This document shows, piece by piece, positions 1 through 64,000 of a stretch of DNA of 64,000 nt. The position numbers and the translations under genes were made by a program. Position 1 is the first letter of the stretch. Every line of letters begins with the position of its first letter. The DNA lies in the NCBI GenBank assembly GCA_040437565.1, contig JBDOQK010000062.1:124001-188000 (forward strand), given 5' to 3'. This stretch comes from Albugo candida (taxonomy: Eukaryota). The notes beneath the pieces are model-generated. The model worked only from the letters and a program-made list of their open reading frames with translations. It did not search any database and had not been told where the DNA came from.

Positions 1-327
1 ACTGGAGAATACTTTTTGTCTGATTTTAGGTGTTGTAAGTATGTACATACAAACTGCATCCGCCTGAAGCTTTAACGTCGCTGGAAGAAGACGGTATTGT
101 CGCAATCGTTCGAATACTCTTCCTCGCACAGCATCATCCAGCAACTGATACTGTTGCGAATTTAGTTCGCTTGAATGCACTCTTCCCGATTCACTTTCAT
201 TGGTGTCAACACTTTCGCCTCCCATGTGTACTGATACAATAAAATGTATGGGAAATTCCTCAAGCTTCCGGCAGTTGGCATCCAATCGATCGGTCGTCCA
301 TTTTTCACAGTTGAGCGGGTTACTTAG
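1..327 (-). CDS. Partial open frame running off the left edge, unknown product
   Basis: Manual translation of the minus strand is stop-free from about 327 to position 1 (..WTTDRLDANCRKLEEFPIHFIVSVHMGGESVD..RGRVFERLRQYRLLP..). No recognisable motif. Confidence 0.3.
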
Positions 328-572
328 TTACGTGGTCGGTTATGCAGTTGCGCATGTAATCTGCCAATGAACGGTCGACTTCGGGTGACTCAGTTATGAA
401 TACGGTTATACATGTATACTTGTAACCTGCCCAATGAACGGTGACCACATCATGAGTTGTTGAGGACTGCCATCTGTACCCCTCATAACCTCCCAAACTA
501 CGCATAACTCTGTCAGCATCTACGATGCGATCGTAATCTTTCTACTGTGTATGATTCCGAGCGCTATATGAG

Positions 573-587
573 TCATTTTCGATTTCA
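573..587 (+). promoter_or_regulatory. Candidate oomycete initiator + flanking promoter region (INR/FPR) core promoter
   Basis: GTCATTTTCGATTTC lies about 20 nt upstream of the ATG at 608 and resembles the oomycete TCAYTYY...WTTY consensus. Confidence 0.35.
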
Positions 588-607
588 CTCGGCGTTTTGT
601 GAACGGT

Positions 608-2530
608 ATGTCGTCTCTGTTCCAAGTGGGAAATAATGTCGAGCTATGGCGCGTCTTGATGATGCTGTCATTTCTAGTGTTTTGTGTGATCATATTGGAG
701 CAGATTTTGCATTACCTCGAACGTCGACTGAATCATAAAGAAAAGTATAATGAGATGCTGCGAAAGGTTTATCGGGAACTGATGGTGCTGGGGCTCATTG
801 GGCTGTCCGTCAAGCTCTTAAAGGAGATGATTCATTTTGCAGAGCACTCACTGACATTTATCGCCTTCGAGGTCGCCGATATGATGATTTTTATATTAGC
901 ATTAGCGCTTGTATTTCAGTCACTTTGTATCTATCTCTGGCTGCGTAAGGAAGATCAACGGCTCGGGTACAACGAAGTATTGACCGCGCAAGATTTACTG
1001 GAACTCATCAAAGCAAAAAATGAGCAAAAAACTGGAACTAAATTACCCGGTGGAAAGTCATGGTGGCCTTGCGGAAAAAAGCCTCGAGTCGTCACTGAGT
1101 CACAATTAACAGAAATAGTGGAAATGCGGACATTACGCCATTTTTTCCTGACAACGTATCAACTTCCGCAGATTTTCCCGTTTTCCAGCTATCTCAAACA
1201 CGCTCAAGATAACAAGATCGCATTTATGATTGATGTAGACGTATCGACATGGATTCTGCTGTTATTCTTGTTATTTTGTCTTGATGCCGTTGCCAAGCTC
1301 TTCCAAGATGTCAAGAAGGAATTAGAACCGGGTTCCATTCTTCGCACATTTTCGATTCTAGCGTGGTTACTGTTCATCTTTCACGTATTAGTCGCTACGT
1401 TTCTAGCCAATCTACTGAATAAAATCGTTGAAGAAGCTGGCTACGATTCAAAGAAAAAAGAAAAGGAATGGCTTGTGAATCTTGCTCAATTAGAGCGATT
1501 GCACCAAACCGACGAAACTGATGCATCCAAAGTCATTGATGTAATGCGTCATGTGGAAGAAGAGCAGGAGCGGATTGATGAAAAGGATAAAAAATACGAC
1601 TCCAAGTGTCACGACAGTGGCATTCAACTGATCTATCGATGTATACATGGTCATCATAAAATGGAAAATAGGTCCAGAAGTTGCGATGCAGACGCCGAGG
1701 ATCTCGCCCCTCGACCCAGCTTGCGTCTAGCAGGCTTCAATGTGCGTATTTGGGAGCTACTAGTTCGACTTTTGCTCATGTTTAATGGATTCTACCTGGC
1801 TCTATTCTTCGAATGTATCCTGTACCAGTTCAATGATATCAAACAATCAATCGTGATTGCGCTGGCGCTTTTCCCGCTACCACTACTGATAAATATGGTT
1901 TTCCTTCAGCCTCGAATTTTCCGCAACTTCATGTTCGTGTCCAGCGTATTCTCCGTGGACGTCTCAGCTTTAAGCGAGACAATTGCTCAATTTACAGCCA
2001 CTGTGGAAGCCCGTGCCGACTTTATCTGTCGCTTACGTCAGCAACTGACCAAACAAGGGAAAACAAGCTCAGATATGGAGCGGCTATTTGCAGCGTCGGA
2101 TCCACAAAATACTGGTGAAATCAGCGTCGATGCATTACGAGAAGTGTTGAATAGTCTTGGAAATCGTTACTCTGCAAGTCGATTTCGCGCTTTGGCCACA
2201 CTTGCGTTCCGAGTCGAGCAAAATCATGTCCAGTACTGTCAGGTCGTACGTTTGCTCAACATTATCGACCATTCAAAGCACGAAGTAACAGGCTCAGACT
2301 CCGAATGCACAGCGTATCAGAATTGCGTGATGATGGAGGAACACGTAGAACGTGTCTCACAACGTCATTCTATTATGGCCGGTCATCAAACTCGAGCCTC
2401 AGTCATCCGATTGTCGCAAATGGGTCGGCAAGTACCTGCGCGTTCGTCTTTTTTTCCTATTTTGGTCGATCTGGAGGAGGAGTCTCTATCATCTCTCGCC
2501 TCACTCTCCAAGCCGTATCATATATTGTGA
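608..2530 (+). CDS. MLO-like multi-TM membrane protein with C-terminal EF-hand-like region
   Basis: ILEQILHYLERRL..EMLRKVYRELMVLGLIGL matches the MLO TM1-TM2 signature (E..LH.L...EAL.K.K.ELMLLGFISL). IFILAL and LRHFF..FPFSSYLKHAQDNKIAFMIDVDVSTW match MLO IFVLA and LRHGF..FDFHKY..VVGIS..LW. About 7 hydrophobic helices. An EF-hand-like segment LFAASDPQNTGEISVDALREVL follows. The ORF track starts at GTG 599; the first ATG is 608. Confidence 0.75.
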   Translation: MSSLFQVGNNVELWRVLMMLSFLVFCVIILEQILHYLERRLNHKEKYNEMLRKVYRELMVLGLIGLSVKLLKEMIHFAEHSLTFIAFEVADMMIFILALALVFQSLCIYLWLRKEDQRLGYNEVLTAQDLLELIKAKNEQKTGTKLPGGKSWWPCGKKPRVVTESQLTEIVEMRTLRHFFLTTYQLPQIFPFSSYLKHAQDNKIAFMIDVDVSTWILLLFLLFCLDAVAKLFQDVKKELEPGSILRTFSILAWLLFIFHVLVATFLANLLNKIVEEAGYDSKKKEKEWLVNLAQLERLHQTDETDASKVIDVMRHVEEEQERIDEKDKKYDSKCHDSGIQLIYRCIHGHHKMENRSRSCDADAEDLAPRPSLRLAGFNVRIWELLVRLLLMFNGFYLALFFECILYQFNDIKQSIVIALALFPLPLLINMVFLQPRIFRNFMFVSSVFSVDVSALSETIAQFTATVEARADFICRLRQQLTKQGKTSSDMERLFAASDPQNTGEISVDALREVLNSLGNRYSASRFRALATLAFRVEQNHVQYCQVVRLLNIIDHSKHEVTGSDSECTAYQNCVMMEEHVERVSQRHSIMAGHQTRASVIRLSQMGRQVPARSSFFPILVDLEEESLSSLASLSKPYHIL

Positions 2531-3065
2531 GCTGTATAAATGTTAGGACTTCAAGCTTACTCTAGTTAAGGACAACGTGACGGCGTTATTGCGTAACACA
2601 ATGTTTCGGATATAAATAGGTGAATTAGAACGGGATCTTTAAGGTCGCTTTGTTGTATGTACTTTTTCTTAGCAACGTGGTACTCGGGGTGCCCGCTTGA
2701 TTTAGAAACGACAGACGCTCGTTTTCTACTGGATTGCCCAATCTTATCGGACATGCAGCATCGCGTCATCCAGTGGATTAGCTCAGAGAAAGCCTTGTAC
2801 CACGCCTTGGGAAATATACGGAAGCTCGAGCATCGGGAAGTAGAAGCGTTTTTCTCTTCTTGTATACCAAATGTCATAAATCACTACAGTGTATCAATAC
2901 ATAGAATATCTAAACCATGTATCCTATGGAATGCTTCCAATGCCTACATAGCATTATGAATTGATACAGGTACGTCAGAATGCGCAAAGCGTACCACTAA
3001 AGAATACCATTTATCTATTTCCCGAAGGCGATCAGAAAACGTTATATAAATGTGAAAGTGGACTT

Positions 3066-3080
3066 TTCATTTGCGGTTTT
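3066..3080 (+). promoter_or_regulatory. Candidate INR/FPR core promoter
   Basis: TTCATTTGCGGTTTT lies just upstream of ATG 3087. Confidence 0.35.
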
Positions 3081-3086
3081 ACATCA

Positions 3087-4538
3087 ATGGGAAAAGCTCT
3101 TTGGACGTTGGAAGATAGCAAAATTGCCTTCAGCATTTTCTGCTGCGTTTATGGGATCGGGACTTTGGGAATGCCTGGGAATTTTTCACGCGTGGGTCCG
3201 GTGATTGCGACTTGCGCATTGGCATTTATGGCGTCTGCAAACATCTACTCATCCATTGTCCTGTCGAAAATCATGCTGTGTGCGCCTCGATCAGTGAGAA
3301 CATTTGGGGACCTCGGGGACTGGTGTATGAATCGAACGGGTCGTTACTTGGTGGTACTGTTTCAAATAACAGATTGTCTGCTAATGCCGTGCGCATACCT
3401 TGTCTTGGGCGGTACACTGCTGAAAAACTTGTTCCCGGGAACGTTTGAGCAATCTACATGGATCTTGTTGATGGCATTTGCAGTCTTACCTGTTTGTCTG
3501 ACTCCAACAATGAAGGAAGGAGCCTTTGCCGCACTTGCTGGATGTAGTGGGACAATATTGGCAGATTTTATCAGTGTGGGGGTATTGTTACACGGAATGA
3601 GCGGACATCCAGAAATTCCCAAACCTGATTTGAATTTTGATCAAATTGCTGGAACTTTTGGAAATTTATCGCTTGCGTATGGTGCCGGTGTTGTGATTCC
3701 TGCTCTTCAGCGACAGCATAGTGACCCTACTCGGATGCCCCGCATCATCACGGTCACTCTCGTGTGTATCACATGCTTGTTTCTGACGCTTGCTGGATCC
3801 GGGTATTCTGCAGTTGGATGCCAAATTTCGGGTAACCTTCTCTTTTCCATCTTTCCAGACCATAAAACGGGTATCAGTGCTCTTGGCGTCCGAACACCTC
3901 GAGGAGCAGCTGTGATGGCATTTTTAGGCGTGCAATTTCATATCACCATTGCATTTTCAGTTCTTATCCATCCCGCCTTTTTCACGCTGGAACGATCCAT
4001 ACTAGGAATGCATCGCAATGTACCTTGTGCAATAGACGATATCGAAAAAGCTTCCCAATACGGCAACAACACGACACCGAGTGAAGGAACGCGGATCTCC
4101 AAGAAGCGCTCCTTCATCTCTATGGCTGATCTCGAACAGCCCGAATTATTTGAAGACGAAGCATTAGAGTATCAAGGGCCAAACACTATCAAGTACATCA
4201 TTCTTCGTATTGTGGTTGTCACGATACTGGTCATGATCTCCATATACTTTCGGGAACATTTTGGTGAATTTGCCGACTTTATTGGCGCCTCATGCATCAC
4301 CATGAGCTGTATCGTCTTACCCATTGTATTTTACCTCTACAAATTGGGCGATCAAGTCCCCTTGTACGAAAAGATTGTGGCGGTCACCATCGCCGTCATT
4401 TGCTTCTCATTTGGAGCGTATGTGACGTATCAAACAGGTCGAGAATTATTTACTCGACCTGATCATTCCATCAAGTTCCCATTCTGTGCACCGCGGTACA
4501 AAAACGAACTATATTACAACTCATCTCTAGTTCATTAG
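3087..4538 (+). CDS. Amino acid/auxin permease (AAAP, Aa_trans) family transporter
   Basis: AFSIFCCVYGIGTLGMP N-terminal motif and about 11 TM helices. Start placed at MGKALWTLED by alignment with the paralogue at 10459. Confidence 0.9.
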   Translation: MGKALWTLEDSKIAFSIFCCVYGIGTLGMPGNFSRVGPVIATCALAFMASANIYSSIVLSKIMLCAPRSVRTFGDLGDWCMNRTGRYLVVLFQITDCLLMPCAYLVLGGTLLKNLFPGTFEQSTWILLMAFAVLPVCLTPTMKEGAFAALAGCSGTILADFISVGVLLHGMSGHPEIPKPDLNFDQIAGTFGNLSLAYGAGVVIPALQRQHSDPTRMPRIITVTLVCITCLFLTLAGSGYSAVGCQISGNLLFSIFPDHKTGISALGVRTPRGAAVMAFLGVQFHITIAFSVLIHPAFFTLERSILGMHRNVPCAIDDIEKASQYGNNTTPSEGTRISKKRSFISMADLEQPELFEDEALEYQGPNTIKYIILRIVVVTILVMISIYFREHFGEFADFIGASCITMSCIVLPIVFYLYKLGDQVPLYEKIVAVTIAVICFSFGAYVTYQTGRELFTRPDHSIKFPFCAPRYKNELYYNSSLVH

Positions 4539-4727
4539 CGCATACTGCTCACCCTACCGGGTATCCTATGCGGAGTCTTTGCAATAGGAGTAGCAAACTA
4601 AAAGTATAAACGTGTTTGACAATTAGCTTCTTTTCCGCTCATTTGTTGTGATACTATCGAAAGTACGCTTCCCCGAAGACTCCAGCGGTAAGGAAGATTC
4701 TTGAAAATAGCTTATTTACGGCTAATT

Positions 4728-6135
4728 ATGGTATTTCGGTCCGCGCTCGTGTCCGTCGCGTACTCTGTTGGCATTCTGAGCGGCGTTAATGAAGGTCAGA
4801 ATGTGGCCAATTGTATAATGACGCTAATTACTTGATACTATACAGGCTTTCTCTATGACAACTTTAATGCGACGACAGGCCTTATACTACTGGGAGATGC
4901 TGCTACGACCAGCTGTATCGCTGCTAAAGAAGTAGGAGCTTTATCACACCCGTTCGCGCATTGGGACTGACGAAAAAAGATAGCTTTCGTATTCGCGTCG
5001 GTATGGAGCAAATGATGATTTCGCAAGCATCCGTCCCGTTCAGCATCATCAGGTAGATGCAGTAGTATTTGAAGCCATAAATACCGAATTTGCAAGCAAT
5101 CATGAGCATGTTGGCTCGAAGAATGCAATAGTTGGTCACAGAAGTGAGTATGGAAGCGTACCTGCGACAGTATGCCCCATGCGATTACGGCTGACAGGAT
5201 CCAAGCCTCATCAATTGTCATCAGTGTGGTATGCGGAGCCTGTGCCGATTTTCCAGGGATTCGAAACGGGATTCCGATTCCAAATCACCGATCAGTCCAA
5301 GAGATGTACAAAAGCGCGCAGTAAACGGAATGATGTCTACCTGTATGAGAGCTGTTTCGTGCATGGTGGCGATGGATTCGCATTCGTGTTGCATGGAAAT
5401 GATCACGAGAGCAGTACGCTTCATCATAGACCGCAATCTATCACAAGCAGACAAGCGTACATGGGTTTTGAAGGCATTCAGAATTCCATTGCGGTCGAGT
5501 TTGACACTTGGTACAATCCGGAATTCAGCGATATGTTTTATGATCACGTTACCATTTACTCAAAGGGTTTGGAGGCGAATTCAATGCTGGAAGATGCGAG
5601 ATTATCTTCGAGTGTGCTGCATACTCTCGGTGATGGTCTGATTCATTCCGTCAAGATTCAATACCACCCTGAAGTGAAGGTTTGCTAATGTTCTCACTCC
5701 GTCGTATACGATGAGATACTTGTTTTTACTAGCTGGAGTATCTTCCATTTATGAGCGCTAGTAGTACCGGCACCGCGTTCATCAAAGATTATTCCGAGAA
5801 GCGAAGAATTGGGACTTTGGCTGTATTTGTCGATAATGGCTTTGAAAGAGACACCCCGCTTATCGCTATTCCAATTAATTTGGCGACCGCATTGAAATTG
5901 CCCAAAGACGTTGCTTACTTGGTGAGGAGATCCAGATCATACACGCACTCCAACGACTCTAAACCTGCTCCTCACGTAGGGATTCACTTCATCCACAGGT
6001 AAAGCCTGGCAAAAACATGACATATTGGACTGGTATTATTGCTCAAAGGTGATGACGTTACCTCGAATATGACAGTACTTGATGCTGAACCAGTCACACG
6101 TGCAGCCACGATGCGTAATCGAACAAGATACCTAG
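4728..6135 (+). CDS. Legume-type (L-type/ConA-like) lectin domain protein with a putative signal peptide, multi-exon
   Basis: Spliced reconstruction: MVFRSALVSVAYSVGILSGVNEG|FLYDNFNATTGLILLGDA..RLRLT..SSVWYAEPV..GFETGFRFQI..GGDGFAFVLH..SIAVEFDTWYN..GFTSSTGKAWQKHDILDW. These are hallmark legume-lectin motifs (GDGFAF, AVEFDT, GFTxSTG..H.I..W). GT-AG introns at about 4796-4846, 4932-4983, 5680-5732 and 5922-5979. The last exon is uncertain (stop at 6072 or 6135). Confidence 0.8.
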
Positions 6136-7095
6136 TCAACGCAGAATTCTGATTCGAAAGCCTGATACTCTGTTTCCTTTCATCTGGCGGAACGCGGAAT
6201 TTACGAAAAATTCGGTGCTTGTGTAAAAATATGCTTGAAGATGAGTGCTGTATCATGAGACAATCAGCGTTTTTCTCTCCTGTTCTGGTCGGGCGGGTCT
6301 ACGCATTCACCGCAAGTAAAATGATCTGAAGAATACTCGGATGTAGTATTTGTTGCTTGGATTATACATCCGCTGTTTCTACATACTGGGTAGAAACCAA
6401 AAACACTGATTCCAGAGAATTTCACGGCCATCCATAACAGCCGCATATGGCAACAGCTTTGGTAAAATAATGGCGATCAAGCCCGCTTTCTGGGTCTCGC
6501 GGCAAAAGCATACAATACACCTTCTCAGATGAGCCACATGCGCGAAGAAATAGCGCATATCACGTATTGGTCACCGGGCGCGCCAAGACACTGTTTTTAC
6601 CCCCAAATTTCTACGTTAGATGCGCGGACAGGCTATTTGCACGAGATGATCAGATCCATGACGATGAAGAGCNNNNNNNNNNNNNNNNNNNNNNNNNNNN
6701 NNNNNNNNNNNNNNNNNNNNNNNNNNNNNNNNNNNNNNNNNNNNNNNNNNNNNNNNNNNNNNNNNNNNNNNNCCCTTAAAGAAGGGTAAAGGCCGGGTCA
6801 TTTCTTCCTGTGTAAAACTCTATTAGTAATCCATCCAAGAATTTTTGTAACCATCTGGATAGATCTATGCAGTCGGAACTATTGACTGTGTGCAATGGCC
6901 TTTTCCGCTGTGAAAGCCGTTTTTCCTGATTAGCTCAGCTTCTACTTGTCAATGTTCATTCAACGCAATTATCATTTTTAAATTCGAAGGACAAGCCACA
7001 CAAGCTCCAAACCGAATACATCGACTCAATCTTTCGAGATTACTTTCATTACAGCTAAAGCTATTCCATTACCACTTTCAACCGATTACTTCAAA

Positions 7096-7893
7096 ATGCA
7101 AGTACAAGTTACACAACCCGAGTCCCCCATTGACACTACTTGCTTTCCAAGCCCCCAACGCCATCCATTATCTACTTGGGAATCAGAAAAATCCTCGATG
7201 CTATCAACGCTTTCAAAACAACTTGAGAAAGAATCTAGTCCGTTTTCGACGCTGAGGAATGCGGGAAGCGCACTAAAATCATGCTTTTCCATGAAGACGA
7301 ATGATCTGGAGCCGTATGAGTATTCATCACCTCCATTAGACAGAGAATTTCCTCTTTACTCCGTCTTTGAAGATCGAGCGTTATTGGATGCGATCGTCAC
7401 AAGCTTGGAACTTGAGCCTCTTTTTCTCGCAACAAAGATGGCGACACCACCCATTGATGGATCTAAAAACACCGTTCGTCGACCTGGGACTTTCTTGAAC
7501 AAAGATGGTCGATGGATTAAAGGGAAGCCGTGTCGTATCGACAACTGTGATAAACGAGCGCAATCGAATGGTTTGTGTAAAGGACACGGAGGAGGTGCAC
7601 GATGCAGTCACGACGGCTGTAATAAGAGCTCGCAAGGCGGAGGATTGTGTCGAGCACATGGAGGTGGTAAGCGCTGTCTCCATCAAGGCTGTCACAAAGG
7701 AACGCAACGAAATGGGTATTGTTACTTGCACGGTGGAGTTCGTTCTTGCAGTGTGAATGGATGCTTCAAAAAAGATCGAGGAAGTGGCAAATGTTTCTCA
7801 CATGGCGGTGGACGTCGCTGTCAAGCTCCGCGCTGTAGCGTTAACGTTCGTCGCGGTACACACTGTGAGAAACATTTGGTACGGACTGTGTAA
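7096..7893 (+). CDS. HGGG-repeat Cys/His zinc-finger protein ('WRKY19-like' repeat family)
   Basis: About five tandem C-x4-C-x8-C-x2-H(GGG) repeats in the C-terminal half. Confidence 0.85.
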   Translation: MQVQVTQPESPIDTTCFPSPQRHPLSTWESEKSSMLSTLSKQLEKESSPFSTLRNAGSALKSCFSMKTNDLEPYEYSSPPLDREFPLYSVFEDRALLDAIVTSLELEPLFLATKMATPPIDGSKNTVRRPGTFLNKDGRWIKGKPCRIDNCDKRAQSNGLCKGHGGGARCSHDGCNKSSQGGGLCRAHGGGKRCLHQGCHKGTQRNGYCYLHGGVRSCSVNGCFKKDRGSGKCFSHGGGRRCQAPRCSVNVRRGTHCEKHLVRTV

Positions 7894-8023
7894 CAAGAGC
7901 TCATGAAGCGCTAGCAATCGACCAGCTTTATGTATAGATCTGTGTAGGAAAGACGATATTTTACCTGTATGAAAGTCGAGTTTGCAAAAGTTAATACAAT
8001 TCTTAAAAGAAAGTCTCTTACGT

Positions 8024-8425
8024 ATGCGTTACTCTTGTCGAATGTGTCGGCAAGACTTATTTGCCGATGATAATTTGCTTTCGCACGCTCCAAATCGTCA
8101 TTCCATTTCGATCAAAAAGGTACTGACGTGTAATTTTCACTTGACAAGGGCTAAGAGTGTTTCCGTGTAGAGAATCAAAGATGTGAACGTGCAGAATTCC
8201 ACGCTCAATTTGGAAGATTGCGCAGCATATTTTTTAGTAGAGGCCGAGAAATGGATGGATGACGTGTCGGCCATGCAGGGAAAACTACATTGTCCGAATT
8301 CGAGATGTAATGCTCGTTTAGGCTCCTTTGCGTGGTCTGGATCGCAATGCTCTTGTGGTACGTGGGTGACCCCGTCTATCAAAGTGATCAAGAGTCGGGT
8401 TGACGCGATAGCGGATGTATCGTAA
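8024..8425 (+). CDS. Stand-alone DUSP12/Yvh1-type C-terminal zinc-binding domain protein
   Basis: MRYSCRMCRQDLF..H |intron 8120-8170| ..CAAYFL..KWM..GKLHCPNSRCNARLGSFAWSGSQCSCGTWVTPSIKVIKSRVD is the Yvh1/DUSP12 zinc-domain pattern. No phosphatase domain is present. Confidence 0.8.
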
Positions 8426-8459
8426 GGACAGGAATCCTATTTGACTATTTCTGTGGAGT

Positions 8460-9860
8460 TTAGAGGACGGAATCACCGCTCATATCGTACGTCAGTATAC
8501 TTCCGTCATCCCCAGCGACTACAAGCTTAGTATTGGATGTCGTGATCGCTCGAATAGCTGCTTGATTCGCACCAAGACCATAGAGTAAATGCCCATTTCT
8601 CCAGTCATGGACGTGTAACATTCCCTGACCATCACCGCTGAAACAGAGTTGATGACTCACATGTAAGGAGTATATGTAATCTTGATGCTCGATCCATTTG
8701 TGCACGACTTGGTGAGATTGTCGCTTATCCAACACATTGATGGTACCATCCGCTCCACCTGTTATCAGAATATTCTCGCCGCCTGAATGAGAGGGTTCCG
8801 CAAGAAATCCAACTGCGCCTGCTTTTCCTTCTTTCTTGTCGGTGTGCAGCTCCAAAGACGCAAGACATTTCTTCTGGCGGCAGTCCCATACATTCACAAT
8901 TCCGTCCTGTCCGCCACTATAAATCCCATTCCTATCATTATCGCAGGAGCCGAGAATCGACGTAGTATGACCACGATGTGCGTTCGCATACGCTTGGACA
9001 ACTGTGCCCTTCTCCAGATCGATGACGCGCACATTACCATCCCGATCGCCCACGGTGATTTTCTGAGCACTTTGCGTGTCTGCATCCAATATTGGCGCAC
9101 TGGTCGCTTTGATGCAGCCTATTTCGCGCGTCTTCCCTCGGAATTGTTTTCCCACATTCCAAACTCGTACGGTTTTATCGTATCCTGCACTAAACACCAA
9201 GCTGGATTCTCGAGCCAAATTCTTTACAAGTGTAATGGATCCTGCGTGACCGATCAAATCCTCACAATTGGTTCCCGATGCATTCCACAAACAAAGCCGT
9301 GAATCCATCGCAGCGGACACAATCCGATCGTCCGATAGATACAAAGCACCAGTCACCCATTCGGAATGCCCACATTTTTTCGTATACAATTTTTTACAGC
9401 CGTTCCCTCTCCGCCGTTTATCATCATTATCTGCAATAGGAACCACATATAACGCGTGATCGGTGCTCCCAGCCACAACGTGAGACTGACTGTCGTTCAT
9501 AGACAGGCATGTCAGAGGACGATCGGAGACAGACGAAAGACATCCTTCCGCGTCTTTGGGGCCACGTACCCATGACCCACTCCAATCACCTTCCGATATA
9601 GTTCTGAGCTCACACGAAATCGAAGGAATGGAAATTGGACCCTTTTTCTGCTCACCAGTTGTCTGTCCGACACGCACGGTATCAAACGCGCCAAGGTATG
9701 CGTCATTGGCTCGATGTGAGTACTGCATGTTCGCGCTGTTGTTCCCGGAAGGGTTTTTTTTCAGTCTGTTGGGTGGTGGACGGAAAATCGACAAATTGTC
9801 ACTGGTATCACCGGAAGAAGCGTATTCCTCATAACGTATCAAACGGGAAGTAGTAACCAT
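8460..9860 (-). CDS. WD40-repeat protein
   Basis: Multiple GH..SxxxDxTxRxW repeats (GHSEWVT..SAAMDSRLCLWN; GHAGSIT..SAGYDKTVRVWN; SGGQDGIVNVWD). Confidence 0.85.
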   Translation of the reverse strand: MVTTSRLIRYEEYASSGDTSDNLSIFRPPPNRLKKNPSGNNSANMQYSHRANDAYLGAFDTVRVGQTTGEQKKGPISIPSISCELRTISEGDWSGSWVRGPKDAEGCLSSVSDRPLTCLSMNDSQSHVVAGSTDHALYVVPIADNDDKRRRGNGCKKLYTKKCGHSEWVTGALYLSDDRIVSAAMDSRLCLWNASGTNCEDLIGHAGSITLVKNLARESSLVFSAGYDKTVRVWNVGKQFRGKTREIGCIKATSAPILDADTQSAQKITVGDRDGNVRVIDLEKGTVVQAYANAHRGHTTSILGSCDNDRNGIYSGGQDGIVNVWDCRQKKCLASLELHTDKKEGKAGAVGFLAEPSHSGGENILITGGADGTINVLDKRQSHQVVHKWIEHQDYIYSLHVSHQLCFSGDGQGMLHVHDWRNGHLLYGLGANQAAIRAITTSNTKLVVAGDDGSILTYDMSGDSVL

Positions 9861-10458
9861 TCCGCTTGGAAACGACTATTCATAGTTTATAGAACGCATA
9901 GTTTCGAAAGCAGGCGGCGATTTGTAATGCAGTTTTATCGGTGACAGCAGCAGCGTCATAAAGGATTTTTACAAGAACAAGCAGCTGCTGTAGGATGGGC
10001 ATATTCAATGTTACTGTTGTTATGATATTCAGTTCGACAACTTTCTAACAATTTAAGTGCCCTTAAACGGATTTTCCGCTTGCTTATTTCTATGAAATGT
10101 AACAGAGCTTCCCTGTAAAGTGTCATTTCTTCCCGTCCACCGTCCAAGTCAAATCGTATCGAATTTATTATAACAGGCTCCTTGGTAGTGTATTCCCCAA
10201 CGCAATACACAAGTCGTATAAAAATCCAATGGTGTGGGCCGAAGAAAAAAAAGGTGTTCTACGCAGACATGTACTACGTTTCGAGAAAAAAGAACTACGT
10301 TAGAGACAGCATGTCTTGTTCTAATAGGCTGACATCGCTCTTTCCAGTCACCCCTCATTGGACGTTCCCGCCAACATCCATCTTTCCATCACCTTCCAAT
10401 TCACATTCGCCATCTCGCTTCGCGGCGCTCAAGACACTCAGACTCTAATCGTGCAATT

Positions 10459-11919
10459 ATGGCGAAAAAAAGAAGTGCTTTCTTTACGTTGGAAGATATC
10501 AAAATTGCATTCAGTTTATTTTGCTGCGTGCTTGGAATTGGAACGCTCGGTATGCCCAGTGATTTTTCACGAGCAGGACCGACTCTTGGATTCAGCGCAC
10601 TGATTTTTATGACGTATGCGAATATCTACGCTTCAGTGGCGTGCTCAAAAGTGATGTTGTTGGCGCCTTCGTGGGTCAAGACATTTAGTGATCTCGGGGA
10701 ATGGTCTATGGGAAAAGCTGGACGGTATGCAGTGTTGGTCTCACAAATGTCCGTTTGTATCCTCACTCCATGCGTCTTTCTGGTCCTGGGTGGGAATTTA
10801 TTACAATCACTATTTCCCGAGACATTCTCGCAATCGATCTGGATCATTTTCATGGCGCTTTCCATCTTACCGTTATGCTTAACGCCGACTTTGAAGGAGA
10901 GTGCCGGAGCCACTTTGGCTGGGTGTGCGGGCACCCTTGTAGCAGATAGTATTGCGGTTGTCTTGTTAGTGACTGGCATGTCGGGACATCCTCCTGTTCC
11001 GAAACCTGACTTGAATTTCGAGCAGGTCGCTGGAGCCTTTGGAAATTTATGTCTCGCATTTGGCGCGGGGATCATCATTCCTTCCTTACAAAATGAACAC
11101 TCGGAACCAACTCGAATGCCGCGACTTGTATTTTGTACAATGGCGCTCATTTCCTGTCTTTTTATGGCATTGGCTTTTGCGGGCTATTCGGCCGTCGGAT
11201 GTCAGATTTCTGGCAACTTGTTATTTTCTATTTTTCCGGATTCGAGCGGGCTAACGGCACTCGGTTTCCGCCCAAACAAAGGCGCAGCAGTAGTCGCATT
11301 CATGTTCATGCAGATGCATGTCTCAATCGCGTTTTTCGTATTCTTACATCCGGCCTTCTTTTGTTTTGAAAGACTTGTGCTGGGTATGCATAAGCAAAAG
11401 GGCAATCCAAACAGTACGCGATACAATGATTTAGATACACCGTCACGAATGGCAGAACGTAGTAATTCCAAGCGAGGATCCAGCAAGTACTCATTAGTGA
11501 TCGTCGTCGGTGATGAGAATGAAGAAGAACTGGTGAGCGAGTATCGTCGTCCTGACGTCATTGTAAAGTATGTGGCGCTTCGAATGACAATTATTTCAAT
11601 TCTGGTCGTAGTCGCCATCGTCTGTCGGTCTCACTTGAATGCATTTATGGATTTCATAGGCGCATCGTGTCAGTCCATCTGTTGTATCGTTTTGCCGATT
11701 TCGTTCTACTTGAAGAAAATGTGGCCTCATGTTCCCTTATATGAGAAAATACCGGCAATTATAACAATTATAGCTTGCAGTGTTTTGGCCTGCTACGTCA
11801 CATACACAAGTGGTCGCGATATGCTATTTCCGGCTCAGAATATGCCTCCATTCCCGTTTTGTGCTCCCGAATTCGAGTCCAAGTTGTATTACAACGTGTC
11901 GGCAATTGTAAATGAATAA
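10459..11919 (+). CDS. Amino acid/auxin permease (AAAP) family transporter, paralogue of 3087..4538
   Basis: TLEDIKIAFSLFCCVLGIGTLGMP. Colinear with the 3087 protein along its length (GYSAVGCQISGNLLFSIFPD is shared). Confidence 0.9.
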   Translation: MAKKRSAFFTLEDIKIAFSLFCCVLGIGTLGMPSDFSRAGPTLGFSALIFMTYANIYASVACSKVMLLAPSWVKTFSDLGEWSMGKAGRYAVLVSQMSVCILTPCVFLVLGGNLLQSLFPETFSQSIWIIFMALSILPLCLTPTLKESAGATLAGCAGTLVADSIAVVLLVTGMSGHPPVPKPDLNFEQVAGAFGNLCLAFGAGIIIPSLQNEHSEPTRMPRLVFCTMALISCLFMALAFAGYSAVGCQISGNLLFSIFPDSSGLTALGFRPNKGAAVVAFMFMQMHVSIAFFVFLHPAFFCFERLVLGMHKQKGNPNSTRYNDLDTPSRMAERSNSKRGSSKYSLVIVVGDENEEELVSEYRRPDVIVKYVALRMTIISILVVVAIVCRSHLNAFMDFIGASCQSICCIVLPISFYLKKMWPHVPLYEKIPAIITIIACSVLACYVTYTSGRDMLFPAQNMPPFPFCAPEFESKLYYNVSAIVNE

Positions 11920-12134
11920 TACAAAAAAGCTCTTTTCCATACGCATTTGCGAGTTCGAGCTGTCCTGTTGAGTCAGACCAGACGCATATTTATAAACTCG
12001 GGTTTTCTCTCCCCCAAACAAGCTACTCAGTAGACTTATTCCAGTATGATTGCTCAATGTCGTGGTACAGATGTCCTAGGGATGTTTATCCCGTTCGGCT
12101 TGTTGGAGGCTTGCGAGAAGGATAACCGAGTGTG

Positions 12135-13274
12135 ATGCAATCAGTCGGCATGACAGGCCCTCGACCAAAGTGGAGCATTTTCATCTTGATGAGATGGACA
12201 CGACTATGGCTCCTTATGTGCTCTTTATGTCAAAAAGCCCTTCCAACTATCGCGATGGATAATGTCTGTCATCAGCTCTCGTATTGTATGATCGGGTCGT
12301 TGACCAAGGTCTGTGTAAGGAACCCCGGTAGCCAATGTCCACCTTGTTTGTACAAGTCAAAGCTCACATCCGAGTATTATTGCTACAATTTACGAGAAGG
12401 TCTTTGTCCTTATCCACACCCGGACGTAATCTGCATCAATGTGCATCAACCTGTCGTCGCTGCCGGAGCCAACCATGTAGACGTATCATCACAGAATAAG
12501 TCGCAAGTTGGGTCCAATACGTCAAATGCCAAGTACGATGACTCGAAGGATCATCCCACATCGATCTTAAAAGATAGCATGGAAACAGCTCCAAAGGTGA
12601 ACAAGACTGGCGCGCAGCTGAGCACCATAACTATCATAATAATGAGTGTCTTGATCACTTTTATGGTGGTTTTATGTGGGTGTTACGCTTTGCAATTTGT
12701 GAGAAGACGGAGAGAAGATCGGGCAGTAATGCCTCCTTTTGCATACGTCCGAAGCTCTACGGTGTTATCGATCGAAGACGGTAGCAATAGTACGCATCAC
12801 ATGAGCAAGCAGACTGGAAGTCAGAAGCTTGGCGGTATGGACGGCTACACAGCGTATCAAAGCTCGGACAATACGACAGCAAGCTTCCAGTCAGACGGGA
12901 ACATAGCTGGGATGTTTGCATCAAAGCTCGAGCAAAGTCGAAATAATCATGAAGGGATTCTCAGTAATAAAGTGTCGAGTATGAGTCCGACGGAAGCCTC
13001 GATGTTTTATTGTGATGTCAGCGAGGAGGAAGGGGACGTTGTACATGCTCGGAATTCGGACACACCGATGATAGAACTTGATTTGGCTTTTATGGAAGAG
13101 AATTGCGATTACGATATTGTGGATCCAGAAACATTTTATAGCTCTCAGATACGAACGTCTGAGGCGATCGTAGAGGCTGGTCGATATAGTGCGTACTCTC
13201 AAGTGAGCAGCACCGCTTCTGCAGCGTTCAATTTCCCATGCAGCTTGGAATCAAATATTCTTGAAGTCGATTAA
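12135..13274 (+). CDS. Type I membrane protein with small Cys-rich ectodomain
   Basis: Possible signal peptide from MRWTRLWLLM.., an 8-Cys domain (CHQLSYC..CVRNPGSQCPPC..C..CP..C), a Ser/Thr stalk, TM ITIIIMSVLITFMVVLCGCYALQFV followed by RRRR, and an acidic Ser/Tyr-rich tail. Confidence 0.65.
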   Translation: MQSVGMTGPRPKWSIFILMRWTRLWLLMCSLCQKALPTIAMDNVCHQLSYCMIGSLTKVCVRNPGSQCPPCLYKSKLTSEYYCYNLREGLCPYPHPDVICINVHQPVVAAGANHVDVSSQNKSQVGSNTSNAKYDDSKDHPTSILKDSMETAPKVNKTGAQLSTITIIIMSVLITFMVVLCGCYALQFVRRRREDRAVMPPFAYVRSSTVLSIEDGSNSTHHMSKQTGSQKLGGMDGYTAYQSSDNTTASFQSDGNIAGMFASKLEQSRNNHEGILSNKVSSMSPTEASMFYCDVSEEEGDVVHARNSDTPMIELDLAFMEENCDYDIVDPETFYSSQIRTSEAIVEAGRYSAYSQVSSTASAAFNFPCSLESNILEVD

Positions 13275-13950
13275 TACACGGCTGAGTGTGTGATAGATTG
13301 ATTCTGTGAGTCAACAGAGACTGCCGTTGTAAGGCGAGGACTTATATAAAATACTGTTGTTATTTCGCTTGTGCTTTTGCTCCCCATACTGCTCATCGAG
13401 TAGAATTGACTGCAGTAATTCGTACTCCATCGTCTGCATCATGGACAATCTTCCAATGTCGAGGCATCTACACGTGAAGATAGATCCGAGGTATATAAGG
13501 ATGGAAGTGAAGTAATCTTCTGTAGCAGTGTATGGAGCAAGAAGACGTCAAGTTGGCTGGTCGAAGCGTCGGATCTCCCTCAGCCGATGAGGAGGGATCC
13601 GAATGCTTCGTAGCAGAGCCATGTTTGTGTCAATCCCTGCGGGATTGGGTATCTTGCTTTGATAAATGAATCAGAGTGACTATACAACATAGACTGCCAG
13701 CGTCGTCAACAGATTGGTAATTTTTAGGTGAGGATATGGTGCGTGAGGCCATGAAGGATTGATTGTTTGGATGGAAGACGAGTACACAATGTCTCTCAGT
13801 GTAATTGATGTGACGAGCATAGAGATGTCCTGCTAATTTCAAATGGATTACCAAACACCATTTGAATATACTTGGACAGCCACAGTCATAGCTTCAATTT
13901 TCTTCTATCGTGGCTGAGCATGCCTTGTAGAACAAGATGAGTGCTTGTTA

Positions 13951-14546
13951 TCCTTTTCATAGGAAATATGATCTGCGTGTGAGCAATTCCTTGGCCGATG
14001 AGGAAGATTTGATGATGTACGAGTCAATCTCCTTCGTCATGAAAATCCGCTCACTTGTTTACATGCAATTCAGAGTTTCTGTGGGATTTCCGAGTTCTTC
14101 AGGTGAGTCATACCAGTCTCAATGCTGTATCATATTTTTCTTAGTGTCATCACAAGTGCCATAATTACATGCATCTGCTCTGTATTATATAGCAATCGNN
14201 NNNNNNNNNNNNNNNNNNNNNNNNNNNNNNNNNNNNNNNNNNNNNNNNNNNNNNNNNNNNNNNNNNNNNNNNNNNNNNNNNNNNNNNNNNNNNNNNNNTC
14301 CTTTTCATAGGAAATATGATCTGCGTGTGAGCAATTCCTTGGCCGATGAGGAAGATTTGATGATGTACGAGTCAATCTCCTTCGTCATGAAAATCCGCTC
14401 ACTTGTTTACATGCAATTCAGAGTTTCTGTGGGATTTCCGAGTTCTTCAGGTGAGTCATACCAGTCTCAATGCTGTATCCTATTTTTCTTAGTGTCATCA
14501 CAAGTGCCATAATTACATGCATCTGCTCTGTATTATATAGCAATCG
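13951..14546. repeat. Direct duplication across 100-N gap (assembly overlap)
   Basis: 13951-14198 repeats at 14299-14546 with one mismatch (TGTATCATAT vs TGTATCCTAT). Confidence 0.9.
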
Positions 14547-15207
14547 TTTCATACTTCGAACAGCTGCTCTCACTCTGTGATTTGCATGTGCCTGGAATGC
14601 ATTCATAAAGCTTCAAATCAAAAACATACTCAGAGCCATCACACATTCTTATAAAGAAGTTGCAACTATTACAAAGAGACACTCGGTGAACTGCCCATTT
14701 TCCTACTGCTTTCTATATGGTTCAGTTTCCCTTCGTATAAACATTATTCATATGACACCAATATCGCCGCCAAATGTTGCGGCCTTCAATACGGCGACTG
14801 AATCCTCACGCAAGCCTTTCACTATGCTGAAAAGTACCCGCAAAACACTATACGATGTTTGCAATCGAATCCACATCAGAAACAGAAACAGAAACATGCG
14901 TCAAGCCCGCGCATGAAGATCTTTACTTGTATAAGTTTATTTATTTCGAAATACGTAGATACTGCATAATATCATTNNNNNNNNNNNNNNNNNNNNNNNN
15001 NNNNNNNNNNNNNNNNNNNNNNNNNNNNNNNNNNNNNNNNNNNNNNNNNNNNNNNNNNNNNNNNNNNNNNNNNNNNGCATAATATCATTATATAAAAAGC
15101 AAGAGAAATCAAAGAATGCAAAAAGGAAATGGACGACTTTATGAACTGCAACAATGCTTTTGCTTCATAAAGCAGACCGCCACTCATCCCAAAACGGCAA
15201 TACTCCG

Positions 15208-18200
15208 TCATTTCTCTTCAAATTGCGTCAAGTCGAGCGTCAGCGATTTTGAACGCTGCGTTGCTATATCTTTGCAAATGCCAACCAGTGAGTCAGCTTT
15301 CTCGTAAAAAAGATCTTTGAGTGAGATGACAATACATTGTACACCACAATTGGCAATGAAATTCGACACTTTGTTGACATTCACATTGTCCAAAGCTGCG
15401 TCGACCTCATCGAGGATGAAAAATGGCGACGGACGATATGTGTGGATAGCGAAAAGCAAAGCCAATGCTGCGACTGTTTTCTCACCACCAGACAGTTGCT
15501 CCATTTCTCTGAATCGTTTCATCGGCGGCATTGCATGGTACTTGATGCCATTCAAGTACGGTTCTTCGGTGTTTTCAAGACTCAAATACGCGGTACCACC
15601 CAGCAAATGCTTGGAACTTTTTGTCAGTTGCTTGTAAGTCTCGTCAATCACATTTGACACATGATTGAATGCCTCCATAAATCGATCGTATCGAACCGAT
15701 TTTATCTCTTCAAACTTTGTTGTAGCCTCATGACACTGCTGTTTGATTCGTTCTAGCTCGGTCTCTTCTTTGGCTATACGTGCGAGTATTTCTTCGTATT
15801 TGTCCAAGGCCCGCATGTTTGGCTGCATTCGCTCAAGCTCCGACTGCAATTCGGTTATTTGTTCTTCAAATTTGGCATTCGCTTTGTTGTACGCCTCGGT
15901 TTTGTCGATCAGCACACTCTTGTCCTTGACTGAGGCAAAGTCGATATTGAGACCGATGTGTGCGTTTTCACCAAGGCCCAACTCACTGGCTTCAGCTTCA
16001 GCGCTATCGCTTAACGTGGCTCGATCTTGCTCTTCGCCGTTCACTGGTAAGCTCACTTGATCCAAATTCGAACGTCGTAGGATCTCGCGTTGTTGCTCAT
16101 ACAAGTATTCTAATCGTGTTTCTTCATTGGTAAGTCGTTTGGCTATTTCACTCTTTTTCTTCTCAACGTCCGACTTCTCTTCCGCTTTCGATTGCAATTC
16201 ACTTTCAAGATCATCCACTTTTTTCGTCAAAGCTTTAAGCGCCTTTTCTTGTTCTTTTTTCTCATTCTCCACATCACAAAGTGAGTTTTCAAGCTCGGTT
16301 TCCTCACGCGTAAGCTTCTCGAGCATTTCCTTTCCATGTTTGATTTTCTCGTTGATTTGCTGCAAGGACTCATCATACTTTTGTGATCTCAAGTAGGCAA
16401 TCTAATGCATCAGGAAATATTAACAGCAGCCGTTGTGAAAGAGAACGAAAATACTTACTTGTGCTTCGATTTTGGCGATATGCTCTGTAAGCTTCCGTTT
16501 TGTTTCCAACTTTTGCTGATGCTGTTTGACATTGTTCTCTTCATAAACTCGGATACTTGGTATTCCTAGTCGTTTACTGAAATCCGCAAACATAGCGTCC
16601 TCGATAGTATGAATTTCTTCCTCCATTGCGTCGATTTGTCCTTGTCGTTCAGCAGTTGCCTTCTCGTACTTTTCAATCTCTGGCTTCAGTATCGTTTCAT
16701 TTCTGGTCTGAGCGTCCGATAGTCGAGAGACAATACTCGGTTTCTTCGCTTCTGTCGTAATTAATTCAGCTTTTGCGTATCGGATCCGATTCTGTAGTTC
16801 TTCCAATTCCACTCGTAGCGTCAAAACAGTCGAATAAGACGAGCCGTGACTATTGAGAGCATGCAAGGCGTCATAAATCTCATTTTTGCGAGTTTGTAAC
16901 TCTTCAATCTCTTTTTCATCCCATCTTCCAGCACGAGATAAATCGCGCTGTGTACGACCTCCAGTCATACTTCCATTTTTATTGACCACCATACCATTCA
17001 GTGTGACTGCTTTCACTTTTTCACCCTTCACAAAGCACAAAGCTCGTGCGGATTCAATTGTATCGCATACAACAGTATCCGCGACTGCATACAAAAGCGC
17101 GGGCTCAAATTCGGGCTCGTACTCAATTGTGTCCAAAACTAGCTTGGTATTGTTCCCGAGAGTTCGAAATCGCTCGTTGATAGGTTTCACGCGAATTTTG
17201 TCCAAAGGAATGAACGATGCAGTGCCAAGACGAGATTCTCGAAGATACTTGATACAGTCTTGACCCGTTTTGTAATCATTCACTACGAGTGCATCGAGGT
17301 GTCTGCCGATTGCGACTGTGAGAGCCATATTGTACTTGCGCTGCACGGGTTTGCAGAGATCAGCAAGGCGACCTCGAACTCCAGGATAGAGACGCTGAAG
17401 TGTTTCGATAGTTTCATTTTTACGGGAATCTGCTTGATATTGACGTTTCTCATCTCTCAATAATTGCAGCTTTTGATTCACGTTATCGTAGTCCTTTTCC
17501 AATTGTTCACGCCGCTTTGCCTCATTCCGTATCTACTCAAAAAAAATTGAGCAATTGAAAGACGACGTGGAAACAGATATAAAGCACCTCATTCTCTGCT
17601 TGTCGGATCTTTTTCTCGATGTCATTGATTGCCCGATTTATCTCGGCTATGTCCTCTTTGAGCTAAACACTCAGAGACGGTCAATGCCATACATAGAGGT
17701 GACATTCGACGTACGTGATTGATCTTTGAATCAACATCCTTGAGATCTTCCGTTAAAACCGACACAACATTGTCATTGTCACTGCATTCTTGGATGAGAA
17801 GTTCTTTTTTCTGCTCGTCCGCGGATAATTGACGTTTGATCGATTCCCATTTACTTCGTAAGATATTGGTTCGCACTTGTACAGCTTCTCGTATCCGATG
17901 ATACTCATCCAATTGTTTTCCTTCCATGACAACATTTTCCTTGTCGGATCCGCTTTGCCTACTCAACTGCTGCTCGAAATCGTTCTGAGCTTCTTTTAGC
18001 TCATCCAGGTCTCGTTGCAGGTTTGAAATCTCTTCCTCCTTTTTGACTGCTTTCGCTTTTGTTTTACTTTGATTCTGACGAGCTTCCTCAAGCTGCTTGA
18101 CGCAAAATGATCTTTTCTGTTCAAGTTGGATCACCTTTGGCTGTAATTTTTCCACTTTTTTCCGCAAAGATCGAAGAGTTTCACGCGTTTTATTCACTTC

Positions 18201-19170
18201 TCTCAATCTATTCGAATGCGCCTTTTTCTTGTCTTTATACTCACTTAGCATTGCTTCCTCTTTTGTACTGAACGCAGCCAAGTCTTCTTCAATACTTTTC
18301 GATTCCGTTTTATGTGTCTCGATTTTTTTCGAAACCTGGAACAATTGCCACAAGTAATGCTCAACTTTGATATCGTTCTACGTATGGAAAAAGTAGTGTC
18401 GATCTCTTCCCCACTCAATCCATTCAGACATACCAGTTGTCCTTGCTTCGCTTCATACTCCTTTGCTTCTTCCCTTTGCTCTTTAACCAGCCGTTTTTCA
18501 GCCACTAGACCTTTCTTCTTTTGATACGCAAAGATCGTATTTTCCTCAGCGAGTACTTTTGCTACCATCAGCTCATCATATTGTTTTCTACAATTGAATT
18601 CAGCTTTTGAATAGAGACAATATAGCGAGCGTACCTTTTCTCATCTGAAAATGAAATCTGCTCAAACACTTTTGAAAGTTCTTCCGGTTTTTTCGACGCG
18701 ATAGCTTCGACATCTCCCTGAAACACTAAAAAGTTGCGCGCCTTTACGAGAACTCCAATGGACTTCAATTCATTTTGATACGTATCCCACGACACTTCTT
18801 CAGCATTGTAATGATAGCTGGAAACTCCTTTAGAAGAAATTCGACGACCAAAGAGTATCTCGTTCGATTTGGCGGGTGGAAGGTCATTTTCAGTCGAATA
18901 GACCAATGTCACGTGTGCTCCTTTTTTCAGCTCATTCGGATTTGTGTCTGTGGTATTCGGAGACGGAGATTTATGGATAAGGTCTTTTAATTGAGTTGAT
19001 CGCAAATGTCGACTATTTACTCCCAATACGAAACTTATGGCGTCCATCAAATTTGATTTTCCTGAGCCGTTCGGTCCAATCACCGCTGTGAAACGAGAAA
19101 ATGGACCAATAACATGTTTACCACCATACGACTTGAAATCTTCCAATTCCAAGCGAGTTATATGACCCAT
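15208..19170 (-). CDS. SMC1: Cohesin subunit SMC1, multi-exon
   Basis: N-terminal FKSY..IGPFSRFTAVIGPNGSGKSNLMDAISFVLG and KARNFLVFQGDVE; hinge region PGVRGRLADLCKP; C-terminal PPMKRFREMEQLSGGEKTVAALALLFAIH..PFFILDEVDAALDNVN. Confidence 0.97.
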
Positions 19171-19698
19171 CGAGTCTTCCAGATATGATTGATTCTTATA
19201 TAAGTAACAAGTGAGATTTCTTTTTTGCGCAATATTGCTTTTAGGAATTGGTGATTTCTACCACTGAAAATGCGTATTTTTTATAATATCTACGTATTTG
19301 GCCAATTAGAAGGTGCAAAGGATGGAAGCCTATCCGATCTGATGCATCCGTGAACGTGCTCGAGACTACCTACTGGCTAAGAGGCTATGAAAGAGGATCT
19401 GCTGCTGCGTGCATCCTGAGAGGGTACATGGTATCGATAAGGATGCTCCTGATAGAAGCAAAGTCAATTCGTAGAAGAGAATCGAATAAAAATACGTGTG
19501 CTCCAGCGTTACTGTACCAATGTATCATAAAGCAGAATTCTGTACTCTGACATGCAGAGTATATCACTCTCATCAGCACATATCTTTCACACACTCTGTT
19601 GTCCGTCTTTTCCTTCGTAGCACAGTTTTCACAACGACGATCTGTATCAACCCCTCTTTAACAGAAGAGAAACCCCGCATTTTCTTCTCGCTCTTTGA

Positions 19699-20714
19699 AG
19701 CGATTCTTCGGCTGGATTTCTGGCTCACATCTTATCTTAGCTTGTATTACCCTACCTTGGATTTTGACGATGATTTACCGATCTTTGGAGTGATAACTCA
19801 GCAGCCTCGCACCTTATCAGTTGGCAACATGTATCTGATCTTGGCGTCCGTCTATTGTGATACCGCCTCCGCGTAGCTCCTAGGATAATTCGAGATCCTG
19901 TACAACCACACCCACCACCGAGCTGTTCCTTGTAGCGTAAACGCTTTTTCCGTAGATTTTTTGATTCCCCGAGCTCCCCCCCACTCATCAAGACTTTTCC
20001 GACTGTAGCAGAATGAACTCGACACAGGTAATAGTTGCACACGCATTTGCTGAATGTCTGCAAATAGGTCTATAAAGTATTTAATTATTTACGAGCAGCG
20101 GTAGATTCAAATTAATTCTGACGAAAGGAGAGGATTCTATCGATCATCGAAAGGAGNNNNNNNNNNNNNNNNNNNNNNNNNNNNNNNNNNNNNNNNNNNN
20201 NNNNNNNNNNNNNNNNNNNNNNNNNNNNNNNNNNNNNNNNNNNNNNNNNNNNNNNNAGCGATTCTTCGGCTGGATTTCTGGCTCACATCTTATCTTAGCT
20301 TGTATTACCCTACCTTGGATTTTGACGATGATTTACCGATCTTTGGAGTGATAACTCAGCAGCCTCGCACCTTATCAGTTGGCAACATGTATCTGATCTT
20401 GGCGTCCGTCTATTGTGATACCGCCTCCGCGTAGCTCCTAGGATAATTCGAGATCCTGTACAACCACACCCACCACCGAGCTGTTCCTTGTAGCGTAAAC
20501 GCTTTTTCCGTAGATTTTTTGATTCCCCGAGCTCCCCCCCACTCATCAAGACTTTTCCGACTGTAGCAGAATGAACTCGACACAGGTAATAGTTGCACAC
20601 GCATTTGCTGAATGTCTGCAAATAGGTCTATAAAGTATTTAATTATTTACGAGCAGCGGTAGATTCAAATTAATTCTGACGAAAGGAGAGGATTCTATCG
20701 ATCATCGAAAGGAG
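19699..20714. repeat. Direct duplication across 100-N gap (assembly overlap, 458 bp)
   Basis: 19699-20156 is repeated at 20257-20714. Confidence 0.9.
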
Positions 20715-21247
20715 TACGAAGCGGAATGTATCTCTTGTCGAAATATTGCGCATATATATAATCATTTCGAATTGTTCAATTTATCGTATCGCGCAATATC
20801 CTTAGTAGATATCTAGCTAAATCGACTTCATAAAAGTCGGCGATCGCATGGCGGCCCATTTATTTATGCTCACAAGTTCTTGCCTATAAATCATCTATAA
20901 GAAACATTGTGTCCTTAACTCACCAGACGATGGCAATCCTATCCTATAATATAAACGGCCTATTCTCTATCATTATACTATGCCCCTGACAGCCTTAAGA
21001 AATGTCCCACCTGCCCGAAATGCACAGCTTCTGCTCGTATTACTCTCGATAATACGGCATCAGAGCGCGATTCAAGGCCCACAATTCTATTTGATGTAAT
21101 GGTGGACCCATCAAAACCGTCCAATGTATAATAATTCGCATGACGTAGCGGTGATAGCTGCATATTTAAATCGTAGCAGTGAGAATGCATTTCGCTAATA
21201 TTTAAATATACTCTAAAAACTGCCGCACTGAATTTAGACTTGAATCA

Positions 21248-23863
21248 ATGAACACTCAAAGTGCAGAATTTCAGGCCGCTCTTCACGATCATGCAAAAGC
21301 TCTCGGTGTCGATCCATTTTTAGAGCGACATTTGCTTACAATCGTACAGGAAGCCCTTCTTGCTGAGCTTCCTGTTGGGTGGGAACAAGGTCAGACAGAC
21401 GATGGAACGCCTTACTACTTTCACGCAGAAACAGAGCAAAGCACGTGGGAACACCCTTTGGACGAACACTACCGCCAAGAGGTTCAGTTGGCGAAAGAAA
21501 AAACACGTTCGGCGCTCTCTTCAGAGGCTCCGATTCAATTGACAAATGCACACGAAACAGAGCATATCAAGCCGAAAAACAGGTCACTTGGCTTTGGCCG
21601 AGATACGTCATGGCTCTTAGACGAAGAGATTGTCGTCGAGCATCCTGTAAGCGATACAAAAGAGGTGAGTATTCGCTTCACAATGGAGGAAAAAATCAAA
21701 CTTGAGAACGATTTGGAGAAAACTCGAAACGCGTTGCAAAAGGCTCAACAAGCAGCGAAAGAAACGAGTTATTATAAAATGAAATTAGCTGATAGTAAAG
21801 TGAGCCATCAGAGGCTAAAGGAGGCATCTCAGACGCTGGAACGCTCGCTGGAGGTGCAAATTGGCATTTCCAAAGAACGATTCGAGTGTATTTGCATGGC
21901 TGGTGAGGAAGTGCTTCAGGCACAATTGCAAGTCCAGCAAGGACGTATCATTCTCTCGAGATCAAAGGAGGCTTACAACGTGATCGAACAAGAATTGGAG
22001 CGTTTTAAAAGCATCACAAAGGAGCGAGAATCCGAATTCTCCGACCAATTGGAGACTTTGCAGTTGCAACAGATTCGTACAAAGTCACAGGAAGCCGAAG
22101 AATCAGCTCAGGCGCTCCAGGACGCACAAAGTCAGCTCGTATTGGAGCGAACCCTACAAAAGGATGAAGATCATAAACAGCTTATCAAACTGCAAGAAGA
22201 GCTCGTTCAAAGCATGAAAAGTGTATCGGAATCGAAAGAAATCGCACAAAAGCGTTTTCTCGAGGTGCAAGAGCTCCAACTGCTGCTCTCCGATGCAAAC
22301 ACTCGAGCGTCTAATTCGAATGAAGACAAGCTGACAGCTTTGACCGGGTACGAGGCTTCCCGTCAGCAAGATGAGAAGACAATTGAGGCGCTGAGACTTG
22401 AGAAACGAGGCTTGGAATCAGCATTGGAGCGAGAGCGTCTCTCTCATGCTCGTTCACATGAAGAAGCGGAGAAATGGCAGCACTGTGAGCGGGTACGTGT
22501 AGAGGATCAGCTGGCTCATTCACAGCGCCAAGTTTCGGACGCAGAAGCTCAGAAACGCGAATGGCAGAATCAGGTCGTCAAACTCCAAGATCAGATTGTC
22601 GCTTTGAACGCCAAATGGCAAAATGAACTCGTGGACGCACAGCAACAAGCTCGAGCAATGTATCATTCCCAGCAAGTTCGACTGGAAAAGCAAGTCGAGC
22701 GTCTTGAGCGAGAGCTTGAAGACGCGTTGAATGGCTTCCAGGACGCTCAAAGCAAATTAAGGGATTGCAGGCAACAAATATCTTTGGAAAAGCATCACAT
22801 CCAACAGATCGCTTTGGATTTGGACGATAAGACACGATGGGAAGCCACGTTACGTCTCGAGAAAGAAAAGCTCATCGAGGAACTCCATTCCACCAGGTGC
22901 CAGCTTGCAAGTCTTCAGGTCGATTTCAAGAGCCTCAAGCACGAGAAAACGGACGAGAAGGAGCGATTTCACGTCCGAATTCGAGAATTGGAATCGAGGC
23001 TCAAGCAGAAAGAGTATGACATATTACGTCTGGAAGAATGTGCTACCAAAGCCGAATCCTGGAGGCAAAGGGAAGCCAAACGCGTCGAAGACCGAAATTG
23101 CCAAATACTTCGACTCTCGGAGGAAATTGCGCACAGCAAACAGCAGAATTCGGTCGAATTGGATTTGAAGAAGGAATTGCTGGATGCTCAACAAGCACTC
23201 TGTGATCTCCAGCGACACTCGGATGATCGAGAACGTCACCATCAGAAGCAATTCCAAGAACTTGAGCAATCCATCGCATCGCAATTACCGCAGTTGGCCT
23301 CTAAATGTGTGTCTCGAGCCAGCGAAAAATGGACTGAGAAATGCAAAGAAATGATGCACAATCAGCGCGAGACGCTTCTCCGCCAAGCGAAAGACGAGCG
23401 AGAGAATCTGATCCAAACATTTGATTGTCGTGAGAAGGAATGGACGCAAACTCATTCCCGCATCGTTGAAGAGTCTGAAATTTTGCGTCGAGATTTGCGG
23501 AAGATGGAAAATGTCAATGAACTTTTATCACAACAGCTGCAAATGCAATGGACCCGAACCCAAAACTCTATCTCAACGCCACGGACGATCTTTGTGCAGC
23601 CAAATAAATCACCTCACGTGAGTCCCTTGTGGCCCAAAGTCGCAGCCGCATGGGAGAAGCCGATCGTAACCGAAGAAATGACTTTAAGGAATTGTGACTT
23701 CGAGCGTCCAGTTGACAGCAAGCAATTGGAAGCAGAAGAGAAGGAATTACTCCGATCATTGGAATCATTGGGCAAAGCAAATGTATCGCGAAAAATCGAT
23801 TGCAGCGAATGTGAGTCTTCCACTTGGTATCGTAAAGATTACTGGCGGCACAAGTATCAATGA
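21248..23863 (+). CDS. CEP164-like centriolar distal-appendage protein (N-terminal WW domain + long coiled coil)
   Basis: HAKALGVDPFLERHLLTIVQEALLAELPVGWE..YYFHAETEQSTWEHPLDEHYR resembles the CEP164 N-terminus (YA..IGIDP..E..L..A.E...APLP..W..YYFN..GQS.WDHP.DEHYR). About 600 aa of coiled coil follow. Confidence 0.7.
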   Translation: MNTQSAEFQAALHDHAKALGVDPFLERHLLTIVQEALLAELPVGWEQGQTDDGTPYYFHAETEQSTWEHPLDEHYRQEVQLAKEKTRSALSSEAPIQLTNAHETEHIKPKNRSLGFGRDTSWLLDEEIVVEHPVSDTKEVSIRFTMEEKIKLENDLEKTRNALQKAQQAAKETSYYKMKLADSKVSHQRLKEASQTLERSLEVQIGISKERFECICMAGEEVLQAQLQVQQGRIILSRSKEAYNVIEQELERFKSITKERESEFSDQLETLQLQQIRTKSQEAEESAQALQDAQSQLVLERTLQKDEDHKQLIKLQEELVQSMKSVSESKEIAQKRFLEVQELQLLLSDANTRASNSNEDKLTALTGYEASRQQDEKTIEALRLEKRGLESALERERLSHARSHEEAEKWQHCERVRVEDQLAHSQRQVSDAEAQKREWQNQVVKLQDQIVALNAKWQNELVDAQQQARAMYHSQQVRLEKQVERLERELEDALNGFQDAQSKLRDCRQQISLEKHHIQQIALDLDDKTRWEATLRLEKEKLIEELHSTRCQLASLQVDFKSLKHEKTDEKERFHVRIRELESRLKQKEYDILRLEECATKAESWRQREAKRVEDRNCQILRLSEEIAHSKQQNSVELDLKKELLDAQQALCDLQRHSDDRERHHQKQFQELEQSIASQLPQLASKCVSRASEKWTEKCKEMMHNQRETLLRQAKDERENLIQTFDCREKEWTQTHSRIVEESEILRRDLRKMENVNELLSQQLQMQWTRTQNSISTPRTIFVQPNKSPHVSPLWPKVAAAWEKPIVTEEMTLRNCDFERPVDSKQLEAEEKELLRSLESLGKANVSRKIDCSECESSTWYRKDYWRHKYQ

Positions 23864-25416
23864 GCTGATTTTAATTTTTTTTTCGTAAGTCCATCATCGA
23901 TCGATCCCATCGATTGCTCTTCTTCCACTACAACAGAGTTCAGGGGGAGATTTGGAGATCTGAGCGATACGTACCGAATGAGAACCAGTTTTCAGCATGG
24001 AAATGCTCCGACGAAGTAATCGTTGGAATTGTCGATAGATTGTTCACTTGGAAGCATCGAAGGTACGGGCTGTGGCGATACGATATAACGACTTGCGTGT
24101 GTTCAGACTGCGAGCATTCTGGTAAGAAAGTGGCATCCAGAGGCTCGCTTTCGAGCGTGAGAGTCCCATACATCGATGTGGACGTGCTGTCTGCAATTAT
24201 TTCCAATTTTGGAGACTTATCTTCCGATCTGATACTTCTCAACAAAGCAAAATGGACGCCCATAATCACTGCAATACAATCTGTAAATGGACATATTGCC
24301 AGCTTACAGGCATCAATTTGCGTGTTTTCAGAGTCATACAATGTTTTGGAATCCAACAGCGTTGAATTCATGTAATCCCAAAGCTTGATGGTGCCGTCTT
24401 TGGAGAGTGAGATCATCCAATTTTGAGCCTGGGAACGCTGGCAGCATGCGACTTGGACTACAGCCGACGAATGACCGAGGCAGTATGACCGAATGAGAGC
24501 GGTTTGAGGGAAGTGAGACACGCGTATCTTCTCATCGCGATCAGCACTGAGAACATATCGACTTTTTGATGGATCCATGCATATATCGGTGATCATCGAG
24601 GTCGTGTGTCCAAAAAGATGATTTATTTCCATTTTGGAGCCTTCCGCATGCTCCAAGGGTATGGCCATGACCTTTCCTGTCTTCTCACCAATCAGAATAA
24701 CCTGACAGATTTTCTTTCTGTCACCTGGNNNNNNNNNNNNNNNNNNNNNNNNNNNNNNNNNNNNNNNNNNNNNNNNNNNNNNNNNNNNNNNNNNNNNNNN
24801 NNNNNNNNNNNNNNNNNNNNNNNNNNNNATGGATCCATGCATATATCGGTGATCATCGAGGTCGTGTGTCCAAAAAGATGATTTATTTCCATTTTGGAGC
24901 CTTCCGCATGCTCCAAGGGTATGGCCATGACCTTTCCTGTCTTCTCACCAATCAGAATAACCTGACAGATTTTCTTTCTGTCACCTGGGGATTCCGTGAG
25001 TGCCATACAAATCGCCAGGGCATTCCGAGGAAGCGTTCTGCATGAGATCCTATATTAATGTGGTTACAAGTGATTTGAGGAGAATTGATGTACCGATACG
25101 AGTGCAATTTCAAGGTCAAGATGGGACGCATAGTAAGAATGTAATGATAGAGGAATCGCTCTTGAATATGTACAAGCAGGTGGATGATGTCGGGATCATA
25201 GATATCAGTAGACGCCTTGCAATTTGTCATTTCATGCAGTGAAGGCTTTGTGTTTGCCTTCTCGTTATTTGTGGATAAAGGAAACGCATACGTGGTTGCA
25301 TTGCCACTTTTCATGCAGGCTATGTGTACTGTAGAGCTCCGAATCAATAAAAGTACATTTTGAGCCCCTTTTGCGTCGTAAATACGCTGCAGCGCCGCGC
25401 TTTGACGCTTGGCCAT
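23857..25416 (-). CDS. WDR4: tRNA m7G46 methyltransferase non-catalytic subunit WDR4/Trm82, multi-exon, spans gap duplication
   Basis: GHTTSMITD..YVLSADRDEKIRVSHFPQTALIRSYCLGH is the Trm82/WDR4 signature. A predicted final 47-nt intron gives the stop at 23857-23859; the unspliced stop is at 23940. Confidence 0.85.
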
Positions 25417-25523
25417 CAAATTGTAAATGTGTCCGAACCCTGTGATCGAATTACCTCGCTTAAATGATAAAACACTACAAAAGGTTTTGCATCATATCGG
25501 CATATCTGATAAGTGTTCACGGA

Positions 25524-26329
25524 TCATCCGCATCCGCGTTGTTTCTCACGTTTTTGAGTCCTTCGTTTGGCTTTTTCCTTCCGCAAACGATCTTTCTCGA
25601 GCAATTCTTTTTCACGTGCAACCTTTTTCGCATGTTCTACTTTCATTTTTTCACGTATACCGGCTTGAGCTTGATGCACACGAAGTTTATTGGTGTTTTG
25701 CTCAACAGCATCAATGGCACCTGCTGGCTTACCCTGCAATCAAATTTTAGTGGAGGAAAGACATAACAAGGTTAATACGACCTTTTCATCAATCTTGGTG
25801 ATATTTCCATCCTCATCGAACTCTGCCGAAGCGCTAAATCCGTACTCGCGTATCAGAAAATCTCTTCGAGCAAGCTCATCAGGATGCCTAAGACACTGCG
25901 ATTAGGATCATTTAGAAAATTGGTGGGGTTCACAGACATTTTTTGTCGCGCATGGAGCTCCTCTTGCTCTTTTGCGCACGCTACTTGTGCGGCTCGCTTT
26001 TCTTGTTCATAAAGACGAATTTGATGCAACTCTATCTCTGCTATCCGACTCGCTTCTTTTTTTTCCAAGAGCTTTTGAGTATCAGCAACAATTTCTCTCA
26101 CTTTTGCTTCCATTTCCCCCGCATTCAACAGCTTCTTTTGCTCCTCTTCCGACAGGACGCCTGTGCTCGCACTGTACAAAAACTCACAAGCATTCTGCAC
26201 ACGTGCACTTATATCTGAATCTTCGTCTTGTAGCATGCCCTTGACATATTCCGTGTAAACGTCCTCATCGAGTAAAAGTGCCGATACTTTCAATCGAATC
26301 CAGTCATCCAGGGCATCGGATTGGCTCAT
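25524..26329 (-). CDS. CCDC43-like coiled-coil protein, 3 exons
   Basis: N-terminal LDDWIRLKVSALLLDEDVYTEYVKGMLQDE and C-terminal NTNK..REK..EKDRLRKEKAKRRTQKREKQR resemble CCDC43 termini. Confidence 0.65.
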
Positions 26330-26743
26330 ATTGTCGAATTGCAAAATAAACAAACGTACGAGCGGGAGACATTCCTAAATAAGCTAGAAAGCAACTTCTC
26401 TCCATTAATCGGTGTGGGATTGGTTTCTTCCTAGAAGTTCTAATCCCAGATGATGAAGGTTCAACACAACAGGGCACTTATTGTTGAAATGGTCGGAACA
26501 TACATTTCCTTGTTACATTACCGACCAAAATCCTTCTGAACTCACCAACATGCCTTCTTGCTGTCTCACCAGCGAGCATTCATGCCTGTACTATCAGTGT
26601 CTTCCGCGCAATTAAAAAAAATGCGGCCTCTGACTGAACAAGCGCCATAAAGCTATTTATACGCGTCGCCAACGGGCAACTCGGTACAGACGCATCACAA
26701 TCGATCTGATTGTACTCTGAAAGATTCCGCAACCTCTCATAAC

Positions 26744-28909
26744 ATGCTCCTCCTTCTCTCCACATTGCTACTTTTCCATCAACTACACGCAAAACACTTC
26801 AAATCCGTCTCCGGTCTCGAGCCCTGGGTTGATGTGCACACGCCTAAAACTGCGTACGAGACACAATCTTCTCGCGGAGATACGTGGAAATTGACATTTA
26901 GCGATGAATTTGAAGTCTCCGGACGCGATTTTCGACCAGGAAAGGATTATGCGTGGACAGCCTTGGAGCTACCCGATGGAGTGAATGCGGCATTGGAATA
27001 CTACTCCTTCAATATGACCTCTACACGCAAAGATTCGAGTGGCCGAGGCGTCCTACAGATCACAACAACCACAGAGCCAAACATCACGTTCAAAGTGTAT
27101 AATGCGTACGCTAAACCGCCCGGCTACCGATCCTACAGCATGTATTATCGCTCGGGAATGCTTCAAACTTGGAATAAATTCTGCTTCCAGGGAGGCCTTC
27201 TCCAAGTGAGTGCCAAATTGCCTGGAGCTGTGTACCCCGGCTCTGGTAATCCAGATCTCAACAATGATGTGAATGATCGGGTCAAGAATATTGCGTACTA
27301 TCCGACATGGCCTGGAATATGGATGATGGGCAATCTCGGTCGCGCTTTATTCACACAGAGTACGAATCGCATGTGGCCCTGGTCGTATGACACATGCACG
27401 GAAGAAATCGCCATGAACCAGCGGATTAATGCTTGTGATAAATCACCCGGCTACGGTCTGAATCCAAACCAAGGACGAGGAGCTCCAGAGATTGATTTAT
27501 TGGAAGGAGGAGGAACCGCTGTATCAACTTCCATACAACTTGCACCTGGAATGCCGGTCAAGTTTCGAATGATCGAGCCAGATCTCAACGTCGACAACTC
27601 TGGATGTATTTACTCGCGAGAGTGCAAGACAATTGGTGCGAATGTCCCTGGAGTTCCATCTTCTGCGTACACCAAACGCGGGTACAATTCTTGGTACCAG
27701 AACCTGAAGTATTCTCCCAATACGAATTGTAATCCCGACTCGACACAGAGACAGAGTCTTTCGAACGTCTTACAGAACCGAAAGCAAGGAATCACATCGA
27801 ATGTTTGCGCAGGACTCAACACTTGCTCGGCTTCTTTTGACGGGTATGCATTCATTGGACCAAAGGATAACACGTCGTCGTACTGGGGGATCAACGAAAT
27901 CGGTGGATGTATGCCGGTATTAAACGCATATCAAGGAGCGTATTTGTGCGATCCCGATACGACGGATAAGCGATGTACTGATCCAAGAAAAGAAGGCAAT
28001 GTGGAGACCAGTGATCTTCCGTCTTTCAACTATCAAATGGATGCGATATCGGCCAATTCTGAGATTCCACTGAAAGCCTACACGGATTATATAAACTATC
28101 AAGTAGAATGGGTCATTGGACATCGAGGCTACATTCGCTGGATTGTCGACAAAGTGGCGATATACGAGATACCCGCTGAATCGATCGAGGCACCGCCTCA
28201 GGATGCAACCGAGTCGAATTATAAAAAACTCATGATCGAAGAGCCAATGTACCTGATCGTGAATGTGGCTTTATCAACAAGCTGGGGATCGCGTCCACCG
28301 AACCCTGGAAGTCCTTGCACAGGAAACGGATTGGATCAAACTACCAACAAAGTTTGTCAGGGCTTCCCAATGTACTTGCATATTGATCACATACGCCTGT
28401 ACCAAGACACGTCGGCTGGATCCAAAATGGCGATTGGATGCAATCCGGCTACTCATCCAACAAAAGAATGGATCGATGGACATCTCTCCGAGTACCAGGA
28501 CTCCATCAACAAAGTGATTGAAGTGAGTGGTGGCGCTGCCTGCATGACGGATGACGATTGTTCCGTGTCGCCAATTTCCACCATGAAAATCAAAACTGGG
28601 AAATGCTCGAATCAGATGTGTAAATGTCTATTTCCTTCTTCGTGGGGCGGACCTCGATGCACACTAGCAATCAATACATCGAAACGACCCGGTCCTTCTT
28701 TTCAGTTGTCACTTGTGTTTGGAATCGTTGTCATCATCATCATGATCAGTGTTCTTTACAAGATCTCGTTCCTCGAAGTCAGAAGCTTCAAGCTTTTGGT
28801 TTCCAAGCGAAAAGATGTCATCCACCACGAGCTCGAGCTGAATGGAACGGAAGTGATCGGGGCGATCGAGCCTGTTACCAAAGAATCAGCGATGGCCAAA
28901 GCCCTCTAA
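26744..28909 (+). CDS. Beta-glucan synthesis-associated SKN1/KRE6-type GH16 membrane protein
   Basis: Signal peptide; WxLTFSDEF; YRSGMLQTWNKFCFQGG; WPGIWMMGNLGRA; GH16 catalytic motif GRGAPEIDLLE; EPMYLI; CNPATHPT; C-terminal EGF-like Cys region plus TM. Confidence 0.92.
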   Translation: MLLLLSTLLLFHQLHAKHFKSVSGLEPWVDVHTPKTAYETQSSRGDTWKLTFSDEFEVSGRDFRPGKDYAWTALELPDGVNAALEYYSFNMTSTRKDSSGRGVLQITTTTEPNITFKVYNAYAKPPGYRSYSMYYRSGMLQTWNKFCFQGGLLQVSAKLPGAVYPGSGNPDLNNDVNDRVKNIAYYPTWPGIWMMGNLGRALFTQSTNRMWPWSYDTCTEEIAMNQRINACDKSPGYGLNPNQGRGAPEIDLLEGGGTAVSTSIQLAPGMPVKFRMIEPDLNVDNSGCIYSRECKTIGANVPGVPSSAYTKRGYNSWYQNLKYSPNTNCNPDSTQRQSLSNVLQNRKQGITSNVCAGLNTCSASFDGYAFIGPKDNTSSYWGINEIGGCMPVLNAYQGAYLCDPDTTDKRCTDPRKEGNVETSDLPSFNYQMDAISANSEIPLKAYTDYINYQVEWVIGHRGYIRWIVDKVAIYEIPAESIEAPPQDATESNYKKLMIEEPMYLIVNVALSTSWGSRPPNPGSPCTGNGLDQTTNKVCQGFPMYLHIDHIRLYQDTSAGSKMAIGCNPATHPTKEWIDGHLSEYQDSINKVIEVSGGAACMTDDDCSVSPISTMKIKTGKCSNQMCKCLFPSSWGGPRCTLAINTSKRPGPSFQLSLVFGIVVIIIMISVLYKISFLEVRSFKLLVSKRKDVIHHELELNGTEVIGAIEPVTKESAMAKAL

Positions 28910-29001
28910 CACAGACATCTACACTTTCTCTATTGGTATGTGTAGCAAATGTATGTATATTTGGTTGATCTCCTACTTCTATCCAGCTCGGGCGATCGGA
29001 A

Positions 29002-30262
29002 TCACTCGGAATCACCATCGTGAAAGACCCCAGCGAGGATTTTCTCTTCTTTACCGAGTTCCAACGGTCTATTCAAAGACGATGAGTACAAGAAGGATTG
29101 CATCTCAGAACGTACGTGTTCGCCTTAGGAGCGGAGTCATAAGAAGCCTCCATTTTCTTCAAAGATTTCGCCATATTTTCCGCGGGTACGAATGAGCGCG
29201 AAGGAGGTTGAAATACATTTTCCTGTAGGAATGTATACCCCTTGATACTTGATAATCGAAAAGAATGTGATCTTACACTTTCCGCACGAGCATTCATTGC
29301 AGGCGCTTGCAGAAATGGATTCTCCGATCCAATTTTTGTGATATTGGAATTCTGAAAATTGAGGATATTAGGCTCATGACGCATGGCCACCGCTCTCTCT
29401 AAGCATAAATGGGTAGAATGCGCGCTTCATCACTCAGCCGCGTACTTTCAAAGGCCACATGAAGACCATGCAAGGACTGCTGAACGCGATTCTTCTGCTC
29501 CAGTAAGGTCAATCGCGTACGCTTGGAATCTTGCTTGCGATCCACAACCGGTCTTTTGTGAGTGCTGTATGTCTGTCGACTCGGCAAAGGTGGTGCGAAA
29601 GAAGGCGCATTCGAAGGTAATGGATCGCAATGTCCAATATGACTTTGATCGAGTACTACTTCATTTGTATCTGTTTTTTGTATTGGAAAATCTGGAATTT
29701 CTAGTGTCGAGAATGAATGTTTGTATACGGATTGATATGTATAGCGTTGAGTATACCTCTTGGAAATGGACGTTTCCAAGTCTCCAGAGCTTTGACGAGA
29801 TCGTTGATTTCCAGCGGGATGGGAATCTACCATGGATGATTCTTATAAAGTGATAGAAAGTGTGAGATTGGTACCATATCGTGAAGAGCCTGCATCACAT
29901 CCGTTGCTCGTGCTTGCGCTCTCCCTAAAAGACCAGTGTTGAGTGTTGATAAGGCGATTTGAGATGCTTACCCGCGAGCTCTGCATTGTCTTTTGCGACT
30001 CTTCCAATACGCTGAACATCTAATTGTTGAATATAAGCTAATTTGCATGCAGAGTGATGTCTGCATCACATTTTTCAAGAATCTCGACCAGCGCATCGGC
30101 TGCGGACTGCTGAATGCTTTCAAATCCAGCGTTTTGAGCCTCGTGTGCGAGAGTAACGAGTGCAATCGAACGGGAGTAAGAATCTTCGGTTAATTTCTGC
30201 CGCAATGCTTGTTTCTTGTCATGATCGGCGCCGATAGCGCTTTGTAGCGGAGTTTGACTCAT
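29002..30262 (-). CDS. TAF8: TFIID subunit TAF8-like (Bromo_TP histone fold), multi-exon
   Basis: Spliced: ..AHEAQNAGFESIQQSAADALVEILEKYVQRIGRVAKDNAELAGRAQARATDVMQAL (histone fold), then PSFAPPLPSRQTYS..EQKNRVQQSL (TAF8 C-domain pattern). Confidence 0.75.
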
Positions 30263-30501
30263 AGTGCCACNNNNNNNNNNNNNNNNNNNNNNNNNNNNNN
30301 NNNNNNNNNNNNNNNNNNNNNNNNNNNNNNNNNNNNNNNNNNNNNNNNNNNNNNNNNNNNNNNNNNNNNNTTTGTAGCGGAGTTTGACTCATAGTGCCAC
30401 TTGTAGTATTATACTATAGTATAATATATTGCATTTATTACCAAACTAGTCAGTGAAAATAAGTTTATTTCTGTATTAGCAAACTACCACTCCTGGTTCC
30501 G

Positions 30502-32060
30502 TTAATTAGCAAATATAGCCTCTACTTGATCGCATAATTCGGTCAAAATGCCTTCGACTTGTTCGCGCATCTTTGAGAGCTCTTGATCGCTGTTAGAGAC
30601 ACACAGCGTCTTGACGTCCATTTTGGGTGGAATTACATTCTCAAAATTGAATTCAGTTTCGATCATTTGCTGTGTGAACAATTGCATTTTCGTACGCAAT
30701 TGCTCGAGTTGAGAACGACTTTTTGATCTTGTGGCGAGCTTCATAGAGTTTTTAAAACACTTCTCCAATGATGGTAACTTGTCTTGATCCTCGCCTTTTT
30801 CTCTTCGTGTTGAAATATCTTCACATCGATCAAGTTCTCGCTGTAGGCAATTCCAAGCTGTCTTCAGTGAAAAAGGAATCGCATCAAGACATTCCGAACA
30901 AGTATACAGGTTTTGAGGTGTCTTGGGCTTTTTTGACACGTCACGAACAATACTTGTGATCCACTTGTAAAAGTTGGTTTCTTCATCCATCAAACGCAAC
31001 CTGCACAATACACACTTACAAAAGCCGATCAATCGACGTAAAACTTTACTTACTGAATCTCAATCCAGCTCGTGTGAAGTTGTAAGATTCGTTTCGTTGA
31101 TGTTCGTTCTGATCGGCTCAGTATTTGGAGAAGGTAGATCGACAAATTTTGATCATTGCGCTGGTGAACTTTGTCGAACAACTTTTGATAGTATTGCTGA
31201 TATGTATCGAATTCTTTGACATGATAGCGTAATCGGCCGAACAATTGATGGATACCGTGAAGTTGATGCTCCATAAGCTCCAACTTGATATCGAACGTTT
31301 GCCACTCTTCCACAATTCTATTAAGGACTTTGGATCGAAATTTACTATCCAAAATGACATTCTACCCAGCAGGTTAATAAGGATTAATAGATTGGCAGTA
31401 CGTCAGCGTACGTTCGGATACGGTGGAAGTTGGACAAAATTCCATCGTTTCTGCATTTCGTCGTGGATAGAATTCTTGGAAGCCAACTAAAATATTTTGC
31501 AATAGTATACGTATAGTGAGAATTTAATTGAGGGATTCGAGACCTTTTTGATTATTGAGGGATTTTGGCGTTTAAAAAATTCAGTACGGGCTAGGACAAA
31601 TGCGAGCGCGATCAGTATTGGGCGTTGATCTGGTGTACGATCGCTGTCGCAGGATTCGTTCAAATTGGCGTATAGGGTCCATTCTGCCAGATAGATTGCG
31701 TCGAATTCCCAGGTATACAAATAGAAATAAATGATTTCCATCCGGATGGCTTGCTCTGTCGAATCGAATAAAGTGTGACTTAACTGAGGATCGGTGTTGC
31801 AATACTGAATATATTTGTAATTACATCGAGAACCACTCAGATAGATAAGTATGAGGTCGTATATCACTTTGCACAATTCCAGGCATTCCCGCTACGAAAA
31901 CAAGAAGTAGCAACAAAATCATAACGTAATAAAAGTTGTAACGTACTTTAGTCATCATATTTTTCTTTGCCTTGCGTAAATGCTCCATCGATATGTACGT
32001 TATCTCTACTGAAGCGAGACCGTAAAGCACCAGCGAGCTGAATGACGGCTTCGGACTCAT
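30502..32060 (-). CDS. Probable TEDC1-like (tubulin epsilon/delta complex 1) protein, about 5 exons
   Basis: The exons join in frame via GT-AG introns. Motifs EHLRKAK, QRPILIALAFVLAR and FYKWITSIV resemble TEDC1 ETFRRAK, SRELLLALSWLLAR and FWRWMDTVL in the same order. Confidence 0.5.
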
Positions 32061-32318
32061 ATTACTAAAGTGCTACCTTCCTACAACATGCTCCCACCAG
32101 TAGGATTTTGTGTGTGTCCACGTAATTGAATGCATCCTACCTAAATAAAGGCGTTATGCCCTCAATCTACTCGAGCCGTACTCTAGCGGAGTTCTTAACA
32201 CGCAAATGAAGTGAGGAGAGCAGAGGCTCGAACATGAATGCAGACTTCTTTTTCTCATATAAACCAATCAACGATCACTGCATGAATTCTTCTGTATGGT
32301 GATTGGCTCAACCCGACG

Positions 32319-33860
32319 ATGAGTGAGAGTGAAAATTGGTTCGAGGTTCGAGGCCTCGAGCTACTCAAAGCACGCAACAAGGTCGAAGTGGAGCCTTTCC
32401 AAGACTTAGTAACATCATATCAAAAGGTTTTAGCCTATTCTAACAGAAATCCCCCACGATTTATCGATGAGGCGAATTCGGATTCTATCAAAGGTGACAC
32501 AAATGATGCAGCCACACGGTATCTAACGACTATACAAGGATTAGAAAAAGAACTTAGCGTTAGTACTTCCAAACTTGCTTCCTTCGTGTCGGATCAACTT
32601 GCGATTGTCAAGGAAAATAAACAACTCGTTCAGGATCGTAAGCATTGGGAGAATCAGATCGAATTGTTTGTTAAACGTTTGGAAGAAGAAATGGTTATAA
32701 ACAAACACAAAGATCAAGTCATGGAACAACTAGAGCTTAACATCAAGACACTAAGAGAAGAGAATTCGCGTTTGCAACAGTTTGTACAAACAAAAGATAT
32801 CGAAACGACACGACTCAGCATGCAATTAGAAAATTACCAAACAAGAGAATTCCAGGATTCCAAAACTGATAGGTCCAACACTAGTACAACGCGATCAAAT
32901 GCAACACGAATAACAGAAATGCAATATCAAGACGACAAAAATGGAACTTCCTCCCGAGTTGTCAGCCAACTTACCAAAGTAGTACGTGCCCACGCTACAG
33001 AAGTCAATTCAATATGCTTCAATGCTTCAGGCAAAGTCCTCTTCAGTGCAAGCAGTGACGGCACTATCCGTGCGTGGGATTTAGCTTCCAACTTCAGGTC
33101 CATTGGAGAATACCGCGGATTGGGAACTGCATATCCCTTACTATGTGTCCGTGTTTCGAAAGACGGGGAATTTGTAGTTGGCACGGGAAGTGATCGCAAG
33201 AGTTTTGTATGGAGAGTTGGTACAGCCCGTGTCTTCCAGACACTCACCGGCCATAAAGGAAAGGTTGTAGCAGCAGCGTTTTCCTCTGAGTCTGTTCGAG
33301 AGATTATAACGGGCTCATCGGACCGTTCTCTGCGCATTTGGGACATTGTGAAAGGCTCGAGTATTCATACGCTATCTTGTACATCAAGCTGCAATGATCT
33401 TGAAATGACGGGCGGAATGATTGTCAGTGCACATCAAGACGGCTCGGTCCGATTCTGGGATCGGCGTACCAAGTTATGTGTAAAACAACTCGAATCGGTA
33501 CACACGGAAGCGGTGACATCAGTGAGCTTTACACCGTCAGGAACGCACTTAGTGACAAATTCGAAAGATCATACGTTAAAGTTGGTGGACCCTCGTACAT
33601 ATGAAATAGTGCGGTGCTTTCAGCATGCAACATACAAGTGCGGATTTGATTGGAACAAAGCAGCAATTACTCAGGACGGTCGACTTGTGGCGGCAGGTGG
33701 AGCATTAGGTTCAATTCACATATGGAATGCATGGACGGGGGAATTAGAACAGGAGAATCAGAATCAGTGTCCCGCTTCAGTCGCATGTTGTGTCTGGCGT
33801 GCGGATGGGCAACAGCTTGCTTGCTGTGACAAAAATGGATTTGTAACGCTATGGGGATGA
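32319..33860 (+). CDS. ATG16: Autophagy protein ATG16L-like (ATG5-binding helix, coiled coil, WD40)
   Basis: W....LKARN..E..PFQDLVTSY N-terminal helix, coiled coil, then 7 WD40 (LTGHKGKV, TGSSDRSLRIWD, SSCNDL, SAHQDGSVRFWD, NSKDHTLK). Confidence 0.85.
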   Translation: MSESENWFEVRGLELLKARNKVEVEPFQDLVTSYQKVLAYSNRNPPRFIDEANSDSIKGDTNDAATRYLTTIQGLEKELSVSTSKLASFVSDQLAIVKENKQLVQDRKHWENQIELFVKRLEEEMVINKHKDQVMEQLELNIKTLREENSRLQQFVQTKDIETTRLSMQLENYQTREFQDSKTDRSNTSTTRSNATRITEMQYQDDKNGTSSRVVSQLTKVVRAHATEVNSICFNASGKVLFSASSDGTIRAWDLASNFRSIGEYRGLGTAYPLLCVRVSKDGEFVVGTGSDRKSFVWRVGTARVFQTLTGHKGKVVAAAFSSESVREIITGSSDRSLRIWDIVKGSSIHTLSCTSSCNDLEMTGGMIVSAHQDGSVRFWDRRTKLCVKQLESVHTEAVTSVSFTPSGTHLVTNSKDHTLKLVDPRTYEIVRCFQHATYKCGFDWNKAAITQDGRLVAAGGALGSIHIWNAWTGELEQENQNQCPASVACCVWRADGQQLACCDKNGFVTLWG

Positions 33861-33907
33861 AGCTGATAAACTGAGAAAATGTTAATACATAGCAGTGATG
33901 TGCCGTG

Positions 33908-34433
33908 TTAATCCTTCAAATCGAATGAAATTCCACAACCACAACCACTACTTGCGTTTGGATTGTTTTGTACTACAAAGGCGCTTCGAATAAGTTGTTG
34001 TTCATATGTTAGTGTGCTTCCACGAATTAGATCCAGCGATACTTTGTCAACTACGACCTTACCCCCATGTTGATCGAACACACTAGGAAGCTTCTATAAG
34101 AAAACGGAAGGAAGGCATCGTGACTACGTACGTGTCCTCATCATTGTTTATGTTTGCGGCATCTTCAAAATTAAATGTGTACTGAAATCCCGAACATCCG
34201 CCTCCTTCGACCGCAAGACGAAGCATAAGATTTTCATTGTTCTGTTGTTGTCTGTTTTCGATCAATTTCTAAAATCATTCGTTAGTCCATTTAAACAACC
34301 CGTCAGACGCGTCTCGTACTTTGGCAGCATCAGGAGTGATTATCAGATCCGGTAGATTCGATGTCTTTGTTGAAAATCTGACTTTGGGAATTTGCATACA
34401 AAATATAAGTCGCTTTTGTACGAGGCGCAGCAT
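33908..34433 (-). CDS. ISCA2: Mitochondrial iron-sulfur cluster assembly protein ISCA2, 3 exons
   Basis: [55 protein letters not shown], with a basic presequence MLRLVQKRL. Confidence 0.9.
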
Positions 34434-34849
34434 TCTTTTTTACGCCCGATGACAAAAAATACAGCTCTTTTTTCACGTAATTTTAGTCTCCTTGCGTACT
34501 AATTTGTGGATGATGAAAACTCACTATAAGGAGTACTTGCTACTTATTTTGGACTTGGCGAATATTATTATTTATTGCTGTAATTAGATCATGTGACACT
34601 TGCCTGCGTGATGCACTTTTTTCTGTCGTATCTGATACAAGTCGGATCGAGTTGCCCTTACAAAAGTAGAAAGGTGAACAGAGCCAGAATAAATCATCTA
34701 AACCTGTCTCAGAAGAGACTCCTTGGGACAAGGGGAATCAGATAGAAAACGGGTGGGCGCCTTGTGATTAAGCGAGTACTTTCGTCTTTATGAATTATCA
34801 TATCAACTAATAGTCCACCCTCACACAGCATTCCTTGAGTGAACGAGGC

Positions 34850-35638
34850 ATGAGTACCTGCGCAGTATTTTCACACGGACATATGAGTCATTCCACATCG
34901 ACTGTAAGCGACAGTAACTGCGGCGATGCTATTACTTCGTTGTGCAACATGGCATCCTTACGTGACATGGGAAGATCCATAATGTACAATGAATCTCAAA
35001 GCGCATTTCGATTGTCTAATCTAGATACAACTCACGACCACGGGGACGATACCATTATGATTTCATTTGGGACAAATGGGTCAACTTTTGTTGTGCCTCG
35101 TGACCATACATTGGCCAAATATTTGCACCAACTTCTCCCAAGCAGTTCAGAACACACAACCAAGGATATCCCTCGAATCTTTGATATGAGGGCGCCTTCA
35201 ATAACGAGACGAAATCGAGAGTGCAAGTCGCCTTCTACTAGAAAATGTCACGTCCAAAATTGTAATAAAATATCGGTCAGCCGGGGTCTTTGTCGTGGCC
35301 ACGGCGGTGGTAGACGATGCCATTTTGCGGGATGTGCGAAAGGAGCTCAGTCGAGAAGTGACTTTTGTTGGGCACATGGAGGCGGTGAACGCTGTGAAGC
35401 CAAAGGGTGCATGCGAAGTCGCAAATCCAAACGATTTTGCGTTGCGCATTTGGATTACGAACAGGCTCCTCAAATTCTTCCTCGCAACATATTCTCTCAT
35501 CGTACACGCTACCGTACTAATATGTACCCACAAGAGCCGTTCGGTAGTCAGGTGAACTTCTGGTCAAATGCGCGCAGCGAAACTAATAGACCGAACAACT
35601 TGCCTAGCTTGCGCCAAGCCTTGCAACGACAATATTAA
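34850..35638 (+). CDS. HGGG-repeat zinc-finger protein ('WRKY19-like')
   Basis: CHVQNCNKISVSRGLCRGHGGGRRC..CWAHGGGERC..CVAH, three repeats. Confidence 0.8.
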   Translation: MSTCAVFSHGHMSHSTSTVSDSNCGDAITSLCNMASLRDMGRSIMYNESQSAFRLSNLDTTHDHGDDTIMISFGTNGSTFVVPRDHTLAKYLHQLLPSSSEHTTKDIPRIFDMRAPSITRRNRECKSPSTRKCHVQNCNKISVSRGLCRGHGGGRRCHFAGCAKGAQSRSDFCWAHGGGERCEAKGCMRSRKSKRFCVAHLDYEQAPQILPRNIFSHRTRYRTNMYPQEPFGSQVNFWSNARSETNRPNNLPSLRQALQRQY

Positions 35639-36281
35639 AAGCTGATTTCGAAGTAATCAATTAAGACATTCCATTTACATCATTATTATAAAGTGTTTGT
35701 GTATTCTGGTAAATAATAGAGTGAATGACAAACCCATCGCGAAAGAGCCGTTCACTGTTTTGACATCAAATCGATTGCCATGTCCTCGATACAGTTTGGC
35801 GGAATGTGTCGAGCTGGTTTTCTGTGGGACATTCGAAACATTGATATTGAGCAAGACAAGAAGAGGATTATAACGCTAGGTCAGATGTGCTGTTGACCAC
35901 TTATCAGATACCACCAATCGTAACCTCACTCCAATCTAAAGCCAATTGTAGGAGAGATTCAGAATATTTGCCAAATGGTATCATTGCTCCGAGCTCTCAA
36001 GATGCATACAATGCCTTTGGCAAAGAAAGCGTTTGATTCGGCTATCACCGAAGCCACATGCGATCGGCGATTGACAACACTTGGTGAGTATACAAAGGAT
36101 ATACTTGTGTTGAGATTTGACGACACCGTTCTGATGTACTTAATATCGCTCGCTTATTCCATAGGTAAAGTTGCAGAAACATAGTTTTGGATCTCAGAAA
36201 TCTATCTCAGCAGGTTCTATTTGGCAAAGTCTCCCTTGTCTTAACAAGCCCTCACAACAAAAGACGTAAACTGAGAAAAAT

Positions 36282-36354
36282 TGACCACGATGGGACTCGA
36301 ACCCACAACCCCCTGATTAGAAGTCAGATGCGCTATCCATTGCGCCACGCAGTC
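36282..36354 (-). tRNA. tRNA-Arg (anticodon TCT), intronless
   Basis: Reverse complement GACTGCGTGGCGCAATGGATAGCGCATCTGACTTCTAATCAGGGGGTTGTGGGTTCGAGTCCCATCGTGGTCA folds as a cloverleaf. It has an A box TGGCGCAATGG, a B box GGTTCGAGTCC, anticodon loop CTTCTAA and a T5 Pol III terminator immediately downstream. Confidence 0.96.
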
Positions 36355-36554
36355 TACTTTCCATACTAAGCACACAATACATTACTAATTTGAGAAACTC
36401 CAGTTCTCACCCTGTCGAAGATAATCGTTTCTATCGGTATGTAAAGCTTATCGATCGTTACATCGTCCCTTGTTGGCACCATGTCTCCTATTAGCCTGTC
36501 CACTAGATACACGTTGTCTGTAGAGGGTGCGTCCACATCCTCACCTCTAAAGTT

Positions 36555-39500
36555 GTGGTAATCGGCCAAGCAGAGGCCGGTATGGAGACTGAGACACCTC
36601 TCTTTCCCTTTCCATTTCCTGCCAATCAGCTAATAGCAATGGAGGCGGATGGGACGTTGCCGTCATCATCGTCGAAACCGGTTAAACAAGCAAAGAAATC
36701 CGGTAATCGACCAAGTCTCGCCGATATCTTGCAGGTGCAAGAAGAGATCCGAAAGGGTAAAGCTCGAACAAAGGCCCAATTTCAGGTTGAAATACCAAAA
36801 CCGTTAGCAGCGGATCTTCGTGCTATCGAAAAAGTCTTCACGGCCGAGCTGGAAGGTTTTGTCTCCTATTTTGAACGTAGCAAAACTATTTTCCATATCG
36901 GTGTCCAAGTAAGCAATCTTCCTAGAAACGGTTCAGGATCTAGTACCGAGACCACCGGCCCAAATGCCACGTTTCTTTGCTCAAGATCATGGCAATGCGA
37001 TCCTCAAAGGACTAAAAATTACAAAACTAGGCAACCATTCTTCGCTCCGAGAAGACGATATTCTCGGGTTCTATTATTTCTTGGACGTTTCCGGGATTGA
37101 ACGGGAATTTGTCCATCGAACATCGCATCAGTGCTGGTATTATTCAGCATGCGACACACTTTATGCTCATTATTCTCAAGCAGTGGCTACATAAACCATA
37201 GAGATGAGACTGTATTTTTACTCTACATCATGCCCGGTACCGCAGGTTCTGTCACGAAAAGTCTGCGAGTAGATAAGTATCGAGGGAAGATACTATCTTA
37301 CTCTCGAGAAAGGAGCTCCATTCTCTGCTGAGCGAATACGGATAAGACAGCGCAGTCACTACTGCTGACAGCTGTAGGGGACAACTCCGAAATCGCACAA
37401 ACAGGAACCAACGAAACCAATTCATCGGCGAGTAAAAAGCCGCAGCTGCCTGAAGACAAAAGAAGCACAATTTCCTTCAAATAGTGCTGATGGAACTGTT
37501 ATGGAAGACACAAAGACTGTTCTACTCAGTCCGAAACTATTCCTGGAGAAAATAGGCGCTTTAATACTTTTCCGCCGACTCTAACAATCCCTTCTCATGA
37601 AGCAAAAGAAGTAGACGTCCCTCAAACAACGACACAACAGGAACCGCGAAATGTGGCTACTGATCGCCAATATTACGATTGAACGCTTATTCGTCCAAGT
37701 AAGAAATGAAACGATCGGTTATTTGGAGTCCTGCGCATCATTGCAGAGTGCTTCAAACGAATAATTTGCTTCGGAATTTGCGCTCTCCTTTGCCGACGCT
37801 CTGCCTCAGCGAATGGTTTGATGCAAAATGAGACATCCCACTTTTGGTGAATTGGAAGTTCTCAAATTATCGAAGCTCTACCTTCTTGAGGAAGCATGCA
37901 TTTTGCAACTGAGAGGTAGAGGGGGAACAATAGCTAGTCGCTGGAGCTATTTCAATTCATTACTGAGTGAAGCTCGTAGGAGAACACATCGTGGAACAAC
38001 GAGACCATTCTTTTTCGTCAGTACAAATGGAGTCAAAAAGAACGGTCACCTTTTCATACAACACATACTATCGAAATACGCCATTTGTTGCGCACAAGAA
38101 ACTCACTTTCGCAACCGTCAACGCCTGGACACTTTTCAGTTCACTTGACTTCCACATTCAAAATATCATCTTTTTGTCAAAGATTCGAATAGTCTTCACT
38201 CTCATCCCGTTCGGGGAAGAGTAAGTTGTGTTATGGTAATCATTCGCCACGTATCTGAAACTGCACAAGCTCTTACCAATGGCTCTGTTCAAGACCGATA
38301 TTTGGTATTACGTTTAGAGACTTGGATCTCCTGTCTATATATACAACGTTTATACAGCATTTATTACAGCAACTCCAAGAAAGAGGAAGAAATAGATCTG
38401 AGTCATGCTCAAGCTGGCTTGGGGAAGCTGCGGCAGCTTTCCGACAATCGAATCAAGATCAAGAAAAAAAGATGTACGAGGACGTTCTTCGCTTTTATCA
38501 CGAATGAGTGGAGAGATCGTCCAAATATAATCAAGAATCCATGTTCGACAATCAGACAAAGAATACGGAGCAATTATCTCGCCACTTCTTCCGATCAGTG
38601 GAATCAACCTATATCGAGTACCTTTGGAAAAAAATTTGCTTCTCAATTGCAAGCTTCAACTCATATTACTCTTCTGTTTACAAATCACTGGGGTGGTATC
38701 GTGGGTAACAAAACAAAGTTCAGCTGGGATTCCTTTGCCTCCATGTGCGCAGCAACAAACATTAATTCAATCGATCACGAAAACATTATCCGGCTGTGAT
38801 GAACTAACAAACCTGGAGATTAAAGAAGCAATCAGACATAAGCGTGGACATTGATCACCTTGAACAGAGCAGATTACTTAATTGTCTGAGTTTTCACTGA
38901 TATGTGCTGTGTGAACAACTCTCATCTCGGTAATGTCTTCATACAGACTCTTCCGAGTTGATGGAAGAACGGAATAGTCCGACTTATGTTATTGAACAAT
39001 GAAGTTGAAACCCCGTCCGATTCGTCTCAATCAAAGTTTCACGCCGGTTGTACCTCCAAGCAACGCAAATTCTTCGACGAACTCAATCAGGTACAATTTC
39101 GTCGTGTCCCGACATGGTATTGGCCTCAACTCATCCGACTCAATCTGCCCTTCAACTCTCGATAGAGCATTTTTCTTTTCGACTATACTCCAAGATCAGC
39201 TTATTCGTGTCGCTAAAATGAATTGGCCCGGATAAACCGCACCGAATTTTGCTCCACGTACTAGAATGTGATCGAAGTGGGACTTCGACATGGATGAAAG
39301 ATTTTTACAAGCTATACAAACGTCTTCGCAGACGCTTGCTACCAATTGATTTTGGATATCCACTTCCGACTATTCTTTTGTATCATACCAGTTCGTACAC
39401 GACTTTCGGTTTTACAACAATCACATCCAGAAATCATCCTGTGCACTCCAAAGTACTGTGCTGAAGACGAAAGCTACCAACATTTGTTATCTTTGGTTTA

Positions 39501-39798
39501 CATTAGTCGCGCTTGCAATTCACTTTATTTGGACAGACCGGAACCGCAGGCTTTTCGACCTCGGCACGACATCTATCGCCTCTGTTGTTCCAGTAATTTA
39601 TTGCAGACCGAGTGCCCATATCCGATATTTTCAACGCCAGTGCTATGCTACGGAGCAGCCGAAGCAAATGAAAACGTATTAAGTCATATCAACATACTAT
39701 ATCGGCACCGTCAACTGCGCCACGCGGTCGATAGCATGATCATTGAGGTTAAAGGTCTCCGCGCACCGGCGAGATGCAAGCTGTGTATATGTAGATAG
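36555..39798 (+). mobile_element. Degenerate non-LTR retrotransposon (L1-like LINE) with internally deleted RT
   Basis: Frameshifted ORF1-like region (36555-37330); AP endonuclease remnants STNGVKKN..ICCAQETHF and DRYLVLR (38000-38340); linker EQLSRHFFR; RT entry LEIKEAIRH (about 38810) followed by loss of the core; C-terminal Cys/His knuckle CTPKYCAEDESYQHL and LWF..IHFIWTDRNRRLF (W..RN..F). Many stops and frameshifts. Boundaries are approximate. Confidence 0.75.
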
Positions 39799-39877
39799 GA
39801 AACTGAACTCGCTCACGCTTTCTAACTTCTATGCTGTGCGTTGTCTGTCGCATAAGTCGTGCCTTATCACCTCCGAA

Positions 39878-41554
39878 TCAACTTTGTACGCAAGATGATA
39901 ATGGTCCATGATGTTCCAATGTGAGGCAATTGTAAACGGGATGTAAAATACGTCGTAAAAAATACAGTCCTTTTGTTCTCAGAGGTCTACAATCTGCATG
40001 TTCGGATAGCATCGTCTCCCTAAGCTTTGTCAACGATGCGAGCGGAGTCGTGTCGATGTTTTCAACATCATTCAGATGGACAACTTGAAGTGCTGTCATT
40101 GTTTTCAGCGGTTCAATGTCGTCGATTGGTGTAGAACTTAAATTGATGAATTCCAATAACTTGAGATTACATAACGCTTCGAGACTGTAGATATTTGTAA
40201 AGCTCAAATCTAGCCACACCAGGTGGGTCAACCTCCCGATAGACAAAAGATCGAGCGGCATTTTTTGTGGAGCATCATAATGCACGAGCGCGCATGTGAT
40301 TTCCAATTTGATCAGATTTTTCAAATGAATGAGACTTGAGTAATCTCGAACAACCACGTCGCGAAGTCGGAGGACTTCAAGCGCTGGTAGATTTTTGAGA
40401 TTGGAGAGTTGATCGAATTGCACACACTCGAGTTGTAGTGTGAGTAGCTTCTTATGCTTTGTGGTGAAAGGTACATTGTCAAGCTTTTCGAAATTCCATC
40501 CCAAATAGAGCACCTTCAATTCGCTGTAGAGTGCGAGTAAATCGGAGACGCGATCTCCCATAGCATTTAATGCAAGCCATTCTAACTTTCTAAATGCTTC
40601 CAGAACCCGAACACGAGTGCGCCATGTCGAGATCGTCATGGATGGAAGATGCATTCTAGCCTCCAGACGACGCAGCCGCGACAAGTGACGTAAGGGAGTC
40701 AGCGCAGGAAGCTGGTGGACTGTAAACGACCAAATCTCATTGAGTATCAATTCTCGTAGTTGAGGAAGATGCCGGACGGGTTCCAAAGACGCTAAGTTCG
40801 ATCGCGACACGTTAAGGGAACGTAACGACTTGGAGCATTGTTCAATTCCAGCCAATGAATCCACTTGTGTCTCGGAGATATCCAATTCACATAACAGCGG
40901 CAGTGTGAATACTGGTGTCAAGTTAACAACGTTTGTTCTATACAAACTGACTCGCTGAAGCGTCTTGATTGTTTGAATCGGACTCAAATTCACAATATCG
41001 CTCTCACTCAAATCCAATGTGACCAAGTTCGAGAAACTCCCAAGCTGGTCGGCCACTGCACGTAGTGATCCCCTTAATCGTAAATGACGTATGCCCGAGC
41101 CTACATATCGAAAAAAATACCGACAATGGATTGGATTGAAGGATTCTATGGAGAGATTCCGGATCGCACTTTTGCCATGAGGCATAAAAGACTCTGAAAT
41201 TGTCCGCGCTGTAATTGAGATATTCCTCACATACGAAAGACAAGGAAGTGTGCTTAAATCGATATGATTCGTTCGAATTCGTAGTGTCCTCAGCGAGCAA
41301 AGCTTTGCAAGACACGCGACTTCATCCTTTGTCGGAGATTCTTGATGCGGGGATGGATCGGTGATCTCACTCGATAGATCACCGAGCTCAAGAGTCTTAA
41401 TACTTTGGAAAGTGACTATTTGTGGCAAGAGACGAAAGGATTCGATGGAAATAAATCGGCCAACGCGTGCGATCAACGCGCTCACATTTGAAAATTTGGG
41501 GAGAGATATTCGACTTTTTGTAAGGAACCACTCGCGTGCGATAGAATGCGCCAT
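39878..41554 (-). CDS. Leucine-rich repeat protein (internalin-like LRRs); 5' end uncertain
   Basis: Many LxxLxLSxTxIxxLxxL repeats (LVTLDLSESDIVNLSPI, LCELDISETQVDSLAGI, LVWLDLSFTNIYSLEAL, LEFINLSSTPIDDIEPL). No signal peptide or TM seen. Confidence 0.85.
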   Translation of the reverse strand: MAHSIAREWFLTKSRISLPKFSNVSALIARVGRFISIESFRLLPQIVTFQSIKTLELGDLSSEITDPSPHQESPTKDEVACLAKLCSLRTLRIRTNHIDLSTLPCLSYVRNISITARTISESFMPHGKSAIRNLSIESFNPIHCRYFFRYVGSGIRHLRLRGSLRAVADQLGSFSNLVTLDLSESDIVNLSPIQTIKTLQRVSLYRTNVVNLTPVFTLPLLCELDISETQVDSLAGIEQCSKSLRSLNVSRSNLASLEPVRHLPQLRELILNEIWSFTVHQLPALTPLRHLSRLRRLEARMHLPSMTISTWRTRVRVLEAFRKLEWLALNAMGDRVSDLLALYSELKVLYLGWNFEKLDNVPFTTKHKKLLTLQLECVQFDQLSNLKNLPALEVLRLRDVVVRDYSSLIHLKNLIKLEITCALVHYDAPQKMPLDLLSIGRLTHLVWLDLSFTNIYSLEALCNLKLLEFINLSSTPIDDIEPLKTMTALQVVHLNDVENIDTTPLASLTKLRETMLSEHADCRPLRTKGLYFLRRILHPVYNCLTLEHHGPLSSCVQS

Positions 41555-41961
41555 AAAGCGGCCGATACTTGAGACATTGAAGATCGTGCCAAGTGCAGCA
41601 AAGGAGGAGAATTTGCGCCAAATCCGAAGATGGATTTATTAAATAAAAGAGAAGCGCGTTGGAGCAGGCACTCACATGACAGTGCATGTTGAGGGAATTA
41701 TTGGTAGTGGATGCTCGTTTTTTAATCAGTTCTTTTGTCAAACGATGGAGAAGAAAAATGGGAAGCGCGACGTAGCGTGAATTTGTAATTAGTTATGCGT
41801 AGTATATGACAAGACGTAATTTTACAAAATAGAGGCGTGAGTATACATGAACCTTTACAAATTCGCACTTAAGGCACACGGACTTTTTGATTACGCATAC
41901 TTATTACACAAACACAACTAGAATCGGTTTACGTGTTCACAACACGCGATAACCTCAGAGA

Positions 41962-43907
41962 ATGAAATATTGGTTATATTTTGGAGTGAGTTTGATCGCG
42001 TGTGCGAGTCTTCTAAGCTACACTTATTTCACGCGGCATCAGTTTTATCCTGCTGTGATTTATTTGGTAACATCCAAATTCAGCCTCATCATTCTAGCCA
42101 ATACTGCTCTTGTATTGACCACATTTGCTGCGTACTTGCTCCAAAAAGTATTTTTCCGCGGGTTACGTGACGCAGAAGTAGAGGTATACACTTTCCACAC
42201 ATCCACGCAACATTCTCACATCATGGTCCTCGTAGCTTTTGCATGAAAATGTTCGATACGCGGTCACGGATTCTTGCTTGGCGCTGACGATATTTCGAGA
42301 AGAAATCAACTTTGTCGTCGGCGTTTTGTTCGTCTCAATGATATTCTCCAAAATTTTTCACTGGCTCACACAATCTCGTATTGAATTTGTATCGTATTGA
42401 ATTCATTGTCCTAGGATCAGCGCTGACGATTGTATCATGCGTAGATGGAGCAATCAGACGTAGTGACACGTGGCGCACATATCCGTCTAGTTGTACTGAT
42501 GTCTTTATTGGCGATTGTGGACGCTGCGTTCGTGATATTGTGCGGCAAACGAGTGTTGGAGCAAGGAGTTTCAGTGTTTATCCTTTTCGGCTTTGAGGTT
42601 GTCTTTTCATTTATAATCGCAAAAGGTTTTTTATTTACGGAAACATGCATTTCTGATTCCATTAGTTTTTGGTTTTGCTGGTGACACTGGTTGGATTGCT
42701 GCTACGATATGGCCTATTTGTGATCGACTCTAGGATGGAAGCAACCTGGACCAACAAATTTACGTACCTTTTCTACCTGGAACTCATTTCCGAGGTGATC
42801 AAACTGATCATATATCTGGTACGAGGAAAACAATTTTTCTGATTCAAAATTCTGAGCACTTGAGCTTTCTATTAGGTCTTCTTCATGCTGATTTTCAAGT
42901 TTTATGGCATGCCACTTCATATTGTGCGTGATTTGTGGCTTTCAATCAAGAATTTACAGCGTCGAATTGCTTCGTTTTTCCGATATCGAAAAATTGCTGC
43001 CAACCTGAATCAACAGTTCCCGACACCAAGAGAAGACGAACTGAATGACAACGATAAGACGTGTATCATCTGTCGGGAGGAAATGACAGTCGTCAATGCC
43101 AGGAAGCTTCCATGTGCTCATATCTTCCATATCGATTGCTTGCGTATGTGGGTACAACGACAACAGGTCAGACTTATCAGAAAATCTCTCGATTTGTGTT
43201 CCTATCAGTTCTCTTCTATCTAGACCTGTCCAACATGTCGATCAAATATCCCTTCTATGTCACGTCCACCTCCAAACACTACCACGCCCAATATACCACC
43301 AAGAGGTCCATGGGAACGACCTCAAGGTGCCCCAGAAGCTCTACATCAGAATCCAGTGACAAACGCGGCTCCGATTGGCAGTATACCTGCACATGTACCT
43401 CCTTTTCCACCAATGATACCACCCATCATGTATCCCTTCGGTATGTACCCACCATTTGGCGGGTTTCCGTATTCGGGAATACAACCTGGAGACGGCACAA
43501 ACCCGTTCCTTAACCCGATGATTCCGTCCATCGAAGAGATTCAGCGTCAAATCGATCAATTCCAGATGCAACTCACAGCTCTCCAAGATATGTCCAGACA
43601 GAACGGGGTGCATCCTGGTGGAAATACACACTCTGAAAGCAGTTCTGCGCCGGTATCTACCTCTGAAGAACGTCATATCGACCCAAATTTGGAAGAGAAG
43701 GCTCCGGTACCTCCAACTGCCCCGCCTCACAATCAAGACACAAGTGAAGCGGAAGAAGCGTCAACTACGAGCCAATATACAGAGACTGTGCTTACGGAAC
43801 GTACAGAGTCTATGAATGCTGCAGAGAAGCGACGAGAGGAGCTCCGACAGCGATATAATCGCATTTATTCCGATAGTAACAATCGTAATGAAAACGAGGC
43901 GCATTAG
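41962..43907 (+). CDS. HRD1: ERAD E3 ubiquitin ligase HRD1/synoviolin, 6 exons
   Basis: QFYPAVIYLVTSK, FFRGLRDAEVE, FHWL..RIEFMEQ, YGMPLHIVRDLW, RING-H2 CIICREEM..KLPCAHIFH..CLRMW..QQTCPTCR, and a Pro-rich tail. Confidence 0.95.
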
Positions 43908-44237
43908 GTCATACTCTCATGAATGATAACCTGTCGCGTTTTATATTGCGCGTATAGTAATACATGTGAAACTAGCAAGAACTTATGTAAAGGAGGGAAA
44001 GGAATTTGGCACGTACACGCTATTCATTCACGCAAAACTTATTGTTACATCGTGCGACATGGAGCAAAGGCGTCAAGAAAACCACTCTTGTTTTCTTAAT
44101 TAGTGGGCTCACATTAATCCAGAAGGTATACCGTCGCCAAACCGGTTCTGAAGTGTTGCAGGCGCGCAAAAAGATCAATCGAAAACGTAAAAGTTCCATT
44201 TCGCAAAAGGAAACGATCGCAATTTGCAAAGTAGCGA

Positions 44238-47200
44238 ATGGATCACATCTGTTTACGTTGCGAGAAGGCGAATGGCGATCTCTGGCTGTGTAAAGGACCC
44301 TGTGTCTCGGCATATCATTTAAATTGTCTTCAAATAGATACAAATGCTCCTTTAAACCCAGAAAAATGGATATGTCCTTCCTGTCAAAGCCACCATCACA
44401 TTTGCTTTTACTGTCATCATATTGGCTCCTCATTAAACCGCGAACAAGATTCCATCGAACAAGAACCTTCTGAATCGCATACACTTCCACCAACTAATAA
44501 TATCGGTTATGTAAGTAAATGCAGAGCGTTATCGTGCGGCAAATTTTATCATTTGGAATGCATCACGAAACTTGCTTTAGCGCGAATTGCCGGGACACAT
44601 TTCATCTGCCCAGTGAGTGAGTGTCATGGGATCTGATTTGTAGCTGACTTTTGAGTCTGTAGTTACACACATGCGCTTCTTGCGAGCAATCCGGTGCCAA
44701 GAAAGAGAGCGTACGATGTGCGCGATGTCCAGTGGCTTATCATACAAGCTGTTTGCCTCAACAGAATGTCCATTTTCTGACAGGAAATTGTATTTTGTGT
44801 CCAAAGCACAAAAGGAGAGAAAAGGAGGAAGAAGAGANNNNNNNNNNNNNNNNNNNNNNNNNNNNNNNNNNNNNNNNNNNNNNNNNNNNNNNNNNNNNNN
44901 NNNNNNNNNNNNNNNNNNNNNNNNNNNNNNNNNNNNNATTTGGAATGCATCACGAAACTTGCTTTAGCGCGAATTGCCGGGACACATTTCATCTGCCCAG
45001 TGAGTGAGTGTCATGGGATCTGATTTGTAGCTGACTTTTGAGTCTGTAGTTACACACATGCGCTTCTTGCGAGCAATCCGGTGCCAAGAAAGAGAGCGTA
45101 CGATGTGCGCGATGTCCAGTGGCTTATCATACAAGCTGTTTGCCTCAACAGAATGTCCATTTTCTGACAGGAAATTGTATTTTGTGTCCAAAGCACAAAA
45201 GGAGAGAAAAGGAGGAAGAAGAGATGTATGAGGCTGTCGAAGTGGAGAATGAGAGCAATCATGCATATGTATCGAAAGATGAGTCCGGACTGGTTGGAGA
45301 TGGCGAAAGTGAATTAGAATTTCGCCAATATGTAAAGAGTATGAAGCGGGATAAAAAGAAGAAGAAGAAGAAGAAAAGGAAGCGAAAATGCGCCGAGAAT
45401 TCAGCTATAATATTGGAAAATGAAGTGGAGTCTGAAACGCGTTCGATGGAGAGCGGTGTTGAGATCGCATTCGAAGAAGAAATGACATCAAAGCGTACGT
45501 ATGCACCAATGTCTGAAGTGAATTCTGTTGCCCAAACGCTTTCCGATCGCATCGATACACCACAAACGGAACGTGAAGATTGCACAGATACTTTTTCTAG
45601 CACGATACCGATATCAATAAAAACAGAATCTGCATTCTCCAGCTCAGAAGCAAGTCAATTGCAGCAAGAAAGCGTTCAAGATATCAAACACAATCAAAAT
45701 CTCGTCGCGACATCGAACGATCTTACCGTCAAAAGCGAATGGGAAGAGAGAAAGCCTCCCCAACATGACTTGGACAGTATCCTCTACCCATCAAAACTTC
45801 AAAATGCGACGTCTTCTATGGAAACACAATCAAAAAGAGACAACACGATTGTCCAAGCGGACGAAGAAAAGGAAAATGGCAATTTGGAAGCAATCAATGA
45901 CGAAACGAAATCGACTGAAAAGGATGGACACAATGAACAAAGAAAAGAGACTTCGAGAAAAGTAAAACGAGCAAAACGCGAAGGTGTTCAGGACGAAGAA
46001 GCGAAATGGGTTCAATGTGACGCGTGTGAGAAATGGCGAATCGTTCCAAAGGAATTCGATTTGGACACAATGCCAGAGCAATGGTTTTGTCACATGAACA
46101 CGTGGAATGTGGAAGTTGCGAGTTGCGTTGTTCCTGAAGAGGCCTCCACAACGCTGTCTGAAAGAGGGAAAGCAGCAAGAGCGGCGGCCGTATCATGTCG
46201 AAAACGAAAAGCCAAACAAGTAAAAGCGAAGAAAACAAACGATTCGCATTGCATTTTGGACCGAAAACAACGGACACATTCCACTTTGACAGTCAAAGTT
46301 CCCTGCAATGAAGACGTCTTATCGAACGCCAGTGGATCTCTCGGAAGCAACGGAACACCAAACACTGGAAAGAAACGAAAGCTTAAAATGAAAGAAAAGC
46401 ACCGCGAAGTCAAATGGGTACAATGCGAGAATCCAAAATGCGGAAAATGGAGAATTGTGCCGTCGTATGTCAACATTTCAATACTTCCTGTGACGTGGTA
46501 TTGCCACCTGAACACGTGGGCGCCAGAACTCGCAAATTGTGATGCGCACAATCCTCCTGAAGTCGAAAATATATTTGCAACAAAACCGCAGTCCCGACGC
46601 TCTTCGAAGAAAAGCAGAAACAATTCCGACAGTAATTGCTCGTCCAATGGAAGCGGAAAAGCAAACGTTTTGAGTCAGACAGTCACTCTTTCTGCAAAGT
46701 CTTTAAAGCAGACGCGTCATTGGAAATGCACAACGCCAGTGGCAGCGTGCGCCTTTGAAAGTGTTTCAGAAAGCGTATCGATACCAAAGGAAACCGATAC
46801 AGCTACCGGTACTGCATGGAGTACCGCGAATGGAATCCAGGTCACGGGGCACGGAAGAGGAGTCGGAGCGAAACACGGGATCAAGAAAACGGTTTTGGAA
46901 TGGGCACAATGTGAAAAATGCAACAAATGGAGGAAACTTCCACAACATATCAAATCATCAACGCTTCCTGACACGTGGTTTTGCAGTATGAATTATTGGG
47001 ATCCATCACGAGCGTCCTGCAAAGTCCCGGAAGAAGCTGATAATGAACCGCTCGAACACAAAAACATTTTCTCTTTGAATGGTCCAACCCGCGCTTTGGG
47101 AACGCATGAACAGAGTACACATGCGGATACAATGCCCAGCGTGAATATGGCGGGGAATCACGTGAGTAGCAATCACGCAAACACTACGAATTTCCGTGCG

Positions 47201-47860
47201 AAACGAGGAAAACTGAGTTACACGGAGCTTTTATTCGCCAGTACGGGTCACTTGCGCAAGACTTATACGGACGAATCATCGACATCTTCATTCGAGCACG
47301 AGGGAATTGTATATCATCGCGATGATCAATACAATGAGAGTAGCTTATACGCTGGCATCACGAAAAACGCTAAAGAACTCCATCAAGATCCACGCTCACC
47401 GGAAAGTGTCAGCGACAAACAGGAAGAAGTAGCGAATTTGGAGTCGACAGCATCAAAAATTATGGAAATTATGAGCTTAAGGGAAGCGAAATCGATCCGA
47501 GATATACTTTACGAATTGACACAAAAATCCGAAGGAATGCCAAATCTGAGCGCTGATCTGAGTGCAATGCTGTCGCTTCTACCGGTTATCGCGCATGCAT
47601 TGAATCATCTGATGCACACAAAGCAAGTGGAACGTGTGGATCGATTAGAAACACACGAAAAACGAGTCCAAGCGTTTGAGTGTGAAGCGATTCGGACCGC
47701 CAACATATCGGAACTTTGTGTCGCACTTTCAGAGAATTGGACCAATGCGAATGACCTTCGAGAAACTGGTTTTGTTCAGTATTACAGAAAAACTCCTTTG
47801 CTTCCGTTAAAAGCACGAAAACCGTGGAAAGAATGTACGAAATTAATGCTATCAACGTGA
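44238..47860 (+). CDS. Chromatin reader with NSD-type tandem PHD fingers and three zf-CW domains; spans gap duplication
   Basis: CLRCEK..LWLCKGPCVSAYHLNCL..WICPSC..HICFYC..KCRALSCGKFYHLEC..FICPLHTCASC..RCARCPVAYHTSCLP..LCPKH. Three WxQCxxCxKWR..W.C.MN.W..C repeats at about 46001, 46410 and 46896. Poly-Lys NLS-like run. Confidence 0.85.
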
Positions 47861-47870
47861 CGAAACGACT

Positions 47871-48515
47871 TCATGTCGGATCTTTAGAATGCGATGGATG
47901 ACGAAGATCTTGAAGCTGTCGCTGTTGGCGTTTTAATTGTTCATGGAAGCGGCGTCGAAGCGAAGAGTGAAGCTCACATTTGTCTTTGTCTGTGGTCTCT
48001 TTGTCGCTTGATGGAAACTCCGCTTCGTTCGAATCGATGCGATGTGTGGTAATGCTCGTGTTTTCGGTCTTTGGATCCACGCGTTTCCGTGAATTTTTGG
48101 CTCGCTTGAAGTAAATTTCAAGCGTTTTGGCCAATTCAAGCGACTGGATTCTCATTTGATGTTGCAACAAGTCGAAGCGTTTATTGCATTCTTCGCGCAA
48201 TTGAAATGTCGTCTCTTTGAGCTTCTTATTGAAAGAAAGTATGGCCACTTCGATATGGCAAGGCTGTTTATCTGCTTCTCTGACACGACATTCGATTTGT
48301 TTTTGAAGAATTTCTGCGCGAGATGAAAAAGCGCCTTTCGATCGACAATCACATTTTTTGAGCTGTTGGAGCTGTTTACGATGATTTCGTACTTCTTTAT
48401 ACATCAAAAGCAATGTAGATCGAATCACCACATCAGATTTGCTCCATTCATTCTCTTCACGCAGTATTTGCGTGCGGAAAACATGATCCAAAAGCTCGGA
48501 ATCATTCATTTTCAT
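47871..48515 (-). CDS. Hypothetical coiled-coil protein
   Basis: 214-aa ATG-initiated ORF filling the space between two confident genes. Helical and charged composition; no motif recognised. Confidence 0.55.
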   Translation of the reverse strand: MKMNDSELLDHVFRTQILREENEWSKSDVVIRSTLLLMYKEVRNHRKQLQQLKKCDCRSKGAFSSRAEILQKQIECRVREADKQPCHIEVAILSFNKKLKETTFQLREECNKRFDLLQHQMRIQSLELAKTLEIYFKRAKNSRKRVDPKTENTSITTHRIDSNEAEFPSSDKETTDKDKCELHSSLRRRFHEQLKRQQRQLQDLRHPSHSKDPT

Positions 48516-48586
48516 CGCGTCGTTCCAAGATTCTTAAATCGTGTAAATGGTGTGCGGTTACCGATTGTGGTTTCTGTGGATTCCAA

Positions 48587-49598
48587 ATGTTTAAGCGCTT
48601 CAGTGTCGATGAGAACATTGCCAGTCACAGTCAAGTCAAATCCTCTCAACAACGAGCGATACGAAGCAGCATTTTGACACAGTATCCGGAAGTAGAGCCG
48701 TATTTGGAGCAACTCTTACCGAAAAAAGCGCCAATGATCGTTGCGAAATGGTACACAAAGCGCTCTATACGAATTTCCGTGATTATCGTATACATTTAGT
48801 CACAATCATCTACAACTTGTGCTTCACGACGGAATCCCTCTCTTCTTCAATTATCGCGATGGGCCCTTTATGCCGACGTTGAAGGTTCTCCATCAAATTC
48901 CAAAAGCGATGCAATGGGTCCGCGCGGATAAAGGAGCAATTCCCTTTGTTCTATCTGGAGCAAACGTGATGTGTCCGGGCCTTACTTCTAAAGGTGGAGA
49001 GCTTCCCACCAACGAGATACCTGCTGGTACACCAGTGGTACGTTCCGTGTCTCCGTGAGAAATGCGTTCCTCACACATTGTAAGGCGATTATGNNNNNNN
49101 NNNNNNNNNNNNNNNNNNNNNNNNNNNNNNNNNNNNNNNNNNNNNNNNNNNNNNNNNNNNNNNNNNNNNNNNNNNNNNNNNNNNNNNNNNNNNAAGGTTC
49201 TCCATCAAATTCCAAAAGCGATGCAATGGGTCCGCGCGGATAAAGGAGCAATTCCCTTTGTTCTATCTGGAGCAAACGTGATGTGTCCGGGCCTTACTTC
49301 TAAAGGTGGAGAGCTTCCCACCAACGAGATACCTGCTGGTACACCAGTGGTACGTTCCGTGTCTCCGTGAGAAATGCGTTCCTCACACATTGTAAGGCGA
49401 TTATGGCGGAAGGCAAAGAATTGGCAATGGCGATAGGTGTGCTCACACTCTCTACACGCGAAATGTACGTCTACATCAATGAAAGCGCTTCTTATCATCA
49501 TCTGATACTTTATCAGAAAGGAACAGAATAAAGGGATCGGCATCGAATTGATGCATTTCATCGGCGATGAGCTGTGGACATGTCCTCCGATACGATAA
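48587..49598 (+). CDS. MCTS1: MCTS1/Tma20 translation re-initiation factor (PUA domain), multi-exon, spans gap duplication
   Basis: MFKRFS..SQVKSSQQRAIR, PTLKVLHQ, DKGAIPFVLSGANVMCPGLTS, AEGKELAMAIG, NKGIGIELMHFIGDELW. Confidence 0.93.
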
Positions 49599-49647
49599 TC
49601 ATCACAATAAAATCATTTTCTTAGTTGAGAAATGTACAATTCAATCG

Positions 49648-51276
49648 CTACGCACTGCACGCTTGAAGCTGAGATCGTTCCTCTGCGTTCATGAATCCCA
49701 CTTTTGGTAGGTGCTGCTTTTCACTCAGTGGACAAAACTCGCGAATGCTTCGAGGACAAGCTCGTGTTCTCATCAGTCTCAGTTTCGTCCACACGGAATC
49801 GATCGCAGAAATGAAATGATCCATCATTTCTTCCGTATGTGCGGGTGAGGGCGTAATTCGTAGACGCTCTTCTCCACGCGGGACAGTTGGGTAATTGATA
49901 GGCTGCACGTAGATATTGTGCTCTTCCATCAACAGACGTGAAGCTTCTTTACATTTGACTGCATCGCCGATCATCAATGGAACAATGTGACTCACACTCG
50001 GAAGCAGCGGGAACCCTGCATCAATGAGTCGACGCTTCATTTCTTGAGCTTTCGCGTGCATCAATTTACGTTCTTCTTGACTGTTTTTGAGATGACGAAT
50101 CGATGCGCATGCTCCAGCTGCCAACATTGGTGGAAGAGAAGTAGTGAAAATGAATCCGGATGCCGTGGAACGCATCGCGTCACATAGTGCTGCTGACCCG
50201 GCAATGTATCCGCCCATGATACCGTACCCTTTAGCTAATGTCCCAGTTATCATTGTCAATCGATTCATACAGTGATCTCTTTCAGCAATTCCGGCTCCTC
50301 GATTCCCATATAGACCAACAGCATGCACTTCATCACAAAACGTCATTGCTCCATACTTTTCAGCCAAATCGCATATTTCGTGAAGTGGGGCAATAGTTCC
50401 CTCCATGGAATTGACGCTTTCAAATAGAATCAGTTTGGGAGTCGATGGATCCGCTTGTTTTAATTTACATTCCAAATCATATAGATCGTTGTGTTTGTAC
50501 ACATACTTCTTCGCTCGACTGTGCTTGATTCCCTGGATCATCGACGCGTGGTTCAGACTGTCTGAGAACATTTCAATTCCAGGAAAGATTTTAGAAAGTG
50601 TCGAAATGACCGAATCATTGGCCACATAACACGATGTGAAGATTAAAGCGCCTTCGGATTGGTGCAGATCGGCTATTTCTCGCTCCAGCAAGATGTGATT
50701 GTGGTTGGTTCCCGATATATTACGCGTTCCACCCGCACCAGCTCCAGATTTCAGCAGGTATTCTTGCATGGAGCCTACGACCTTGGGATGCTGTCCCATG
50801 CAAAGATAGTCATTACTGCACCACGCGACGACTTCTTTGGTGGTTCCGTCTTTCTGATGATGCACAGCACGAGGGAACCGACCACGTTGACGCTCTAGAT
50901 CTGCAAATTCACGGTATCTTCCTTCTTTTTTTATGGTCGCAATAGTTTCCACAAAAGCTTTTTCGTATTGGTCGCGCGTTTGGCCACCATGTTTTAGGTT
51001 GTGCGAAGGTTGCTTGAACGACTTTTGCTTTTGGACGGATTTGATTGGTGGAAAGTTTTGCTGTACATCCCGTAAAGTACGAGAAATGGAAGCATGTGCG
51101 GCGGAACTTCCAGCAGAAGCTTTTGCGATCAATTTGGACATATGAGGGCACAACTTCGCCAACTGAGCGATATTCGGTAATAAGGCTGCACGAGCGGTTG
51201 GAAGCGCATGCATAAAAGGACATCGTGTGGTTGCTTGTATCCGAGTTGTGGAAACCGACGCTCTACGAAGTGCCAT
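49648..51276 (-). CDS. ALAS: Mitochondrial 5-aminolevulinate synthase
   Basis: [56 protein letters not shown] (PLP Lys), [21 protein letters not shown]. Confidence 0.97.
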
Positions 51277-51552
51277 GACTTTATTGAAACAACTTACAAA
51301 TTGAGAACTGAGAAGTTTTACAATCAGAGAGCACGTTTAGAGGCGACTAGGGCAAAGTGTCACTTGGTACTTTACATTAGTATAGGCTCTACGCGGTATG
51401 GTTCGAGACTTTTTGCCTATCAGCTTTCTACAAAAGCATAAAAAACAGATTTATATCCGATCGGACTGATCTTTCTTAACCTTCCATGTGCGGTTCGTAA
51501 CTCAGGGTACTCTTTCCATTCGATCACGTAACCAAGGACACTTGGAGGAGAC

Positions 51553-52401
51553 ATGGGCGAGCGTAAAGTTTTAAATAAATATTTTCCGCCGGATTTTGAT
51601 CCTTCGTTGGTCCCGCGCCGGCAGGGACCAAAGAATAAACAGATGGAAGTGCGGATGATGCTTCCATTCTCCATACAATGCGATACATGCGGAGAATATA
51701 TGTATCGCGGAAAGAAGTTCAATTCGCGTAAAGAAGAAGTTGTGGAAGAAAACTACTTAGGACTTCGCATATACCGCTTTTACATCAAATGTGTGACGTG
51801 CTCGTCGGAAATCACATTTAAGACGGATCCAAAGAACGGTGATTACGCTGCAGAGCACGGGTGTAGTCGTAACTTTGAGCCATGGCGAGAGAGACAATCC
51901 TTACAGGAAACCGCACTTAAGAAGCAGCAAGATGAAGAGCAAGGTGACTCAATGAAAGCTCTCGAGAACCGGACTGTAACTTCCAAACGAGAAATGGATT
52001 TACTGGATGCATTGGACGAGATGAAAGCGATCAATCAGCGACATGCGCGTGTCGACACAAATGCACTGTTGGATCAACTCGCCAATGGACCGAAAGAAGA
52101 GTGCGCTGAGAAGGAGGATCAAGAACTCGCAAAACTTGTTTTTTCGCAGAAAAAGAAACAATCGAACTGTGGAGATGTTAGAATGAAGAATCTTGATACA
52201 AAACGCTTTCAGTTATGTCAATCTAAAGCGTTAACATCTGCTCCGGTTAATGTCAAACGAAAGCTTTGTAACACTTTTGCTGCGAACAAAGCTGTGGAAT
52301 CGACTGAGGAGAAAAAACCAAAACTTGACATGGCAGAGAGTAGTAAACCTTCACTTCTCGCAGATTACACCGATAGCAGTGATGACAAAGCATCCGATTA
52401 G
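51553..52401 (+). CDS. YJU2: Splicing factor YJU2/CCDC94 (Cwc16)
   Basis: MGERKVLNKYFPPDFDP..VRMMLPFSIQCDTCGEYMYRGKKFNSRKE..YLGLRIYRFYIKC..ITFKTDPKNGDY. Confidence 0.95.
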   Translation: MGERKVLNKYFPPDFDPSLVPRRQGPKNKQMEVRMMLPFSIQCDTCGEYMYRGKKFNSRKEEVVEENYLGLRIYRFYIKCVTCSSEITFKTDPKNGDYAAEHGCSRNFEPWRERQSLQETALKKQQDEEQGDSMKALENRTVTSKREMDLLDALDEMKAINQRHARVDTNALLDQLANGPKEECAEKEDQELAKLVFSQKKKQSNCGDVRMKNLDTKRFQLCQSKALTSAPVNVKRKLCNTFAANKAVESTEEKKPKLDMAESSKPSLLADYTDSSDDKASD

Positions 52402-52517
52402 AGCAATCTCATGATTGAGATTCATTCAAATCAGAATCGGATTTAATGAATAAAACAAGGTAGATGCTTGACAAGACCGGTTACGTACCGGACCGCAACA
52501 TCTGCGAAGCAATCGAA

Positions 52518-52838
52518 ATGCTTTGCATTTGGCTCCGCACAGCATTTGGCAAAGCCACGTGCGGCTCATATTCACAAAACGGTGGACTTACGACACGACA
52601 CTGCCGCTCATTGTACATTAACCTCCGCGATAATCGTGAGCTCATACGAGCTCATACACGCTTACAACGGAGTCTGACAGATGACAAGCCTGTGACGGAA
52701 AATTATGTGATAATGCACGAAAAGAAGTGGGAAAAACGTCGTCGAAAGGCGGGAGAACAACTTATTCGTCATGCGAATCGTCGGCTCGGAAAAGCAATCA
52801 GCTTTTTCATCGAACGAAGAAATGGAATTATTGAATAA
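52518..52838 (+). CDS. Probable nucleus-encoded mitochondrial ribosomal protein bS21m
   Basis: RAHTRLQRSLTDD..HEKKWEKRRRK..RHANRRLGKAISFFIERR parallels bS21m (AYRTLNRILT.D..YEKP..RRQR..RIYN.EM.RKINFLMRK). Presequence-like MLCIWLRTAFGK. An alternative ATG lies at 52464. Confidence 0.6.
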   Translation: MLCIWLRTAFGKATCGSYSQNGGLTTRHCRSLYINLRDNRELIRAHTRLQRSLTDDKPVTENYVIMHEKKWEKRRRKAGEQLIRHANRRLGKAISFFIERRNGIIE

Positions 52839-52875
52839 TGAATTCGGTCATTGAGCTCATTTTAGTGTGTTGTTA

Positions 52876-54400
52876 CTATAAATGAGGCGTTGCCTGCTTG
52901 ATATCGTTGAGCCATTGACGAACTTGTGCGATTTGTTCTTCCACCGCAGCCTTACTTGTGCCTCCATAGACATTCTTCCGCTCAACACTGACTTCATAGT
53001 TCCATATGTCCATCACATCACGCTCAAATTTTGGATGCAAAGTGCTCAGCTCCTCGAATGTTACCTCGTTTAGTGGTCTGTTTTGATCTTCCGCTAAGCG
53101 TACTGCAGCCCCAGCAACATGGTGCGTCTCGCGAAAAGGAACGCCTTTACGAACCAAGTATTCCGCCAAATCTGTCGCAAGCATCTCCGGTACTAAGAAT
53201 GCCTTCATCTTTGCTCCATGAGGCGTAATTGTAGCCAGAACTCCGGTAGCAATCTGCACACAATCTAGCATAGTGTCCACCACGTCAAAAAGGGCTGCTT
53301 TATCTTCCTGTAAATCCTTGTTGTAGGATCTTGGAAGGCCTTTCAATGTGATCATAAAGCCATTCATACGGCCTATGACGGTCCCACATTTGCCTCGTAA
53401 CAGCTCCAATGCATCAGGGTTCTTCTTCTGCGGCATCAGGCTACTACCAGTACTGTATGCATCCGCCATCGTCAAAAATTTCTACATACCAAACGTGAGG
53501 TATATCCCTTGATGCAAACACTCAATGAGTACAGCACCAGCGTATTGTAAATGATCAGATCCTCAGATAGTTGGGAGAAGTGGATCATCGTCAATGAAGC
53601 CCAAAACAAAAATTCTGCAATAAAGTCGCGATCACAAACTGCATCCAGGCTGTTTGATGTGACATTTCGGAATCCTAATTCCAATGCAAGCGCTTTGCGG
53701 TCCACACCAAAGGAGTTTCCTAATCTTTATTGGTCAAATCAGGAGCTATCACGGTTTACCCTGATTTACCTGCAAGCGCCCCGCTTCCCAATGGTAAAAA
53801 GTCGACTCGATGAAGCAATTCTTTCAATCTTTCTGCATCCCTACGAATAGGGGCTCCATGGGATAGAACCCAATGAGAGAATCGAATTGGCTGAGCGGGC
53901 TGCAGATGTGTGAATCCAGGCATCAATAAATCAATATGTCTTTCAGCAACTTGTGCTCCAACACCAATGAATTCACTCAAGCTGCTTTGTAGCTTGATAA
54001 TTACCGATTTGAGATACAAACGCACGTCTGTGGCCACTTGGTCGTTTCGGCTTCGTCCCGTGTGAAGTTTACCGCCCACGGAGCCGACAAGCTCGGTCAG
54101 TCGACGTTCATTCGCCGTGTGAATGTCTTCGTCACCAGATTTTACCACAAACGTTTCGTCTTGCCATTCTTTTTTTATACTTTCCAATCCCTTCACAATC
54201 GTGTCACATTCATTCCGTGTGAGCAATTGTGCTTGCTTTAAAGCGCGCGCATAAGCTTGCGAGCCAGTGAGATCGGCTTCCCACATTCGTTTGTCGACTG
54301 ATAGAGATTCATTGAATTTCTCCATGGTTGGATCCACTTTTCCGTGAAAGCGACCTCCCCACAATTTGATGTCATTGTTGGTGCTTTCCGCTCCCGACAT
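52876..54400 (-). CDS. ASL: Argininosuccinate lyase, 3 exons
   Basis: [80 protein letters not shown]. Confidence 0.97.
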
Positions 54401-55550
54401 ATTTGCAGTTATTTCAGTTAATTGTTCAGCACTACCGAATTACCGTAATCGAATGAGAAAGCATTGCGAGACTAGGAATTTGTTGTGTATAGCCCACCCA
54501 TACGATGCTGGGTGCTTTGAGAATTCATTTATTGTCGTATTGCTTACGAAGATGTATGATATTCACTATTACAGCTTCCATCACTGGTATAGCTCTTAAC
54601 AATGAAGATATCACAGCGTAAGTGTATGGCAAAACGGGTGTGTGACTTTGGTAGTTTCGTTGGTCAAATTTCGGCTCCATATGCGGGACTCTACTATTAT
54701 TTCGACTCTAAATAGTATGTATGTGACGGTCGCAAAGCTCTCCGTTTGCCAGGATATATTTGGACAAGCGCGTTTTGTGTATCCATAACAAGGTCGACTG
54801 AATCAATGGAACAGAGAAGATAACTCGACGCAATCTCCACCAGGCTACAAATTACTCAAATTATATAGTGACTTCTCGATTTGCCGGATATTGCGTACCT
54901 CGCCTGATCAAATCATATCAGTACTTTAACTAGACAGGACTCATAGTTTTCTCTTCCTTTCGATAAGTATAGTCCATTGTGAACTTTCTAACAAAAATAA
55001 AGCCATAGCTTTTAATTCTAATGACGAGTCAACCCACTTGCGCAACGTAACGTCTTCTATGTAGGTAATCACAATGCACTACATCTAAAGCCATGGAAAT
55101 CATTGAGGTCTTAACGATCTGTAGCTCCAACGGTATCAAAACTGATTCATTTAACCGATACTTCCATATTTACTTTGATGATCCGGAGGAGCAGATTGAT
55201 GCAGTGGATGGGTCAATGAACACAGCGAAATAATCATTACGTGAATATCTCACTGAAGCTGGTTTTTGATCAATCACCTCTCGATAGCAACGTATTCCTC
55301 CAATGGAATGCAATTACTCTTTATTGCCGACTTAGTATGTTGACTCAGTACTCAAGTGTATCAATGACCTCTTCGTAACATTTACTTCTCTTTTCTTTGA
55401 TACAAAATGCCACACGGTACCGAGTCATCCACCCTCATATCCTCATGTATTACCGTATCCTTCCATATTCTTGGAGGGTCACAAATAAACTCAATCAGTC
55501 GACGTCGCTTCTCGGAAGAGTGTATATCGCCAGCTAGCACAACAACATCA

Positions 55551-56283
55551 ATGGCTCACACCGTACCCAAATCAGAGTATTCACGCTTCTTATCTCGCCA
55601 TTTGGATAATCCCACGTCAAATACATCTCTCACCAAACGAGCAAACCTCACAACTCGGCGTCCTCGACGACAGGAGTTACCTGAAGATAAAAAGAAGCAA
55701 CTTAAGGATGCATTCGACCTTTTCGATACCGAGAAACAAGGCTCAATTGACTATCATGAGCTGAAGATACTGATGCGAGCACTAGGATTTACCGTCAGTA
55801 AGCAACGCGTCTTAGATTTGGTGAATGAAGTAGATGTGCATCGGAATGGCCGAGTAACTTTCAGCGACTATATGGAAATAAGTATGTGGATCGTTTGCTC
55901 TACGGGACGGATTATTTATTATCTCGTAGTGCGAAGGGAAGTGCTGGCACGCGATCCGGATGAAGAAATCACCAAAGTAGATTCTATCCAACTTTAAGCA
56001 TTTGTGGGATTTGACGAAAACCCTGAAACTTTTAGGCATTTCAGCTTTTTGATGAGGACGGGAGTGGCAAAATCAACTTACGGGTAAATATCATTAGTGA
56101 TGTATGATTTTATTGTCATGCTTTGCAACAATGTAGAAAATGAGACGAGTAGCAAAAGAGCTTGGCGAAACATTAGACGATGAAGAACTGCAAGCTATGA
56201 TCGATGAATTTGACGAGAATCAAGATGGTGAAATAGATTTAGATGAATTTAGAGCGATTATGAAAGAATCTGATGACCTATGA
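55551..56283 (+). CDS. CETN3: Centrin (centrin-3/Cdc31-like), 4 exons
   Basis: [29 protein letters not shown] (YHELK is typical of centrin-3), [43 protein letters not shown]. Confidence 0.85.
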
Positions 56284-57003
56284 TTATTGGGGCGATGTTT
56301 ACTCGGGATGCTGGCCTCATTCATAGTGTTTAAAAACACGTGCTGATTGACCTATACAAATTAAGAAACTCGCTACAAGTGCCTTCTACCCATCACATAG
56401 ATACATAAATCGACGGCTTGATTACATTCATGTGACAACGAGTACCAATCCAGGTGTCGATTGTTTGACTAAAAATGGCCGATGAAAGGAATAGAATCCC
56501 ACCTTTTTTTCCTCAATTCGCTGTATGCGTTTGCTACTCCTCGACTTAGTAGCCAGAACCATCCAGTGAAGGATCAGGTAGCTCAACTTGAGCGAGTATA
56601 TCCCATTTTTGCATCTTAAGCGTACCGACATACTGCTCCGTTCACCACATACGATTGATACCGATAATTTAATACTGACGTCAGAGGGTTAGCAGCGTAT
56701 AAACGATCCAATTGATCGAATACTCGCTTTTCATTGGCCTTACCCTTCGTAAAGTAAAGGCGCATCTGATGTGCACCGATTTACGCGAGCAATTACTTCA
56801 TAGTATTGGCAATGAGCTTGTATANNNNNNNNNNNNNNNNNNNNNNNNNNNNNNNNNNNNNNNNNNNNNNNNNNNNNNNNNNNNNNNNNNNNNNNNNNNN
56901 NNNNNNNNNNNNNNNNNNNNNNNNATTGGCCTTACCCTTCGTAAAGTAAAGGCGCATCTGATGTGCACCGATTTACGCGAGAAATTACCTCATAGTATTG
57001 GCA

Positions 57004-60000
57004 ATGAGCTTGTATATAGATGCGAAAACGCCTATAATTCACGAAAACGCTTCAGAAAATCACAGAACAAGGTCCCATGAAACGCGGACGCACGAAATAC
57101 ACGCACAAGCTTCTGATCATTACGCCGCTACCGGATTGCAACAACGCGATACAGCGAGACGTCCGGTATACTCGCGAAGAAATGCGGTGCGATACAGAGA
57201 ATCCAGTCCATTATCGAGTGATAACAATTTTGAGCTTTTGGGCAAAGAACCGCATGTTCAAAAATATCTCGTGGCGCGTTCGTATCGACAAAATTCGTAC
57301 TTTGCGACAAAGTTACATCATTTCTCAATCATTTTAACTACAATAATGGCCTGTGCAGTGTGCTTTTATTACCTTCATAACGATAAAAGTATCGTGCTTA
57401 ATCAAGAATGGCCTACTCAGCATGGATTTCGTCTTACTGATCCGAAGCGTTTCTACACTTTTCAAGCCACTGGATGCGAGAGTATGATTGGATTTGCAGC
57501 ATTGACCTATCACACATTTCCAGCCCTTCTCATTCTTGGACTTCCAGGCTCCGGGCTACGTCTATTTGAGCCATTTCATCGTCAGCAAGGATACCAGGAA
57601 TCACGTACGCGAGTCAAACTCAAACGAAAACTCATGTTTCAAGTCTGTGAAATGGTTGGCGTGCTTGTTTTCCTCTTCAGCTTTGTCCTGTTTCTCTTTT
57701 TCTGGTACATGGTGTTTCGCCATGCTGCATTTTCATGCCCCATCCTCTCCGTTCATGTGTACTGTTTCCTGGCGTTTCTTTGCTTTATCGCCATTTTTGT
57801 GGAATTATGTCTTTTTGCCCGTTATCGCGAACATATCAAAATGACACTAGGGGCTTTCAAAGAGAGCGATCAAACCGGGAATGTTCGTCACTTATTCGGT
57901 AAAACCGAACGAAAAACTTCAACTTCAACTTCAACGCGCGCACTCATTCACGCATGTCGGAACCGCATTTTTCGAGCGACTCGCTCGGGTGATTCCGCCG
58001 AACTGGAACGTGCGATAGTATACGCGAAGGAACGGCTACCAGATTTTCCTTCGCGGTATTATGGTAACGTGGTCATTTACTTTACATTCTTCAGTCTTTC
58101 AGAAAAAAATCCAATGCATATGGCAGCTTATAACGGACACGTGGAAGCTATGAAGTTGCTTCTTTCGTATGGTTTTGATGTTAACGCGTTCGATAAATTC
58201 AGTCGCGTGCGATTTAGTACCGGCGATCTCTTTTGGTACTTTGCGCAGTTTTTTGTATCGAAACCGGTAGACGTCGAGCAAGATCAAGCGGTATCGGTTT
58301 TAAAAAGCACATTGGTATCACCGTTACATTGTGCAGTAACTTCAGGGCAATCGGAAGCTGTTCGATGGCTTCTACAGCATGGAGCTGATGCCAACTTGGT
58401 TGCGGTATCTTCGTATCGGTCCGAGCGCGTACCTCCGATATTCCTGGCAGACCATCCGGAAATCGTTCGCATCCTTATTGAGCATGGGGCTAATATATTA
58501 ATGGTACCAGATCCGGGGCATATGAATACAGTGACTGTATTACAGATGGCGTATATGCGAAGCGATCGCGCAGTGGAACATGAGCTGGAAGAACATGGAG
58601 GAGATGTAGCTCTGACTCCGTTTCATGCTGCAGCAGCGTTGGATGATGTGGTAGCCGTACGAAAATTTATACGGGATGGAATTGATGTGAATTGTCTCGG
58701 AGAGCAAGGATATCTTGGTATGAATCGACGGACACCGTTGCATTGGGCTGTGGTGAATAACGCGAAGAATGTGGTTGAGATTCTATTGCATTCGAATGCA
58801 GATCCCAATTTTCAAGATGTGCGAGGACGGACACCGTTACATTGGGCTGCTCGTCTCAACCACGCGGAAATTATATCGTGTCTTCTGTCTTATGATGCAA
58901 ATGTCAACATTGTCGATCAAGATGCGATGACTCCTCTTATTTGTGCTGCATTTGGGAGAAATGTTGGACGAGAATTATTCACAGATCTGGTCAACAAGGG
59001 AGCTAATATCAACTATGCGTTACCGACTACGGGCGATACGGCTTTACATATTGCAATACGATGTGAAAATAAAAATACAGCATTGGCAATCTTAGCAAGT
59101 GGAGGAATGATTCTCACTCTGAACAGAGAAGGTGTGCGTCCAATTGACTGCACAACATCAACCAAGTTCCAGTATGAAGTCAAACAAGCAGCAGGACATC
59201 GCGATGTGATGATAAGCTATACACATACTCACATTGAGTTTGCAAAGAAATTACGAAAGTCCCTTGAAGATAATCACGTCACAACTTGGCTGGACTTGAT
59301 GGATCCAAGCGGTATCGGTGGTGGAACTATATGGCGAGCAGAAATTGCTCGTGGGATCACGAATGCTGCTTTGGTGGTCTGCATACTGGCGGAAGACTAC
59401 GCTGAATCAGACTGGTGCCTAAAAGAGCTGGCACTGGCAAAGCAAGTTGGTACTCCAATATTGGCTGTTTCGACTGAAAATGTCACCATCGGTGAAGATC
59501 TACAGGTTTACTTATACACTCGCCAGATGATTCCATTTGAGCCAGCCATTATAGCTACCAAACGCAACATACTAAACAGTCGGCTAATCGAGTATGAATA
59601 CGATGAGTTTCAGTACGCCAACCAATTCCGCTTGCTACTCGATGGTGTACGCGACGAAATTGAGAAGAATCGAAAGAATGTGTTGTGTCGGAATATGCGA
59701 TTGCAACAAAACGCAAATAATTCGACTATCGTGACTATGATGCAGAACAGAATGCCTAACAAGGTACACGTAGATGCATCCATGGGTTCCAACCAATTTG
59801 TATTCATATCACATGGTGATAAGCATGCGCGCTTTGTTGACCGACTAAGTCGAGCACTCACCGAGAAGAAAGTGTTGTGTTATGTGGATCGATACGTGAG
59901 CAACATCTCGGAGAGTGGAGACGTAGCGGATCGCATTCACGCGGCAAAGGAGGCGATCTTGAAATGTTCTTGCTTTGTTGTCATTCTATCGGATAGCACA

Positions 60001-60345
60001 GTCAACTGTGACTTCTTGACGGATCAGCTCGCGTTTGCTGAAGACAAAGCAAAACCGATTTTTCCAATCATTTTGAATAAGATCGAAGTTGGCTTGGACA
60101 AGAATTACACGTTGGCTCGCACGGAACTGTATCATTTCATTATGAATGGGCTTGGATTCAAATCAAGCTTACAAAACTTGTTAACTGGATTGATGACGCA
60201 CTACATTGCAGCAAATAGTCTCAACGACGACATTTCTGAGATCCTAGGCAAATCATATGCTACGCCAACTCTGATCGGAAACGGGTTCACGGAATCATAT
60301 TCCATACTTGAAGAGCATTCGATTCTGGGCGCTTCGTCGGAGTGA
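57004..60345 (+). CDS. Membrane protein with 4 TM helices, ankyrin repeats and two TIR (TIR_2-like) domains
   Basis: TMs at about 57316-57375, 57484-57549, 57631-57717 and 57739-57819. Ankyrin repeats about 58100-59150 (NPMHMAA, SPLHCAV, TPFHAAA, TPLHWAV, GRTPLHWAA, TPLICAA, GDTALHIA). TIR1 DVMISY..WLD..WCLKELALA (about 59200-59650). TIR2 FVFISH..YVD..FLTDQLAFA..PIFPI (about 59795-60200). Intronless. The ORF track starts at TTG 56998; the first ATG is 57004. Confidence 0.9.
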   Translation: MSLYIDAKTPIIHENASENHRTRSHETRTHEIHAQASDHYAATGLQQRDTARRPVYSRRNAVRYRESSPLSSDNNFELLGKEPHVQKYLVARSYRQNSYFATKLHHFSIILTTIMACAVCFYYLHNDKSIVLNQEWPTQHGFRLTDPKRFYTFQATGCESMIGFAALTYHTFPALLILGLPGSGLRLFEPFHRQQGYQESRTRVKLKRKLMFQVCEMVGVLVFLFSFVLFLFFWYMVFRHAAFSCPILSVHVYCFLAFLCFIAIFVELCLFARYREHIKMTLGAFKESDQTGNVRHLFGKTERKTSTSTSTRALIHACRNRIFRATRSGDSAELERAIVYAKERLPDFPSRYYGNVVIYFTFFSLSEKNPMHMAAYNGHVEAMKLLLSYGFDVNAFDKFSRVRFSTGDLFWYFAQFFVSKPVDVEQDQAVSVLKSTLVSPLHCAVTSGQSEAVRWLLQHGADANLVAVSSYRSERVPPIFLADHPEIVRILIEHGANILMVPDPGHMNTVTVLQMAYMRSDRAVEHELEEHGGDVALTPFHAAAALDDVVAVRKFIRDGIDVNCLGEQGYLGMNRRTPLHWAVVNNAKNVVEILLHSNADPNFQDVRGRTPLHWAARLNHAEIISCLLSYDANVNIVDQDAMTPLICAAFGRNVGRELFTDLVNKGANINYALPTTGDTALHIAIRCENKNTALAILASGGMILTLNREGVRPIDCTTSTKFQYEVKQAAGHRDVMISYTHTHIEFAKKLRKSLEDNHVTTWLDLMDPSGIGGGTIWRAEIARGITNAALVVCILAEDYAESDWCLKELALAKQVGTPILAVSTENVTIGEDLQVYLYTRQMIPFEPAIIATKRNILNSRLIEYEYDEFQYANQFRLLLDGVRDEIEKNRKNVLCRNMRLQQNANNSTIVTMMQNRMPNKVHVDASMGSNQFVFISHGDKHARFVDRLSRALTEKKVLCYVDRYVSNISESGDVADRIHAAKEAILKCSCFVVILSDSTVNCDFLTDQLAFAEDKAKPIFPIILNKIEVGLDKNYTLARTELYHFIMNGLGFKSSLQNLLTGLMTHYIAANSLNDDISEILGKSYATPTLIGNGFTESYSILEEHSILGASSE

Positions 60346-60724
60346 GAACAGAAGACCTACCTTGGAAATTCGGATCGCTGTGCGAAACAGGCTCTATCGT
60401 GCTTTGTGACGAAGTCGATCGCCGACTTTGCTGGGGTTTACGCCAAATAGTGATACATTCGACGATCATTCACACTACGCTGGAGATAATCTCGCTCAAT
60501 GAGGCTTTCGATACGCAATTTGATTAGCTGAGGAGATGGTGTGAATCGTCCGGTCATTTGCCTCACAACTTCAGCAATCAAATGACTNNNNNNNNNNNNN
60601 NNNNNNNNNNNNNNNNNNNNNNNNNNNNNNNNNNNNNNNNNNNNNNNNNNNNNNNNNNNNNNNNNNNNNNNNNNNNNNNNNNNNNNNGCTTTGTGACGAA
60701 GTCGATCGCCGACTTTGCTGGGGT

Positions 60725-63447
60725 TTACGCCAAATAGTGATACATTCGACGATCATTCACACTACGCTGGAGATAATCTCGCTCAATGAGGCTTTCGATA
60801 CGCAATTTGATTAGCTGAGGAGATGGTGTGAATCGTCCGGTCATTTGCCTCACAACTTCAGCAATCAAATGACTATGTTCCATATGTCTTCTTGCCTTCA
60901 TCACTCGGACAATCACTGCTTCTACCGTACAAAAAAACACAATCAGCGGTTAAGAAAACAGGCAGAGTCAATGGATTGGCATCAAAATTCGAATCACTGA
61001 AAGGATATAAATGCTTTCGATCTTCAGCAACTGTTGCTGGAAGTTGAGTTTGATCAATTTGCTTCTCATCGCCACCGTAGACAGCATTCAGCATCAAAGA
61101 TGTCTCTTTCTGCGAAATCAATGGAATACGGACACGATAGAGTTTGCTTTGATACTCTTCGTTCAATGTGAATACATCATCAAGATCAATTCGCTTCCCT
61201 TTGGAGCTTTTTAACAAAATTCGAAACTTCGGGGTGCAAAGCGAAATCAAATGGCGTTTCAGCTCATGTTCGTGAATCTGCGTTTGCTCCAGAATCTGCT
61301 TGAACGACCAACATGTGTCCGAATTGAACATCAACAGAATATAAGCCTGATAGGTCGACACATTGAATTCATGGATTCTGTCTCCGTTGTTTCTCTGAAA
61401 GCGTGCTCGAATATCCACAGAGCCTAATTGAGTCGCCCACGTCAGCTTCCGGCCATTATGACGTGACACATAGAAGTTTTCAAAGCTTTCAATCAGTTGC
61501 TTTAGCTCAGCTGGCACATCTGAAATAGATGGAGGAGAAATCGGCCAGAAACCACTCGTAAGGATGTGAACATGGAGCTGTGCAGAAGTCGTATCCATAT
61601 CGGCCGCTTTATCCGAAATTGGGCGTTTTGATTGTGCCTTACGATACATTCCCATGATATCTTTTGACACGTTGATGTCTTTAAACATTCCCTCCAACTT
61701 GGAAGTGAATTGATATCCACATTCTTCTCTCAATTTGGTTATAACCATTCGTTCTGCTTCATCACTGGCGCCACGTTCCCTCAACAATCGCCTGGCCAGA
61801 AGATTCTTATAATATTCTTCGAAAACGTCTTTATCTTGGAGATATCGAAACAATGCGATCACCTCACTCACTTGGTTCTTTAATTCCTCTTCATATCGAG
61901 CTTTGGAACGTAATAACTCATCGAGGTAATGAGCCAAGTAGCCGGAGCAAATGCTGTTGATATTCAGAAACGCTTCANNNNNNNNNNNNNNNNNNNNNNN
62001 NNNNNNNNNNNNNNNNNNNNNNNNNNNNNNNNNNNNNNNNNNNNNNNNNNNNNNNNNNNNNNNNNNNNNNNNNNNNNGATTCTTATAATATTCTTCGAAA
62101 ACGTCTTTATCTTGGAGATATCGAAACAATGCGATCACCTCACACACTTGGTTCTTTAATTCCTCTTCATATCGAGCTTTGGAACGCAATAACTCATCGA
62201 GGTAATGAGCCAAGTAGCCGGAGCAAATGCTGTTGATATTCAGAAACGCTTCAAAGCCTCGTTTGATACTTTTATGGAATTCTGGATCTTCTTGGAAACA
62301 TCGTTGCCAGAAAGTGATAAATGGCTTTCGAAGATTCAAGATCTGGTCCACAAATTGTCTTGAATCTACAGCGGTTTCCGGCTTCAATTGAGCTTGGACG
62401 TACTGCTCTCCATTATGCTTTATGTAGCCATACACACTTTCGGTCATATTCTTTAGTGTCTGTGGAATTCGACGAAAGAGGAGGTACATCCGTCGCAACG
62501 AGTCCACGTTTCCATCACGGAACATGATCCAACACCCCGAATTGACTTGATCGGTCAGAAGTTTCGCCTGTTTCTCAATCAATTCCGTCTCGACAATCCT
62601 TTTCAGCTTGTGATCGGTTGTGGAGTTTAGATAGTAAGATACCCGGAGAGCTTCTTCTTGGATCCGTTGATCGGCTTTGATGAGATACTCCCCACAAGGT
62701 GCATGATCCAAGTATCTCTGGGCTTCTTGGCGGTAGAACTCCAATGTCTCAGCAAGAAAGAATTTCTCGAACTCTTCTTCGTACACGCAGTTGGAATGGA
62801 TTCCAAGCATGACCAACATACAAAGCGTGTTTTTCATTGAAGCTCGGTCAATCAGTTCACCGTGACGTTCACATGCAATATTCTTCAGCAGAAGTGATCG
62901 AAGCCGGCTTTGGATCCTTCCATTTCGAACAACAACTGCGAGAAAGATTAACAAAGAGCGCTGATAGATTGGAGTTTTTCGTTTTTGTGGCACGTAATTA
63001 TGCTCCTACATTGACAAAATGTCATAAAATTGAAGAGTGTTGAGAACGCGTACCATATACATCAACACATCACGAATCATGGTGATGATCACTTGGTAAT
63101 CATTCCATTTCTGGTTCAGAAATGCCAGTAGATTTTCATTTGGAGTCAATGCGACCTCATCGGCCAACTCTTCGCACTGTTCTGTGATCACTTGGACAAC
63201 TCCATTGTAAAGCAAGTCTCCGTGCTTTTGCAGAACAAGATGGTATGAAGACCTGTAACATCAATAATGAATTGCAAACTCTCTCCGTATCGTCTCCTTA
63301 CCGAAAAAGTTCCTCAAAGGAAAGCTGACTCGCATTATGAGCGAAAATTTCACGCATTGCGCCCCGAAGAAACTCCCAAGTCTCTTGAGCGAGCGACGCG
63401 TCCATCCCCACTCGCTGGCGGTACGGTTTGATCACTAATTTTTTCAT
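60725..63447 (-). CDS. CUL3: Cullin-3, multi-exon, spans two gap duplications
   Basis: NASQLSFEELFR..YHLVLQKHG, MIRDVLMYM, LFRYLQDKDVFEEYYK, KLREECGYQFTSKLEGMFKD, HNGRKLTW, neddylation helix EAVIVRVMKARR..IESLIERDYL..YHYLA. A duplicate copy of the last exon ends at 60438. Confidence 0.95.
60927..61008 (-). other. U12-type (minor spliceosome) AT-AC intron in CUL3
   Basis: The 82-nt segment starts ATATCCTTT, contains TTTTCTTAACC and ends GTAC. Its removal restores the conserved DRKHL-VEAVIVRVMKAR frame. Confidence 0.88.
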
Positions 63448-63554
63448 GATTGGTTTATTAATTGCACGCAAATTGCTTCCAAAAAGCGGCAATGGCTGAA
63501 TGAATTCCTTGCGCACGAAGAAAGCGTACAGTAACGAACCGATTATTAAATAGT

Positions 63555-64000
63555 ATGGAAATTATTATATGCTCTCGATCTGGGAAGCCGATTTTTCAGT
63601 GTCAATTGCGTCAAAAGCAGCTATGCAACACGGCTACAGTGGATGGTGAATCAGTGGAGAGTCGCTACTCTTCCGCTGCATTCGTTTCTTCGATGCAAGG
63701 GCTTTTAGATTTTGTTTTTTGTACTCAAAAGCAGAAGCTACAAGTCATCGAGACAGAGACTTTTGTGGCTCGATTTATTACCACAGATGAATTGAGCTTT
63801 GCAGTACTGCTCACAAAGAGATGTTTTGAGATCACGCTGACATGGTCATGCGTTGAGCGTTTATTTGATCTCCTACATGGCTTTATTCAGCTCATTCTGA
63901 CTCGAAAAGGCCTCGAAATTCTCAAAAGCAGCCCTGAGTACGATCTACGTAGTCTTCTGACCAACACAGAAAATATCATGGAGCGAATTGCCTATCTCTG
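63555..64000 (+). CDS. MON1: Vacuolar fusion protein MON1-like (first longin domain), partial
   Basis: Manual translation MEIIICSRSGKPIF..SMQGLLDFV..LLHGFIQLILT..PEYDLRSLL matches Mon1 LS.AGKPIY / GVMQAL.SFV / NYDLRRLL motifs. The frame is open to the window end and is not in the ORF track. Confidence 0.75.
   Translation, partial: MEIIICSRSGKPIFQCQLRQKQLCNTATVDGESVESRYSSAAFVSSMQGLLDFVFCTQKQKLQVIETETFVARFITTDELSFAVLLTKRCFEITLTWSCVERLFDLLHGFIQLILTRKGLEILKSSPEYDLRSLLTNTENIMERIAYL

Follow-up and report, generated by a model that had tools for sequence, protein, structure and literature searches.

A membrane-anchored ankyrin-repeat protein of Albugo candida with two unlike TIR domains, a candidate NAD+-processing enzyme with relatives across the oomycetes

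The 64,000-nucleotide stretch of Albugo candida DNA analysed here (the window, to whose positions all coordinates refer) contains a reading frame whose product combines membrane helices, ankyrin repeats and two TIR domains, and the question is what such a protein might do in an oomycete. In bacteria, plants and animals, TIR domains are understood to be enzymes that process NAD+; of those in protists we know of almost nothing established. A reading made from the letters of the DNA (the sequence-only reading) had proposed a membrane receptor coupled to NAD+ cleavage, with a part in innate immunity, in recognising non-self or in cell death.

The frame was expected to be single and intronless with a product of about 1113 aa, and it is: 1113 codons run unbroken from an ATG to a TGA at 60343-60345 with zero internal stops. 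Public databases hold the same 1113-aa protein from Albugo candida, labelled "TIR domain-containing protein". No joint falls within the frame in 4 runs, and a 3660-nt contig of runs X1 and X6 spans it joint-free from 56976, beginning 28 nt 5' of the ATG. Runs X1 and X6, whose type is recorded as 'RNA?' (a guess), also hold the spliced form of the intron of a neighbouring gene and therefore probably contain RNA, and the joint-free contig is a weak hint that the frame is transcribed. A caveat attaches to its start. A scaffold gap of 100 N (56825-56924) lies just upstream, flanked by a 92-nt duplication (56733-56824 recurs at 56925-57016 with 2 mismatches) in which the ATG context lies. The protein model in public databases is identical.

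57004..60345, + strand: whole intronless ORF, 1113 aa plus stop (ORF translation, identical public protein, joint-free contig)
56733..57016, no strand: scaffold-join artefact, 100-N gap between the 92-nt copies, with the start codon in the right copy (sequence)

Hydropathy and structure prediction agree on the four membrane helices that had been claimed. A Kyte-Doolittle scan (window 19) gave exactly four segments of at least 1.6, at aa 104-125, 162-181, 209-238 and 241-275, the next-best peak in the whole protein being 1.44, and the AlphaFold2 model of aa 85-300 (pLDDT 76.2, pTM 0.73) has four long helices at aa 99-124, 157-182, 210-238 and 248-299. Residues 1-100 are hydrophilic and hold no signal-peptide-like segment, as the sequence-only reading had it. 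The fourth helix runs on as a conserved juxtamembrane helix, FARYREHIKMTLGAFKESDQTG, in which R273, R275, H277, K279, M280, L282-F285 and E287 are invariant. The cysteine noticed earlier in each outer loop (GCES, FSCP) was found in most relatives. Lysines plus arginines number 7 (N-terminal), 7 (between TM2 and TM3) and 6 (after TM4), whereas the outer loops hold 4 and 1. By the positive-inside rule this distribution would make the ankyrin and TIR domains cytosolic, and the cytosol is where NAD+ is. At about 36 and 9 residues the outer loops are short, which makes the word 'receptor' doubtful. No family match to the module was found in Pfam, PADLOC or NCBIfam, and its profile gave 52 matches among 1.84 billion representative proteins. 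An in-frame 6-nt length polymorphism lies at 57915, in the Ser/Thr-rich linker.

57004..57255, + strand: poorly conserved hydrophilic N-terminal tail, aa 1-84 (22% mean pairwise identity in 14 sequences; R21S, T27A)
57256..57903, + strand: four-helix membrane (4TM) module, aa 85-300 (Kyte-Doolittle, AlphaFold2, conservation)
57475..57477, + strand: Cys158 codon (TGC), outer loop 1, GCES (112 C, 1 Y and 7 gaps in 120 relatives)
57736..57738, + strand: Cys245 codon (TGC), outer loop 2, FSCP (115 C and 5 gaps in 120 relatives)
57904..58008, + strand: Ser/Thr-rich linker, aa 301-335 (sequence, runs, conservation)
58009..59166, + strand: ankyrin-repeat region, aa 336-721, about 9-10 repeats (Pfam Ank, motif count)

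Pfam on the whole protein gave Ank at 148.2 bits in 6 stretches. The ankyrin core motif of the xP[LIMF]H type occurs at aa 369, 439, 477, 538, 577, 610, 643 and 712, with looser copies near aa 511 and 679, so the 9-10 repeats counted beforehand are a fair number. Repeat 1 is followed by a conserved hydrophobic insert, FSTGDLFWYFAQ (aa 404-415).

The same search gave TIR_2 at 95.4 bits in 2 stretches. When each TIR domain was scanned alone against TIR_2 (PF13676, cut-off 28 bits) both exceeded the cut-off, and both gave models of the flavodoxin-like TIR fold, confirming two tandem C-terminal TIR domains. A model of the tandem has a pLDDT of about 85-90 in both TIR cores, a helix at model residues 147-183 and a pLDDT below 50 at 184-207, the linker; its pTM of 0.49 means that it gives no confident arrangement of TIR1 and TIR2.

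59191..59613, + strand: TIR1, aa 730-870, candidate catalytic domain (TIR_2 65.7 bits, fold match, 74% mean identity)
59425..59427, + strand: Glu808 codon (GAG), candidate catalytic glutamate of TIR1, helix alphaC (alignment, conservation)
59614..59784, + strand: long conserved helix after TIR1, FRLLLDGVRDEIEK, then disordered inter-TIR linker, aa 871-927 (model, conservation)
59785..60201, + strand: TIR2, aa 928-1066, TIR fold without the catalytic Glu (TIR_2 36.9 bits, fold match)
60025..60027, + strand: Gln1008 codon (CAG), position equivalent to Glu808 (BLASTP, hhalign)
60202..60342, + strand: unconserved C-terminal tail, aa 1067-1113 (18% mean identity; I1091M, S1111L)

In structure TIR1 comes closest to two plant TIRs, at 19-20% identity: RPV1 with Z 14.9 (rmsd 2.5, 138 aligned) and RUN1 with Z 14.7. 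By sequence its match to solved TIRs is weak, the best being Cat1 (E 7e-6), with plant TIRs at E 0.016-0.7. What it shares with plant TIRs (RUN1, RPV1, RPS4, RPP1) is the motif S-x-W-C-L-x-E-L, every position of its SDWCLKEL pairing with one of SSWCLDEL in plant TIRs and of SDWCWDEL in Cat1. A conserved glutamate is necessary, not sufficient, for activity of a TIR domain. From sequence alignments and approximate structural ranges, Glu808 is the candidate equivalent of this catalytic residue. Its column holds 118 E and 2 gaps in 120 relatives, with 0 substitutions; a second set, of 96, has 93 E and 3 gaps. The available part of a preprint (Hurieva et al., bioRxiv 10.64898/2026.04.20.719644) describes the helix Glu as essential for NAD+ processing by TIRs. 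The BB-loop region of TIR1, LDLMDPSGIGGG, is invariant in 14/14 sequences and contains an Asp and a Gly, the residue types that a 2026 PNAS paper, in its accessible portion, calls crucial for NADase activity; their equivalence to BB-loop residues of solved TIRs is putative. An NAD+-cleaving role for TIR1 is plausible on these grounds.

TIR2 is different. Its best structural match is C. elegans TIR-1 (Z 16.6, rmsd 2.3, 131 aligned), followed by Hydra TRR-2 (Z 16.3), the human SARM1 TIR (16.1) and the SPARTA TIR (16.0); by sequence it had zero TIR matches in the PDB. The TIRs of TIR-1, SARM1 and SPARTA are known NADases, as are those of RPV1 and RUN1. Gln1008 aligns with Glu808 both in BLASTP of TIR1 against TIR2 and in profile-profile comparison (hhalign probability 96.3%), and the catalytic helix-alphaC Glu is absent from TIR2, the column holding 117 Q, 1 S and 2 gaps in 120 relatives. 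Conservation of the glutamine to this degree indicates that TIR2 is maintained and not decaying. The proposal that the TIRs are NAD+ hydrolases or synthases is plausible for TIR1, with its Glu808 motif, and is not supported for TIR2, with a conserved Gln at the catalytic position. RPS4/RRS1 is described as a pair in which a catalytic TIR acts together with one that lacks the Glu, and in the A. candida protein such a pair would lie within one chain. Unlike the plant proteins it has neither NB-ARC nor LRR, and its TIRs are joined by the helix and disordered linker. No evidence points to EDS1-type receptors.

All relatives bearing an organism name are oomycetes, none being named from outside the group, and named members occur in all 14 oomycete genera listed, crop and animal pathogens included. 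Genera with orthologues or paralogues include Phytophthora, Pythium, Globisporangium, Peronospora, Bremia, Plasmopara, Hyaloperonospora, Saprolegnia, Achlya, Aphanomyces and Albugo. Orthologue groups in the family are old and for the most part single-copy (about one copy per species and group). In Albugo, Pythium, Phytophthora and their relatives there are at least 3 old paralogue groups, and local tandem expansions occur in Globisporangium and Phytophthora. Mean identity is highest in TIR1 (74%; 60-84% across oomycetes), followed by the ankyrin region (58%), TIR2 (48%) and the 4TM module (38%). TIR1 conservation as extreme as this would also suit a pure scaffold with many partners. Within the species, 8/8 differences inside the two TIRs are synonymous, and 4/6 non-synonymous differences lie in the tails (R21S, T27A, I1091M, S1111L). 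This pattern suggests core signalling rather than an arms-race immune receptor. In P0183, the third paralogue of A. candida, the BB-loop is degenerate, so some family members may not be enzymes. Searching with the membrane module alone found an Aphanomyces astaci relative, a predicted gene model, in which TIR1 is missing and a NADAR domain (171 bits) follows a TIR2-like domain. NADAR is a family linked to NAD and ADP-ribose, and the fusion would lend indirect support to an NAD+-linked role of the ankyrin-TIR family.

It had been cautioned that the novelty of the architecture needed a literature check, and rightly so, as some oomycetes are stated to have in common ankyrin repeat-TIR proteins that are not characterised, in the available passages of Lapin et al. 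2022 (Plant Cell, PMC9153377). With ankyrin repeats followed by TIR, origin in an oomycete and orthologues across oomycetes, the A. candida protein belongs to the same family as the proteins those passages name. A membrane module, tandem TIRs, a Glu/Gln asymmetry and a function do not appear in the same passages, and the first three are new here. Also new are the top conservation of TIR1, the rarity of the 4TM module and the basis of the TRP names discussed below.

Taken together, these results favour, with a probability of about 0.55, a membrane-anchored, cytosol-facing enzyme that would cleave NAD+ or make a signal from it, with TIR2 as a non-catalytic partner. The protein would be polytopic with both ends cytosolic, and the four-helix module would hold the ankyrin solenoid and the two TIRs at the cytosolic face of a membrane. 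TIR1 most likely cleaves NAD+, either as an ADP-ribosyl cyclase or hydrolase giving a nucleotide signal, such as cADPR or an isomer, or as a local consumer of NAD+. TIR2 most likely aids assembly of the active TIR1 oligomer or restrains TIR1. The ankyrin region is probably the regulatory or ligand- or partner-binding part, like the ARM domain in SARM1, and the role would be conserved signalling in oomycete cell physiology, not that of a variable immune receptor. The data show the architecture, both folds, the Glu/Gln difference, the conservation and the confinement of named relatives to oomycetes; catalysis and its product, what TIR2 and the ankyrin region do, the topology and the biological role are inferred from them. 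In SARM1 and C. elegans TIR-1, too, a domain of helical repeats lies N-terminal to the TIR, and the logic, a repeat domain controlling an NAD+-cleaving TIR, is likely the same. SARM1 itself is ARM-SAM-SAM-TIR, as against ankyrin repeats, four membrane helices and two TIRs here, of which the SARM1-like one is without the catalytic Glu. Pfam found no ARM or SAM match, and with a C-terminal TIR lacking that residue the protein is not placed in the SARM1 family. Dictyostelium TirE (bioRxiv 10.64898/2026.04.30.722052), likened here by description only, likewise comes from a protist and combines repeats with two TIRs in tandem; in the available text its repeats are RCC1, its TIRs are both diverged and no membrane module is described.

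Could the protein work by contacts alone? MyD88, TLR and IL-1R TIRs build signalling complexes through protein-protein contacts, and neither TIR would be enzymatic if the pair and the ankyrin repeats served to assemble such a complex at the membrane. TIR2 without its Glu fits this, as do the structural neighbours of TIR2 that include MyD88 (Z 15.6), IL-1RAcPb (15.6) and IL-18Rbeta (15.5), and very conserved TIR1 surface loops, for example the invariant DPSGIGGG, fit multiple fixed partners. However, Glu808 and its motif are kept in 118/120 relatives with 0 substitutions, the best structural matches of TIR1 are enzymatic plant TIRs, and TLR/IL-1R scaffold TIRs mostly do not have the Glu, according to the accessible part of bioRxiv 10.64898/2026.04.20.719644. 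We consider a pure scaffold or adaptor unlikely.

The immune reading, in which sensing at the membrane triggers NAD+ cleavage that kills or alarms the cell, as with SARM1, Thoeris or TNLs, shares the enzymatic evidence of the favoured one. It gains something from weak matches of TIR1 and TIR2 to the bacterial defence models PDC-S66 (E 1.3e-8), SAVED_TIR and ThsB (E 7e-5 to 4e-4), and from the local tandem expansions, which are common for immune genes. Against this, the short outer loops leave little surface for ligand recognition, the orthologue groups are old with about one copy per species, and purifying selection is strong, unlike that on typical variable immune receptors. Pfam on the whole protein found no NB-ARC, LRR (to E 1), SAM or death-fold domain. 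Given the single-copy groups, the identity of TIR1 and the synonymous differences in the TIRs, innate immunity, non-self recognition and cell death were not borne out, and this role is rather doubtful. The sequence-only reading was correct that the architecture is neither that of a TLR nor that of an NLR: a Toll-like receptor has an LRR ectodomain, one TM helix and one TIR, and here there are no LRR or NB-ARC, four helices and two TIRs.

Connexin, pannexin, LRRC8, Orai and MS4A proteins are 4TM proteins with both termini inside and cysteines in their outer loops, and LRRC8 joins its 4TM pore to a C-terminal repeat domain. The 4TM module might likewise oligomerise into a pore, with ion or nucleotide flux coupled to the TIR product. 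The best-scoring entries for its model include PRPH2/ROM1 (Z 10.3, rmsd 4.1, 152 aligned), synaptophysin (8.5), LRRC8A (8.4, rmsd 5.0, 176 aligned), Fc-epsilon-RI beta (8.4), connexin-32 (7.9) and pannexin-2 (7.5), but none of these Z scores reaches the level, about 13, that the tool gives as noise for helical bundles, and bundles of soluble helices score alike. The conservation of the cytosolic loops and of the helix after TM4 goes far beyond what a simple anchor would need; the membrane helices, however, are poorly conserved (38% mean identity for the module) and no family in Pfam, PADLOC or NCBIfam matches the module. Such a channel-enzyme is improbable. Several relatives are annotated at source as TRP Ca2+ channels, and this identity was rejected, as the cut-off for TIGR00870 ('trp') is 498.75 bits and the protein reaches 25.5, on one ankyrin repeat only, aa 607-636. 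The ankyrin repeats are the sole likeness to TRP channels: the A. candida protein has four helices, not six, its membrane module precedes the repeats, unlike in TRP, and Pfam found no ion-transport family in it. Least probable of all, and very remote, is a self-contained 'chanzyme' in which an oligomeric 4TM pore would have the product of TIR1 (cADPR, ADPR or an isomer) made from NAD+ at its mouth, and the Gln-bearing TIR2, as a non-cleaving nucleotide-binding sensor, would link the level of product or NAD+ to opening of the pore; if true, it would be an NAD+-to-ion (e.g. Ca2+) signalling device differing in plan from TRPM2 and from all known TIR proteins. The idea draws on the conserved outer-loop cysteine pair and the invariant, gating-like cytosolic helix.

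The favoured reading, a membrane-anchored NAD+-processing enzyme, has a possible precedent among oomycetes. In the available part of Hurieva et al. (bioRxiv 10.64898/2026.04.20.719644) a Phytophthora nicotianae TIR is reported to yield cADPR in E. coli, and this depended on the Glu. It is an oomycete TIR with a catalytic Glu, as is proposed for TIR1. It may be a member of the ankyrin-TIR family; the abbreviations in the figure legend of that part include TM and not ankyrin. As reporter and LC-MS assays exist and one oomycete TIR is reported active, the activity of TIR1 is directly testable. The Glu/Gln pair would serve as a natural one-chain model of a catalytic TIR with a non-catalytic one, and if TIR1 makes a cADPR-type signal at a membrane, this would define a conserved, oomycete-specific signalling pathway.

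The query gene is one open frame of 1113 codons ending in TGA, and it lies in the window among the features listed here.

Features around the query gene (window coordinates)
55407-55997, + strand: EF-hand (centrin- or calmodulin-like) ORF, the upstream neighbour
56733-57016: near-identical 92-nt copies around a 100-N gap, the right copy carrying the start codon
57004-60345, + strand: query ORF
60873-62837, - strand: cullin-like gene, the convergent downstream neighbour
60927-61008, - strand: 82-nt intron in the cullin-like ORF

An identical 1113-aa A. candida protein is present in NCBI and UniRef under the name "unnamed protein product / TIR domain-containing protein", and the gene is real, conserved, already catalogued and uncharacterised. 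No functional link of the EF-hand or the cullin-like neighbour to the TIR gene was evident. The anatomy described by the sequence-only reading was recovered, namely an unbroken ORF with four hydropathy segments, Pfam matches to ankyrin repeats and to two TIR_2 domains, and a cysteine in each outer loop.

The 100-N gap directly upstream of the ORF (56825-56924) is flanked by the two 92-nt copies, which differ at 2 positions, and this arrangement looks like an assembly join with no biology behind it. The window holds 11 runs of N, each of exactly 100. At the gap 60588-60687 the first 25 bases beyond the gap recur at 60401 (region 60401-60874), and contigs from three sequencing runs span 60394 to 60688 with 2 letters between. 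The N runs mark places where overlapping contig ends were scaffolded together, which makes local distances in the window too large.

Transcription was considered using contigs from runs labelled 'RNA?' or '?', none of which is recorded as RNA. Runs X1 and X6 gave a 3660-nt contig that starts at 56976, 28 nt upstream of the ATG, and spans the entire ORF without a joint. Depth in these runs was 20.8 over the query gene and 59.4 over its neighbour; the two runs have identical figures and may be a single data set entered twice. Run X5 was of low depth, with 8 of 30 bins covered. The 28.9-kb contig of run X10 crosses both intergenic regions beside the query gene and for that reason this run was taken as genomic. 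X1/X6 also contain the neighbour's 82-nt intron in both spliced and unspliced form, and taken together these contigs give a weak hint that the query gene is transcribed and intronless. The neighbour's intron has textbook U12-type AT-AC signals, starting with ATATCCTT and ending in AC, with a branch-like site, TTCTTAAC, about 20 nt before its end.

Exactly four segments of the protein reach a hydropathy of at least 1.6 with a window of 19 (aa 104-125, 162-181, 209-238 and 241-275), while the highest value elsewhere is no more than 1.44. An AlphaFold2 model of aa 85-300, built with an alignment of ten family members (pLDDT 76.2, pTM 0.73), has four long helices, the fourth of which extends as a cytosolic helix, and the four transmembrane segments first proposed are thus found by both routes. 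Lysine and arginine number 7 before TM1, 7 between TM2 and TM3 and 6 after TM4, compared with 4 and 1 in the remaining loops. The positive-inside rule is an established guide to topology and, because the basic residues are concentrated in the first three places, the N and C termini are predicted to face the cytosol, together with the ankyrin region and the two TIR domains. The outer loops would then be of about 36 and about 9 residues with one cysteine apiece, C158 and C245, both conserved among relatives. The lipid-facing helices are weakly conserved (38% mean identity for the module). Conserved cytosolic elements are found after TM2 ('LPGSG-R-FEPF-R'), before TM3 ('K-KR...Q-CE') and after TM4 ('FAR-REH-KM-LGAF-E'). 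The conservation of the cytosolic elements and outer cysteines exceeds the needs of a passive anchor.

A profile of this 4TM module (aa 85-300, alignment A2, ten sequences) found only 52 proteins with E <=0.001 among 1.84 billion representative proteins. Ten among the weakest full-length-like matches were scanned with Pfam: ankyrin and TIR_2 were both above cut-off in six, ankyrin alone in two and neither domain in one, and the remaining protein, P0162 from Aphanomyces astaci, had ankyrin repeats, a TIR_2 match below threshold at 23.6 bits and a strong NADAR match of 171 bits. When 20 clusters of matches were looked up, all 11 with an organism name were oomycete and 9 were unnamed. The domain content of the matches and their all-oomycete names indicate that the 4TM module travels with ankyrin-TIR and, by this profile, is oomycete-only among named sequences. 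The 853-aa P0162, an unverified gene model found via the 4TM profile, lacks TIR1 and has a Leu at the position of Q1008 in its TIR2-like domain, which is followed by the C-terminal NADAR. This NADAR loosely ties the family scaffold to NAD/ADP-ribose chemistry.

No Pfam family scored above cut-off with the 4TM module (the best was DUF3810, 14.8 bits against 28), no PADLOC or NCBIfam family matched it and an ESM Atlas feature search with this part gave no usable match. A structure search of 48,161 chains, for which the noise mark for helical bundles is about 13, returned the following 4TM proteins.

Structure matches to the 4TM model, all with Z below the noise mark of about 13
PRPH2/ROM1: Z 10.3
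Synaptophysin: Z 8.5
LRRC8A: Z 8.4
Fc-epsilon-RI beta: Z 8.4
Connexin-32: Z 7.9
Pannexin-2: Z 7.5

Soluble helix bundles score similarly in this search. Assignment of the module to a fold family was dropped, the similarities to 4TM proteins being sub-threshold and mixed with soluble helix bundles. That the 4TM module would be a channel linked to the TIR enzyme is a bolder and rather improbable reading.

The membrane module is joined to the ankyrin region by a linker with a Ser/Thr repeat (window 57915, aa ~304-306), in which the X10 contig has an in-frame 6-nt deletion; this is a length polymorphism between isolates. Pfam gave 148 bits for the ankyrin repeats in 6 stretches, and TIR_2 twice, while about 10 copies of the ankyrin core motif were counted between aa 369 and 712. 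A conserved hydrophobic insert, FSTGDLFWYFAQ, lies between repeats 1 and 2 (window 58213-58248, aa 404-415). Its residues F410 and W411 are the same in all 14 of 14 sequences, and the insert may serve as a loop that touches the membrane or binds a partner.

The two TIR domains were scanned separately and both exceeded the TIR_2 cut-off of 28, TIR1 with 65.7 bits and TIR2 with 36.9 bits. A model of the tandem (aa 722-1066) had a pLDDT of 75.7, with the cores at about 85-90 and the linker below 50, and a pTM of 0.49. The best solved match to the TIR1 model was plant RPV1 (Z 14.9, rmsd 2.5, 138 aligned), with RUN1 also found (Z 14.7). For the TIR2 model it was C. elegans TIR-1 (Z 16.6, rmsd 2.3, 131 aligned), followed by Hydra TRR-2 (Z 16.3), human SARM1 (Z 16.1) and SPARTA (Z 16.0). 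The proposed TIR fold is therefore borne out for both domains by profiles and by structure prediction. A search of PDB sequences with TIR2 returned no TIR, its six matches at E <=10 all being eIF3c with E >=0.31, and the assignment of TIR2 as a TIR rests on Pfam and the predicted fold.

With phmmer the TIR1 motif 'SDWCLKEL' aligned with the Cat1 motif 'SDWCWDEL' at E 7e-6 and with the plant TIR motif 'SSWCLDEL' at E >=0.016. The Glu of this motif is given as the catalytic residue of NADase TIRs in the Hurieva et al. preprint and in PMC13732033. In TIR1 this residue is E808. Q1008 of TIR2 lies opposite E808 both by BLASTP of one domain against the other (E 6e-8) and by profile-profile alignment of 118 TIR1 and 117 TIR2 sequences (probability 96.3%, E 1.8e-9). 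Among 120 relatives the E808 column has 118 E and 2 gaps, and the Q1008 column 117 Q, 1 S and 2 gaps; in a 96-sequence set the E808 column has 93 E with 3 gaps and the Q1008 column 90 Q, 2 E, 1 T, 1 L and 2 gaps. The exceptions in the latter set come from a Saprolegniales clade that is divergent and poorly aligned, and from the A. astaci protein. As far as sequence can indicate, TIR1 bears every tested hallmark of an NAD+-cleaving TIR, and TIR2 has been retained with a Gln where the catalytic Glu would be. The suggestion that the protein cleaves NAD+ is thus plausible for TIR1, where E808 is kept, but not for TIR2 with its Q1008. A complex prediction for TIR1 (aa 729-904) with TIR2 (aa 927-1066) scored 0.00 against a mark of 0.34, which speaks neither for nor against pairing.

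Mean pairwise identity by region
TIR1: 74% (minimum 60%)
Ankyrin: 58%
TIR2: 48%
4TM: 38%
Tails: about 20%

By this comparison TIR1 is the most conserved domain. Within the species, the contigs of the other runs differ from the window ORF at 20 positions, of which 14 are synonymous and 6 change an amino acid. None of the 8 differences within the two TIRs alters the protein; four of the non-synonymous changes fall in the tails, one in the inter-TIR segment and one in an ankyrin repeat.

The homologue search scored 8000 candidates, of which 1662 had E <=0.001, and the best 120 of these 1662 were examined. All of the 120 with an organism name were oomycete, from Globisporangium, Pythium, Phytophthora, Nothophytophthora, Plasmopara, Peronospora, Hyaloperonospora, Bremia, Peronosclerospora, Achlya, Saprolegnia, Thraustotheca, Aphanomyces and Albugo. 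A midpoint-rooted FastTree of the 96 named sequences (950 columns, unnamed relatives left out, groupings without support values) has at least 3 old paralogue groups common to Albugo or Pythium and Phytophthora, with lengths of about 1250 aa (the group including the query), 1100 aa and 1550 aa. In the long members the architecture is unchanged, and the inter-TIR linker and the tail are extended. Saprolegniales groups are separate, one of them divergent, and there are local expansions in Phytophthora and a tandem array in Globisporangium. Four family proteins of Globisporangium splendens lie on a single 92,749-bp contig, Pythium oligandrum locus tags 010456 and 010467 share one contig, and likewise Bremia 001080 and 001092. 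Such sharing of contigs by several paralogues suggests linkage or tandem arrays among members of different paralogue groups.

At least 3 family members (P0001, P0107 and P0183) are present in A. candida, counted from protein databases only. In the third, the 1158-aa P0183, the TIR1 Glu is kept ('SECCLRELATAKEV') and the BB-loop is degenerate, 'LDYVELEKIEDTS' replacing the otherwise invariant 'LDLMDPSGIGGG'. The names 'RxLR effector candidate' and 'mitochondrial chaperone BCS1-B', carried by two relatives, were dropped as annotation noise because both are full-length homologues of the same architecture. Several relatives are named "transient receptor potential Ca2 channel (TRP-CC) family"; this name is to be ignored, TIGR00870 giving 25.5 bits against a cut-off of 498.75 over a single ankyrin repeat only.

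We infer a mechanism in which TIR1 would cleave NAD+, probably yielding a cyclic or linear ADP-ribose signal. TIR2 would be its non-catalytic partner, either completing an asymmetric TIR pair for the active site or restraining TIR1, and the ankyrin solenoid may be the regulatory or binding part, by analogy with ARM in SARM1. The protein was likened to the repeat-regulated TIR NADases (SARM1, plant TIRs) as a prediction, but it falls outside the SARM1, TLR, TNL and TRP families, whose defining features fail in it. The closest precedent for TIR1 with a non-catalytic TIR2 is the RPS4/RRS1 pair, reported as a catalytic TIR with a partner lacking the Glu and the BB-loop motif. According to the Hurieva et al. 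preprint (bioRxiv 10.64898/2026.04.20.719644), a Phytophthora nicotianae TIR made cADPR when expressed in E. coli, and this production was lost when the Glu was mutated; the figure-legend abbreviations of the preprint list TM and not ankyrin. In the main texts of open PMC papers and bioRxiv preprints, we found no functional study of the oomycete ankyrin-TIR family and no mention of the 4TM module or the Glu/Gln tandem.

The framing of the protein as an innate-immunity receptor found no support. The paralogue groups are old and near-single-copy and purifying selection is strong, which speaks for a conserved signalling task and is unlike an immune receptor in an arms race. With outer loops so small, large external ligands are unlikely to be recognised. 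The architecture, 4TM-ankyrin-TIR(Glu)-TIR(Gln), would be that of an oomycete-specific TIR protein processing NAD+, the enzymology of which is directly testable with existing assays.
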